Part shown: positions 1 through 64,000 of the stretch, piece by piece
Layout of the letters: every line of letters starts with the position of its first letter
Position numbering within the stretch: the first letter of the stretch is position 1
NCBI GenBank assembly: GCA_963666485.2
Contig: CAXXUO010000003.1
Location: forward strand, 256,001-320,000
Direction of reading: 5' to 3'
DNA length: 64,000 nt
DNA from: Syntrophorhabdaceae bacterium
Lineage (GTDB): Bacteria > Desulfobacterota > Syntrophorhabdia > Syntrophorhabdales > Syntrophorhabdaceae
The notes under the pieces: generated by a model
The model's input: only the letters and a program-made list of their open reading frames with translations
The model's database searches: none
What the model was told of the DNA's origin: nothing
Position numbers and translations under genes: made by a program

Positions 1-44
1 ATGTTGAATGTTATGTACAAAAAAGACGATGGGAGACGGTTCAC

Positions 45-1565
45 ATGAAGCGCAGCATCATCCTGGCATTATGGATTCTTTTCCTGGCACATCCCGTTCT
101 TGCGGACAAGGGACCGATAATCTGGCAGGAAGGCGTAACCCTGACGCAACAGTCTCAGAAGGCAATAATAGCCCATAACGGATCAGGGCAGGTGCTGATA
201 CTTGGGACCGAGATGCGCGGGAACCGGGATGCGGATATTCTCGAATTCATACCTTTTCCCTCGGAGCCTGCCGTCGCAAAAGCCACCGGCGACCCTTTCG
301 CTGCGGCAGCACGGCTTATCACCCAAAAAGGCCTCGTATTTTTCAGAAGCGGGGATCACGTGGTGAAGGGAGGTCAAGGGAGTGAGGCAGCCACAGTCCC
401 CGTCGAGATTCTCATGTCGAAGAAGATCGGTCTTCATGACGTAACGGTGATCAAAATAAATGATGTCGGGGAATTCAGGGCCTGGTGTGAAGGATTTTTC
501 AGGCAAAAGGGCATCAGTGCGGACAATGAAAGGCTGTCTGCCGTATACGACAATGCCAGCGATTATACGCGCAGGGGATATACGTATTTTGTGTTCGACC
601 AGGTAAAGGTTTCCCATGAGATCCGTTTCATCGAGCCGCTCGTCTACAGATTTAAATCCGCGGCCATATATTACCCCCTGAAAACATCGAACCTTTTCGG
701 GGGCAGGGGAGATGTCGAGCTCATATTGCTCCTTCCCGGCTCTGTCATGAACGATGCATGGCAGAACATACGGGGGATCTTCGACATGTCCCGGGGGCCT
801 GCGATCGAGCTGAGCTCATCGTCGAAAGTGTATCGCAGCGAGTTGCGCCCGTTCGATCTCTCTTCTTTTTTCGGCCCCGGGTCGAAGATCTACATGCAGG
901 TACTGAAATACAGGGGCGTGTATAGCTTCAAAGATGATCTGTCGTATAGTATCAGCAAGCTCAGGCCGTACGCATACCGCTTTGAATCAACGCGATGGCA
1001 CGGTCAAAATAAAGAATTCACGCCCGATTTCACGCGGGAAGAGGTCCGCGATCTCAGGGAATTCTTCTGTCCGAAGAGTAGTGATCCCAATTACATGTTC
1101 GAGATGCTCGATTATTCGATCAACTGCTGGAGCTTCATTCCTAACGATGATTACGAGGTATATGCGGCAATCTTCAGAGATCCGCCGTCAGGCATCCCGC
1201 GGCGTGACGTTATACTGGGCAGAACAACGATAAAGAATACTCTCAAGGGATCGAAGCTGGCGCTTGATAAGACGCTCGTCAAGGATTTCAATGAAAAGAA
1301 CGTTGCCAGCCTGCCGCTCGAGAACGCGTTTCCCGATGATGAGAGCCTTGCCATTACATTTGAGGACGACAAATCCGGGAGAGTCCTTCCCGGCTCGGGC
1401 AAAACATACGTTTCACGCGTCGGTTTCGATCAGAAAAGAACAACGGCGCTTGTCTACGTGGATCACGCGTCGGGCCCGAGGTCGGGCGCAGAATATTACA
1501 TAACCCTGCGAAAAACTGACGGGAAATGGACGGTCGAGAAAGCGGTGATGGTGGGTGCACACTAA
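45..1565 (+). CDS. Secreted hypothetical protein, DUF2330-like N-terminal region plus an unknown C-terminal domain
   Basis: 506-aa ORF with signal peptide (MKRSIILALWILFLAHPVLA); QKAIIAH/FIPFPSEP/PLVYRF/YYPL motifs resemble DUF2330. Confidence 0.55.
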   Translation: MKRSIILALWILFLAHPVLADKGPIIWQEGVTLTQQSQKAIIAHNGSGQVLILGTEMRGNRDADILEFIPFPSEPAVAKATGDPFAAAARLITQKGLVFFRSGDHVVKGGQGSEAATVPVEILMSKKIGLHDVTVIKINDVGEFRAWCEGFFRQKGISADNERLSAVYDNASDYTRRGYTYFVFDQVKVSHEIRFIEPLVYRFKSAAIYYPLKTSNLFGGRGDVELILLLPGSVMNDAWQNIRGIFDMSRGPAIELSSSSKVYRSELRPFDLSSFFGPGSKIYMQVLKYRGVYSFKDDLSYSISKLRPYAYRFESTRWHGQNKEFTPDFTREEVRDLREFFCPKSSDPNYMFEMLDYSINCWSFIPNDDYEVYAAIFRDPPSGIPRRDVILGRTTIKNTLKGSKLALDKTLVKDFNEKNVASLPLENAFPDDESLAITFEDDKSGRVLPGSGKTYVSRVGFDQKRTTALVYVDHASGPRSGAEYYITLRKTDGKWTVEKAVMVGAH

Positions 1566-1570
1566 AAGAT

Positions 1571-1626
1571 GGTTCAAGGTTCAAGGTTCAAGGTTCAAGG
1601 TTCAAGGTTCAAGGTTCAAGGTTCAA
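1571..1626 (+). repeat. Tandem heptamer (GGTTCAA)x8
   Basis: Eight perfect copies starting 6 nt after the upstream stop codon. Confidence 0.97.
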
Positions 1627-1641
1627 AAGCAAACAACAACG

Positions 1642-1750
1642 GTCACCCCGGCGCTTGACACCGGGACCCAACCCTCCATCCGTCACCCCCGTGCTTGATG
1701 CCTCGATCCAACCCTCCATCCGTCATCCCGGTGCTTGACACCGGGATCCA
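1642..1750 (+). repeat. Three tandem 40-bp units carrying a CGTC-type REP-like palindrome
   Basis: Units start at 1642, 1682 and 1722; best copy CGTCATCCCGGTGCTTGACACCGGGATCCA with a CCCGGTG/CACCGGG stem. Confidence 0.85.
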
Positions 1751-1783
1751 AGCAACTGTGTTCGATGTCAACTGATTTCTTCT

Positions 1784-5088
<3,305 letters not shown>

Positions 5089-5200
5089 TCTTGGGTTCCT
5101 TCAGTATCCTTATAACACTTTTACCGCCATATCCAAAGTATTGTTGCCGTATGGATTGCTATTTATGGAGCAAGTTCCTATAATACGTTTTACGGTGGCG

Positions 5201-6913
5201 ATGGATTACAGTATCAAGATAGGCGGAGAGGCGGGGCAGGGCATCCAGACGATCGGCGATGTCCTCGGACGGGTGTTCGCGCGGTCGGGCTACCATGTTT
5301 TTACGGACCAGGATTACGAGTCCAGGATACGCGGAGGCCATAATTTTTACCGGATACGCCTGTCCGATGTACCCATCCGGGCGCCGAAGAAAGCGCTCGA
5401 TATCCTTATTGCCTTCGACGGCGCCTCGATCACGCTTCATCAGCCTGAGATGTGCGAAGAGGGCACGATCATATACGATTCCGCTCTCCTGAAGCAGTCA
5501 TACGATGGGCCGCAGTTCCTCGACATCCCTTTTCTCAAGCTCGCTACCGATACGGGAGCCCCCAGGATCGTTGCAAACACGGTAGCGACAGGTGCGGTCC
5601 TCGGAATGCTCGGTCTTTCCCTTAAACCCCTGTTCGATATCATGGATATTATTCTGAAGAAAAAGGATGATCGAACGCGAGAGCAGAACAGGCTCGCCGC
5701 TGTAGCGGGGCACGATTTTGCGGTTGCCAACTGCAGGCGGTGTTCATTCGCATTGAATCCCGGAGGCTCTCCCAAAATGCTGCTGCCCGGCAACGAGGCG
5801 GTCGGCCTGGGGGCCCTTGCAGGAGGCTGCCGGTTCTACAGTGCCTACCCGATGACGCCGTCGACGGGCATCATGACCTATGTCGGGTCAAAAGCGAAGG
5901 AATACGGCGTCGTTGTGGAGCAGGCAGAGGACGAGATCGCCGCTGTCAACATGGCCCTCGGGGCATCTTATGCGGGTGTCCGGTCGATGACCGGGACATC
6001 GGGAGGCGGGTTCGCCCTTATGGTGGAAGGGGTTTCCCTTGCAGCCATGACGGAGACGCCCGTTGTCATTGCGCTTGCCCAGCGGCCCGGACCTGCGACG
6101 GGACTGCCTACCCGCACCGAACAGGCGGACCTTTTCTTCGCCCTGTACGCCGGGCACGGTGAGTTTCCCCGCATTATCTTCGCACCCGGAGATCCCGAAC
6201 AGGCCATCAGGTTGACGGCGAAGGCATTTGACCTGACACAGAAATACCAGGTCACCTCCATCATTATGACGGACCAGTACCTGGGTGACACGCAGTGGAC
6301 TTTCGACAGCATTTCCCTCGACGACCTGCCCGTGCGCGACTACAGGGCAGACAGGACCAGCGTTGACGCCCTCGATGAGTACAAGCGGCACGCCTTGACG
6401 GAAACAGGCATATCGCCGTTTGCCATACCGGGGAGAACGCGGCATGTCGTCGTGACCGACAGCGACGAGCATACCGAAGGGGGTCATCTCGTCGAAGATG
6501 CCGGGATACGCAGGGAGATGGTTGAAAAAAGGCTCTTCCGGAAGATCGAGGACATCAGGAAAGAGATCTCGCCCCCCTCGTATTTCGGTCCCGAGGGCCC
6601 GGTGATCGTTCTCGTTTCGTGGGGATCGACATATGGCGTCGTCCGCGAAGTAATGGAAGAAATGGCCGGCAAGGGCGTCGGGATGCTTCATTTCAGCGAG
6701 ATCTACCCATTTCCCGGGACGGAGAAATTCGATTATACGGGCCTTCTCATGAGGGCCGCCCAGAGGATATGCATAGAGAACAACGCGACATCGCAATTCG
6801 CCCGGCTTCTCACGGCCAGCACAGGGTGTACGGTAACAGGGAATATTACGCGGTACGATGGAAGGCCGTGGGTTGTAGAGGAATTGCGGGAGGAGATACG
6901 TGGCAGGATCTGA
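5201..6913 (+). CDS. 2-oxoacid:ferredoxin oxidoreductase alpha subunit (gamma-alpha fusion)
   Basis: IGGEAGQG, YESRIRGG, YPMTPST, EDEIAA, QRPGPATGLPT; start set at MDYSIKIG. Confidence 0.93.
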   Translation: MDYSIKIGGEAGQGIQTIGDVLGRVFARSGYHVFTDQDYESRIRGGHNFYRIRLSDVPIRAPKKALDILIAFDGASITLHQPEMCEEGTIIYDSALLKQSYDGPQFLDIPFLKLATDTGAPRIVANTVATGAVLGMLGLSLKPLFDIMDIILKKKDDRTREQNRLAAVAGHDFAVANCRRCSFALNPGGSPKMLLPGNEAVGLGALAGGCRFYSAYPMTPSTGIMTYVGSKAKEYGVVVEQAEDEIAAVNMALGASYAGVRSMTGTSGGGFALMVEGVSLAAMTETPVVIALAQRPGPATGLPTRTEQADLFFALYAGHGEFPRIIFAPGDPEQAIRLTAKAFDLTQKYQVTSIIMTDQYLGDTQWTFDSISLDDLPVRDYRADRTSVDALDEYKRHALTETGISPFAIPGRTRHVVVTDSDEHTEGGHLVEDAGIRREMVEKRLFRKIEDIRKEISPPSYFGPEGPVIVLVSWGSTYGVVREVMEEMAGKGVGMLHFSEIYPFPGTEKFDYTGLLMRAAQRICIENNATSQFARLLTASTGCTVTGNITRYDGRPWVVEELREEIRGRI

Positions 6914-7763
6914 CAAATACCAGGGCGAAATTCCTGCCTGGTGCCCCGGGTGCGGTAATTTCCCGATATTGAGTGCATTTAAACAGGCGCTCTCTGAAGA
7001 GAATATCGAGCCCAATGAATTCTGCATCGTGTCAGGCATAGGGCAGGCCGGGAAATTTCCCCATTATGTCCGGTGCAACACGTTCAACGGGCTTCACGGG
7101 CGCTCGCTTCCCGTAGCAACCGGGATCAAGCTTGCCAACCATACGATGCTGGTGATGGCTTTCGGCGGTGACGGGGACATGTACGGCGAGGGAGGCAACC
7201 ACCTCGTCCACGCGATACGCCGGAATATAGGGGTGAAGGTCTTTGTCCACGACAACCAGATCTATGGCCTGACGAAAGGCCAGGCGTCGCCGACAAGCAT
7301 GGAGGGGATGGTCACAAAGAACCAGCCCTTCGGGGTGCTTTCCGAACAGTTCAACCCCATGGCAATGGCGGTGGCCCTCGATTGCGGGTTTGTCGCGCGC
7401 GGGTATGCGGGTGACGGGAAGCACCTGACGGCGCTCATAAGAGAGGCCATACGATATCCGGGTCTTTCTCTCGTCGATATGCTTCAGCCATGCGTTTCCT
7501 TCAATAAGATCAATACGTATGAATGGTACGGGAAACGGGTGTACCATGTCGGGGACGATCATGATCCCCGCGACAGGGTGAAGGCGTTCGCGCTGGCGCT
7601 CGAATGGGGAGACAGGATACCCATCGGCGTCATCTACCGCAACGACCGCCCCGCTTTTGAAAGCCGGGTCCCCGTCCTAAGCGGCGGACCGCTTGTCGAT
7701 GACAGGACCGACCCTGATGCGCTCAGAAAGAAATTGGCTGAAACTTTGCGCGAATTCTATTAA
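6900..7763 (+). CDS. 2-oxoacid:ferredoxin oxidoreductase beta subunit
   Basis: WCPGCG, GDGD TPP motif, [18 protein letters not shown]. Confidence 0.94.
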
Positions 7764-7801
7764 AATACATTTCCAGTTCAAAACAAATCAAGGAGGATGC
7801 G

Positions 7802-8491
7802 ATGAATCTCAAGGCCATTCAGAAGATCTGTTACGGGGTTTATATTATCAGCTCGAAAAAGGATGACAAGATAAATGGGCAAATAGCAAATACAGCCTTT
7901 CAGATCACATCGGATCCGCCGACGCTGGCGATCAGCATCAATAAACAGAACCTGACCCACCAGTTCATAGAAACAAGCAAGGTATTCACCGTATCGATCC
8001 TGTCGAAGTTTGCCCCCATGACGCTTATTGGCAAATTCGGGTTCAAATCCGGAAGGGATATCGATAAATTTGCTGACACGAAGTATAAAACGGGTGCGAC
8101 AGGCGCACCGATCGTTCTCGACAACACCGTTGGTCACCTGGAATGCGAAGTCCTCAGTATGACAGATGTCGGGACGCATACCATTTTTATCGGTAAGGTT
8201 GTCGATTGCGACGTGCTCAGTGACAATGAACCCATGACATATGCGTATTATCACCAGGTCAAAGGCGGCAAGGAACCAAAGACCGCACCGACATATATCA
8301 AGGAAGAATCCGCAAAAGAGGCCCCCGAGGATTCGGGCAAGTACGTCTGCAATGTGTGCGGATATGTGTATGACCCGGCTGCCGGGGATCCCGACCATGA
8401 CATCAAACCGGGTACACGCTTCGAGGACCTGCCTGATTCATGGGTCTGCCCGATATGCGGTGCACCGAAAAGTGAATTTTCCAAGGAATAA
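7802..8491 (+). CDS. Flavin reductase-rubredoxin fusion (high-molecular-weight rubredoxin type)
   Basis: Flavin reductase domain (GTHTIFIG) plus rubredoxin CNVCGYVY...WVCPICG. Confidence 0.9.
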
Positions 8492-8505
8492 CAGCGAGGG
8501 TAACG

Positions 8506-9393
8506 ATGTCGAATATAATACGGGAAACTAATTTTGACGCACTTGGCGCCCCTCGCAAAGGTAAAGTGAGGGACATTTACGATTTCGACGGCACATTACT
8601 GATCGTTGCCACGGACAGGCTGTCCGCGTTCGATGTTGTCCTTCCGACCGGCATAGAGGACAAAGGGAAGGTCCTTACCAAGCTTTCCCTTTTCTGGTTT
8701 GATAAGGTCAAGGACATTATCCCGAACCATATCATTGAAACCGACGCCGATAAATACCCTGACCTGTTGAAACAGTACTCCGGGTCCTTAAAGGACAGGA
8801 GCATGCTCGTGAAAAAGGCGAAGGTCCTGCCCGTGGAATGTGTCGTGCGCGGCTACCTCGCAGGGTCCGGCTGGGCTGAGTACCAGAAGTCCGGCACCGT
8901 GTGCGGAATCAAACTGCCCGGGGGCCTGAAGGAATCGTCTAAACTCGAGGCACCGATCTTTACGCCTTCAACAAAGGCGGAAGAAGGCCATGACCTGAAC
9001 ATTTCCTACGAGGAAGCGGTCAAGGTAATTGGCGAGGATTACGCGCGCAAACTTCGGGATTCCAGCATCGCGATCTACGAGAGGGCGCGCGATATCGCGG
9101 AAAAAAGAGGGATCATCGTTGCCGACACAAAGTTCGAGTTCGGTCTTATCGACGGCAGCGTCGTCCTGATCGACGAGGTGCTCACCCCCGATTCATCACG
9201 CTTCTGGTCTATTAAGGATTACGCTCCGGGCAAATCTCAGGACAGCTACGACAAGCAGATAGTGCGCGATTACCTGAATACCCTCGATTGGGGCAAGACA
9301 TACCCCGGCCCCGAGTTGCCTCCCGAGATCGCGAAAAAGACGTCGGAGAGGTACAAAGAGATCTATACGATATTGACGGGTGAACGGATTTAG
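8506..9393 (+). CDS. purC: SAICAR synthase
   Basis: GKVRDIY, DRLSAFD, ECVVRGY, ADTKFEFG, DEVLTPDSSRFW. Confidence 0.97.
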   Translation: MSNIIRETNFDALGAPRKGKVRDIYDFDGTLLIVATDRLSAFDVVLPTGIEDKGKVLTKLSLFWFDKVKDIIPNHIIETDADKYPDLLKQYSGSLKDRSMLVKKAKVLPVECVVRGYLAGSGWAEYQKSGTVCGIKLPGGLKESSKLEAPIFTPSTKAEEGHDLNISYEEAVKVIGEDYARKLRDSSIAIYERARDIAEKRGIIVADTKFEFGLIDGSVVLIDEVLTPDSSRFWSIKDYAPGKSQDSYDKQIVRDYLNTLDWGKTYPGPELPPEIAKKTSERYKEIYTILTGERI

Positions 9394-9511
9394 TTCAAAG
9401 TTCAAAGTTCAAGGTTCAAGGAAAAAAATGCCGCCCGGCTTTGAAGCCGGCGGCATTTTATTTTGAAGGGATTTTTTTCAGCCTTGAACTTTGAACATTG
9501 AACCTTGAACC
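9393..9511. repeat. Inverted GTTCAAR heptamer arrays flanking a terminator
   Basis: Four copies at 9393-9421 and four inverted copies at 9482-9511. Confidence 0.9.
9425..9464. terminator. Bidirectional intrinsic terminator between convergent purC and pdxA
   Basis: AAAATGCCGCCCGGCTT-TG-AAGCCGGCGGCATTTT hairpin with A and T tails. Confidence 0.75.
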
Positions 9512-9512
9512 G

Positions 9513-10442
9513 TCACTTAGTCATCGCGCATGCTGTCCTGTACGCTTCGATGAAGCTGGTCGGGTCCGCAATGCCGCGGCCGGCGATATCGAACCCTGTT
9601 CCATGGCCGGGCGATGTTCTGACAAAGGGCAGGCCCAGGGTAATGTTCACGGTCCTTTCGAAATCCACTGTTTTTACAGGTATGAGCCCCTGGTCATGGT
9701 ACATGGCAACGTAAGCATCACAATCAACACGGTGAAAGAGTGAATCTGCAGGGAAGGGGCCTGAGGCATTGATCCCGATTCCCCGTGCACGTTCGATTGC
9801 CCGTTGAATGATCTCTTCCTCATTTCCCATGATCCCCTGTTCGCCCGCGTGGGGGTTCAGCCCGCAGACCTTTATCGAAGGGTTTTTCAAGGACAGGCGC
9901 TGCTCGAGGGAACGGGAGGTGATCTGTATACAGTCAAAAACGGACCGCTCGGTGATCATCGCAGGGACGGTTTTAAGGGGAACGTGTATCGTCACGAGGC
10001 TTACGCGCATCACAGGGTTGGCAAGCATCATAACGTAGCTGCCGACACCGCCGAAATGAGCGAGGAGTTCAGTATGCCCTGGAAAGGGGACTCGGGCCAT
10101 GTTGAGCGACGCCTTGCTTATGGGACATGTCACTATCGCCCGGACCTGTCCGGCGAAAACGAGTTTCAGGGCCTCGAGGATGTATTCAAAGGAGGCGCGC
10201 CCGCAACGGGCGTCGGACGAGCCGGGCGAGATGATGTCCATGCGTTTGAGGTCCAGGAATTCGATGTCGCCCTGATTGCCGTGACCGGGATGCCGGAACG
10301 GATAACGGGGAAGAGAGGGCACGGACGTATACGCAGTTTCGAGCGCCTTTGCGTCCCCGATAATGAGCGGTATGGTTTCTCCCGTGATCTGCAGGAGTGA
10401 CTTGAGTATTATCTCGGGACCTATCCCGGCCGGATCGCCCAT
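9513..10442 (-). CDS. pdxA: 4-hydroxythreonine-4-phosphate dehydrogenase (true start probably up to 9 codons upstream)
   Basis: MGDPAGIGPE, GHTE, GLNPHAGE, MYHDQGL, RTSPGHGT. Confidence 0.95.
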   Translation of the reverse strand: MGDPAGIGPEIILKSLLQITGETIPLIIGDAKALETAYTSVPSLPRYPFRHPGHGNQGDIEFLDLKRMDIISPGSSDARCGRASFEYILEALKLVFAGQVRAIVTCPISKASLNMARVPFPGHTELLAHFGGVGSYVMMLANPVMRVSLVTIHVPLKTVPAMITERSVFDCIQITSRSLEQRLSLKNPSIKVCGLNPHAGEQGIMGNEEEIIQRAIERARGIGINASGPFPADSLFHRVDCDAYVAMYHDQGLIPVKTVDFERTVNITLGLPFVRTSPGHGTGFDIAGRGIADPTSFIEAYRTACAMTK

Positions 10443-10465
10443 CGTGACAGCGATCCGGGTGATCC

Positions 10466-11401
10466 CTATATTTTTACCTCGATATACGATGATCTTTTGA
10501 CCTTATCTATGTAATCCTGGTATCTTTTACTCGACTGCTCCATCATCATGCGTTCCGCAATTAATTTCTTGACCTCTTCATACGGCACAACGCCGGCTGT
10601 TTTGACCTCGATGAGCTTCAATATATGCAGACCGTACGGCGTCGGGACAACAATGGAAAAAGCACCCGGCTGAAGGCCGTTGAGGGCTTCCCTTAAGGTC
10701 GGCAGAAGGTCGCTTCTCTTGACGAACCCAATGTCGCCTCCCATGGGCGCCGAGGGGTCATCGGAGAATTTACGGGCAACATCTGCGAATGACGCGCCGT
10801 CAATCAACTGTTTATACGCTTTTTCGGCGCGTTCACGGATGTCTTTGTGCTGGCCGGATATAAATATCTGCTGGATATGGAACTCTTCTTCCTTGAAGTA
10901 ATCCTGATGACTGTCATAATAGCTCTTCAGGCTATTCTCCGAAAGATTGACCTCCGTGGACACGACCCGCATGAGAAGCCGGCTCTTGAGCATGTTGAGC
11001 TTTATGCCTTCCCTGAACTGTTCATATGTGACGTTGTCTTTCTTGAGTTGCTCCCTCAGTTCCGCATCGGTGATGAGGTTCTGTTTCTGGATGCTTTGAA
11101 TATAATTGGAAACGTCCTGTTCCGTAACAACGATCCCCATCTTTTTTGCCTGCTGCTTTATCAGTGTCCCCTCGATAAAGGAGTCCAGTTTTTCTTTCAT
11201 CTGGAGGTTCCTGAAGTATTCATCGATGGACGTGAATTTCGTTGCGCGCTTCTCGACTTTTACAAAGGCTTCGAAGTCTTTTAATGTCACGATGTCGTCG
11301 TTGATAATGGCGATGACCCTGTCGACAACCTCGGCATGGGCGATGCCCCATGCCAGGACGATAAATAGTGATGTTACGATAATTTTAGTTACGCGTTTCA
11401 T
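10466..11401 (-). CDS. surA: SurA-like periplasmic chaperone/PPIase
   Basis: Signal peptide, VVDRVIAIIND SurA N-domain, parvulin domain; adjacent to pdxA. Confidence 0.8.
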   Translation of the reverse strand: MKRVTKIIVTSLFIVLAWGIAHAEVVDRVIAIINDDIVTLKDFEAFVKVEKRATKFTSIDEYFRNLQMKEKLDSFIEGTLIKQQAKKMGIVVTEQDVSNYIQSIQKQNLITDAELREQLKKDNVTYEQFREGIKLNMLKSRLLMRVVSTEVNLSENSLKSYYDSHQDYFKEEEFHIQQIFISGQHKDIRERAEKAYKQLIDGASFADVARKFSDDPSAPMGGDIGFVKRSDLLPTLREALNGLQPGAFSIVVPTPYGLHILKLIEVKTAGVVPYEEVKKLIAERMMMEQSSKRYQDYIDKVKRSSYIEVKI

Positions 11402-12372
11402 TTGCTTTTCGGTACCGTGTCCTTTTTAGGTGTTTCAGTGCTTCCAGCCGGTTTGACAGGTGTATCTTTCGACTCCGGTTTGGTGTCCTTAGCTTCCGGT
11501 TTTGCGTCCTTGCCCTCAGGCTTCACAGGTGCCTGTTCTTTTAACAATGCTTCGTTGATCGTAATTTTCGAGCCTTTTTTCAGGTCATCGATATATTTAT
11601 CAAGAACTTCTTTTTGCTTTTCCTGGATCAGCTGCTGTTTTATAAATTCCTTCACTTCCGCAAAAGGGACATATTGCGGGGGCTTGATGCCCTCGAGCCG
11701 TATGATATGGTACCCGAACTGGGTCTTTGTTATCGGACTCACCTGACCTACTTTTGTCAGCTTAAATGCTGCGGCCTCGTATTCCGGCAGAAGTGTGCCC
11801 TTCGGGTGGAACCCCACCTCGCCGCCGGTGACCTTCGCATTCGGGTCGATGGAGTATCTCTTCGCCAGTTCACTGAAATCTTCCCCGGCCGCGAGCTTTT
11901 CCTTCACCTGTTTTGCCTCTTCTTCCGATTTCAGGAGAATATGGCGTGTATTGATCTCCCGTTCTTTCCGGAATTTTTCCTTGTTCGCATCGTAGTATTT
12001 CTGGAGATTTTCGTCGGTCATATTCAAACTCGACGACAATTTTTTCTTCAGGAGTGATTCAATTATGAGCTGCTCTTTGATGTCTGCAAGCCTGTTCTGG
12101 AAGTCCTTGTCCTGCTCGATGTTTGCCTTTTCGGCTTCTTTCATGAGGAGCTTCTTGATGATGAGCCGGTCGAGAAAACTCTTTTTGCCGCTTTCGGTCG
12201 CAACCACCATCTTCATGTTCATCGGGATCTTGTCGAGTTCCTTGTTGAAGTCGCTCATGGTGATCTTGTCGTCATTGATGGTGACAAGCACCTTGCTGTC
12301 GTCCTCCTTTTTGCAGCCGAAAAGCCCGGCGATCAGTAGCAGGCAGATCGTGCAGATCAAAGCATTTTTCAT
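11398..12372 (-). CDS. PpiC-type peptidyl-prolyl isomerase lipoprotein
   Basis: Lipobox LFGC, RHILL, FSELAKRYS, TQFGYHII. Confidence 0.88.
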   Translation of the reverse strand: MKNALICTICLLLIAGLFGCKKEDDSKVLVTINDDKITMSDFNKELDKIPMNMKMVVATESGKKSFLDRLIIKKLLMKEAEKANIEQDKDFQNRLADIKEQLIIESLLKKKLSSSLNMTDENLQKYYDANKEKFRKEREINTRHILLKSEEEAKQVKEKLAAGEDFSELAKRYSIDPNAKVTGGEVGFHPKGTLLPEYEAAAFKLTKVGQVSPITKTQFGYHIIRLEGIKPPQYVPFAEVKEFIKQQLIQEKQKEVLDKYIDDLKKGSKITINEALLKEQAPVKPEGKDAKPEAKDTKPESKDTPVKPAGSTETPKKDTVPKSK

Positions 12373-12485
12373 GTAACACCTCTTAAGCAATCCGGATTTT
12401 ATATCAACCTATCTCAGAATGTATTCCCGGCATATATGCCTGTGTGCTCAAGTAAATATGGATAGTCGATAAACGTTTTCTTATA

Positions 12486-15400
12486 TCACAGTGCCGTGAG
12501 TTCTATCAAGATATTTCTTATAAAATTCATAAGTTCGCCTTCACGAAGGTTGGTGTTTATCACGATCTGGCCTCCCGGGAGAAGCTTGATGTTCTTAGCC
12601 GGGTCCGTGGCCATGCCGAGGAGCTTCTGCATGTCAAGAGGGGTCTTCCCGGTGACATGCAAGGCTATCCGGTTTTTTACCTGTTCAACCTTGCGTATCC
12701 GTAAACGTATGAGCAGTGACTTGAGGGCTATCACCTCAAGAAGATTGACGAGCGGTTGAGGTATCGGGCCGTACCGGTCTTTGAACTCGTCCTGAAGGTC
12801 GCTGAGCTCGTCCTCGTGCCTTACGCGCGACAGGCGTTTGTACATGAGGAGCTTCTGCGTGGCGTCCTCGATGTAATTATCGGGTATAAACGCGTTGACG
12901 GGGATATTGATCTCCGTGGCCGCTTCTTCCTCGGGTGCGGTATCGCTCCCCGCATTTTTCATTTTATTGATCGTATCCTCGAGCATGTCGCAGTAAAGCT
13001 CGAAACCGATCAGGTTTACATTTCCCGACTGTTCCTTTCCGACAAGGTTCCCCGCGCCACGTATCTCGAGGTCGTAGTTGGCGATCTTAAACCCTGATCC
13101 GAGGTCGCTCAACTCTTCCAGTATCTTGAGCCTCAGGCGGGCGTCGCGCGTCAATACCTCCTCATCGGGGACGAGCAGGTACGCATAGGCCTGCCGGGGG
13201 CTTCTGCCGACACGGCCGCGCAACTGGTACAGGTCGGCAAGCCCCATCCTGTGGGCGTTGTTGATAAATATCGTATTGACGTTCGATATGTCGAGGCCGG
13301 ACTCGATTATGTTCGTCGACAGCAGGATATCATATTTCTTTTCAATGAAATCGACCATGACCTTTTCTAGTCTCGGGCCGCTCATCTGGCCGTGAGCAAC
13401 GGCTATGCGTGCATCGGGGACGATGCGGACCAGGTGGTCGTAGATCACGCCTATATTATGGATGAAATTGTGCACGAAAAAAACCTGGCCTGACCTCTGA
13501 AGTTCATTCCTGATGCCGCGCATTACGACGTTATCGTTGAATTTGACGACGGTTGTGCGGACGGCGTGGCGGTCGAGAGGCGCCGTGTCGATGACGCTTA
13601 AGTCCCTGATGCCGGAGGTGGCCATGTAGAGCGTCCTCGGGATCGGGGTAGCGCTCATTGACAGGACGTCGACCGTCTTGCGAAGCGTTTTGAGCTTCTC
13701 TTTGTGTTTTACGCCGAAACGGTGTTCTTCATCGATAATGACAAGACCGAGGTCGCGGAACGAAACATCCTTCTGCAAAAGCCGGTGCGTCCCCACAATG
13801 ACATCGATCGACCCTTTCCCGACGAGCTCCACCGTGTCTGCCTGCTGCTGCCGGGTCCTGAAACGCGAGAGGACGCCGATCACTATGGGATAATCGGCGA
13901 AACGCTCACTGAAGGTTTTGTAGTGCTGCTGTGCGAGGACGGTCGTCGGGACGAGGACGGCGACCTGCTTCCCATCGAGAACGGCCTTGAATGCCGCCCT
14001 TAAGGCCACCTCTGTCTTCCCGAACCCCACATCGCCGCAGACGAGCCTGTCCATTGGCTTTGGATGCCTCAGATCGGTCAGGACGTCGTTTATCGCATTG
14101 ATCTGGCCCTCGGTCTCCTCGTATTCGAAGCGGGATTCCATTTCCCGGAAAAGCTCGTCTTCGGGCGGGTAGCTGTGGCCTTCGGACATCTGGCGCTCGG
14201 CATATATCTCGAGGAGTTCGTCGGCTATATCCTCTATCTGGCGCTTTACCCTTTTTTTCGTATTGATCCATAGCTTAGACCCCAGTCGGTCTATCTTGGG
14301 CTTGGATTTCTCGCTCCCGATGAACTTTTGAACGAGATGCAGGTCTTCCACAGGGACGTAGAGCTTGTCGCCCCCGAGGTATTCAATAAGGAGGAAATCT
14401 TTCGTGTAATTGTTCACCGTGAGAGCGGTAATGCCCTGGTAAATGCCGATTCCGTGATCGACATGCACAACCCTTTCGCCTGTGTCGAGATCGCGAAACG
14501 TGGCGAGAAATTCGTCCTGGCTCTCCCATCTCCTCCTGACAACCCGTTTTTTGGGGCCGGCTATATCGTCCTCGGTGAGCACGATAATGTCGTCCGTCCT
14601 GAAGCCGCGCCTGATGGGCCCCTCTATGATCCCCCATTCCCGTGTCTTTTTCGGGTACCCTATCTTTGTAAGATACGGCAGCACGAGACCATAGTTCTCG
14701 AATATCTCCTGCAGGCGCCTCGCCTGGTGGGCGGTGTTCGCAAACAGGTAAACAAAGGGGTAATGCGACCATTCCTTCTGCAGTTTTTCCCGGAGTATAT
14801 GAAAGATGTGGGTCTTCCGGGCGTTGAAGAGCTGGCGAAGGTCGTCATTTGAGACCGCCCTGACCGCTTTTTCTTCATCGCCCGCTCCGACTATGCCTGA
14901 AAAATCGATCTGGCCTGACCTGCCAAGAAGCTCGTTCCATCGCAGGGCAATCCGGGGGTCGGCATCCGTCAAGACCTCATCGATGCAGGACGTCCCCGGG
15001 TGCGCGAGCACGATCCGCTCATCGACGTAATCGATGATAGTTGCAGAGTCCTCGGAATCCTCATGCGTGAGGCTGCTCACGGCGATCTCATCGATCTCTT
15101 TGTCGGACCTTTGCGTTGCCGCGTTGAAATAGCGCAGCGAAAGTATCTGGTCCCCGAGGAATTCACACCGTACCGGTTTTTCCGATGCCGGGGGAAAGAT
15201 ATCGATAATGCTTCCGCGTTTTGCGTATTGCCCGGCCTCCCTGACGAGAGGGGCGAGTTCGAATCCCTTCGCCTCGAGGAACTCGTGAATCTCCTCGATA
15301 AAGATCTCCTGGCCGAGTGTGAGCTTCAGGGCATCGGCGGACATTGACCGGGGCACAGGCAGTGCGCGGGTGAGGGCGGCTGCCGGGAAAAGCCCGATGA

Positions 15401-15674
15401 AGTTCTCGTCGGCAGTTATCCGGTAGAGAAAACCGTTCCTTTTTACCCTGTCCTCTTCCTCGAAAAAACGATCTTCATACGGGGGGAAGAATGCGACGTC
15501 TGTGCTGCCGTAATACGATATCTCTTCGCGCAGCAGTTCGGCTGATTCCTCGTCTTCATAGAGTACGAGGATCTTTTTGCGAACGTGGGCTATAAGAAAG
15601 GAGACGAACGAGCCGCCTTTGCCGGTGATATAGAGGCATTGGCTCGGGGAAATGTCGTACGAAGGTCTATTCAC
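12486..15674 (-). CDS. mfd: Transcription-repair coupling factor
   Basis: VVHVDHGIG (RID), GDVGFGKT, DEEH, QLRGRVGR, TRCF C-domain. Confidence 0.96.
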   Translation of the reverse strand: MNRPSYDISPSQCLYITGKGGSFVSFLIAHVRKKILVLYEDEESAELLREEISYYGSTDVAFFPPYEDRFFEEEDRVKRNGFLYRITADENFIGLFPAAALTRALPVPRSMSADALKLTLGQEIFIEEIHEFLEAKGFELAPLVREAGQYAKRGSIIDIFPPASEKPVRCEFLGDQILSLRYFNAATQRSDKEIDEIAVSSLTHEDSEDSATIIDYVDERIVLAHPGTSCIDEVLTDADPRIALRWNELLGRSGQIDFSGIVGAGDEEKAVRAVSNDDLRQLFNARKTHIFHILREKLQKEWSHYPFVYLFANTAHQARRLQEIFENYGLVLPYLTKIGYPKKTREWGIIEGPIRRGFRTDDIIVLTEDDIAGPKKRVVRRRWESQDEFLATFRDLDTGERVVHVDHGIGIYQGITALTVNNYTKDFLLIEYLGGDKLYVPVEDLHLVQKFIGSEKSKPKIDRLGSKLWINTKKRVKRQIEDIADELLEIYAERQMSEGHSYPPEDELFREMESRFEYEETEGQINAINDVLTDLRHPKPMDRLVCGDVGFGKTEVALRAAFKAVLDGKQVAVLVPTTVLAQQHYKTFSERFADYPIVIGVLSRFRTRQQQADTVELVGKGSIDVIVGTHRLLQKDVSFRDLGLVIIDEEHRFGVKHKEKLKTLRKTVDVLSMSATPIPRTLYMATSGIRDLSVIDTAPLDRHAVRTTVVKFNDNVVMRGIRNELQRSGQVFFVHNFIHNIGVIYDHLVRIVPDARIAVAHGQMSGPRLEKVMVDFIEKKYDILLSTNIIESGLDISNVNTIFINNAHRMGLADLYQLRGRVGRSPRQAYAYLLVPDEEVLTRDARLRLKILEELSDLGSGFKIANYDLEIRGAGNLVGKEQSGNVNLIGFELYCDMLEDTINKMKNAGSDTAPEEEAATEINIPVNAFIPDNYIEDATQKLLMYKRLSRVRHEDELSDLQDEFKDRYGPIPQPLVNLLEVIALKSLLIRLRIRKVEQVKNRIALHVTGKTPLDMQKLLGMATDPAKNIKLLPGGQIVINTNLREGELMNFIRNILIELTAL

Positions 15675-15701
15675 GGATGGTCATACCACGGGTGCAGATG
15701 T

Positions 15702-16292
15702 TCAAGGATCGGGCAATATAACGATATTTTTGTGGTATTCGCGGAGCACCACGCCGGGGAAGCCGCGGGGCGAATTCATCTTTTCGGGCGGCAGCGCCCG
15801 GGTCTTCCCGGGCCCTATATTATAGGCACGCAGTGCCGTCGTGACATCGTAGTAACGATGCACCAGTTCCGAGAAGACACGGACACCGATCTTTATGTTG
15901 GTGCCGGGATCATCGATGGTCTCGACCCCGTTCCATGTTATTCCCATATCCTGCGCCACGAATTTAGCGAAGGAGGGCTTGATCTGTAAAAGGCCGCGGG
16001 CACCCATCGACGACACAACATCATGCTGGAAGTTGGATTCTACCTTCATGAGGGCAAGAACGAGCCTGTAGTCGATCCCGTATTCACGCGAGGCGTTGTA
16101 TACCGTGCTGGAAATAGCGTTGAGATGCCTCGTTTCGATCTCTTCATTGCCGTTTCTGACATGTGCGGCTATATGGTGCCTGATGTTTCGTTGTTTCTCA
16201 AAGCCGGAGTAAAGAGCCAGTACCGGGATGCTAAGACAGATCAAGGCCATTGTCAGGAACGCGGCGAAACGCGCCTTGTACCAGGAAATCAT
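15702..16292 (-). CDS. Lytic transglycosylase (SLT domain)
   Basis: ALMKVESNF, GARGLLQI, AYNIG. Confidence 0.88.
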   Translation of the reverse strand: MISWYKARFAAFLTMALICLSIPVLALYSGFEKQRNIRHHIAAHVRNGNEEIETRHLNAISSTVYNASREYGIDYRLVLALMKVESNFQHDVVSSMGARGLLQIKPSFAKFVAQDMGITWNGVETIDDPGTNIKIGVRVFSELVHRYYDVTTALRAYNIGPGKTRALPPEKMNSPRGFPGVVLREYHKNIVILPDP

Positions 16293-16333
16293 AACTATTT
16301 CATATACAACAGATATTCGGGCCGTGTCAAACG

Positions 16334-16597
16334 GATGGGCGATAGGCTATGGGCAATAGGGGGGAACCACAACCCTTATTCCCGGCACCCATTAATAATT
16401 TCTGTCTTTTCTGTGGCCTATCGCCCATAGCCTATCGCCCATAGCCTATCGCCCATAGCCTATCGCCCATAGCCTATCGCCCATAGCCTATCGCCCATAG
16501 CCTATCGCCCATAGCCTATCGCCCATAGCCTATCGCCCATAGCCTATCGCCCATAGCCTATCGCCCATAGCCTATCGCCCATAGCCTATCGCCCATC
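16334..16597. repeat. 14-bp tandem array (CCTATCGCCCATAG)x12 plus a partial copy, with a short inverted arm
   Basis: Perfect copies 16417-16584, partial to 16596; inverted ~2-copy arm at 16334-16360. Confidence 0.96.
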
Positions 16598-16602
16598 TTC
16601 TA

Positions 16603-17040
16603 TTAACTTTTATAGAATGTTTTTCTCATGGTCAGCGTATTGATGGTACCCGAGGTTTCGTACGTGACCTCATCCATGACGGTATGCATGATGAAAAGCC
16701 CGAGCCCGTGGTCCGGGACGGTCTTGATATTGTGCGGGTCGAACGAGGGCCGTTCCGGAACGTACAGTGTCATTTGTTTTCCCGTGTCGCTTACCTTTAC
16801 GATGACCTCGTCCGTTGTATACGTAAAGGTGACATCCACGACATGGCCTTCCTCGCTCCCGTATGCATGCTGGATCGCGTTGTTTATCGCCTCCATGACG
16901 CACAATTCAAGATAATACGTATCGATATCGCTTAAGGCCAGGTATTTTGCCAATCCCCGGACCGTGAGCGATGCAACGGAGATGTTCTTGAATTTGCTGT
17001 CGATAAGCAGGCTTATCGTTTTCGGGGATTTCTCAGGCAT
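16603..17040 (-). CDS. RsbW/SpoIIAB-like anti-sigma factor Ser/Thr kinase
   Basis: EAINNAIQHAY, VSDTG, HGLGLFIM (HATPase_c_2). Confidence 0.9.
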   Translation of the reverse strand: MPEKSPKTISLLIDSKFKNISVASLTVRGLAKYLALSDIDTYYLELCVMEAINNAIQHAYGSEEGHVVDVTFTYTTDEVIVKVSDTGKQMTLYVPERPSFDPHNIKTVPDHGLGLFIMHTVMDEVTYETSGTINTLTMRKTFYKS

Positions 17041-17380
17041 ATTTTTCGTTGAGCGCCTGCACCGCTTCGCTCTGCGTCGCAAAAATGGTGAATACCCGGT
17101 TCATTCTCGTGAGATTGAAAAGCCTCATGACGGTTTCCCGTATGCAGCATATGACAAGGTCCCCTTCACCGTCGATGGTCTTGAGCGACGATACCATGAC
17201 GCCGAGACCGCTCGAATCGATGAAGTCTACGTCGGAAAGGTCGAGCACAATGAGCTTGTTGCCCTGGTTGATCGAGTCAACCATGCGTCCCTTGAATTCA
17301 ACAGAGACCGAGGCGTCGATCCTGCTGAGCCGGGGAATGACCACCAGTACCTTGCCGATCTTTTTTTCCTCTAATTCCAT
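17033..17380 (-). CDS. STAS anti-sigma factor antagonist
   Basis: VLDLSDVDFIDSSGLG. Confidence 0.93.
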   Translation of the reverse strand: MELEEKKIGKVLVVIPRLSRIDASVSVEFKGRMVDSINQGNKLIVLDLSDVDFIDSSGLGVMVSSLKTIDGEGDLVICCIRETVMRLFNLTRMNRVFTIFATQSEAVQALNEKYA

Positions 17381-17391
17381 GAACTGTCCTC

Positions 17392-18612
17392 CTATCTCGC
17401 GCGGTATATCCGTGGTTTCTCTTTCGCGGTGCGAGTGCCATACTCAATGGCAATGATCGAAATGTCGTCCGGGAAAGGCCGTCCCCGCGAGAAATCGGTT
17501 ATCGAACCAACAATCCCGTCCAGAAGTTCGCTTATCCCCTTGTGCCTGACGGACCGCAATGCCGCGTAGAACCGTTCTTCACCGAACATGTCATCATCCG
17601 GGTCCTGGCAATCAAGGATACCGTCCGTGAACAATATGACGCGGTCACCTTTTTCGAGCAGTATTTCGCCCTCCTCGAACGGGACGATCCCTCCAAGGCC
17701 GATTATTGTACCGCCTTTGTCAAGTATTTCGATCTGACCGTTCTTGTGGACAAGGACCGGCGGTGGGTGGGCCGCATTGCTGTATGTGAGGGTGCCCGTC
17801 ACCGTGTCGATGACGAGATATATGATTGTAAAATATCTGCCGAACCGTTCGATCGGGTATTCCCGGTCGAGTGATTCCATAAGTGCACGGGGTGATACGA
17901 TCCGGTAGCCGGGAGGCTCAGGTATCCTTTCTTTCGTCAAACCGTTGCCGTCGGGCTTCAGCACCTGGGAAACGGAAACTGTTATGAGTGCGGCCGGGAC
18001 CCCGTGTCCCGCAACATCGATCATATAAATGCCCACGCGGTCCTCATCGAGACGCATGACATTGAAGATGTCCCCGCCGATCATGTGGCTCGGCATAAAC
18101 CTCCAGGCGAACACGAGATTCTCTATGTCGGGAATCTGGTGGGGCAAAAGGCTTTGCTGAATTCCTGAAGCTGCATTGAGGTCATCGTCGAGGACCTTTT
18201 GCTTCTCGGTTAGCACCTTGTTGGCACGCTTTAATTCACAGGTCAGCCTGCTGATCTTGAGCTGGTTGTCAATGCGGGCGACGACCTCGGTCTTGTCGAA
18301 GGGTTTTGTGATGTAGTCGTTGCCGCCGCACTCGAGGCCCCGGACCTTGTCGGCCACATCCGACCTGCCTGAAAGGAAAATAACAGGCGTGTCGTCGTCC
18401 GCATCCCGAATTGTTTTGCAGACGGTAAAACCGTCAATGCCCGGCATGATGATATCGAGCAGGATAAGGTCAGGTTTGAAAGTATCTTTTTTTGCGAGGG
18501 CATCCTCGCCGCTAACAGCTTCTTCGACCTCGAAACGGGACGATGGCAATGCGCGCCTGAGCAGCACGCGGACGTCCTTGCTGTCGTCGACGACAAGAAT
18601 CTTGCTTTTCAT
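17392..18612 (-). CDS. Response regulator fused to a SpoIIE/PP2C phosphatase (RsbU-like)
   Basis: REC (ILVVDD, LLDIIMP, KPF) plus GGDIF, DVAGHG, FTDG, DDIS. Confidence 0.92.
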   Translation of the reverse strand: MKSKILVVDDSKDVRVLLRRALPSSRFEVEEAVSGEDALAKKDTFKPDLILLDIIMPGIDGFTVCKTIRDADDDTPVIFLSGRSDVADKVRGLECGGNDYITKPFDKTEVVARIDNQLKISRLTCELKRANKVLTEKQKVLDDDLNAASGIQQSLLPHQIPDIENLVFAWRFMPSHMIGGDIFNVMRLDEDRVGIYMIDVAGHGVPAALITVSVSQVLKPDGNGLTKERIPEPPGYRIVSPRALMESLDREYPIERFGRYFTIIYLVIDTVTGTLTYSNAAHPPPVLVHKNGQIEILDKGGTIIGLGGIVPFEEGEILLEKGDRVILFTDGILDCQDPDDDMFGEERFYAALRSVRHKGISELLDGIVGSITDFSRGRPFPDDISIIAIEYGTRTAKEKPRIYRAR

Positions 18613-18711
18613 GTACTGGTATAATACAGCCGATGCTGCGCACATTCCAAGCATTTTTGTAATAGAAGAACAACCACGGCTTTATTTTTCATTGAGGACT
18701 GCCTGACGAAC

Positions 18712-19551
18712 GTGTATGATTCATCTGTGGCCGACCTCTCATACCAGGAACAAAGAAAGGAAAAAAGGTTCGATATACGTTCCGTTAACATGCCTTTTCT
18801 GGGCAGCAGAGACCCGGACCATTCCAGCTTTCAATACCTCATACTGGACATCAGCAAAAGCGGCATCGGGTTTGCGATCCCGAAATGGGTCGTCAACAGG
18901 GAGGGTCTGAGAAAGGGCGATACGATACACTTCAACCTGCCGATCTTTGTTCAGGGCTCATTTTATAAACAGGGGGACCTTCTCTGGACGAGATGGGACA
19001 ACGACATCGAGGCGCAGGTATGCGGAGCATCGCTTCTCAAAACTGTGGCGCCCCTGTATCCGATCTATATCTCGCTCGATGCCGACTCAGTTTCGATCAG
19101 CCTCGAGGACTTCGCCGTTAAGGAAGACAACCTTGTATACCGGGTCCTGAAGGACACCGCGTTCCTGAAAAAAGGGGTGGAGATCTATATCGGTCACCTC
19201 ATACCCTTTTTTTCGCGCATAGCCAAATACCCGCCCGAAGAGTATCCGGAGTTGAAAGGCTTCCTCTTTTCGGATATCCGGGAACGGGTGACCGGGCATT
19301 TTGAAAAGCTCGAAAACCTTTACATGACCATCAATGCCGAGAAGGCAACACTGGAAGACCTGCCAAAATATATCGATCTCGAAGACCTGCGGTCCATTAT
19401 CGATTCAGAGGTATCCATCGACGTTTTCAGGGCAGTGTTTGCCGATGAGAACATAATGCCGTATCTCAAGGCCATAAAGGACCTCGAGCAAAAGCTGTTC
19501 TATAACTATAATATTATCGTTCTGCTCTATCTTCATTCCCTGGAATTGTAA
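18712..19551 (+). CDS. PilZ-domain protein
   Basis: RKEKR (RxxxR) and DISKSG (DxSxxG) c-di-GMP motifs; helical C-terminus. Confidence 0.75.
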   Translation: MYDSSVADLSYQEQRKEKRFDIRSVNMPFLGSRDPDHSSFQYLILDISKSGIGFAIPKWVVNREGLRKGDTIHFNLPIFVQGSFYKQGDLLWTRWDNDIEAQVCGASLLKTVAPLYPIYISLDADSVSISLEDFAVKEDNLVYRVLKDTAFLKKGVEIYIGHLIPFFSRIAKYPPEEYPELKGFLFSDIRERVTGHFEKLENLYMTINAEKATLEDLPKYIDLEDLRSIIDSEVSIDVFRAVFADENIMPYLKAIKDLEQKLFYNYNIIVLLYLHSLEL

Positions 19552-19710
19552 GGCGTAAGGCTTCTTGTACGATTCACCTGTCAAGAATTTTTAAAAAAGG
19601 CCGGATATCTCCCGAGATACCTGACGTTAACAAAGGCCGTCATTCCGGCTTGCCGGAATCCAGTGTCTTTGTCTTTTAACGTCTTACGCCTTACGCCCTC
19701 ACGCCTTACG
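19548..19710. repeat. ~160-bp composite repeat, copy 1 (GTAAGGC arms with an internal REP)
   Basis: Near-identical to 50184-50346. Confidence 0.9.
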
Positions 19711-19714
19711 ATAT

Positions 19715-20020
19715 TTATTCGTATACGATCTCGACGCGGGAGACGTAATCGGCCAGATCGCCGGCATGTACGAGGATAGCTGCCGCATCCTGGTTTTTTG
19801 CGGACTCCTCGATCATTCTGCCGATCTCCGTGATCCGGTCAAAGCCGTAGCCCCCGCCGCTGCCTTTCATGCTGTGGCCGAGGATCTTGATCTTGTCGAA
19901 ATCCCCCGCATCGCAGGCGTCTCTGATAGCGGAAACGTCTTCCTGCCTTCGCTCCAAGTAACCGGGTATGAGATCCTCCAGGTCCCTGTCGATCTTGACG
20001 GTGATGCGTTTCTCTTCCAT
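19715..20020 (-). CDS. Stand-alone Hpt phosphotransfer protein
   Basis: GHSMKGSGGGYGF Hpt motif; start at MEEKRI. Confidence 0.9.
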   Translation of the reverse strand: MEEKRITVKIDRDLEDLIPGYLERRQEDVSAIRDACDAGDFDKIKILGHSMKGSGGGYGFDRITEIGRMIEESAKNQDAAAILVHAGDLADYVSRVEIVYE

Positions 20021-20093
20021 ACCGATCCCTCGCTTAGTCGTTCTTGAACATATGCCGGGATCGCGGGCAGCAATGCCCGGGGCCCGTGCATAC

Positions 20094-21143
20094 CTAGCGG
20101 CCTGTGTTTTTGCCCGTCTTAGGACAGGCTCCGGAAAGTTTACGGGCATTGCGGATCACACTGACATACTCCTTATCCGTGCCCGACCCGATCCGCCAGT
20201 CTATCTCCTTGTTTGACTCGAACCAGGCGATGCCGCCTATGCCGAGTCCGGGCGCCTGACGGACAGCCTCAGCGATCCACTCCTTTTTATTGCCCCCTGC
20301 CGTCGCTGTGGACGTTTCGAAAACCATAACAGGCTTCGCTCTACCGCCACTCAGTTTCTTGAGCTCAGCTGCAGGCCGTGCAAATATGTCCGTGAAAGAC
20401 ATCCACCTGCTGTCCCATCCATGGGTCTGTTTTTTTTGCGTCGTCCCCCAGTTGTAGCCGTCGACCCCCAGCACGTCGACGTACTTATCACCCGGATAGT
20501 ACCGGGATATCGTGTTCCACCCGGCCGTGGCATCGAAGGATGTGTTAGGGACGCTCTCCGCGTTGGGGCAGAACACCCAGAGCACATTGCTCGCCCCCGC
20601 CCGCCTGAAAAGGTCTACGACATATCGGTGCATTTTCTGGTAAATGACGGGGCTTTCAGGCCCGTACTCTTTCTCCGCCGTGCCCCAGTGATATCTCTTG
20701 AGGTTCATTTCATGGGCGAAGCGTATCATAACGGGTTTTTTGGAAGCCTTCGCGCCGTTCGCAAAACGGAGGATGTAATCGTCATAACGGCCGCCAAGGA
20801 GCGCCTTGTGCGAGACGGCGACCTCTCTTCCGTCCTTGATATACATCGGCTCCCAGGTAATGACCGGTGTAGCTCCGGTTGCCGAGATCACGGCCGCGCT
20901 TTCGGCCGGGAACTGTCCGGAGGCTTGAGCGTCCGGCGCAGGCCATTGGAGGAAAAATACGACCATGTCCGGACTAAGCCCCGTGGAGGATTCAACAGCG
21001 TTGAGCCGGGCCTGTGTAACCGGGTATCCGTCTATGGCAAAGCCCCACGCGAAGGATTTAGGCCCGGCAGTCAGCGCGGCGGGGAAGATTGTCGCCGCCA
21101 GAAGGAAAATACTGAAGATGCCGAGCGCCCTGTAGACGGTCAT
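20094..21143 (-). CDS. Secreted GH26-family glycoside hydrolase
   Basis: Signal peptide, ITWEP, RFAHEMN, YYPGDKYVDVLGVDGYN, VFET. Confidence 0.88.
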   Translation of the reverse strand: MTVYRALGIFSIFLLAATIFPAALTAGPKSFAWGFAIDGYPVTQARLNAVESSTGLSPDMVVFFLQWPAPDAQASGQFPAESAAVISATGATPVITWEPMYIKDGREVAVSHKALLGGRYDDYILRFANGAKASKKPVMIRFAHEMNLKRYHWGTAEKEYGPESPVIYQKMHRYVVDLFRRAGASNVLWVFCPNAESVPNTSFDATAGWNTISRYYPGDKYVDVLGVDGYNWGTTQKKQTHGWDSRWMSFTDIFARPAAELKKLSGGRAKPVMVFETSTATAGGNKKEWIAEAVRQAPGLGIGGIAWFESNKEIDWRIGSGTDKEYVSVIRNARKLSGACPKTGKNTGR

Positions 21144-22807
21144 TGGTCCCCCCCGGCCGTCCCTCCGATGTTCTCGACGGGTTTGTTAAAATAGAAAATA
21201 GAGGAGAGTATTATGGTGTGGTATATACACCAGAAGACATTTACCGCAAGGCCCGCCAGGGGCTCCCGTTCAAATATGATCCTGTTGACTCCCCACACCA
21301 CGGCACAAAAACAGGTAAGCAAAAGCAGGACCTGGGGCCACATGGCCTTGAGCGGCAGGGCGTGGCTCGAACCTTTTGGCGTGATGCCGAAGGTCCCCTT
21401 GACCCCCGCCAGGGCGAGAAGGCTTGCCTTCATGAAGACGGGAAATGTAATGAAGGTCAAGAGCTGACCGGACAGGAGGTCCTTGATCGTGTAACTGCGC
21501 TGTTTCAAGGTCCAGTAGAAGGTGGTCAGGGTGATGACAATGTACGGGACAAAGACGAGGAAATAAAACTCCGGCCGGGAGAAATACGTGGGCACATTGA
21601 AAAAAATGAAGACCGGGGGGCATATCATCATGACGAAGAATACGAAGCCGATAAAGTACCAGGTGCTCGACAGGAGATATTCCCACCATTGCAGCGGCGT
21701 CAGAGCTGTCGGCCTTGTGAGGAACGTTCCGATCACCTTGCGAAGAAGCCCGATGGTCCCCAAGGACCACCGGAACTGCTGTTTGAAATAACCTCCCAGG
21801 TCCTCCGGCCCTATCTGGAAAGTCCGGACCCGGTTGATATATGTTGTCTTCCATTTTTTGAGGTGGAACTGGAGGGACGTGGCAAAATCCTCGGTCACGG
21901 ATGATTCGTCGAAACCGCCGACGCTCATCAGGGCCTCCCTGCGGAAGAGGACATTTGTCCCGCAGCAAAAGGTCGCATCCTTGGAGGCCTTGCCCTCGCA
22001 TATATATTCGTAGAAGACTGTCTGCTGAAGGCCGGCGGCGCGTGCTATACGGTTCGAGTCGAAGTTGATGTAGTATTGCGGCGTCTGGATGAAGGCGAGT
22101 TCCCGCTTTTGTTCGATCTCGTAGACGAGCGGTTCAAGGAAATCGGGGAACGGGTTTGAATCGGCGTCGAAGACGACCATGTATTTCTCCGTTTCCGTTT
22201 TCCTTTTCGCCGAATAATTATAAAAAACGAAACCCTCCTTCACGTTCCCCGTGAGGTACTGGAGGAAATCGTTGATGATGCCGGCCTTCGCTCCATGCCA
22301 TTTCCGCCGGAAAAGGTCGACCCCGACATACTGGCACAGGTCCTCGATGGCTTTTTTATAGGCTGCCATATTTTCGGGTGTGTCCCATTCCACGTCATAC
22401 CGTGTGTCGTCGAGAAAATAGATGTACTTGTTCGGGTAGGAGAGATTGTAAAAGGTGATGAGAGAGTTCTTGACGACCTCGAGCGGTTCCTTGTATGAGG
22501 GCATGACGATCGCCACGGGGGGAAATGACGACAACTCCACGTTGGGGATCTCTTTTCGGGAAAAGTCCCTCTTTGTCCATGCGACCGACAGTATCTCGAG
22601 AAAATAGCCGATCCCGTGGACGAGAATGAACGTTTCTGCCAGAAGAAGAACAAAGGCTATGAGTTTTTTCGTACCACGCATAATCACTGACGAGAAAAAG
22701 CCGACGCGGACCATGAGATAAATAGCCGCCACTGCCATAGCCGCGACGGGAATTGCCATGACAAAGGCGATCTTGGAGGAAGACGGGGGCGATGTTTTTT
22801 CTGCCAT
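21140..22807 (-). CDS. Cellulose-synthase-like processive GT2 glycosyltransferase
   Basis: LDD, KAG, DAD, QTPQ, TED, QQFRW motifs; N- and C-terminal TM helices; no PilZ domain. Confidence 0.9.
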   Translation of the reverse strand: MAEKTSPPSSSKIAFVMAIPVAAMAVAAIYLMVRVGFFSSVIMRGTKKLIAFVLLLAETFILVHGIGYFLEILSVAWTKRDFSRKEIPNVELSSFPPVAIVMPSYKEPLEVVKNSLITFYNLSYPNKYIYFLDDTRYDVEWDTPENMAAYKKAIEDLCQYVGVDLFRRKWHGAKAGIINDFLQYLTGNVKEGFVFYNYSAKRKTETEKYMVVFDADSNPFPDFLEPLVYEIEQKRELAFIQTPQYYINFDSNRIARAAGLQQTVFYEYICEGKASKDATFCCGTNVLFRREALMSVGGFDESSVTEDFATSLQFHLKKWKTTYINRVRTFQIGPEDLGGYFKQQFRWSLGTIGLLRKVIGTFLTRPTALTPLQWWEYLLSSTWYFIGFVFFVMMICPPVFIFFNVPTYFSRPEFYFLVFVPYIVITLTTFYWTLKQRSYTIKDLLSGQLLTFITFPVFMKASLLALAGVKGTFGITPKGSSHALPLKAMWPQVLLLLTCFCAVVWGVNRIIFEREPLAGLAVNVFWCIYHTIILSSIFYFNKPVENIGGTAGGDQ

Positions 22808-22808
22808 G

Positions 22809-25483
22809 TCAGAACCTGTATCGTAAAACGGCCCACAGGCCCTGTCCGACCCATTGGGGCGAGGTCCTGGTACAGGCCTTTTATGCCGGCGAGCCAGTGT
22901 TTGGCAAACTCATAGTTCCATTCCCCTTCGAAACGGGCGTACGGGTTGTTCTCGGAATCGGTCCCGAAAGAGAACTTGAGATCGTAATAATGCTGGTCAG
23001 AACCGCAGATGAACGATTTCGACAGGTCATGGAGCCATTCAAAGGTGATACCTCCGGCTGTATAATCCTGAGGTGTCCAATAGGGGATGGATGATATTCG
23101 TGACATTTCCCGACTGATCGTAAAAATATACGTTGTTATGCTTGGTGTTCCTGTATTCACCGGAAAGTATCACCTTGAAAAGCCGGGGGTGTTCCGTGAG
23201 GCCGTATCCGACCGCCATGCCGAGATAGGTCCCGCTATTCGAGTCGTTGTAATTGATATACTCCGCCCTGGCATTCATGTTGAGCTTGCGATTGAAGTCT
23301 TTCTGGGCGCCTATCCAGAGCCGGTCGGCCTGGATGCCCTGCTCGAGGCTGAAGTAATTGTATATTTCATCCGTCCTGGCATATCCTCCGCCAACTTTGA
23401 CATGATCGTAGATATTGAACCACATGGTCGCCTGTCCTGTGTCCTTGGTGCCGAGGCCTGCTCGAGTCGTAGCGTTTATGGGTCCATGGCCACGTCCCCG
23501 CTCAGGTAAGGATTCACTACCCCTGAAAACCCGACCGTGAACCCGTCCGCCCCGTATGTGCGGTGGTTGTAGTCGGGCTGTTCGAGGTACCGCTGGGCCC
23601 TGAAGAAACCGTGGTATTGGCATGCAAAAGGTACATCGACGGACAGGTCGAAGCGATTGCGCGTGATGCGGGAAAGGTCCCCCCCTTCCTTCCTCGTTCC
23701 AGTATGAATAATCGAAGCGGACGGAAGGGTTGTTCCTTATCTTCTGGAACTCGAGACCTTCCATAGCCAGGGAATGGAGGGGTCGATGTCGAGCAGGCGC
23801 CGATAGATCCCTCCTTCAAGGCGGCACAGTCCCAGCGAACAGGCGACCTGCGCCTCGTCGAAGAGGGCCTCTTCATTTCCCGGGTTCTCCTCGATGAGCT
23901 TTTCGTAGACGGGCAGGGAACTGGCGAAATGTTTTTTCGTAGGCAAGTTTCTTGGCCTGTTTTTCGAGCGAAATGGACCTGGCGATCCGCTGGCTGGCGC
24001 CGTATTCCCTGTCTTCACCCGCCCTGAGGCCGGGCGTCTTTCGGACCAGCATGGAAAGTGCCGCATCGTACGTTTCCATGGAAAAGGGCAGGGTCCTTGG
24101 CCCACATGGCAGTCCGTGCCATTTCGCGGTACGGCACAGGGGTCTGCCGGGTTGAGTGCCCGCACTTCCCGGTAAATTGCTATGGATTCATTGTAGTGCC
24201 TCGACCAACGCGAGGACCCGGGCAAGACCGATAAGTATCTTCGAGTCCTGCGGAAAGTCCCTGTTCAATTCTTTATAGAGCGCAATCGATTCGTCGTATC
24301 GTCTGTCCGAACCGAGGGTCTCGGCGAGCGCCTGCCTGGCCGGGAAATAGGCGGGGTCCCGCTTAAGGGCCGCTTTGAAGCAGTCGATCGCCTCACTGAA
24401 GAACCCCTCAGATGCGTAGAGGCCTCCCCACTGTGTCAGCGCGGGGGCGGATGCAGACCTGTCGCCCAGGATCGTGGTAACGAGGCCTTTCGTCCGGGCC
24501 GTGTCAGGGAAAGTGACATAGAATGCCGCGGGTATATTGCCGGGGTTGGCCGACAGTACAGATTCGAACGATTGCCGGGCCTCGGTGTACTTTTTTTCTT
24601 TCAGGTATGTGCGCCCGGTCTCGACGCGGGGCTCCGGCCCCGTTCCTGCCACACCGGACATGGCCGTGAGGACTGACCGTGCCTCATCGAACCTCCGCAG
24701 GTACACCAGGGAATTGGCAAGCGTGCGCATAGCATCGACATTGTCCGGTTTCGCGGTAAGGGCCTGCCGCGCATATTTCTCGCTTTCCTCGAACTGCTTT
24801 TCAAAATATTTTGTCTCGGCGAGTCCCGCGAGGGCCTGTGCTTTTGCGCGTTCGGGACCTTTCATGATGAGCGACTGGTAGACATCTTCCGACTCCTCAT
24901 ATCGCTGCGAGTTTGCGAGCGTCCTGGCGAGGCCCAGCGTGGCATTGATAAACTGATATTCCTCGAGTGTGCCTGTGAGATATTCACGGTAGATCGCCTC
25001 AGCCTTGTAGAAATCGCCCCACATGTTCATCTTGTCGGCAAAGCGCAGCTTGAGCTCCGTTTTTTCGGGGGAGAGCGCGAGCGCCTTCAGATAAAGGTCC
25101 CTGCAGACCTGTACGTGCCCCAGGCTGCATTGGACGTCGGCATATGCGGCCGCCGCGTTGCTGTTGCCCGGTTCCCTGCGGTAAACGTCCTCGAGTATCT
25201 TGAGGGACTCATCCGTGCTGCCCGTCCACATGAGGACTTGCGCGAACTCTATCTCGACCTCGGGATTGCCCGGGTACAGTGCGCGCATCTTGCGGTATTC
25301 ATCGAGGGATTCCTGCCGGGTCGCCACGTTCCACGAAAGGATCCGCGCCAGCAAAAGACGGGCCTCATAATCCGACACCCTGCTCTCCGGGGAGACGATC
25401 GTCTGCTCTTCCCGGGCAGGGCATGGCCCTGCGAAGAGAATCGCAAAGAAGACGATGCAGAGAATGAGGGCCGGCCGTTTCAT
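22809..25483 (-). pseudogene. TPR plus outer-membrane beta-barrel exporter (PgaA/BcsC-like), broken by multiple single-base indels (pseudogene or sequencing error)
   Basis: Fragments in alternating frames join into one ~890-aa protein ending ...LRYRF-stop; indels mostly in homopolymers. Confidence 0.72.
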
Positions 25484-26125
25484 CTACTTGAGCGTTCTCC
25501 TGAGTTCTCTGGCGGCATCGTCGAATCTGTTGGACCACATAAGGACGAGCCCGTATTTTCGCCTCACCTGGATATCGTTGGGCAGCGCGGAAAGTATCTT
25601 CCGGTATTCGGCAAGTGACTCATCATAATGTTTTTCCCAGCTCAGCATCTCGGCAAACCTCAGCCGGGCGGCCTGGTCGTCGGGATGCTTGCGCAGGTGG
25701 TCGCGATACAGGGGCTCCGCTTTTGTGTATGACTTCCGGATCCTGTACAGGTCGGCCATGAGAAGCAGCGATTCGTCGGTTTGCTGTGCGGCGGGTATGG
25801 CCTCGAGCACCTCGAGAGATTCCGGAACATGTTTGCTCCAGAAAAGGAATTGGGCCATTTCGAACCGTGCCTTGCTAAGGTTGGGTTTTTCCTTGAGGAG
25901 CTTTTTATACTCGGCGATCGATTCGTCGTACCGTTTTGTGTACCCGAGTATCCGTGCCAGTTCCCACCGCGCCATCCAGTCCGGCACCTCTTCGCCCGAA
26001 CCCGGTGCAATGAGCGAAGAAGCGGCGCCGGCGGTCTTTTCCCGGGCGAAACAGGGCTGACCCCCGCAGATAATGGCGCATATAAACAAAATGGCAATCA
26101 CTGCCGCTCCTGTGATCCGTGTCAT
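25484..26125 (-). CDS. Exported TPR protein
   Basis: Signal peptide; TPR repeats (LARILGY..YDESIAEY). Confidence 0.85.
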   Translation of the reverse strand: MTRITGAAVIAILFICAIICGGQPCFAREKTAGAASSLIAPGSGEEVPDWMARWELARILGYTKRYDESIAEYKKLLKEKPNLSKARFEMAQFLFWSKHVPESLEVLEAIPAAQQTDESLLLMADLYRIRKSYTKAEPLYRDHLRKHPDDQAARLRFAEMLSWEKHYDESLAEYRKILSALPNDIQVRRKYGLVLMWSNRFDDAARELRRTLK

Positions 26126-26604
26126 GATTTTTCTCCCAGTATGGCCCTGTAAATGTCGATGGCTTCATCGAAGCGCCCCATGGCTGTGAGTGCCCGGGCA
26201 AGGCGCACCTTTGCGGCCCGGTTTGCGGGCATCGTTTTTACGACCTCCCCGTACATGTCCGCGGCAAGGCCAAACTCGCGATTCCTTTCATACAGCTCCC
26301 CCAGTTTGAGACGCACGTTATCATCCCCGGGGTAAAGGGAGAGCACCTGGCGGAATATCTCGATGGAACCCTTGATATTCCCTTCTTTTTCGTATGCGAG
26401 CCCCATCCGTACCAGGCTTTCGGTCTTCCGGAAATTCTTCCCCGAGAGGTCCCGGAAGATAGAGATTGCCTCGGAATAAGAACCTTGTTTGACCAGTCTC
26501 ACGGCTTCTGCGTAAAGGATCTTATCATGGTTTACCACCTGGTAGAGCCCCGTTGTGGCGGCTGCCAGGAGGACCAGGAACATAATGACGAGCGCGGTTT
26601 TCAT
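26122..26604 (-). CDS. Membrane-anchored or exported TPR protein
   Basis: Hydrophobic N-terminus; TPR repeats. Confidence 0.85.
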   Translation of the reverse strand: MKTALVIMFLVLLAAATTGLYQVVNHDKILYAEAVRLVKQGSYSEAISIFRDLSGKNFRKTESLVRMGLAYEKEGNIKGSIEIFRQVLSLYPGDDNVRLKLGELYERNREFGLAADMYGEVVKTMPANRAAKVRLARALTAMGRFDEAIDIYRAILGEKS

Positions 26605-26698
26605 TTCACACTATTGTCCGGCGGAACGCGTTAATTTACCGTGGATTATAGCATGTCAGACGGTCGTGTCAATGGTGGAATCGACAGGCGTGATATCC

Positions 26699-26728
26699 TT
26701 GACTTATCAATGATTTGACAGCTATAAT
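26699..26728 (+). promoter_or_regulatory. Putative sigma70 promoter of the aspS operon
   Basis: TTGACT-N18-TATAAT followed by a GGAGG RBS. Confidence 0.6.
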
Positions 26729-26754
26729 AATTAACTTTTTTTGGAGGCCTGATC

Positions 26755-28506
26755 GTGAGAGATACGTATTGCGGAACACTTCGGAAGGATGATGTTGACA
26801 GGACAGTGACCCTGGCGGGATGGGTCTTCAGGCGGCGTGACCATGGTGGTTTAATATTCGCCGATCTGCGCGATGTGACCGGCATCGTCCAGGTCGTCTT
26901 TTCACCCGAGATATCGAAGGATGCCCATGAGCGGGCGGGCGATATCCGCAGTGAATATGTCCTCAAGGTCACGGGGAATGTGCGCTTAAGACCTGCGGAG
27001 ACGGAGAATGTAAATATACCGACCGGCGGGATCGAGGTGTACGTATCGGACTTCGAGGTCCTCAACACGTGCAAGGTATTGCCGTTCCAGCTTGACGATG
27101 AGGACATCAACGAGGCGGTCCGCCTGAAATACCGGTATCTCGACCTCAGGCGCCCCGAGATGCAGAAGGTCTTTACCGAACGGAGCAAGGCGTACAAGGT
27201 GACGCGGGATTACCTCTCGTCCCAGGGTTTTTTTGAGTTCGAGACACCGCTCCTGACGAAGAGCACGCCCGAGGGCGCACGCGACTTCATCGTCCCGAGC
27301 AGGCTGAACACGACTATGTTCTACGCGCTCCCGCAGTCTCCCCAGTTGTTCAAGCAGCTTCTCATGATGAGCGGTTACGAGAGGTATTTCCAGATCGCAC
27401 GCTGTTTCCGCGACGAGGACCTGCGGGCGGACAGGCAGCCCGAATTTACGCAGATCGATATCGAGATGAGCTTTGTGACGCGCGAGGATGTCATCCGGGT
27501 GAACGAAGGGCTCATCATTACACTATATGAGACATTAAAGGGCAAAAAGCCCCCCGAGGTGCCGTTTCCGCGGATGACCTTTGCCGAGGCGATGGACAAG
27601 TACGGCAGCGACAAGCCGGACCTGCGCTTCGACCTCACGATCACGGATCTTACCCCGGTCTTTCTCGCGACGGAGTTCGGCGTGTTCAAGAAGACGATCG
27701 AATCGGGCGGAAAGATCAAGGCGCTTGCCCTCAAAGGTAAAACGCTGTCCCGCAAGGACCTCGATGTTGCCGTGGACACGGCGAAAGAGCTCGGTTCCGG
27801 AGGCCTTATCTGGATGCGCAGGGATGCCGAAGGGCTGCAGTCGCCCGTCGTGAAGTTCTTGAACGATGAAGAAAAATCCCGGATCATCTCCGAGCTTGGC
27901 CTCGAACCGGGCGATGTCGCTTTCATGATGGCAGACAAAGGGCTCAAGGTAAGCGACCTCATGGGCAGGTTCCGCCTTTACCTCGGCGAGAAATACGGCC
28001 TTATCGACAAGGGCCTCGACAAGTTCCTGTGGGTCATCGATTTTCCCCTTCTGGAGTACAGCGAGGAAGAAAAAAGATACGTGGCCCGGCACCATCCGTT
28101 CACATCGCCCAAGGAACCGTTGGTCGGTTTTAGCGGGGACTATGAAGCGATACTCGCCAATGCCTACGACCTTGTCTTTAATGGTGTTGAGCTGGGCGGA
28201 GGGAGCATCAGGAACCACCGCACCGGGGACCAGGCCGAGATGTTCCGGCTGCTCAACATCAAAGAGGACGAGGCGGCCGACAAATTCGGCTTTCTCCTCG
28301 AAGCCCTCGAAATGGGCGCTCCGCCCCACGGCGGCATCGCCTTCGGGTTTGACCGCATTATCATGATGTTCCTCGGTCTTTCAAGCATCCGGGACGTCAT
28401 CGCCTTCCCGAAGACGCAGAAGGGTTCATGCCTGCTCACGGGCGCTCCTTCACGCGTGGCCCAGCGGCAGTTGACGGAATTGAAGATAAGGACCATAACA
28501 GATTGA
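26755..28506 (+). CDS. aspS: Aspartate-tRNA ligase
   Basis: RRRDHGG, LPQSPQ, FRDEDLRADRQPEF, GGSIR, PPHGGIAFG. Confidence 0.97.
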   Translation: MRDTYCGTLRKDDVDRTVTLAGWVFRRRDHGGLIFADLRDVTGIVQVVFSPEISKDAHERAGDIRSEYVLKVTGNVRLRPAETENVNIPTGGIEVYVSDFEVLNTCKVLPFQLDDEDINEAVRLKYRYLDLRRPEMQKVFTERSKAYKVTRDYLSSQGFFEFETPLLTKSTPEGARDFIVPSRLNTTMFYALPQSPQLFKQLLMMSGYERYFQIARCFRDEDLRADRQPEFTQIDIEMSFVTREDVIRVNEGLIITLYETLKGKKPPEVPFPRMTFAEAMDKYGSDKPDLRFDLTITDLTPVFLATEFGVFKKTIESGGKIKALALKGKTLSRKDLDVAVDTAKELGSGGLIWMRRDAEGLQSPVVKFLNDEEKSRIISELGLEPGDVAFMMADKGLKVSDLMGRFRLYLGEKYGLIDKGLDKFLWVIDFPLLEYSEEEKRYVARHHPFTSPKEPLVGFSGDYEAILANAYDLVFNGVELGGGSIRNHRTGDQAEMFRLLNIKEDEAADKFGFLLEALEMGAPPHGGIAFGFDRIIMMFLGLSSIRDVIAFPKTQKGSCLLTGAPSRVAQRQLTELKIRTITD

Positions 28507-28525
28507 TCCGCCCCGGGGGTATACG

Positions 28526-30343
28526 ATGGGTAAAAAAGAAAAGAAAAAGGGATTTATATTCAAAAATGTAACAGAATCCTCGCAATTTCCGCTGATCGAC
28601 GTCGAAAAACCGCAGTTGTTCCGGGAGATCTTCCCCTATGACGAAGTGTGCAAGGTAAAGTTCGATCACAAGATCGAGCTTATCGACCCTCCCGATGAGA
28701 TATACATAACGGATACCACCTTCAGGGACGGCCAGCAGGCGCGGCCGCCTTTTACAGCCCAGCAGATCGAGGACCTGTTCGAGTTCCTGCACCGCTTGAG
28801 CGGTCCGAACGGCGTCATCCGGCAGACCGAGTTCTTCATGTACACGGACAAGGACAAAGAGGCGCTCGGCCGCTGCAAGGAAAAAGGTTACCGGTACCCG
28901 GAGATAACGGGCTGGATCCGGGCGAATAAGGACGACCTGCAGCTTGTCCGTGATATGGAACTCAAGGAGACCGGCATCTTGACCAGCGTTTCCGATTATC
29001 ACATATTCCTCAAATTCAATAAAACGAGGACGCAGGTCCTGAAAGACTATCTGAAGATCGTGGAAAGCACGCTCGATCACGGCATCATACCGCGCTGCCA
29101 TTTTGAGGACGTCACGCGTGCGGACATATACGGGTTTTGCGTCCCGTATGCCCAGGCACTCATGAGGCTCTCCGAAGAGGCGAAGGTACCGGTCAAGATC
29201 CGCCTGTGCGACACGCTCGGCGTCGGCATCACGTACCCGGGATCGGCGCTGCCCCGCTCTATCGGGAAGATCATCCGCGCGATGATCGACGATGCGGGCG
29301 TGCCGTCGGACTGCCTGGAATGGCACGGCCACAACGATTTCTACAAGGTCCTCATCAACAGCGTCAGCGCGTGGATGTACGGGTGCACATTCGTTAACGG
29401 CACCTTCCTCGGTCTCGGAGAGAGGACGGGAAATGTCCCGATCGAGGGCCTTATCATGGAGTATATCTCCCTGACAGGCGAGGACAACGGGATAGACACG
29501 ACCGTCATCACCGAGATGCGCAATTACTTCGAACGCGAGATCGGCCACCATGTCCCGAAGAACCAGCCCTTCGTCGGGCTCGATTTCAATGCCACGTCGG
29601 CCGGCGTTCACATCGACGGCATCCTGAAGAACGAGGAGATCTATTCGCCTTTCGATACGGCGAAGCTCCTCAACAGGCCGCTTGCCGTCAACATAACGGA
29701 CAAGTCGGGGCTCGCGGGGATCGCCCACTGGGTCAACTCGCATTTTGCCCTGACGGGCAAGGAGCGCGTCGAAAAGACGCACCCGGGCGTCGCCAAGATC
29801 AACAAGTGGATCTCCCGGCAGTACGAGGAGGGCAGGGTGACCTGTATGTCGGAAGACGAGATCGAACACCAGGTCAGGCGCTACATACCGGAAATATTCG
29901 TGTCCGAATTCGAGTTGATGAAGAAGCGGGCGCTCGATATGGCGGCACACCTCATCGAACAGTACATCGAGGACCCGGCGATAAAGAGCATGAACCCGGT
30001 ACGGCAGGAAGACCACCTGAAGACCCTTGTCCAGGATTACCCCTACATCCAGTTCGTCTACGCGGTCAACGGCGAGGGCATCAAGATCACGCGCAATATA
30101 ACGCAGGCCGTCGACAAGGCGAAGTACCAGCAGATAGGCCTCAACGAGGATTTCTCGGACAGGGATTGGTTCATAAAGCCGATGAGCGACGGGAAGATCC
30201 ACGCCACGAACCTGTATTCGTCACGAATAACGGGCGCCCTGTGCGTCACCGTCTCCGGCCCGATACGCGACCAGATGGGGGACATCGTTGGTGTGCTCGG
30301 GGTTGATATCAGGTTTGAAGACCTCACAAAGGCGGAGGCTTAA
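28526..30343 (+). CDS. DRE-TIM metallolyase (Re-citrate-synthase-like) with a C-terminal Cache-like domain
   Basis: [21 protein letters not shown]-terminal DFSDRDWF...GVLGVDI Cache signature. Confidence 0.78.
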
Positions 30344-30351
30344 AATACACA

Positions 30352-31611
30352 ATGGGAAAGACACTCGCTGAAAAGATCCTGGGACGGAACACGGGAAGCG
30401 ATGTTGAAGCCGGGAGCTACACCATCGTGAACGTGGACAGGATACTCCTGCAGGACGGCACGGCGCCGCTTGCGATCAGGAAATTTACCGAGATGGGATT
30501 TGACCGGCTGTTTGACGGGCCGAAGGTCACCTTCTTCATAGATCACGCGTCCCCGAGCCCGAGGATGGAGCTATCGAACGACCACATGGCGATACGGGAA
30601 TTTGCGTCCCGGTACGGGGCGAATGTGAGCGATGTCGGTGAAGGCATCTGCCACCAGCTCATGTCCGAAAAGGTGCTTCTTCCCGGTGAGGTCCTCGTCG
30701 GGGCCGACTCGCATACCTGTACGGGCGGGGCACTGTGCTCATTTTCCACCGGCATGGGTTCCACCGATATCGCGACGGCCATGGGGCTGGGAAAGACCTG
30801 GATGAGGGCCCCCGAGACGTTCCTTTTTCGTCTTCAGGGCAAATTCCCGAAAGGGGTCTTCCCGAAAGACCTTATCCTTGCGATCATCGGGATGATCGGG
30901 GCCGACGGGGCGACGTACAAGGCACTGGAGTTCGCAGGTGAAGCCGTTGATGCCATGACCGTCGAGGAACGCATGACGATCGCGAACATGGCCGTAGAAG
31001 CGGGTGCAAAGTGCGGCCTTTTCCCCTCCGACAACATGACACGCTCATTTCTTGAAGCAGCGGGCCGGGGAGCATCCTTCGTCGAGATCAGCCCCGACTC
31101 GGATGCGCAGTATGAGAAGGTATTTGACATTGACCTCGGTACGCTGAAACCGATGGTCAGTCTTCCGCACACAGTCGATAACACGCGGGATATCGAAGAT
31201 AAAGCGGTCAGGGAAACGAGGGTCCACCAGGTCTTCATCGGCTCGTGCACCAACGGGAGAATAGGCGACCTCAAGGTCGCCGCCCGGATCCTGAAAGGAC
31301 ACAAGAGGCACCCCGGGGTGCGGCTTATCGTCGGTCCTGCATCGCAGGGCGTGTACCTTCAGGCGCTCAAGGAAGGCATACTCGAGACACTCATCGATGC
31401 CGGGGCGACCATCCTGCCCCCGGGCTGCGGTCCCTGCATCGGGCTGCACCAGGGCATCCTCGGTAAGGACGAGGTTTGCATCGCCACCTCGAACCGGAAT
31501 TTTCTCGGACGGATGGGGAACCCGGAGTCCGGCATTATCCTTTCATCCGCGGCGACGGCGGCGGCGAGCGCACTGACAGGCAGAGTTTCCGACCCGAGAG
31601 AGGTTCTATAA
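30352..31611 (+). CDS. leuC: 3-isopropylmalate dehydratase/homoaconitase-family large subunit
   Basis: GICHQ, GADSHTC, GSCTNG, GCGPCIG, NRNF. Confidence 0.85.
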
Positions 31612-32108
31612 TGGTGATCAGGGGAAATGCATGGCTCTTCGGAGACGACATATCGACAGACCATATCATTCCGGGCAGGTTCTATCACCTGCGCTCACAT
31701 CTCGACCAGCTCACGAAGCACGTGTTTGACGATATTGCCCCCGGTTTCAGCGACAAGGTCAAGAAAGGCGATATTATCGTGGGAGGAAGGAATTTCGGCC
31801 TGGGGTCGAGCCGGGAACACGCACCGCTTATCATCAAAATGGCAGGGATCGATGCGATCGTCGCGAAGTCTTTTGCGCGCATATTCTACCGGAACGCCAT
31901 CAACGTCGGGCTTGCCGCGATCATCTGCCCGATCGAGGGCCTAAGCGAAGGCGACGCGCTCGAGATCGACCTCGGAGAGGGCACGCTCAAGGACATATCC
32001 ACGGGGACCGTGAAAACATTCTCCCCGCTCCCCCGTATTATGCAGGACATCCTCAACGAGGGAGGGCTTGACGTGTATATCAGGAAATACAAGGGGTTCA
32101 CGATCTAA
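31611..32108 (+). CDS. leuD: 3-isopropylmalate dehydratase/homoaconitase-family small subunit
   Basis: DISTDHIIP, NFGLGSSREHA, SFARIFYRN; ATG overlaps the upstream stop. Confidence 0.85.
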   Translation: MVIRGNAWLFGDDISTDHIIPGRFYHLRSHLDQLTKHVFDDIAPGFSDKVKKGDIIVGGRNFGLGSSREHAPLIIKMAGIDAIVAKSFARIFYRNAINVGLAAIICPIEGLSEGDALEIDLGEGTLKDISTGTVKTFSPLPRIMQDILNEGGLDVYIRKYKGFTI

Positions 32109-33248
32109 ATGGAGACGATCAGGGTTCCTATCATTGCCGGTGACGGCACCGGGGAAGATATCTGGAGTGCTTCGCGGGAGATATTCGAAGAGGCACTCCT
32201 GAAGTCAACCGGCAACACGAAGAAGATCGAATGGATACCCGTCATAGCCGGCTTGAAGGCGTTGGAGCACAAGGACCACCTGCTGCCCGGCGATACCATC
32301 GATGCGATAACAGACTGCAGCCTTGCTTTAAAGGGGCCGCTCACGACCCCGGTCGGGGGAGGTTTTCGCAGCGTCAACGTCTACCTGCGCCAGGTATTCG
32401 ACCTGTATGTTTGCATGAGGCCGATACGCTGGTTCAAGGGCTTGCCGAGCCCATTGAAAAAGCCGGAGGTGGTCGATATGATCGTCTTCCGGGAGAATAC
32501 CGAGGACCTGTACCGGGGGATCGAATGGCAGGCGGGGACTGACGACGCCCGCATCGTGATCGATTTCCTCAAGGACAAAATGGGCGTTGATCTTAGGCCC
32601 GACAGCGGGGTCGGGGTGAAGCCGATCAGCCGCACCGGGACGGAGCGTTTTGCGCGGTGGTCGATGGACGCGGCCATCAGGATGGGGCGCAGGGCGATCA
32701 CGATAGTCCACAAGGGCAACATCATGAAATTCACCGAGGGAGGTTTTCGGGAATGGTCGTATGAGACCGCCCGCGGATATAAAGAGCTGTCGGCGGAGTG
32801 CGATCCGGGAAAGATAGAAGTGAACGACCGGATCGCGGACAACATGTTCATGCAGGTCATATCGAGGCCCGGCGACTATGATGTTCTTTTGTGCCCGAAC
32901 CTCAACGGCGATTACCTGTCGGACGCCTGTGCGGCGCTGATCGGGGGCCTCGGTGTGGCGCCCGGCGCAAACTTTGGCGACAGTGTGGCGATCTTCGAGC
33001 CGACGCACGGGAGCGCCCCGAAATATGCCGGCAAGGACATGGTCAACCCGACCTCATTCATCCTGTCGGGGGCGATGTTGTTCGATCATGTAGGGCTTCC
33101 GGGGACGGCTGACATGATACGCCGGGGGGTCGAAAAGACGATTCAGGAAGGGATAGTGACGTACGACCTCGCGCGCCAGCTTGACGGGGTCAAGCCGGTG
33201 TCATGCTCCGGTTTCGGCTCCGAGGTCATAAAAAGGCTTCGTGCCTGA
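32109..33248 (+). CDS. icd: Isocitrate dehydrogenase (NADP-type)
   Basis: KGPLTTPVGGGFRSVNV, RENTED, VHKGNIMK, NLNGDY, HGSAPKYAG. Confidence 0.92.
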   Translation: METIRVPIIAGDGTGEDIWSASREIFEEALLKSTGNTKKIEWIPVIAGLKALEHKDHLLPGDTIDAITDCSLALKGPLTTPVGGGFRSVNVYLRQVFDLYVCMRPIRWFKGLPSPLKKPEVVDMIVFRENTEDLYRGIEWQAGTDDARIVIDFLKDKMGVDLRPDSGVGVKPISRTGTERFARWSMDAAIRMGRRAITIVHKGNIMKFTEGGFREWSYETARGYKELSAECDPGKIEVNDRIADNMFMQVISRPGDYDVLLCPNLNGDYLSDACAALIGGLGVAPGANFGDSVAIFEPTHGSAPKYAGKDMVNPTSFILSGAMLFDHVGLPGTADMIRRGVEKTIQEGIVTYDLARQLDGVKPVSCSGFGSEVIKRLRA

Positions 33249-33278
33249 AACACCTTAATTTATCCAGGGAAGGTAAAC

Positions 33279-34398
33279 ATGCTTGATGAGATCAAAGGAA
33301 AAATAGACGAACTCGACAGCCGCATCAGCGCGCTGCGAGGTTATCTTTGACCTCCCGAAACTCGAGGAGCAGCTCGCTGAACTGGATAAAGAGGTAGCAC
33401 GGTCCAGTTTCTGGGACGACCAGGAAAAGGCCCAGAAGGTCCTCAGGGACCGTTCGCGCATCGATGAAGAGCTAAGGTCCTGGCAGAAGAAAGAAGAAGA
33501 ACTCGAAGAGATCCACATCCTTTCCGATTTTATCCGGGAAACAGAAGATTCCGCAGACGTCGAGGAGTTGACCGCCCGGGTCGGGGCGCTCGATGAGTCC
33601 CTCGGCTCATACGAGATCGAGAGGATGCTTTCCGGGGAAAATGACGACAACAACGCCATTATGTTCATCAATTCGGGCGCGGGCGGCACGGAGGCACAGG
33701 ACTGGGCCGAGATGCTCTTCCGGATGTACCTGAAATGGGCCGAGCGCAAGGGCTTCACGAGCCAGGTCGTTGACCTCCTGCCGGGCGAAGAAGCGGGGGT
33801 CAAGAACGTCACCTTCATCATATCGGGAAAGCACGCGTACGGGTACCTCAAGTGCGAGAACGGGATCCATCGCCTGGTACGGGTCTCGCCGTATGACGCG
33901 AACAACCGCAGGCACACATCCTTCGCCTCCGTCTATGCCTATCCCGAGATACCGGAGGATATCGAGGTCGACATCCGGGAGGAGGACCTGAGGATCGATA
34001 CGTACCGGTCGAGCGGGCCCGGGGGGCAGCACGTTAACAGGACCGACTCCGCGGTGAGGATCACGCATATCCCCACGGGAATAGTCGTTCAGTGCCAGAA
34101 CGAGCGGTCCCAGCACAAGAACAAATCGATGGCGATGGCGATCCTGAAGTCACGGATCTACCAACTGGAGAAGAAAAAGCAGGAAGAGAAGATGGATTCC
34201 CTGAACAAGGAGAAGAAGGATATCGCCTGGGGAAGTCAGATACGTTCATACATTCTCCACCCCTACCGGCTCATCAAGGACCATCGCACGAAACACGAGG
34301 AGCACAACGCAGATGCGGTGCTCGACGGGGACATCGACACCTTCATAAAAGAATACCTTTTGTACTTGACTTTCGATCAGAAAAGAAAGGATAATTAG
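33279..34398 (+). CDS. prfB: Peptide chain release factor 2 with programmed +1 frameshift
   Basis: 23 codons end in CTT TGA C (33345-33351) with internal SD GAGGT; the +1 frame continues to SPY and GGQ motifs. Confidence 0.95.
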
Positions 34399-34404
34399 CT
34401 AGAT

Positions 34405-34659
34405 ATGGAAATTTTCAGCGTAAATAAAGAGATAATTAACGTAAACCGTATAGAAGAACTGGAAGAAAAGATCGACAGGCTCATCGATGGCTACCGCCTC
34501 ATGAAGAACGAAAATGAGAAACTGAAGGCGGAAATTGAGTCAATTCGCAACAGTGACAAGGACTTGGAAGGGAAAATGTCCGAGATTAGGGGCGAGCGGG
34601 AATTACTCATCGAAAAGGTCCAAAAGATACTCGAGAAAGTTGAAAAAGTAGAGATCTAG
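34405..34659 (+). CDS. zapB: ZapB-like coiled-coil cell division protein
   Basis: Short coiled coil directly upstream of zapA. Confidence 0.6.
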   Translation: MEIFSVNKEIINVNRIEELEEKIDRLIDGYRLMKNENEKLKAEIESIRNSDKDLEGKMSEIRGERELLIEKVQKILEKVEKVEI

Positions 34660-34667
34660 GGGTTCAC

Positions 34668-34967
34668 ATGGAAAAGAAGGTTGAAGTAACCATTCTGAAA
34701 CAGCCTTTTACTTTCGTAGGTGAGGACGATGAGAGGATAAAACGCGACGCTCATTACGTTGCGGACAGGATAGATCACGTTGTCGACCGGTACGGGATAG
34801 TCAACACCCTGAACGCTGTCATCATGGCAATGATGGAACTGGCAGACGAATACCTGGAGATGAAAAAGCAGGTAGAAAAGGTGGATGGAAGGACTCTTCG
34901 GCTTATTAAGAAGTTCGAAGATATTGAAAACATAGATGTTCCCTGCGGTGTTCGTGATAGGCGGTAG
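34668..34967 (+). CDS. zapA: Cell division protein ZapA
   Basis: VEVTIL..F, AHYVADR, AMMELADE; conserved position before 6S RNA. Confidence 0.82.
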   Translation: MEKKVEVTILKQPFTFVGEDDERIKRDAHYVADRIDHVVDRYGIVNTLNAVIMAMMELADEYLEMKKQVEKVDGRTLRLIKKFEDIENIDVPCGVRDRR

Positions 34968-35109
34968 GCTGTGAGCCAACACCTCAGCACAGGGAGCCGT
35001 TCCCTGTTGTTGTGTGCATGCTCACCTATGTGAGAAGCCTGATGCAATATAACGGCACCCACGTGAAAACGAGGTTCAAGACATATCGTCTACACGGCAT
35101 CTGCGGGGC
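34939..35109 (+). ncRNA. ssrS: 6S RNA
   Basis: Closing stem CCCTGCGGTGTTCGTG pairs with CACGGCATCTGCGGGG; ~170 nt; zapA-6S synteny. Confidence 0.85.
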
Positions 35110-35275
35110 TAATTTTAAGGGGTAAGGCATAAGGAAACAAGAGGTTTGATATAGATCATTTCAAGCTCTCTCGGAGGGATTTCGCATAGAGATGTAAAAA
35201 GTTTTTAAGTTAATCCTCTTTCTTTCCTTGTAATTGCACCCCCTTAATAATATTGAGATAGATTAGGGGGTTTCC

Positions 35276-36829
35276 TTGATTACAATTGTTGTAGCTGCTA
35301 TTGCTTTTGTCGTAGCCCTCTTCATCGGATTCTTTCTTACAAAATTAATTCATCAGAAAAAAGTAGGCGAGTACGATAAGATCGGGAAAAAGATCCTCGA
35401 CGATGCCAAGAAAGAGGCAGACGTCCTTATGCGCGAGGCGTCCATCCAGGCCAAGGACATTGTCCTCCAGGCCCGCAACGAGATCGAGCAGGAGGTAAAA
35501 GCCCGCAAGATCGAGATGCAGAACACGGAGCGGAGGCTTTCGCAGAAAGAGCTGAACATAGACAAGAAGCTCGACACTCTCGAGAAAAAAGAGGAAGACC
35601 TCGGCCGCAAGGACCGCGAGGTCTCGAACAAGAACAACCAGCTCGAATCGAAGCTGAAGGAGCAGGAGAATCTCCTTGCCCGTGCCCGGGAAGAACTCGA
35701 GAAGGTATCGGGCATGACGTCCGAAGAGGCGAAGAAGATGCTCATTCAGGGCTTAGAGCAGGAAGCCCGCTTCGAATCTCTCAAGATGATAAAGAAGATC
35801 GAAGAAGAGGCGCGGGAAAAAGCCGACAAGAAGGCGAAGGAGATCATCGCCTTTGCCATTCAGCGATATGCGGGCGAATACGTGGGCGAGGATACGGTCT
35901 CCGTTGTCCCGCTTCCCAACGAGGAGATGAAAGGCAGGATCATCGGAAGGGAAGGGCGGAACATACGCGCGCTTGAGGCGGCGACCGGCGTCGATATCAT
36001 TATCGATGACACGCCCGAAGAAGTCATCCTCTCCTGTTTCAACCCGGTGCGCAGGGAAGTTGCGCGCATCGCCATAGCGAAGCTTATCAGCGACGGCAGG
36101 ATCCACCCGGCACGGATCGAGGAGATAGTATCCAAGGTTGCCGAGGAGATGGAGGAGAAGATAAAGGAAGCCGGCGAACAGGCCGTGTTCGACCTCGGCG
36201 TTCACAATGTCCACCCGGAGCTGGTCAAGCTTCTCGGGCGGCTGAAATTCCGCAGCAGCTATGCCCAGAACATCTACCAGCATTCGCTGGAAGTGGCATT
36301 CATCTGCGGAGCCATCGCCTCGGAGCTCAAGATCAGTGTTAAAGAGGCAAAGAGGGCGGGGCTCCTCCACGATATCGGCAAGGCCGTCGATCACGAGGTG
36401 GAAGGTTCCCATGCTACCATAGGCGCAGACCTTGCCCGGAAGTACGGAGAGAGCGAAGAGATCATCCACGCGATCCTCGCCCACCACGAGGACGTCGAGG
36501 TCAAGAGCCTTCTCGATGTTATCGTACAGGCAGCGGATGCATTGTCCGGGGCACGTCCGGGAGCGCGCCGTGAAATGCTCGAAACGTACATCAAGCGGCT
36601 CCAGGAACTGGAGAAGATCGCCAATGCGTTCCAGGGCGTTGAGAAATCATATGCGATCCAGGCAGGACGGGAGATCCGCATCGTTGTGAACAGCGAGAAG
36701 ATCAACGACGATAGTATCATCATGATGTCAAAGGACATCGCGAAGAAGATAGAGACCGATCTGAGCTATCCGGGCCAGATCAAGGTTGTTGTCATCAGGG
36801 AAACGCGCTCGGTCGAATATGCCAAATGA
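35276..36829 (+). CDS. rny: Ribonuclease Y
   Basis: TM anchor, coiled coil, KH ([11 protein letters not shown]), HD (LLHDIGK). Confidence 0.97.
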
Positions 36830-37598
36830 CAGTTTTACAGTCCTCTTCCTCGGTGACGTTATCGGGAAGCCGGGAAGGAAAGCGGTGGCCCAGTACCTGC
36901 AGAGGTCCCGCGCGGATTTCACCGTCATCAACGGGGAGAACCTTGCGGGCGGTATAGGCATAACGGGGCGGACCGCCGCCGAGATGCTCGCCCTCGGGAT
37001 CGACGCCATCACAACCGGCAACCACGTCTGGAAAAAGAAAGAGGTTGCAACGTACCTCATGGAAGAGCAGCGCGTGATCCGGCCGCTCAATTATCCGAAG
37101 GGGACCCCGGGGTTCGGTTATACCGTGGTAAGGAAGAACGGCATTGCCCTGTGCGTCGCCAACATCGAGGGGCGCATCTTCATGAACTCGCTGGATTGCC
37201 CTTTCCGGGCGATGGAGGATTTCCTCGAGGAACAGGGCCCGGAAATACCTATTATCGTCGATTTCCATGCGGAGGCGACGTCGGAGAAGATCGCAATGGG
37301 TTGGTTCCTCGACGGCAGGGTCGCTGCCCTGATGGGAACGCACACGCATGTCCAGACCGCGGACAACAGGGTATTGCCGAAGGGGACCGGGTATATCACG
37401 GACGCGGGCATGACCGGCCCGGCCGATTCCGTCATCGGGATGGATAAAGAGGGCGTCCTCGAGAGGTTTTACACCCAGATGCCCCAGAAGTTTGAGGTGG
37501 GCAGGGATGATGTCGAGGTCCAGGGAGTTCTGCTGACGATCGGAAAAGACGGCAACAAGTGCCTCGACATAACGAGGATCAAGGAAAAAGTAGCATAA
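36819..37598 (+). CDS. YmdB/TIGR00282 metallophosphoesterase
   Basis: [28 protein letters not shown]. Confidence 0.93.
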
Positions 37599-37645
37599 TC
37601 CTGGCTTCACAACGCAATTCAATTCACAAATGATACGGAGAGATC

Positions 37646-38869
37646 ATGGGTATTGATGAACAGGTTGCGGTTATCAAAAGGGGAGCGGTCGACCTGATAA
37701 ATGAAAAGGAACTCAGGGACAAGCTCGCACGGTCCGAAGCGCAGAAAAAACCTCTCAGGGTCAAGCTGGGGATGGACCCGACAGCACCGGACCTGCACCT
37801 CGGACATACGGTCGTTCTCCAGAAGCTCAAGCAATTCCAGGAACTCGGGCATGTCGCTGTCTTCCTGATCGGTGATTTCACCGGGATGATCGGCGACCCC
37901 ACGGGACGCAACGAGACGCGCCCGGCGCTCACCCGGGACGAGATAATGGCAAATGCCGAGACGTACAAGAAACAGGTCTTCAAGATCCTTGATCCCGACA
38001 GGACAGAGATCCGCTACAACAGCGAATGGTTCGAGACGATAACGGCGGCGGACATGATACGGCTTTGTGCCCAGTACACGATGGCGCGGATCATGGAGCG
38101 CGAGGACTTCCGGAACCGCTTTCAGAACAACATGCCGATCTGTATCCATGAGTTCCTCTATCCGCTCGTGCAGGGGTATGACTCTGTCGCTCTCGAGGCG
38201 GACGTAGAACTCGGGGGCCATGACCAGATATTCAACCTGTTCGTGGGCCGCGACATTCAGAAGGCGTATGGGCAGGAATCCCAGGTCCTCGTCACCGTTC
38301 CCCTGCTCGAAGGTACCGACGGGATCAATAAGATGAGCAAGAGCTATGGGAATTACGTTGGCATAGACGAACCCCCCGATGAGATGTTCGGCAAGCTCAT
38401 GTCTATATCCGACGACCTCATGATCAAATATTATGAACTCCTGAGCGACATCCCGCTTGAAGGCCTGAACGCCCTGAAGGCCGGGATGGCGAACGGCACT
38501 GTGCATCCGAAACAGGCAAAAGTTGACTTCGCAAAGGAGATCATAACCCGTTTCCACGGTGAGGCGGCGGCTGATGCAGCCCACGAGAATTTTGAAAAGA
38601 CATTCCGTGATAAAGGCATACCCGACATTATAGAAACCTGGTCTATTCAGAGTCTTCCGCCCTTAATCTCAATACCTCATCTTTTGAAAGAAGCCAGTAT
38701 GGTTTCTACAACATCCGAAGGCATGCGGATGCTTGAACAGGGGGGCGTGTCATTCGCCGATATTACAGGAGGACAGTTTCTGAAAATATCCGCGAAAGAG
38801 ATGCCGAAAACAGAACTATTAGGCAAGGTCATCAAGGTCGGGAAAAGAAAGTTCAAAAAGCTCGTGTAG
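37646..38869 (+). CDS. tyrS: Tyrosine-tRNA ligase
   Basis: [16 protein letters not shown]. Confidence 0.97.
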
Positions 38870-38976
38870 ACCACACTTGCTCTTGACTTTGGGCGGTATT
38901 TGTAGTTAATTTAATCCCATTGTTCGTGGCCGCCCTGCGTGGCCGTGCTATTTGAAATACTGAAAATGAATTCCAC

Positions 38977-39050
38977 TCCCCGGTAGCTCAATCGGCAGTA
39001 GCGTCTGGCTGTTAACCAGTAGGTTGCAAGTTCGAGTCTTGCCCGGGGAG
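38977..39050 (+). tRNA. tRNA-Asn(GTT)
   Basis: Acceptor TCCCCGG/CCGGGGA, anticodon CT-GTT-AA, T-loop TTCGAGT; no encoded CCA. Confidence 0.93.
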
Positions 39051-39059
39051 CTTTTTTTC

Positions 39060-39079
39060 GTAAGGCGTAAGGCGTAAGG
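39060..39079 (+). repeat. About three copies of the GTAAGGC heptamer after the tRNA
   Basis: GTAAGGCGTAAGGCGTAAGG. Confidence 0.8.
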
Positions 39080-39184
39080 AGTAGACGATAACACCTTGCG
39101 CCTTCCTTTTTTCTTTCGTTATGGCAGGCTTTCCCTCTATAATAGGTGCGGTTCTTCAATCTTTTAGACTTGGAATTTGGCGCG

Positions 39185-40759
39185 ATGCTGTCTATCTTTC
39201 CTTTTGAAAACGATATTCCCCCTGAAATGCTGAAAGGGATTCCCGTGGCCGGCAAAGACTATCTGCGCGAGGGGAGGGTGGACCACTGGCGGGGACCCTT
39301 CAGGGAAGTCCAGTCTCCGCTGCTCATGCGGACCGTCGCCGGTCTTTCTCAAAGGCGGATCGGTTCCGTTCCGTCTATGGATGAAGACGCATCCTTAAAC
39401 ATTCTTCGTGAGGCCCGGGGCGCATTCGGCAACGGCCGGGGGAAGTGGACCGCGATGCCTGCGTATGAAAGGGCTGCATGCTTCGAGGCATTCCTCAAGA
39501 AAATAGAGGAGTCGAGGGAGGACATTGTACGCCTTCTTCAGTGGGAAATAGGAAAGACGGCGCGGGAATCGGTCAATGAGTTCGAACGTGCACTTTCCTA
39601 CGCCCGGTCCTGCCTCAACGTGATCGCCGAACATGCGCATGCGAAAGGCAGCATCTTCGAAAGCGGTGGTATTTCGGGCACGCTTGACCGGACACCCCGG
39701 GGCACGGTCCTCATCATGGGCCCTTTCAATTATCCGCTTTTCGAAACGATGACAGCCATGGCCCCGGCTCTGCTTTCGGGTAACACGGTCATCATAAAGC
39801 CTCCGCGCCTGGGATGCCTCTTTTTTCAGCATATCTTGAGGCCTGTGGAGGAGATCTTCCCGAAAGGCACGGTCAATTTTGTGTACGGGGAAGGACGACG
39901 GATCATTCCCCCTCTTCTTTCTTCCGGAGGGATCGACGTCTTCTATTTTATCGGCACGAGCTCGGTTGCGGCCTATCTCCGGGGGCTTCACCCGAAGCCG
40001 CACCGGCTCAAGTGTATCCTCGGCCTCGAGGCGAAGAACCCGGCCATACTGTTGCCCGACACAGATATCGGTACGGCAGCGTCCGAATGCGCAAAGGGCG
40101 CGTTGACCTTCAACGGCCAGCGCTGCGCCGCCCTGAAAATACTGTTTGTCCATCGTTCTCTAGCGGAACGGTTCAACGAAGAATTCGTAAAGAACATCGC
40201 CGGGTTCAAGTTCGGGATGCCCTGGGAAGACGGCGTGGTCATAACACCCCTTGCGGAATCCGACAGGGCAGAGTACCTCTCCGGTCTGGTCGACGATGCG
40301 TTGGAACTTGGCGCACGTGTAATAAACGACGGGGGAGGGGATACGGCCGGCACCTTCTTCTACCCGGCCCTTTTGTACCCGGCATCCGCCGCCATGCGCG
40401 TCTGCAGGGAGGAGCAGTTCGGCCCTGTCGTGCCCATAGTTCCCTACGATGATCTGGAAGAGCCTCTGCGCTATATCAGGGATTCGAATTATGGACAGCA
40501 GGCGAGCATTTTCGGCCAGGACAGGGCGCAGTTAACTGAACTGGCAGATCACCTGGTCCACCATGTATCGCGCGTGAACATCAACTGTCAGTGCCAGCGA
40601 AGCCCCGACGCCATCCCGTTCACCGGCCGCAAAGACTCCGCGGAAGGAAGTCTCTCAACATCAGAAGCGGTAGAGGCTTTTACGGTACCAACGTTTATAG
40701 CAACGAAGACAGGTTCAAGGTTCAAAGTTCAAAGTTCAAAGTTCAAGGCTGGGTTGTAA
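39185..40759 (+). CDS. Aldehyde dehydrogenase family, non-phosphorylating NADP GAPDH (GapN)-like
   Basis: GPFNYP, LGLEAKN, GQRC catalytic Cys, EEQFGP. Confidence 0.8.
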   Translation: MLSIFPFENDIPPEMLKGIPVAGKDYLREGRVDHWRGPFREVQSPLLMRTVAGLSQRRIGSVPSMDEDASLNILREARGAFGNGRGKWTAMPAYERAACFEAFLKKIEESREDIVRLLQWEIGKTARESVNEFERALSYARSCLNVIAEHAHAKGSIFESGGISGTLDRTPRGTVLIMGPFNYPLFETMTAMAPALLSGNTVIIKPPRLGCLFFQHILRPVEEIFPKGTVNFVYGEGRRIIPPLLSSGGIDVFYFIGTSSVAAYLRGLHPKPHRLKCILGLEAKNPAILLPDTDIGTAASECAKGALTFNGQRCAALKILFVHRSLAERFNEEFVKNIAGFKFGMPWEDGVVITPLAESDRAEYLSGLVDDALELGARVINDGGGDTAGTFFYPALLYPASAAMRVCREEQFGPVVPIVPYDDLEEPLRYIRDSNYGQQASIFGQDRAQLTELADHLVHHVSRVNINCQCQRSPDAIPFTGRKDSAEGSLSTSEAVEAFTVPTFIATKTGSRFKVQSSKFKAGL

Positions 40760-40854
40760 AGGTTCCGATCATGCAGGACAGTCAGCCCTTCTCCGATTGA
40801 AGTCTTGCACCGGTATGTTTTTAACGTTGAACCTTGAACGTTGAACCTTGAACC
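40712..40854. repeat. Inverted GGTTCAA heptamer arrays between convergent genes
   Basis: Five copies at 40712-40748; inverted copies at 40821-40854. Confidence 0.9.
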
Positions 40855-40859
40855 ATCTT

Positions 40860-41969
40860 TTACGTTCTATTCCACGCCTTCCATTTCATCTTGAACGCCT
40901 CTGCCACTGCCGGATGGGTTATGGTGCCTCGCCGCATGTTTATCCCTGAAGCGATCGTGAGGTCGCGCTCCGCGGCTTTCTTGACGCCCTGGGATGCAAG
41001 GGTGCGTACGTAGGGCAGTGTAGCGTTCGCGAGGGCAAATGTCGCTGTCCTGGGGACGGATGCCGGCATGTTGGGAACTGCGTAATGTATGACGTCGTAG
41101 AGTTTGTATATCGGCTCCGCGTGTGATGTCGGGCGTATTGTCTCGACTGAGCCCCCCTGGTCGATCGAAACGTCGACGATGATCGAGCCGGGTTTCATGC
41201 GGGAAACCATCTGCTCGGTAACAAGGACCGGTGCACGGGCGCCGGGCACGAGGACGGCGCCGATGACGACGTCTGCAACCTCAAGGATCTTTTGAATCGA
41301 GTACGGCGTCGAGTATAACGTGGTCACGCAGCCGTGCATTATGTCCTCGACATAGCGCAATCTCTCGTGGGAGATGTCGAATACCGTTACATGGGCACCC
41401 AGGCCGGAGGCGATTGCGGCCGCATTCAATCCCACGATGCCGCAGCCGATGATGACGACTTCGGCCGGGGCGACGCCGGGAACACCGCTCAAAAGGATGC
41501 CGCGTCCGCCGTAATCCGACTCGAGAAAACGCATCGCCACCTGCACGGATATACGCCCCGCCACCTCGCTCATGGGAATGAGAAGGGGAAGGCGGCCATC
41601 CTTGTCTTCCATCGTTTCGTACGCTATCCCTGTTATTTTCCGTTTGAGTAGTCCCAGTGTAAGTTTTTCCGAGGATGCGAGGTGGAGGTATGTAAAGGCT
41701 ATCTGCCCCTCCTGCAGGAGGGGCCATTCCACCTCGAGGGGCTCTTTGACCTTCACTATCATATCCGACCGGGCGAATACGGACCGCCTGTTGTCGACGA
41801 CCTCCGCGCCCTGGTTTGCGTATTCTTCGTCCGTAAGGCCGCTTCCGAGGCCGGCCCCTTTCTCGACGAGGACGCTGTGTCCATCGAGAACAAGGGCATG
41901 AACGCCGGCAGGCGTCATCGATACCCGGTTTTCACCTTCTTTGATCTCTTTCGGTATGCCTACTATCAT
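40860..41969 (-). CDS. ald: Alanine dehydrogenase
   Basis: [33 protein letters not shown]. Confidence 0.95.
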
Positions 41970-42001
41970 CGTACCTCCATTTCAGTGAGCGAATTTAAGC
42001 A

Positions 42002-42517
42002 TCACGTGTCACGTACAGTGAATCTCCATTTACAGAACATATCATCGGGGTGTTCGTCGGGCGGTGCGAAGACACATTCGACCCTGATGGACGGGTCGAC
42101 GGCGCGGGCAATGCTCTTGAACTCCCCTTCGTGCATATGCTTGCAGACAAATTCCCCGAGGCCTCTCTGCAGGCGCGCCTCCTGCGTGGGACAATTCGGG
42201 ACCGTCACAATGAGCTCGTCATCTTTTTCCTCGATCTGATAATCGACGATTATGGTCCAGGGGAACATTTTCAAGACCTTGTGAAAGCCCCGGAGACCTT
42301 TTTCCGTGACATCGAACCGCTGAAGCAGGTTGTGTACCCCCATCTCGGGGACGCGCGACCATACCTTCTCGTTTATCCGTTCCGCCTGCTCCTGGCCGTA
42401 CTGGTCATTGACATAGATGAACCAGAAGGCATCCACGACGCGGTAATGCCACAGAAGAAAACCGAGATAATTCCGGAGCTGGTCCTCATCCATGGTATCA
42501 AAAACGGACAAATTCAT
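42002..42517 (-). CDS. DUF6125-like hypothetical protein (V4R-like Cys motifs)
   Basis: VDAFWF, CPTQEAR..G..EFVCK, C..APPD...FCKW. Confidence 0.6.
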
Positions 42518-42583
42518 CAGGTCCTCCTTAATTTAGTGGATGCACGGTATCTTTTATTGTAAATTAGTGAACCCCAAAAGACA

Positions 42584-43846
42584 ATGAAGAGCAAGTTTTT
42601 CGATAAAAAAATCTTATCGTGGTGCCTCTTTGATTTCGCCAATTCAAGCTATTCGGCGGTGATCGCCGCTGTCATCTTCCCGGTCTACTACACGACATTT
42701 ATCGTGGGAAATGATGCGGGCCTGGGTGACGTCTGGTGGGGCAGGGCCATATCAGTCAGCATGGCGTTCGTGGCGCTCACCTCGCCGCTGCTTGGCGGGA
42801 TATCGGACTTCTCCGGTGCGCGAAAAAAATTCCTTTTCGTTTATACGATGACCTGCGTTCTCGCGACCGCATCGCTCATATTTCTCACGAAAGGCAGCAT
42901 ATTCACCGGGTTCCTTCTCGTCGTCCTTGCGAATATCGGGATGGAGGGCGGGATAGTATTCTATAATTCGTTCCTGAACGATATAGCCCGAAGCGACTAC
43001 CAGGGCCGGGTATCTGCGTGGGGGTTTGCGACCGGTTATCTCGGTTCGATCATTTCACTTCTTGCAGCCCTGCTGCTTATAAAGGCAGATCATATAACCC
43101 TTGCCTGGCCCATGTCGGCCATGTTCTTCCTTGTTTTTTCCCTGCCCGCTTTCCTGTTCCTTCCCCGGGATGGACAAAGGGGCGTTACAATTGCACGCGC
43201 GGCCGGGGAGGGCCTGAAGACAACCGTCGCTGTTTTGAAGACGATGTGGGCGAACACGCACCAGAGGAAATTTCTGCTCGCGTATCTCCTGTACGAAGAC
43301 GGCGTGAATACGGTCATTGTCTTCTCGAGTATTTTTGCCGCCACGACGCTCGGTTTCAAGTCGGAGGAACTGGTCGGGCTCTATCTCGTCGTGCAGGTGA
43401 CGGCACTGGCGGGCGCATTTATCATGGCGCGGCCCATAGACTACTGGGGCCCGAAAAAGGTCGTTTCGCTGTCCCTCGGGCTATGGGTCCTTGTAACCAT
43501 ACTTGTCTATTTTATCTACCGTAAAAACTATTTCTTTGCCGTTGCATCGATGGCGGGACTCGGCCTCGGAACTGTTCAGGCTGCGACGCGGGCATTCTTC
43601 GCGCAGTTCATCCCGCCCGGTGACGAATCAAAGTATTTCGGCGTGTACAGTCTTGTCGGCAAGACATCCGCCGTCCTTGGCCCCCTCATCTTCGGCGCGG
43701 TATCGTCGCTCACGAAAAATCAGCGCCCCGCCGTGGCCGCGGTATCCATACTTTTCATAGCCGGCTTTATTATTCTCCAGTTTGTTAAGGGGGGACAACC
43801 GAATGTCCCTTCCACCCCTCATCCCGGCGAAGATACTGCATCATAA
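42584..43846 (+). CDS. MFS transporter (UMF1/ATG22-like)
   Basis: WCLFDFANS; about 12 TM helices. Confidence 0.88.
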   Translation: MKSKFFDKKILSWCLFDFANSSYSAVIAAVIFPVYYTTFIVGNDAGLGDVWWGRAISVSMAFVALTSPLLGGISDFSGARKKFLFVYTMTCVLATASLIFLTKGSIFTGFLLVVLANIGMEGGIVFYNSFLNDIARSDYQGRVSAWGFATGYLGSIISLLAALLLIKADHITLAWPMSAMFFLVFSLPAFLFLPRDGQRGVTIARAAGEGLKTTVAVLKTMWANTHQRKFLLAYLLYEDGVNTVIVFSSIFAATTLGFKSEELVGLYLVVQVTALAGAFIMARPIDYWGPKKVVSLSLGLWVLVTILVYFIYRKNYFFAVASMAGLGLGTVQAATRAFFAQFIPPGDESKYFGVYSLVGKTSAVLGPLIFGAVSSLTKNQRPAVAAVSILFIAGFIILQFVKGGQPNVPSTPHPGEDTAS

Positions 43847-43882
43847 TCATTTTTCCTATGCCGGATGAGTGCAAAAGAATCT

Positions 43883-44078
43883 GGATTTCCCCACCTCCGT
43901 CATTCCGGCGAAGGCCGGATTTCCCCACCTCCGTCATTCCGGCGAAGGCCGGAATCCAGGGTCTTTGTTGTTTCTGTTATTCAATAATATTCAAGAGTTG
44001 TAGTAAATCACTTTTAGTTTACGCATAGCGTTGATCAACAAAAAAAGACACTGGACCCCGGCCTTCGCCGGGGTGACG
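43883..44078. repeat. Cluster of CGTC-type REP palindromes (two tandem, one inverted)
   Basis: CGTCATTCCGGCGAAGGCCGG at 43898 and 43932; inverted copy 44044-44078. Confidence 0.88.
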
Positions 44079-44170
44079 GGGTGGGTTAATTGCGACAGGC
44101 CCTTTCCGCAGGATGACGGTAAGAATTGTGGCACATCCTCTTTAAGGCCGGAGTGATGGGAATGAAGAAA

Positions 44171-45163
44171 CTAATCCTCGCTCTTAAATTCCCTTTTAAT
44201 TATATCCTTGAGTGACGCCGTGATGTCTTTGTTTTCGTAGACGATGCGGTAGAGCTCTTCGGTGATGGGCATGTCGACGCCGAGTTTTTTTGCAAGATTA
44301 TACGCAGCGTTGATCGTGTAATAACCTTCAACGACCGTTTTCTGGGATGCAATGATGTCGGCCGATCTTTTTCCCGAGGCGAGTTCGATGCCAAAAAGCC
44401 TGTTCCTGCTCAAGGCGCCGTATGACGTCAGAATGAGGTCCCCCATACCTGACAGGCCCATGAAGGTGGTTTCCCTGGCACCCAGCGCGCGTCCGAGCCT
44501 CTTTATCTCCGCGAGTGCCCGGGTGGTGAATGCCGCCTGCGTGTTCATCCCGAAATGAAGCCCGTCGATGATCCCCGAGCCGATAGCCATGACGTTTTTC
44601 AGGGCGCCGCCGAGCTCCACGCCGATTATGTCGTCGATGCGGTATACCCTGAAATAATCACTGTGTATCTGCTGTTGAAGCGAATGGGAAAAATCGATGT
44701 TCTTCGAAGCCACGACGGCCGCCGTGAACAGCCCCTGTGCGACCTCTTTTGCAAAAGAAGGGCCTGACAGGCTGGCGATATTGGCATCATCTGCACCGGT
44801 TATTTCTTCCACCACTTCGTTCATAAGTTTGAAGGTCGATCGCTCGATACCTTTTGTAAGGATGACGATCCTTTTCTTCTTTAATGTCGATCCAAAGGGT
44901 GTAAGTGTATCGCGGAGGGCAAACGACGGTGTTGCGATGATCGCGGTCCCGGCGAAATCGAGGGCGGTATCGATCGAATCGGTGAACCGGACCGTCCCGG
45001 GCAGGGAGAAGCCGGGGAGGAACATGGTGTTTTCGCGCACCCGGCCCATCTCCGGTACGAGATCTTTCTCGTAGGCCCAGAGCATGACCTCGCCGCCGAT
45101 ACGGGCGCAGTGAATCGCAAATGCCGTCCCCCACGCCCCGGCGCCTATCACGCTAATTTTCAT
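44171..45163 (-). CDS. gpsA: NAD(P)H-dependent glycerol-3-phosphate dehydrogenase
   Basis: GAGAWG, KGIE, SGPSFA, GALKN, GDL..T....SRN. Confidence 0.95.
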
Positions 45164-47625
45164 TCGATGCCTTCCGTGTTGTCGATACCTTCTCCGTTGT
45201 CCATCTCACCTTCTTCGATGAGCGCCACGCCGCTGATCACCTCGCCCTCGTTGAGCCCCATCAATTTAACGCCGAGCCCTCCCCGTTTCTGGACCGGTAT
45301 GTTGCTGGACCGGAACCTGATGGTGCGTCCCGTGTCTGTAACGAGGATGACGCTTTCCTTCTCGTCGAGGCGGTTGAGGCTCACGACCTTGCCATTCTTC
45401 GAGCCGCACCTGACATTGATGATGCCGGACCCGCCGCGTGCCTGGAGCCTGTAATCCGAGCACGGTGCGCACTTGCCGTACCCTTTCTCCGTAACGGTGA
45501 AAATGGTGCAGGATTCGTCGACTGTGACAGACGATACGACCTCGTCGGAGGCTTTCTTGAAGCGGATACCCCTCACGCCGTAGGCCGGCCTCCCCATGGG
45601 ACGGATCTCGTCTTCCTTGAAGCGTATGGAAAGCCCGAACTTGGTGGCCAGCATGATCTCGCCATGCCCCGCTGTTTCAAGCACGTTGATCAGGCTGTCG
45701 TCGTCAGGGAGCGTGATGGCCTTTATGCCGTTTGCGCGGATATTTTTGAGAAGATCGAGGCTCATTCTCTTGACATGCCCTTTCTTCGTGACGAAGAACA
45801 GGAACCTGTCCTCCGAATATTCCTTGACATGGGCGACAGCTGTTATGCGTTCGTCCTTCTCGAGGTTGATCAAGTGCACGATCGGCTTACCCTTTGACGT
45901 GAGCGACGCTTCGGGGATGGTGTGGACGCGCACTGTATGCACTTTGCCGGTATTGGTGAAGAAAAGAATGTTCGAGTGGGTCGATGCTATGTAGAGATGG
46001 TCGACGAAATCCTCTTCGCGGACGACGATACCCGTCCGTCCTTTGCCGCCGCGTCCCTGGTTCCGGTACTGATCGAGAGACGTGCGCTTTATATATCCCT
46101 TGTTCGTGATCGTGACGACAACTTCCTCTTCCTTGATCATATCTTCGAGGGTGATCTCGGGAACGTAGTCGACGATCTCGGTCAGGCGCTTGTCGCCGTA
46201 CTTGTCGCGGATCTCGATGAGCTCTTTCTTGACGAGGTCCATCAGTATCGATTCATTAGCGAGCAGAAGGCGCAGGCGCTCAATTTCTTCCGCTGTTGTC
46301 CTGTGATCGTCGAGGATCTTCTGACGCTCGAGCGAGGTGAGCCTCTGGAGGCGCATCTCAAGAATATTGGTGGCCTGCCTTTCGGAGAAAGAGAACCGGG
46401 CCATGAGGCCTTCCCTGGCTTCCGGCGTGTTCGCCGCCCCGCGTATGATGGCGATGACCTCGTCAATATGGTCAAGGGCGGTCTTCAGGCCCTCGAGCAG
46501 ATGCAGCCTATCCACGGCCTTGTTGAGCTCGAAGGTGGACCTTTTTGTCACGATCTCCTTACGGAATTCGACAAATTCGTGCAGCATCTCCTTCAAGGTG
46601 AGGAGTTTCGGTTCGTTGTTGACGATCGTCAGGAATATGATGCCGAACGTTGTCTGGAGCTGTGTATGCTTGTAGAGCTTGTTGAGGATAGGCTCCGGGA
46701 TCTCACCTTTTTTGAGGTCGATCACGATGCGCATCCCTTCGCGGCTCGATTCGTCCTTTATGTTCGATATGCCTTCGATCCTCTTCGTGTTTATCAGTTC
46801 GACGATGCTTTCGATCAGGCGGGCCTTGTTGACCTGGTACGGTATCTCGGTGATGACGATAGACTCTCTGTTGTCCTTCTTGCGGGTCTCGATGTCGGCC
46901 CTGGCCCGCAGAACGATATGCCCCCGGCCACTCTGGTAAGCCTCGATGATCCCCTGCCTGCCGAATATGATGCCCTGCGTCGGAAAATCGGGCCCGGGCA
47001 CGATCTGCATGAGCTCGTTTAGTGGTATGTCCCTGTTCCCTATGAAAGCGATGAGCCCGTCTATCACCTCCGTCATATTGTGCGGCGGGATATTTGTCGC
47101 CATTCCGACGGCAATGCCCGAAGAGCCGTTTATGAGAAGGTTTGGCAGGCGGGAAGGCATGACGATCGGTTCCACCAGGGAGTCGTCGTAGTTGGGCCTG
47201 AAGGACACGGTGTCCTTTTCGATGTCCTTCAGTATCTCCTCGGCGATCCGGGACAGGCGTATTTCCGTGTACCTCATAGCCGCCGGCGCGTCGCCGTCAA
47301 CGGAGCCGAAATTGCCCTGGCCATCGACAAGCGGGTAGCGGAGCGAAAAATCCTGGACCATCCTTGTTATCGCATCATATACGGCCTGGTCCCCATGGGG
47401 GTGGAACTTACCGATGACGTCACCGACCACCCTTGCCGATTTCTTGTAGGGCTTGTCATGGGTGTTGTTCAGTTCGTACATCGCATACAGGATCCTGCGG
47501 TGAACGGGTTTCAACCCGTCGCGTATGTCCGGCAATGCCCGGCCTATGATGGTGCTCATCGCATAGTCCAGGTACGACCGTTTCATCTCCTCTTCTATAG
47601 GAACGGTTACTACAGATGACAGCAT
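45160..47625 (-). CDS. gyrA: DNA gyrase subunit A
   Basis: [16 protein letters not shown], GyrA box QGRGGKG. Confidence 0.97.
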
Positions 47626-47863
47626 TCATGTCCTCCGGATCGATCGTGGAATTTTTTGTTTTAATGTACCATATTTCAGGCCTTAAATCCATGAATACAG
47701 GCAGTTTTTATGCTCATCCGTACCGCGGGCCGGAGGCCCGGGAAGGCTGCTTCTGCTCGGGGGACCGGCATGGGCTTAAAAGCTGAGGATACACGCCGGA
47801 TTAAGTCATTTTATGTAAATAACAGGTTGACAAGGATACGTGCTTCGGGGAAAATAATGGACA

Positions 47864-48202
47864 ATGAAAAAGCTATTTGCCGTTATGATCGTCTTATCTA
47901 TCGCGCTTGTTCTCCCCGCCTGCGGCAAGGAGGCGAAGAGCCTCAAGGAGGAACTGAGGGTCGTAAAGGAAGAGAACAGTTTCCTGAAGGCCGAAAATAT
48001 CGCTTTAAAGAAAGAGGTCGAAGAACTCTACAGGAAGCTCGAAGAAAAAGACAAGACGAAAGCCCTACCGGCACCGCAGGTCCAGCCGGCCCCGGCAAAG
48101 ACCGATCAGCCGAAGAAGGACGCGAAGCCGGCGGCTGCCGCCAAAACCCCCGAAAAACCCGCAGAGAAGGTCAAGAGACCGGACGCGGAGAAACCAAGGT
48201 AG
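47864..48202 (+). CDS. Small lipoprotein with a coiled coil and Pro/Lys-rich tail
   Basis: Signal peptide with lipobox LPAC. Confidence 0.7.
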   Translation: MKKLFAVMIVLSIALVLPACGKEAKSLKEELRVVKEENSFLKAENIALKKEVEELYRKLEEKDKTKALPAPQVQPAPAKTDQPKKDAKPAAAAKTPEKPAEKVKRPDAEKPR

Positions 48203-48252
48203 CACCGGCCCCGAACCGTACCGCTTTTATTCATCACCAGGGTTGAGCCTAT

Positions 48253-49002
48253 ATGCGATCAGATGGCAGGAGAAATATTTCCCTCGTTGTCGAATACGAA
48301 GGGACGAACTATCACGGGTGGCAGTGCCAGCCGAACGGCACGACCGTGGAAGAGGTCCTGAGGCTCGCGGTCGAAAGAATAGTAGACCATCCGGTCAAGC
48401 TCTACAGCGCAGGTCGGACGGATGCGGGTGTCCATGCCTTCGGGCAGGTGGTAAACTTCTTTACGGACAAAACCATACCCCTTTTCAACGTCGTCAGGGG
48501 GGTGAACAGCATGCTGCCTCAGGACATACGCGTGAGGACGGCACATGATGAGGACCCGTCATTTCACGCCCGGTACAGCGCGAAAAGCAAAACATACGTT
48601 TACAGCATATATAACGCCCCCGGTTTTTCTCCTTTCTCGGTCCGCTATTCCTGGCATTACCCCTTTCCCCTCGATAGCGCATCGATGAACGATGCGATAC
48701 AATCGGTTGTGGGCACGCATGATTTTTCATCGTTCAAGAAAAAGAACGAGCCGTACCGCAGCTGCGAGCGGGAGGTATTGAGGGCACGGGTCTTTCGAAA
48801 GGGGCCATTCGTCCATGTCATTATCGAGGCGACCGGGTTTTTGCGCTACATGGTAAGGAACATTGTCGGGACGCTCATTTCTGTCGGGACGGGAAAGATG
48901 ACGCCGGACGAATTCCGGGGGGTCATCGAGGAGAGGGACAGGGACCGGGCAGGGGCGACAGCGCCGCCGCAGGGGCTGTTCCTGAGAAGAGTGAGATATT
49001 GA
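48253..49002 (+). CDS. truA: tRNA pseudouridine(38-40) synthase
   Basis: GWQ, GRTDAGVHA, FLRYMVR. Confidence 0.96.
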   Translation: MRSDGRRNISLVVEYEGTNYHGWQCQPNGTTVEEVLRLAVERIVDHPVKLYSAGRTDAGVHAFGQVVNFFTDKTIPLFNVVRGVNSMLPQDIRVRTAHDEDPSFHARYSAKSKTYVYSIYNAPGFSPFSVRYSWHYPFPLDSASMNDAIQSVVGTHDFSSFKKKNEPYRSCEREVLRARVFRKGPFVHVIIEATGFLRYMVRNIVGTLISVGTGKMTPDEFRGVIEERDRDRAGATAPPQGLFLRRVRY

Positions 49003-49008
49003 AAAGAT

Positions 49009-49037
49009 GGTTCAAGGTTCAAAGTTCAAGGTTCAAA
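49009..49037 (+). repeat. GGTTCAA-type heptamer array, four copies
   Basis: Starts 7 nt after the truA stop, preceded by AAAGAT. Confidence 0.85.
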
Positions 49038-49071
49038 GGTGCTCCATTTTGGGCTCTGCGGGGGACAGATA

Positions 49072-50187
49072 ATGGGTGAGTATACTTTGGCGGCTACGGC
49101 GGCATTTGGGCTCGAGGCGGTGGTGGCGCGGGAACTGAAGGGTCTCGGGTACGAAAATAGCTCGGTCGAAAATGGCCGGGTGTTGTTTTCGGGCGAGGAA
49201 AAGGATATTGCACGGGCGAATATCTGGCTCAGATGTGCGGACCGGGTCCTCATGAGAGTGGGGCAGTTCCGGGCGGGGGATTTCGAGGAGCTGTTTCAGG
49301 GAGTGCGCACTATACCGTGGGGACGGTATATATCTTCGACGGGGGTGGTCAACGTGACGGGCCGGTCCGTCAAATCGGTGTTGACGAGCATCCCGGCGTG
49401 CCAGTCCGTCGTCAAGAAGGCCATCATGGAGTCAATGAAAAAGCGGTACGGGCTGGAACATTTTCCCGAAGACGGTCCCGTGCACGGGATCGAGTTCTCG
49501 CTCGAGGGCGACGTCGCGGCTGTGTACATGGACACGACGGGGCCGGGACTCCATAAGCGCGGTTACAGGACGGGTACAGGGCAGGCGGCCCTGAGGGAAA
49601 CCCTGGCGGCCGGTCTTGTGATACTGAGCCGTTGGAAACCGGGTATGCCTTTCGTTGACCCCTTCTGCGGGTCCGGGACCATAGCGATCGAAGCCGCGAT
49701 GATAGGCTGGAACATCGCCCCCGGTCTAAACAGGGAATTTGCATCGGAGAAATGGAAATTCATTGCCCCCGACATATGGGGGAAGGCCCGCCGTCTTGCG
49801 CACAAGGAGGAGCGGAAGGTCACGCTGGATATAACGGCATCGGATATCGATGATCACGTTATCGTCAAAGCACGGCACAACGCGCGGCACGCAGGCGTCC
49901 TGTCAGCCATTAAATTTGAGAGACGCACCATAAGGGACCTTACATTCCCCGCGGAACGAGGCATCGTTGTCTGCAATCCTCCCTACGGCGAGAGGTCGGG
50001 GGATAAAAAAGCCGCAGGCGAATTGATGAAAGAAATGCGGGAAACATTCGATCGCGCCCGCGACTGGTCGTTCTTTGTGTTCACAGGTCTTGAAGATTTC
50101 GAGAAGTACTACGGAAAACACGCCGATTCCAACCGTAAGCTGTATAATGGGAGGATAAAGTGTTATCTGTATCAGTTCAAATCGTAA
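49072..50187 (+). CDS. THUMP-domain class I SAM RNA methyltransferase (RlmL-like)
   Basis: GLEAVV, LHKRGYR, DPFCGSGT, NPPYG. Confidence 0.88.
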   Translation: MGEYTLAATAAFGLEAVVARELKGLGYENSSVENGRVLFSGEEKDIARANIWLRCADRVLMRVGQFRAGDFEELFQGVRTIPWGRYISSTGVVNVTGRSVKSVLTSIPACQSVVKKAIMESMKKRYGLEHFPEDGPVHGIEFSLEGDVAAVYMDTTGPGLHKRGYRTGTGQAALRETLAAGLVILSRWKPGMPFVDPFCGSGTIAIEAAMIGWNIAPGLNREFASEKWKFIAPDIWGKARRLAHKEERKVTLDITASDIDDHVIVKARHNARHAGVLSAIKFERRTIRDLTFPAERGIVVCNPPYGERSGDKKAAGELMKEMRETFDRARDWSFFVFTGLEDFEKYYGKHADSNRKLYNGRIKCYLYQFKS

Positions 50188-50346
50188 GGCGTAAGGCGTA
50201 AGGCGTAAGGCTTTTCTTCACCTGTCAAGAATTTTTAAAAAAGGCCAGATATCTGCCGGGATATCAGACGTTAACAAAGGCCGTCATTCCGGCTTGCCGG
50301 AATCCAGTGTCTTTGTTTTTTAACGCCTTACGCTCTCACGCCTTAC
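50184..50346. repeat. ~160-bp composite repeat, copy 2
   Basis: (GTAAGGC)x4, shared core, REP, GCCTTAC-like arm; near-identical to 19548-19710. Confidence 0.9.
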
Positions 50347-50792
50347 GGTTTTTTCAAATCCGCCGTGCAATGCGCACATTTCACCGCAAGAACGGGTATT
50401 GTGGAAAGGCAATAGGGACATTCCTTCGTCACGGGCTCTGCCGGGGCAGACTGCCGATTCAGACGGTTGACGTTCTTTACGAGTATGAAAACACAGAATG
50501 CGACGATCAGGAAACTTATGATCGTGTTGATAAAAACGCCGTAATTTACAGTGACCGCGCCTGCCGCCTTGGCCTGGGCAATGGTCTCGTACGGGGGAGG
50601 GACCTTTCCGGCCTTCAGGACAACGAAGAAACTCGAGAAATCGATATTGCCGAGCATAAGGCCGACAGGGGGCATGATGATGTCGTCCACAAGTGATTTG
50701 ACGATAGTCACGAACGCCGCTCCTATGATGATGCCGACGGCCATGTCGACGACATTGCCGCGCATGATAAACTCCCTGAATTCCTTACCCAT
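50343..50792 (-). CDS. mscL: Large-conductance mechanosensitive channel with a C-terminal Cys ribbon
   Basis: [26 protein letters not shown]...CAHC tail. Confidence 0.94.
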
Positions 50793-50909
50793 TTGTACCT
50801 CCTTGCGGCGCGAGTATTTGCCTCTCTATAAATTTTACCTTATGATTGATAAATGGGTGAAAGAAAATAATCGGCGGGCGACGTACATCCGCATGCAGGG
50901 AGGCGCAGC

Positions 50910-51770
50910 ATGAAGAAGACGGGTTTCATAGGTTTAGGTTATTTGGGCAGCGCCATAGCGCGCCGGCTCATCTCTGAAGGCATGGAACTCGTTGTCTGGA
51001 ACAGGACGAGGGATAAAGCGATGGACCTCGGGATGGAGATCGCCCCCTCACCTGCGGACCTTGCGCGCCAGGCAGATGTCATTTTCCTGAGCCTGTTCGA
51101 CAGTGCGGCGGTCAGGGAGGTCCTCTCCGGCAGGAACGGGATGCTCGAGGCGGACCTTTTGGGGAAATTGATCATAGACACGACAACCAACCATTTCGAT
51201 GATGTTCTTTCGTTTCACGAAGCGTGTGCGGAAGCCGGATGCCGGTACGTCGAGGCCCCTGTTCTCGGGAGTGTTGTCCCGGCGTCCCAGGGAAACCTCG
51301 TCGTGCTCGCAAGCGGGCAGGCGGAGGCGTTCGATGCAGCCCGTCCTTTTCTGGAAAAGATCGGAAAGAACATGTTTTTCCTCGGCGAACCCGGTCTTGC
51401 TACTAAAATGAAACTCGTCAATAACCTCGTCCTCGGAAATTTTATGGCGGTCATTGCAGAGGCGGTGGTGATGGGCGAGAAGACAGGCCTCGAGACCGGG
51501 GCCGTGCTCGAGATATTGTCTGCCGGTGCCGGCAATTCCGGCGTCATGAACGCAAAAAAGCAAAAGATCGTCAATAACGACTTTGAAACACACTTTTCTG
51601 CGGCACTCATCTACAAAGACCTCCACTACCTGCAGGACCTCGCAAAAACACTGGGCACGCCTTTATTCACCGCCGCCGTCACAAAAGAGCTTTTCGGAAT
51701 GACATTCAAGGACAATAACCAGGCATTGGATATGGCAGTGATCTATAAGGTGTTGAAAGACCGTCGCTGA
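50910..51770 (+). CDS. Beta-hydroxyacid dehydrogenase family NAD(P)-dependent oxidoreductase
   Basis: GFIGLG, WNRT, EAPVLGS, KLVNN. Confidence 0.88.
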   Translation: MKKTGFIGLGYLGSAIARRLISEGMELVVWNRTRDKAMDLGMEIAPSPADLARQADVIFLSLFDSAAVREVLSGRNGMLEADLLGKLIIDTTTNHFDDVLSFHEACAEAGCRYVEAPVLGSVVPASQGNLVVLASGQAEAFDAARPFLEKIGKNMFFLGEPGLATKMKLVNNLVLGNFMAVIAEAVVMGEKTGLETGAVLEILSAGAGNSGVMNAKKQKIVNNDFETHFSAALIYKDLHYLQDLAKTLGTPLFTAAVTKELFGMTFKDNNQALDMAVIYKVLKDRR

Positions 51771-51832
51771 ACGGGGGCTCTATTAACAGAATCTTTGGTA
51801 CGCACTGACCCATAAAGCACCAAGCTGCTGTC

Positions 51833-51860
51833 TTTAACTTTGAACTTTGAACCTTGAACC
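51833..51860 (-). repeat. GGTTCAA-type heptamer array on the minus strand
   Basis: TTTGAACTTTGAACCTTGAACC followed by GTCTTTT. Confidence 0.8.
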
Positions 51861-51922
51861 GTCTTTTAGCATAACCTATCATCCCGTTGACTTTACTATT
51901 CCCGTCTGCTAACGTGTCCTAA

Positions 51923-52987
51923 ATGCCCACAACGTCCACACGCGGCTCATCCAAGGCGGGGCTCCCCCCGGGGACCCTGGTGCATTTAGGCAGGCATGTC
52001 GTCGAAAAAGCCACATTCACGGTTATCAATTACGACGAAGCCCATTTCAGGATCAAGGAAACATCGAACCTCGAGGAATGCTTCTCTCTCATTGACCCGT
52101 CGATGATCACCTGGATCAATGTGGATGCGGTCAGCGACCCGCAAACGATCGAGACTATAGGGACACATTTCGGGCTCCATCCGTTGCTCCTCGAAGACAT
52201 AATGAACACGGACCAGAGACCCAAAATGGACGATTACGAGGACTATCTTTTTCTCGTCCTGAAAATGATCCTGATAAATGTGGACACGAGAGGGCCGGAA
52301 GCCGACCAGATCAGCTTCGTGCTCGGCAGGAATTATCTCATATCGTTTTTGGAAAGACCGGGCGAAGTATTCCTCCCCGCGATAGAGAGGCTCGAGAACG
52401 GGAAGTCACGGATCCGCAAGAATGGGCCGGATTACCTGCTCTACACTCTTGTCGATATTATCGTCGACAACTACTTCGCTATTATCGATAAAGGAAGTGA
52501 GATACTCGAGGAACTCGAAGCACGGGTTGTCGCAGGCGCGCGGACGGACACGCTTGTCGATATCCAGAAAAGAAAACGGGACTTCCTGTTCCTCAGGAAA
52601 TCGATCGCTCCCCTGCGGGACGTGATGATGAGCATTGAGCGGAACGATACAGACCTTATTTCACCTTCATTGATGATCTTTTTCCGGGATATCGCGGACC
52701 ATTCCATACGCGTCATTGACAACATCGAGACATCACGCGAAATGCTGTCGGGGATGCTCGACATCTATCTTTCGAGCGTAAGCAATCGCCTCAATGAGGT
52801 CATGAAAGTGCTCACCATCATATCGACCATATTCATACCCCTCACATTCATCGCCGGTGTTTACGGGATGAATTTCAAGAATATGCCGGAAATAGAGATG
52901 CATTACGGCTACTACGCCTGCCTCGCACTCATGGGGTGCGTCGTTATAACGATGCTCGTCTTTTTTTGGCGAAAGAAATGGTTCTAA
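51923..52987 (+). CDS. corA: Magnesium/cobalt transporter CorA
   Basis: GLPPGT, HPLLLED, YGMNF. Confidence 0.95.
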   Translation: MPTTSTRGSSKAGLPPGTLVHLGRHVVEKATFTVINYDEAHFRIKETSNLEECFSLIDPSMITWINVDAVSDPQTIETIGTHFGLHPLLLEDIMNTDQRPKMDDYEDYLFLVLKMILINVDTRGPEADQISFVLGRNYLISFLERPGEVFLPAIERLENGKSRIRKNGPDYLLYTLVDIIVDNYFAIIDKGSEILEELEARVVAGARTDTLVDIQKRKRDFLFLRKSIAPLRDVMMSIERNDTDLISPSLMIFFRDIADHSIRVIDNIETSREMLSGMLDIYLSSVSNRLNEVMKVLTIISTIFIPLTFIAGVYGMNFKNMPEIEMHYGYYACLALMGCVVITMLVFFWRKKWF

Positions 52988-52996
52988 TATAAAACC

Positions 52997-53065
52997 GGTT
53001 CAAGGTTCAAGGTTCAAAGTTCAAGGCTAAAAGCATGTCCCCGTTGAAACCTTGAAACCTTGAAC
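52997..53065. repeat. Inverted GGTTCAA arrays between convergent genes
   Basis: Four copies at 52997-53026; degenerate inverse at 53044-53065. Confidence 0.82.
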
Positions 53066-53072
53066 TTTTTGT

Positions 53073-54176
53073 CTAGATTTTTTGGAGCCTGTATTTTCTC
53101 GCTCCAAGCCCCAGTTTTTCGGCGTGATCGAGCTGAATGCTCCAGTCGATGCGAGGGTAGAGGGCGCGCCACTTGTCACCGCCCTGGACGGAGATCTCCT
53201 TGATAGCGGTGCCGGGCAGGGACACCTCGTTGTTGACCATGTCGCATGACGCCTGGTCTATGGCCACAGGATCGTCGGATGCCAGGATGCCGATGTCGCG
53301 CACGATCGGGGCGTCGCTGTGGGGGTAGCAATCGCAGGCAGGGCTCACCTGGACGACAAAATTGATAAAAAGTGATCGCTTCTCTTTGTTCTTCAATGCC
53401 CCGGCCGCGTATTCCATCATCTTTTTCTGGAATATGCTGGGGTGTTCGTTCCACTGTATCTCTATCGCGTGGGATGGGCAGATCAGAATACATTCCCCGC
53501 AGCCGATACATTTCTTGCCGTCGATGGAGGCTTTTTTCGATTCGATCCAGATGGCGCCGGACGGGCAATATCCCTGGCACAGCTTGCAGCCCTTGCACGT
53601 GTCGGGGTTTATCTTCGGGGCCACCGTAGAGTGCTGCACCAGCTTTCCCTCGCGTGTTGCGCACCCCATGCCGATGTTCTTGAGCGTCCCGCCGAAGCCG
53701 GACAGTTCGTGGGCCTTGAAATGCGTAACCGCCACCATCGCGTCGGCATCGGCGATCTCTTTCGCGATGTGCACCTCTTTGAGCACCTCGCCCCCGATCG
53801 CCACCCGCGTGCCGCTCATGCCGCGCAAGCCGTCGGCAATGATGAGGGGACATTCGATGCATGAATAGTCGAAACCGTTCTGTATGGCCGTCGTGAGGTG
53901 GTTCACCGTATCGCTTCGGGACCCCGTGTAGAGAGTGTTGGTATCGGTGAGAAAGGGCTTGCCGCCGGCCTCCTTGATCCTCCTCACAATGCTGCGCAGG
54001 AAGACCGGCCGTATATAGCTTGTATTGCCCGCTTCACCGAAATGAAGCTTTATCGCGACGAGATCGTTCTTCCTGATCCTCGTGTCGATCTTCGCGCGGT
54101 TCATGAGATCGACCACTTTGTCGAGGAGGCTGCGATTCGGCGTCGTACGCAGATCTGTGAAGTATACCTTGGTCAT
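53073..54176 (-). CDS. DUF362 protein with an inserted 2[4Fe-4S] ferredoxin domain
   Basis: KLHFGE, two CxxCxxCxxxCP motifs, CDC, DPVAIDQA. Confidence 0.88.
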   Translation of the reverse strand: MTKVYFTDLRTTPNRSLLDKVVDLMNRAKIDTRIRKNDLVAIKLHFGEAGNTSYIRPVFLRSIVRRIKEAGGKPFLTDTNTLYTGSRSDTVNHLTTAIQNGFDYSCIECPLIIADGLRGMSGTRVAIGGEVLKEVHIAKEIADADAMVAVTHFKAHELSGFGGTLKNIGMGCATREGKLVQHSTVAPKINPDTCKGCKLCQGYCPSGAIWIESKKASIDGKKCIGCGECILICPSHAIEIQWNEHPSIFQKKMMEYAAGALKNKEKRSLFINFVVQVSPACDCYPHSDAPIVRDIGILASDDPVAIDQASCDMVNNEVSLPGTAIKEISVQGGDKWRALYPRIDWSIQLDHAEKLGLGARKYRLQKI

Positions 54177-54258
54177 AAGGGCTCCTTTTCTATTCACATT
54201 ACAGGGAAATTATGTTAGAAGTAAGACACTTTTGTCAACATGTAAGGAGGTTCAACGG

Positions 54259-55437
54259 ATGCTCAATCTTTCGGACAAGCACGGCATGATCCAGAAAATT
54301 GCCGAGAAATTAGCCAAGGAAAAGGTCGCTCCCCGGGCAAAAGAGATCGACAAGACCGGATCGTTCCCCTGGGACCTGGTGGACATATACAAGAAGCACG
54401 GTTTCCTCTACATGATGCTCCCCGAGAAGTTCGGTGGGCTCGACGGCGACATCACGTCGCTGTGCCTTGTCATCGAAGAACTGGCCAAGGTGTCCGGTGC
54501 GTCGTCCCTTATCCCCCTTGCACACAATGTCGGTATCATGCCCATCATGGTCTCGGCAAATGACGAACAGAAGGAATACATCTACAACAAGATATGTGAA
54601 CCCGACAAAATGTACCTCGTCGCTTTCGCCCTGACGGAACCGGATGCGGGCTCCGATGCCTCGCACATGAGGACGCGGGCGGTAAAGGAGGGCGACCACT
54701 ATTACCTCAACGGCAAGAAATCAATGATAACGAACGGGGCAAACGCCCAGTTCTACACGGTCTTTGCCGCCACGAACCCGGCAAAGCGGACAGAGGGCAT
54801 ATCCGCCTTCTACGTCGAAAAGGATTACCCCGGGGTCGTTATCGGCAAGAGCGAAGACAAGATGGGCATGATCGGCTCCGATATAACGGAGTTGATCTTC
54901 GACAATGTCCGCCTGGAAAAGCACAACCTCCTCGGCAAGGAAGGGCAGGGATGGGACATCGCGATGTCGACCCTCAACCTGTCACGGCCCGCCGTCGGTG
55001 CGCAGGCAGTCGGCCTGGCGCAGGGTGCCCTCGATTTTGCCGTGGAGTATGCCTGGAAAAGGGTCCAGTTCGGCCAGAAGCTCGCCGATTTCGAAGGGAT
55101 CCAGTTCATGGTCGCCGATATGGCGACAGGGGTCGAGGCGGCCCGGGCCCTCGTCTACGATGCCGCGCACCTGCTCGATATGAAGGTGTACGAGCGCGAC
55201 AAGATGAGCGCCATAGGCGTCGACAAACTCTCTGCCATGGCAAAGGTCTATTCCGCCGACGTGGCCATGAAGGTAACGACCGATGCGGTCCAGATCCTTG
55301 GCGGATACGGGTACACCAAGGAATACCCGGTCGAGAGAATGATGCGCGACGCAAAGGCGACCCAGATATATGAAGGCACGAACCAGGTGCAGAGAATAGT
55401 CATTGCACGTGACATATTCCGTAATTTTATGGGCTGA
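54259..55437 (+). CDS. Acyl-CoA dehydrogenase
   Basis: ALTEPDAGSD, KMG, QILGGYG, IYEGTNQ; AGGAGG RBS. Confidence 0.93.
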   Translation: MLNLSDKHGMIQKIAEKLAKEKVAPRAKEIDKTGSFPWDLVDIYKKHGFLYMMLPEKFGGLDGDITSLCLVIEELAKVSGASSLIPLAHNVGIMPIMVSANDEQKEYIYNKICEPDKMYLVAFALTEPDAGSDASHMRTRAVKEGDHYYLNGKKSMITNGANAQFYTVFAATNPAKRTEGISAFYVEKDYPGVVIGKSEDKMGMIGSDITELIFDNVRLEKHNLLGKEGQGWDIAMSTLNLSRPAVGAQAVGLAQGALDFAVEYAWKRVQFGQKLADFEGIQFMVADMATGVEAARALVYDAAHLLDMKVYERDKMSAIGVDKLSAMAKVYSADVAMKVTTDAVQILGGYGYTKEYPVERMMRDAKATQIYEGTNQVQRIVIARDIFRNFMG

Positions 55438-55457
55438 TACACCCTTAAAGTGACAAT

Positions 55458-55499
55458 AAAAAAGCCGGATGATCGTTCGACCATCCGGCTTTAATTTTT
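55458..55499. terminator. Bidirectional terminator
   Basis: AAAGCCGGATG/CATCCGGCTTT stem with A and T tails between convergent genes. Confidence 0.75.
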
Positions 55500-55510
55500 A
55501 TATTTTCGTA

Positions 55511-55795
55511 TCAACCCATCTTTTCAACGAACTCGAAAACGGGAATGGCGGACAGTGTCGTGATCTCGACCGTGCCGCGGGAGCCAAGCTCGGTAGATAC
55601 GCGGGCGATGGTCTCGTTGTCGGGGGCTTCGACGACATTTATAAAGTCATACTTTCCCAGTGTAGCGTACTGGGCAAGGACCTTTGCACCCATTTTCTCG
55701 ATCTCCTTGTCCACCTCTTTGATCCGCTCAGGATGGTTTTTGATCGTTTTGCGCCCTTCGTTGGTCAATTTGCTGACGAGAATGTATATTGGCAT
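55511..55795 (-). CDS. GYD-domain protein
   Basis: LGKYD, EAPD, G.V...T pattern; ~94 aa. Confidence 0.8.
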   Translation of the reverse strand: MPIYILVSKLTNEGRKTIKNHPERIKEVDKEIEKMGAKVLAQYATLGKYDFINVVEAPDNETIARVSTELGSRGTVEITTLSAIPVFEFVEKMG

Positions 55796-55916
55796 ACAAT
55801 CACCCCTCTTATTTTTGACAATATTATAATAAGGGGTTGCCATATTGCAACACGTTTTTCCGGACAGCCCGCCCGCGAAATCTTGATGCGGACCATGACG
55901 GTTGTCGTTCAGGTTA

Positions 55917-55945
55917 TTGAAACTTGGTTATTATTGTAGTATTAT
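55917..55945 (+). promoter_or_regulatory. Putative sigma70 promoter of the S41 peptidase gene
   Basis: TTGAAA-N17-TATTAT. Confidence 0.5.
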
Positions 55946-55966
55946 CATCATCATTACGGAGGTAGC

Positions 55967-57280
55967 ATGAGCAAAAAGACCAAAGTCTTCTTGAGCCTCT
56001 TCTTTGTATCGGTTTTCCTTCTCGGCATCATGATCGGGGCACAGGGCAAGAAAACCGCCCAGGGGGGCGAGAACAAGGAGATATATGAATACCTGAGGAC
56101 CTTTTCCGACGTCATTGACCTCGTCAAGCGCAATTACGTTGAAGAGGTCAAGGACAAGGATATCGTCTATGCCGCCATCAAGGGTATACTGGAATCCTTA
56201 GACCCGCACTCGTCATTCCTTCCCCCCGATATGTACAAGGAGATGCAGACCGATACCAAGGGGGAATTCGGCGGGATCGGTATCGAGATAACGATCAAAG
56301 ACGGCTTCCCGACGGTCATCACGCCCATAGAGGACACGCCGGCGTTCAAGGCCGGTATGAAGTCGGGCGACCATATCGTCAAGATAGACGGGAAAAATAC
56401 GAAAAATATGAGCCTGATGGATGTCGTCAAGCTCATCAGGGGACCAAAGGGCAAGGCGGTGACGCTCACGGTCGCGAGAGAAGGGACCCAGGGCCTGAAG
56501 GAATATACCGTCGTCCGCGACACCATACAGGTCAAGAGCGTCAAATACCGGATGCTGACCGACGAGTACGGGTACATCCGTCTGGCGCAGTTCCAGGAAA
56601 AGACGTCGAAAGACCTTGATAACGCCTTGAAAGAGCTTGAAAAGGCGAACAAGGGCAAAGCGCTCAAGGGACTCGTCCTCGACCTCAGGAACGATCCGGG
56701 CGGACTTCTCGAGCAGGCGGTAGAGGTCTCGGATAAGTTCCTCTCCGAGGGGCTTATCGTATCGATCGAAGGGCGTGCAGGAAAGCGCAACCCCGAGGAT
56801 AACAAAATGAAGTTTTACGCCCAGAAAAAGGGCACGAAATATACCGGCCCGATGGTCGTTCTGGTGAACGAAGGCAGCGCAAGCGCATCCGAGATCGTTG
56901 CCGGCGCCCTGCAGGATTACAAGCGTGCCGTTATTGTCGGCACGAAAAGCTTCGGGAAGGGCTCGGTCCAGACCATATTCCCGCTCGGTGACGGCTCCGC
57001 AGTGCGTTTGACGACGGCCAAGTACTATACGCCGAAAGGCAGGTCGATCCAGTCGGAGGGCATCGTTCCGGATATTACGGTCGAGAACAATTTTGTAAAA
57101 TCGCGGGAAAAGGTGACCCCGCTTACCGAAAAGGACCTCGAGAAGAAGACCGACAGAAACCCTGTCGTGAAGCGCCCGGAAGATTTTTCGGTCAAGAACC
57201 TTGAAGATGAAGATTTCCAGCTTTACATGGGGTTGCAGATATTGAAGGGTTGGGAGGCTTTAAGGGGTAAGGCCTCCTGA
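55967..57280 (+). CDS. ctpA: Carboxyl-terminal processing protease (S41)
   Basis: LDPHS, PDZ GIG, DLRNDPGG, SASASE, GKGSVQ. Confidence 0.92.
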   Translation: MSKKTKVFLSLFFVSVFLLGIMIGAQGKKTAQGGENKEIYEYLRTFSDVIDLVKRNYVEEVKDKDIVYAAIKGILESLDPHSSFLPPDMYKEMQTDTKGEFGGIGIEITIKDGFPTVITPIEDTPAFKAGMKSGDHIVKIDGKNTKNMSLMDVVKLIRGPKGKAVTLTVAREGTQGLKEYTVVRDTIQVKSVKYRMLTDEYGYIRLAQFQEKTSKDLDNALKELEKANKGKALKGLVLDLRNDPGGLLEQAVEVSDKFLSEGLIVSIEGRAGKRNPEDNKMKFYAQKKGTKYTGPMVVLVNEGSASASEIVAGALQDYKRAVIVGTKSFGKGSVQTIFPLGDGSAVRLTTAKYYTPKGRSIQSEGIVPDITVENNFVKSREKVTPLTEKDLEKKTDRNPVVKRPEDFSVKNLEDEDFQLYMGLQILKGWEALRGKAS

Positions 57281-57301
57281 CACGCGTCAGGACTATCGGA
57301 G

Positions 57302-57339
57302 AACGGGTAAAACTTTTGAGCAGGTTTTGCCCGTTTTTT
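57302..57339 (+). terminator. Intrinsic terminator
   Basis: AACGGGTAAAAC/GTTTTGCCCGTT stem followed by a T run. Confidence 0.75.
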
Positions 57340-57416
57340 AACTCATCAGAGCGACGCTGCTTTTTACACGGGTTTTAGATGGCGTTGCCGGTTAAAACAG
57401 ACATTAAGGAGGCAGA

Positions 57417-58640
57417 ATGAAGCCTGTTGAAATCAAACCGGATATTTACTGGGTTGGAGTGATCGACTGGGCTGTGCGTGATTTTCACGGCTATGTCACG
57501 CCGAATGGCACCACGTACAACAACTACCTTATCATGGACCGGGATGTGACCCTTCTCGACACCGTCAAACACGACTTTGACCTGGTCGCTGTGGACAACA
57601 TCAAACGCATTGTAGACCTCAAAAAGATAAAGAATGTTGTGATCAACCATATAGAGCCCGATCATGCGAGCAGCATAGCGACGATCATGGAGCATACACC
57701 CGATGCCACGATATACATAACGGAGCGGGGGAAGAAGGGCCTTGACCGGCATTTCGACACGGCAGCCTGGAAATTTAAGGTCGTGAAGAGCGGGGATACC
57801 CTGAGCACCGGCAAATACACCCTCACCTTCCTGGAAACCCCCATGCTGCACTGGCCCGATTCCATGGTCACATATATTAAAGAAGCGAAGCTCCTCATAT
57901 CGCAGGACGCCTTCGGGCAGCACATGGCGTCGGCATCGCGGTTTGACGACGAGTTTGTCTCCTGCCATTCCCAGTTCGAACTCGATGATGCGATCGTCGA
58001 TTACTACGCGAACATCCTGATGCCGTTCGGTAAATTAATACAGCAAAAAATCGAGGAGGTCGTGAAACTCGGGCTCGAGTTCGACATGATCGCACCGGAC
58101 CACGGCATCATATGGCGGAAGGACCCGGGATACATTATCAGCAGGTACCTCGAACTGGCAAAGGGCAAGGCGGACTTAAGCGCTGTCATTATCTACGATA
58201 CGATGTGGCACTCGACGGAGTTGATGTCCGATCCCGTCATGAACGGCATAAAGGATGCGGGTGTTCCCTGCAAGATAATAAAGTTGCGGGCGACCCCCAT
58301 GAGCGTCGCAATAAAGGAGTTCTGGAGGTCCCGCGGATGCCTTATCGGTACGCCGACCATCAACAATGTCATGTTCCCGTCAATCGCCGAGCTCCTCTAT
58401 CACCTCGGCGGCTTGAGGCCGAAAGACAGGATAATGGGCGCGTTCGGGAGCTTCGGATGGGGCGGCGGCGCGGTCAAGGAGGCCTACGCCCGGTTCACGC
58501 AGATGGGGCTTGAAGTTTTCGAGCCCGGGCTGCAGGTTCACTACAGGCCGTCGAGCCAAGACATGGACACGTGCTATGAGTTCGGTCAGAACTTCGCACA
58601 GCGCCTGAAAGAATACCATGCGAAATACGATATCCTGTAA
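57417..58640 (+). CDS. fprA: Flavodiiron protein (FprA)
   Basis: HIEPDH, HWPD, DAFGQH, APDHG, flavodoxin domain. Confidence 0.92.
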   Translation: MKPVEIKPDIYWVGVIDWAVRDFHGYVTPNGTTYNNYLIMDRDVTLLDTVKHDFDLVAVDNIKRIVDLKKIKNVVINHIEPDHASSIATIMEHTPDATIYITERGKKGLDRHFDTAAWKFKVVKSGDTLSTGKYTLTFLETPMLHWPDSMVTYIKEAKLLISQDAFGQHMASASRFDDEFVSCHSQFELDDAIVDYYANILMPFGKLIQQKIEEVVKLGLEFDMIAPDHGIIWRKDPGYIISRYLELAKGKADLSAVIIYDTMWHSTELMSDPVMNGIKDAGVPCKIIKLRATPMSVAIKEFWRSRGCLIGTPTINNVMFPSIAELLYHLGGLRPKDRIMGAFGSFGWGGGAVKEAYARFTQMGLEVFEPGLQVHYRPSSQDMDTCYEFGQNFAQRLKEYHAKYDIL

Positions 58641-58660
58641 CACACAGAAGGAGGGTCATT

Positions 58661-59158
58661 ATGTCAAAAACGGAAGAGAATCTTCAGGAAGCATTTGCCG
58701 GTGAATCACAGGCGAACCGGAAATATCTTGCATTTGCCGCAAAGGCGGATGCGGAGGGTTTCAAGCAGGTTGCCAAACTGTTCAGGGCTGCCGCTGAAGC
58801 CGAGACCGTCCATGCCAATAATCATTTAAGGGAGCTCAAGGGGATCAGGAGTACAAAAGAGAACCTGGAAGAGGCGGTCGGCGGGGAGACCCACGAGTTC
58901 AAATCGATGTACCCGGCAATGATAGACGAGGCAAAAGCTGCCGGCTTGAACGGCGCGGTCAGGACGTTCCAGTATGCGAACGATGTAGAAAAAGTGCATG
59001 CGGAACTCTATCAGAAGGCACTCGATAATCTCGGAAAGAACGAGGAGACCGACTACTGGGTCTGCAAGGTCTGCGGGAATACGGTCGAAGGTCCCGAACC
59101 GCCCGACGAATGCAGCGTCTGCAAGGCCAAGAAGATGGCTTTTTACAAGGTAAGCTAG
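58661..59158 (+). CDS. Rubrerythrin
   Basis: GESQA, ETVHA, EKVH, CKVCG...CSVC. Confidence 0.92.
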   Translation: MSKTEENLQEAFAGESQANRKYLAFAAKADAEGFKQVAKLFRAAAEAETVHANNHLRELKGIRSTKENLEEAVGGETHEFKSMYPAMIDEAKAAGLNGAVRTFQYANDVEKVHAELYQKALDNLGKNEETDYWVCKVCGNTVEGPEPPDECSVCKAKKMAFYKVS

Positions 59159-59234
59159 GCAACAAAAGGAGACGCAGGGCCGGGCAGGCCTCATCATGGC
59201 TTTCCCGGCATTATCATGCCCCGGGGGTAACACC

Positions 59235-59804
59235 GTGAGAATTCTCGTATTCAATGGAAGTCCCAGAGTAGGTGGAAATACTGACCTTCTCGTTCAGTCG
59301 GCATTAAAAGGGATCGATCGGGCACTGAACCGCGTCGATTATTTCAGGCTCAACGATATGGAGATCAAGCCGTGCCAGAACTGCGGCGGTTGCACGGAAA
59401 CCCGTGTATGCGTCATCAAGGACAAGATGCAGCAGCTCTATCCGGCTATCAGGAAAGCTGACCGGGTCATACTGGCGTCCCCGATCTATTTCAGTGGCCT
59501 GTCTGCGCAGACAAAGATCATGATCGACAGATGTCAGCCCTTCTGGTGTGAAAAGTACATTCACAATATGCCTATTGCAGGCAAGATCCACAGAAAAGGC
59601 CTTCTCCTCCTGGTGGGAGGCATGAAAAGGCAGATCGGGGCGGATTGCTCGAATGCGACGGCAACGGCCTTTTTCAGGAGCATCAGCGTAGAAGAACACA
59701 AAACCCTCGCCTTCCTCGGGGTAGATAAGCCGGCAGGGATCAAGGACCACCCGACAGCCCTGCAGGACGTTTATGACGCGGTGAAGAACATTTCCTCGCA
59801 CTAA
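59235..59804 (+). CDS. Flavodoxin-fold iron-sulfur flavoprotein
   Basis: GSPR..GNT, CQNCGGC.....C, SPIYF; GTG start after GGGGG. Confidence 0.85.
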   Translation: MRILVFNGSPRVGGNTDLLVQSALKGIDRALNRVDYFRLNDMEIKPCQNCGGCTETRVCVIKDKMQQLYPAIRKADRVILASPIYFSGLSAQTKIMIDRCQPFWCEKYIHNMPIAGKIHRKGLLLLVGGMKRQIGADCSNATATAFFRSISVEEHKTLAFLGVDKPAGIKDHPTALQDVYDAVKNISSH

Positions 59805-59824
59805 TTCTACAATTTTATAGTAGT

Positions 59825-60011
59825 CGTCATTCCCGCGAAGCGGGAATCCAGCGTCTTTGTCCTTGAATCTGTACAGGTTTTCAATTATGTGATCTCTTGC
59901 GTAGAAGGCAGCGAGCAGCTGATCTACGGACACAGGATGTATACACCTCTCCGGGTATTGCGCAAAAAAACAACGAGAAAGACGCTGGATTCCCGCTTCG
60001 CGGGAATGACG
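59825..60011. repeat. Perfect 34-bp inverted REP pair around a 119-bp spacer (REPIN-like)
   Basis: CGTCATTCCCGCGAAGCGGGAATCCAGCGTCTTT at 59825-59858 and its reverse complement at 59978-60011. Confidence 0.92.
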
Positions 60012-60095
60012 GCAGATTTTATAGGTGAGCTTCCACTCCCGGGTTTTTATCGACCGCCGCATTACGAAGGACGGGCTTCGAGAGTGGCGATGGCG

Positions 60096-60124
60096 TTGAC
60101 ATTAAGATATCCGCATAGTATAAA
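60096..60124 (+). promoter_or_regulatory. Putative sigma70 promoter of feoAB
   Basis: TTGACA-N17-TATAAA. Confidence 0.65.
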
Positions 60125-60151
60125 CAAACGCGTGATGAAAGGCTTATATTA

Positions 60152-62392
60152 ATGAGCGAAGAATTATTTCCCGTTACCCTGCTCGACGAGGGCCAGGAAG
60201 CCGTCGTACGCCTGTTGTCGGGGGGAGAGAGCCTGACCGGGCGCCTTGCCTCCATGGGGATCATCCCGGGAAGCCGGATAAAGCTCCTGAGAAAGAGCCG
60301 CGGCCAGATAATCGTCCTGGCATCGGATACGCGTGTTGCGCTTGGCAAGACCCAGGCAGAAAAGATACTGGTCAAAAGGGAGGCGCTCCACGAAGAAGAG
60401 GCGCCGAAGCCTGACCGCACGCTCCTCGTTGCACTTGCCGGACAGCCCAATGTGGGGAAAACGACCGTTTTTAACCTGTTGACAGGGCTTTCCCAGCACA
60501 TAGGCAATTGGCCCGGCAAAACCGTTGAACGAAAAGAGGGTACGCACCGGATAGGCAATACCGAGATAAAGCTTGTTGACCTCCCCGGGACATACAGTCT
60601 CAGTGCCTATTCTGAAGAAGAACGCGTAACGCGTGAATTTCTCATCCACGAGCATCCCGATGTGACCGTACTTTTCGTCAACGCTTCCGCCCTCGAAAGA
60701 AGCTTGTACCTCCTCACTGAACTCCTGCTGCTCAGGTCCCCGGTCATCCTTGCCGTCAATATGCTTGATGTAGCGGAGGGGCAGGGCGTTCACATCGATG
60801 TCGAAGCCCTCGAGTCATCTCTCGGCATCCCCGTCATTCCAACTGTTGCCACCAAAAATAAGGGCGTCCGTGAACTGCTCGAAGAGATCCTGAAGATAAC
60901 GAAAAATCAATCGGTGTACCGGCCAAAGATACCGCAGGTCACGACAGACCACCGGGACATATTCCAGAAGATCGCCGAGGTTGTCAGGGATTACGTACCT
61001 TTACCCTACACGGTCGACTGGGTGGTCACGAAGCTGATGGAAGGTGATAGCGAGGTCACGGAGGTATTTCGCGAGGTCGTTCCTGTTTCTGTCTGGAATG
61101 AGATACAGGGCCTGCTTGTTGCCCATGAGGACGCGCTTCGGTCGGTGGTCGGCGGGCGGTATGACTGGATCGAAGAGGCGACGCGTGCGGCGGTCTCACG
61201 CTTCAGGCGCGGACAGGTCCTGATGACAGACCGCATTGACCACGTGCTGACCCGGCCATCGACAGGCATACCTGTCCTTCTCGGGATACTTGCCGTGGTC
61301 TTCGTCGTTACGTTCCTCATCGGCTACCCCCTGCAGAGGCTCCTGGAATCCGTGGTATCGTGGCTCGGATCGGCTGTCGACGGCAGCCTGGCATCGGAGC
61401 CTCAGTGGATGCGGGGCCTGTTGGTCAACGGCATCATCGGCGGGGCCGGTTCCGTGCTTACATTCGTTCCCATACTGGCCATCTTCTTCTTCGCCATGTC
61501 GTTTCTTGAAAATGTCGGTTACATGGCCCGCGCCGCGTTCGTCATGGACAGGTTCATGCATATCATCGGCCTGCACGGGAAGAGCTTTCTGCCCATGTGC
61601 CTGGGGTTCGGGTGCAACGTCGCATCGGTCCTGGGTGCACGGATAGTAGAGTCGAGGAAGGCAAGGCTTCTTACAATATTCCTGTCGCCGCTTGTCCCGT
61701 GCACGGGACGGCTCGCTGTCATAACCTTTGTAACGGCCGCGGTTTTCGCGGGTCACGGGCTCATCATGAGCTGGGTCCTCGTCGCCCTGAATATCGTGAT
61801 GCTGGGTATTGCGGGTACGATGATAGGCCGATTGTTTCTCAAGGAAGAGCAGGTCCCGTTCATCATGGAACTGCCCCTCTACCACACCCCGGATTTTCGG
61901 ACGATAAGTATCGTAGTATGGCATCGCACGGTCGCTTTCGTGAAGAAAGCCGGTACCGTTATACTCGTTTTTTCCATCATACTCTGGATCATATCGAATG
62001 TCCCGTCAGGGACGGTTGAAAAAAGCATTCTCGGCAGGATAGGGATGTTCCTGGAGCCGGTGGGCAAACCTCTCGGACTTGACTGGCGAATGCTTGTCGC
62101 CCTGCTATCGAGCGTTATAGCGAAAGAGAATTCCGTCGCAACGCTGGGTATCCTGTACAACGTCGGGGACCAGGGCCTGATGAACGTCCTGTCCGGCACG
62201 ATTCCCCACGCCTCCGCTGTTTCATTCCTCGTTGTCCTCATGCTTTTCATCCCCTGCGCTCCGACAATAACCGTCATGAAACAGGAAATGGCCGACAGGA
62301 AATGGTTCGTCATTTCCTTCGTTTTCATGCTGGTCCTCTCCTACGTTATGGGAATGGCGGCGTACGGTATCGCGCGCATGGCAGGTATATGA
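60152..62392 (+). CDS. feoB: FeoA-FeoB fusion ferrous iron transporter
   Basis: N-terminal FeoA (RLASMGI.PG), GQPNVGKT, DLPG, NMLD, FGC, PC gate motifs. Confidence 0.93.
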   Translation: MSEELFPVTLLDEGQEAVVRLLSGGESLTGRLASMGIIPGSRIKLLRKSRGQIIVLASDTRVALGKTQAEKILVKREALHEEEAPKPDRTLLVALAGQPNVGKTTVFNLLTGLSQHIGNWPGKTVERKEGTHRIGNTEIKLVDLPGTYSLSAYSEEERVTREFLIHEHPDVTVLFVNASALERSLYLLTELLLLRSPVILAVNMLDVAEGQGVHIDVEALESSLGIPVIPTVATKNKGVRELLEEILKITKNQSVYRPKIPQVTTDHRDIFQKIAEVVRDYVPLPYTVDWVVTKLMEGDSEVTEVFREVVPVSVWNEIQGLLVAHEDALRSVVGGRYDWIEEATRAAVSRFRRGQVLMTDRIDHVLTRPSTGIPVLLGILAVVFVVTFLIGYPLQRLLESVVSWLGSAVDGSLASEPQWMRGLLVNGIIGGAGSVLTFVPILAIFFFAMSFLENVGYMARAAFVMDRFMHIIGLHGKSFLPMCLGFGCNVASVLGARIVESRKARLLTIFLSPLVPCTGRLAVITFVTAAVFAGHGLIMSWVLVALNIVMLGIAGTMIGRLFLKEEQVPFIMELPLYHTPDFRTISIVVWHRTVAFVKKAGTVILVFSIILWIISNVPSGTVEKSILGRIGMFLEPVGKPLGLDWRMLVALLSSVIAKENSVATLGILYNVGDQGLMNVLSGTIPHASAVSFLVVLMLFIPCAPTITVMKQEMADRKWFVISFVFMLVLSYVMGMAAYGIARMAGI

Positions 62393-62408
62393 AAAAAAAG
62401 AAGAAGAC

Positions 62409-62436
62409 GGTTCAAGGTTCAATGTTCGAGGTTCAA
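62409..62436 (+). repeat. Degenerate GGTTCAA array, four copies
   Basis: GGTTCAAGGTTCAATGTTCGAGGTTCAA after the feoB stop. Confidence 0.8.
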
Positions 62437-62573
62437 TGTAAAAAGATACATGCCGCGCTGTAGTGGGCAAATGTGCCGGGTATGGTGTATAATAAACCTG
62501 AGCATATGACCGCCGGAAAGAAAAGACCGCAACAATGCCTGCCGAACAGGAAATAATATAAAATAGGAAATGT

Positions 62574-63704
62574 ATGACCTTGTTCTTTGTGATATTTTTT
62601 AGCCTTTATGCAGCCCTGCACGCGTATGTATTTATCAAGACATGGAATGCTTTCAAGTTTGGCGTTACAACGGGCAGCGTCCTGGCGTTCATATTTCTGC
62701 TGTGCGTTTTCACACCGCTGCTTGTACGTTCTTTCGAACATGGCGGGCACGAAGGGACAGCGCGAATTCTCGCGTATGGGGGCTATGTATGGATGTGCCT
62801 GATCTTTATCTTCTTTGTCATTTCGATCAGCATAGATATCAGCCGGTTGTGCATTATAATCTTTTCTTCCATAGCAAAGATCAATCTGCCGCACACTATC
62901 CATTCGGGCCTTGTTTTCTTCCTTATATCGTCGGTCGCGTCTATCGCTATCACGTCATACGGCTTCCACGAGGCACGGACGATCCGCACGGAAAGAATCG
63001 GGATCGAGACAACGAAGCTTCCGCGCGGGGTGGACAAACTGACAATAGTCCAGATCTCGGATGTTCATCTCGGACTCATAAACAAGGATGTGCGGTTAAG
63101 GCGCGCAGCCGCGATCATAAAGGACATAAAACCGGACATACTTGTATCGACGGGTGATCTTGTAGACGGCCAGATCAATAGCCTGAACGGTCTTTCTGAC
63201 ATCCTCAAGGATATTGAAGCGCCTTACGGGAAATATGCGATCATGGGAAATCACGAATTCTATGCAGGCGTCGGGGTTTCCGAGGAATTTGCGTCGAAGG
63301 CAGGCTTCGTTATGCTGCGGCAGAAGGCGGTGACCATAAAGAATATCGTGAATATCGTCGGGGTGGACGATACCGGCCATGGGCGCCGGCGTGTTTCAAT
63401 AACGGATAAGCAGGTGCTCGAAAAAGTGCCTCAAAATATTTTTACGGTCTTCCTCAAACATCGCCCTGAAGTCGATGCCGAATTGCTCGGGTTGTTTGAC
63501 CTTCAGTTATCGGGCCATACGCACGGGGGGCAGATATACCCGTTCCGGTATGTTACGCAGTTGTCGTTCCCGATGGTGGCAGGTCTGTACGAACTTGACG
63601 ACGACACGGTCCTGTATGTCAGCAGGGGAACGGGGACCTGGGGGCCGCCCATTCGCTTCATGACTCCCCCTGAGGTGACGGTCTTCGAAATTATACGAAA
63701 ATAG
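62574..63704 (+). CDS. Membrane-anchored metallophosphoesterase
   Basis: Four N-terminal TMs; SDVH, GD, GNHE, GHTHGGQ. Confidence 0.9.
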   Translation: MTLFFVIFFSLYAALHAYVFIKTWNAFKFGVTTGSVLAFIFLLCVFTPLLVRSFEHGGHEGTARILAYGGYVWMCLIFIFFVISISIDISRLCIIIFSSIAKINLPHTIHSGLVFFLISSVASIAITSYGFHEARTIRTERIGIETTKLPRGVDKLTIVQISDVHLGLINKDVRLRRAAAIIKDIKPDILVSTGDLVDGQINSLNGLSDILKDIEAPYGKYAIMGNHEFYAGVGVSEEFASKAGFVMLRQKAVTIKNIVNIVGVDDTGHGRRRVSITDKQVLEKVPQNIFTVFLKHRPEVDAELLGLFDLQLSGHTHGGQIYPFRYVTQLSFPMVAGLYELDDDTVLYVSRGTGTWGPPIRFMTPPEVTVFEIIRK

Positions 63705-63714
63705 CCCGGATGCC

Positions 63715-64000
63715 TTACTCCACGTCATAGTACGATTCGAATATCTCGCTGTTTTTCTTTACTTCGGGTAGCACGTAAATGACGCCCCGTACATTGGCAA
63801 AGACCGGCCGGATAACCTCATCGAAGAATTTCACGGGCACATTGATGCAGCCGTATGAGATCCTGTTGTCCAGCGGCGTAGGTGTGGCCAGGCGCTCAAG
63901 CCTGCGCTCCCGGGGGTCATCCGTTATGACGCGGTGCAGGGAGACGGCCTTGCCGTGATCAACCCACAGCACATTGCTCCCGTCGGAATTGTGGCCGAGC
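63715..64000 (-). CDS. L,D-transpeptidase-like protein, C-terminal part (runs off the window)
   Basis: SLH...SYGCINV catalytic His/Cys pattern. Confidence 0.75.
   Translation of the reverse strand, partial: LGHNSDGSNVLWVDHGKAVSLHRVITDDPRERRLERLATPTPLDNRISYGCINVPVKFFDEVIRPVFANVRGVIYVLPEVKKNSEIFESYYDVE

Follow-up and report, generated by a model that had tools for sequence, protein, structure and literature searches.

The window, that is, the whole 64,000-nucleotide stretch of DNA analysed, contains an intact IS110 element of the IS621 type that splits a CGTC-type REP at ATCCA-AG-GTTTT. Insertion is very probably (probability about 0.88) RNA-guided and sequence-based, directed at a 12-mer that in the host is confined to one REP subfamily. 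The evidence for this reading is the insertion site, the pattern of the copies in the genome, the match of the guides to the site and the covariation of guides and sites among relatives; a circular intermediate, an active promoter, a bridge RNA and recombination would complete it.

The body of the element (1753-2931, minus strand, 1179 nt) lies between two convergent genes, a 506-aa ORF (45-1565, plus strand) and the gene for RNase R (5088-2983, minus strand). The product of the 506-aa ORF has a signal-peptide-like start and no Pfam match. The recombinase gene (1784-2719, minus strand) encodes 311 aa with profile matches to PF01548 (2e-26) and PF02371 (4.7e-19). Residues D9, E53, D95, D98 and S233 align to the acidic and serine motifs of IS621 and ISCro4, the only relatives of the recombinase with solved structures, and the protein is predicted to combine the DEDD RuvC-like domain and the C-terminal serine domain of the IS110 group. 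The named holders closest to this element are Syntrophorhabdus records. The left end is 212 nt long (2720-2931) and the right end 31 nt (1753-1783); long terminal repeats are absent. The right end carries a predicted -35 box, TTGACA (1766-1771, minus strand), and the left end its predicted -10 partner, TATGAT (2929-2924, minus strand). Across the computed circle junction, and only there, the two would form a sigma-70 promoter with the spacing TTGACA-17-TATGAT. As expected, this promoter is absent from a promoter scan of the linear locus, and a terminator scan of the linear locus gave nothing above chance.

The split REP (1721-1750, plus strand) consists of a CGTC tag, a ATCCCGGT/ACCGGGAT stem and a CCA tail, and it is the last of three units with a period of 40 nt (1641, 1681 and 1721). 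The REP ends in ATCCA, which forms the right target (RT) and reads TGGAT on the element's strand. The REP's displaced T-rich tail, GTTTTGG (2934-2940, plus strand), forms the left target (LT), CCAAAAC in the element's orientation. The core, CT on the minus strand of the element and AG on the plus strand, is found at 1751-1752 at the right-end junction and again at 2932-2933 at the left-end junction. When the 1179-nt body and one AG are removed computationally, the site reads GGGATCCA-AG-GTTTTGG. These features bear out the original prediction that the IS110 had entered the tail of a CGTC-REP, and the ATCCA tails that it had compared with this site are indeed present at 19658, 43954, 50302 and 59846. 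It had also held that only the hit copy has the AG. This is true within the window, where a search that missed the degenerate middle unit at 1681 (tail AC) found eight REP-like units, of which 1721 alone has an AG tail; two minus-strand REPs that it had not listed, at 44078 and 60011, have GT and GC tails. Genome-wide the statement fails, as 96 of 331 REPs carry AG.

These 331 REPs were found by a pattern search of the host genome (99% complete), with the empty sites restored. The pattern required GTCA and part of the end motif, so that only the C before it and the exact tail are free tests. C precedes GTC in 322 of the 331, a CCA tail is present in 305, and the stem starts with AT in 310. Stems are mostly 8-9 bp; the stem/loop combinations 8/4 and 9/5 account for 145 REPs, and loops of 2, 3 or 7 nt for 90 more. 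Neighbouring REPs within 250 nt of one another are mainly arranged with the tags outside (96 pairs, with 11 tag-inside and 38 tandem). The repeats fit the CGTC class described by Di Nocera 2013 (PMC3733652), sharing, as far as the available part of that text goes, the tag, the mostly 8-9 bp stem starting with AT, the CCA tail, the tag-outward dimers and the lack of a RAYT; the loops of 2, 3 and 7 nt fall outside the 4-5 nt given there. No PF01797 (Y1 transposase, RAYT) match is present in the host genome. Y1_Tnp genes are common elsewhere in the genus as open frames of about 290-370 aa (for example, loci L194 of G022 and L197 of G020), with PF01797 in 17 of 19 relatives, and loci such as L194 and L197 are not flanked by CGTC-REPs. 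A RAYT partner or REPtron was rejected, as a REP lies within about 1.5 kb at only 2 of 30 Y1 loci of the genus, and on one side only.

The dinucleotide following the REP tail is most often GT (115), AG (96) or GC (63). With the filled sites restored to empty, ATCCAAGGTTTT is present in 30 of the 331 REPs and ACCCAAGGTTTT in 35. The genome contains four near-identical full copies of the element (C2, C3, C5 and C8), each with the CT core at both junctions, and one truncated copy (C4). With the element taken out, each of the four full copies leaves ATCCA-AG-GTTTT closing a CGTC hairpin, and the insertion point within ATCCAAGGTTTT is identical in all of them. REP tail sites make up 4.4e-5 of all strand positions, and the chance that four of four copies would fall in a class of 30 among 331 REPs is 5.6e-5 (hypergeometric). 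To the question whether copies sit only in ATCCAAGGTTTT tails once all REPs are listed, the four full copies answer yes; the truncated fifth keeps its left-end junction, AG-GTTTTT, and has lost its REP side. In C4 (148764-149178) there are also small changes in the donor loop, and three copies of a repeat of about 35 nt, GGGGACGTCCTTAAGAAAGTAAGTAAC, from an unrelated repeat family, stand in place of the lost part.

The 12-mer ATCCA-AG-GTTTT occurs 31 times in the emptied genome, every time in a REP hairpin (30 strict, one with a GTGA tag). Four of these sites are filled and 27 are empty. REPs with ACCCA-AG-GTTTT are not occupied (0/35), and the probability that all four copies would have ATCCA, given 67 CCAAGGTTTT REPs, is 0.036. 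Among 20 hairpins of another type (GGCC..GAGCC), the single copy with ATCCA is the filled one, and the choice therefore follows the 12-mer rather than the hairpin. Since the guides do not match GT or GC tails, the AG subfamily is the proper comparison for the landing site. The expectation that targeting of this family would provide many intergenic landing sites is correct as to position, because 26 of the 27 empty exact sites lie outside long ORFs, although such ORFs, gauged in the same rough way, take up 83% of the genome. It is too generous as to number: the 12-mer is confined to the foot of the stem and the tail in a single CGTC-REP subfamily, so that the pool is about 31 almost wholly intergenic sites, four of them filled, or about a tenth of the family and not all 331 REPs.

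The host genome offers only four full copies. Their shared flanks might instead reflect one old insertion that was duplicated together with its REP, or a mis-assembly. The same hairpin occurs in three of the four left flanks, and four related loci (L027, L075, L078 and L081) share flanks crosswise in a way that suggests mis-joins there. Yet the flanks of the host copies diverge directly after the REP and after GTTTT, the hairpin of C5 is a different one, and the pattern recurs in G020 and at loci L071-L074 and L082. In run X1, possibly the source sample, the depth of the element is 12.8 vs 3.2-3.3 in its flanks, as expected for about four copies. Duplication or mis-assembly is hardly credible on these grounds. 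Neither a circle junction nor an empty-site joint was seen in four runs, three of which are contigs and one of which (X23) has 2 reads; X1 and X4 represent one sample, X5 holds related pieces only, and runs with a small share were left out.

The left end folds as a stem with an internal loop that has TAAAAACC on its 5' side and ATCCAAG on its 3' side, and it is predicted to encode a bridge RNA whose two loops fit target and donor. The putative target-binding loop (2808-2869, minus strand) contains the left target guide (LTG) TAAAAACC at 2855-2848, read as AAAAACC, and the right target guide (RTG), read as ATCCAAG, at 2830-2824. The target reads CCAAAAC-CT-TGGAT in the element's orientation; the RTG is complementary to the core and RT at 7 of 7 positions, and the LTG equals 5 of 7 LT bases plus the C of the core. 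The putative donor-binding loop (2744-2809, minus strand) contains the left donor guide (LDG) ACAGTTGC at 2789-2782, which equals the right end plus the C of the core, and the right donor guide (RDG) at 2759-2749, whose complementarity, judged by eye, covers the core and TGT and, beyond a bulge of 3 nt, resumes at ATG of the left end. Because part of the LDG is paired in the donor-loop fold, this loop was read by sequence. The single-sequence fold of the left end is not better than those of shuffled sequences (z = -1.23). A consensus fold over nine left ends shows the target loop, with two-sided changes in 5 of 45 pairs.

Parsing succeeded for 28 of 102 loci, including five apparently mis-registered ones that stay in the count (L086, L089, L090, L099 and L101), and gave 20 distinct guide pairs for a comparison of guides with targets. 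RT matches amount to 85 of 100 positions (mean 32.5 and maximum 58 in 20,000 shuffles) and LT matches to 87 of 140 (mean 47.1 and maximum 68 in 20,000 shuffles). Related elements are not independent, so the shuffles overstate the case and provide no clean P value. The LTG fails to match at its two outer positions (4 and 6 of 20).

Relatives in other genomes and metagenomes provide natural controls. Metagenome loci L071-L074 and L082, whose recombinases are 80-87% identical to that in the window, are all inserted in CGTC-REP tails by eye (5/5), and in G020 all three right junctions are in CGTC-REPs. At L072 the RTG is ACCCAAG and the element is located in an ACCCA REP, the subtype that is unhit in the host genome. 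At L074 the LTG is ..CAAACC, with a C at the fifth left-guide position, and the element is located at a GTTTG tail. One-base changes in the guides thus accompany neighbouring REP subtypes. Three cases are discordant. L073 is at the same REP site while its guides read TAAATAC and CGTGGAC; L010 combines a REP-type RTG with heptamer surroundings, and its right junction is broken; and the partial element of G025 (L023/L155) has the RT TGGAT without a full REP.

L073, in a REP despite its mismatched guide, would suit a recombinase protein that itself recognises REP hairpins or tails, the guide match being incidental. Older work credits transposases with the choice of REPs, in the available part of the text for IS3-family elements (Tobes and Pareja, PMC1525189). 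Against protein recognition, single-base changes in guide and target go together at L072 and L074, guides and targets covary across the 20 guide pairs, and targeting by bridge RNA has been demonstrated for IS621 (PMC11208160, available part). We regard recognition by the protein as most improbable. The original prediction that CGTC-type REPs are targeted through the bridge guides is supported, since the guides match the site and covary with it in relatives, and targeting would be by RNA.

A sister group at 80-85% identity has the RTG GTTCCAG, and its RT is GGAAC at 27 of 28 right junctions, none of which is in a REP (0/28). One identical element accounts for 20 of the 28 junctions (7, plus 13 from the list of 47 for G009), and three come from G016 and five from G026; GGAAC right flanks are found at 3/3 in G016 and 5/5 in G026. 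Of 24 left flanks in G009, 20 can be read as a heptamer unit, for example CTGAAAC; on the right, 12 of the identical element's 20 flanks continue into a further heptamer unit. The targets of the GTTCCAG sisters, which are mostly located in 7-bp tandem arrays, are (CCTGAAA/CCTGGAA)n arrays. G009 and G016 hold 44 and 33 CGTC-REPs, respectively. The AG-tailed 15-mer is absent from both (0 and 0), so that neither genome has two kinds of CT-core site on offer and the avoidance of REPs there does not amount to a choice. The heptamer-type site has 2 copies in the host genome, and TGAAC-CT-TGAAC sites, four mismatches from the element's target, number 354. At least 47 right-end junctions of the heptamer sister were found in G009, mostly where contigs stop; so large a burst has probably fragmented the assembly.

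It could be that the guides read the 12-mer and that the adjacent REP hairpin is needed too, as in ISPpu10. Every exact site in the host genome adjoins a hairpin, which makes sequence and structure inseparable there, and the available part of Na et al. (bioRxiv 10.64898/2026.03.19.712850) describes a stem-loop requirement in an IS110 REP target. Such dual recognition is unlikely, given that sisters of 80-85% identity enter heptamer arrays with no REP at 28 junctions. The geometry also differs: the hairpin here is on the RT side, with only the last two stem bases in the target, and in ISPpu10 a 5' stem-loop pairs with LT.

Distant relatives are located, by eye, in other heptamer arrays (L029, L092-L098 and L106), in other CGTC-like or GTAG-like palindromes (L085, L089 and L103) and at apparent ends of other elements (L012-L017). 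The element at L029 (G063), 56% identical, is in a (TTACGCC)n-type array with a matching LTG, ATTACGCC, and an RTG complementary to CTCACGA; this second heptamer family occurs in the window too. L083, 69% identical, is in the loop of a long palindrome, with guides that match at 6/7 and 5/5 positions.

Heptamer arrays are also a feature of the host. A (GGTTCAA)8 array (1571-1626, plus strand) precedes the REPs at the insertion site; it belongs to the repeat class targeted by the sister elements and differs from the element's own target at 4 of 10 non-core positions. Further 7-bp arrays are found in the window at 9392-9520, 16416-16596, 39058-39083, 40712-40862 and 50182-50207, and some of the window's arrays finish in CCGTC or similar. 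The host genome has 250 7-bp arrays with at least three exact units, often as inverted pairs, with the units AACCTTG (57), AACGGCT (43), AACGTGG (34), AAGGCGT (16) and ATCGCCC (13). One CAAGGTT unit of the commonest array lies within the AG-type REP tail. A 117-nt composite repeat (19573-19689 and 50217-50333, 94% identical) combines a REP, an upstream palindrome and flanking CGTAAGG heptamers.

It is rather probable that one lineage hops between REP tails and 7-bp arrays, which are unrelated repeat families of the host, by way of a shared AAC-CT core and 4-5 changes in the guides. In a tree of 30 hand-picked rows among 79 near-full-length proteins (L104 and L105 left out, labels by eye), the five REP-tail rows form one branch (100/98). 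The tree gives no order for the switch between REPs and heptamers, as the node that joins the REP-tail rows to two heptamer groups is not settled.

To our knowledge CGTC-REPs have no transposase, and they would gain a mobiliser if the bridge recombinase, beyond being a tenant, had helped to spread the AG-tailed subfamily. Of 69 genomes of the family, only 9 have the AG tail, and three of these have it in abundance (77, 36 and 23 sites); REP-type element ends occur in the host and G020, two of the three AG-rich genomes, and in G025, and the host has no Y1 transposase. Counting against a role in spread, no element was found in G019, which has 36 AG-tailed sites, and GT- and GC-tailed REPs are more numerous yet lack the core. 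We consider this role a long shot.

By analogy with IS621, the element would excise as a circle, and its joined ends would form the sigma-70 promoter for transcription of the bridge RNA encoded in the left end. In this RNA, the donor loop would read the element's own junction, ACAGTTG-CT-TGTAT, and the target loop AAAAC-CT-TGGAT. The guides would choose by sequence, telling REP subtypes apart by single bases, and the sisters appear to have re-aimed the same guides to other REP subtypes and to 7-bp tandem arrays.

The mechanism and REP-targeting IS110 elements are already known; the CGTC-REP tail site and the retargeting series between REPs and heptamers were not found in print. Searches of the literature outside subscription papers and ISfinder turned up neither insertion at CGTC-REP tails nor IS110 elements in heptamer arrays, and the available parts of PMC6006769 and bioRxiv 10.64898/2026.08.14.744561 contain neither. 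The target and RNA of L074 are present as an unlabelled bare sequence row in the covariation input of the Durrant 2024 supplement (PMC11208160); this element's guide and the heptamer-type guides are not among the rows listed in its available part. In the available text of Di Nocera 2013 (PMC3733652), CGTC repeats are reported for S. meliloti, links of such repeats to other transposase genes are considered only fortuitous, and the word 'delta' does not occur.

Every copy of ISPpu9, ISPpu10, ISPa11 and ISRm19 occupies a single fixed base in the REPs of its host (PMC1525189; Na et al. 2026, available parts), in other REP families and at other positions than this element, although the REP of ISRm19 may be CGTC-type. 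Targeting of a CGTC-type repeat by an IS110 element has a precedent in the Nf1 prophage of Neisseria. The Nf1 integrase is the IS110 protein, which fits the published descriptions of this prophage. According to the available parts of the sources, dRS3 of Neisseria is CGTC-1 (Di Nocera 2013, PMC3733652), and the IS110-encoding prophage Nf1/MDA integrates at CT in a dRS3 subtype (PMC7058167, PMC3898611). Both systems thus place an IS110-encoding element at CT in one subtype of a CGTC-class repeat; in dRS3 the CT is inside the palindrome (ATTCCCRCCTRCGCGGRAAK) and the element carries phage cargo, whereas in the window a plain IS is found at a CT that comes after the REP's CCA tail.

A close parallel is to IS621 of E. 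coli and ISCro4 (PMC11208160, available part; PDB 8wt6, 9t56), which share with this element the PF01548 and PF02371 recombinase (E 1.8e-35 and 4e-38), the CT core, the long left end with a two-loop bridge RNA and the junction promoter (both predicted here), and a REP target. The IS621 site is ATCAGGCCTAC, and the target here is the stem foot and tail of a CGTC-type REP, so that the REP-targeting habit of bridge recombinases extends to this tail, in an anaerobic lineage. The RTG pairs over 7 nt and is of the extended kind that Durrant 2024 notes for some orthologues (PMC11208160, available part); a right guide of 7 nt that tells single bases apart may be of interest to developers of tools. The known mechanism is left unchanged by these results. 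What they add to it is a compact natural retargeting series, in which recombinases 80-87% identical differ by one guide base for a neighbouring REP subtype and by 4-5 bases for 7-bp arrays, and which makes testable both the movement of guides between safe multi-copy landing sites and the need for a hairpin beyond base pairing.
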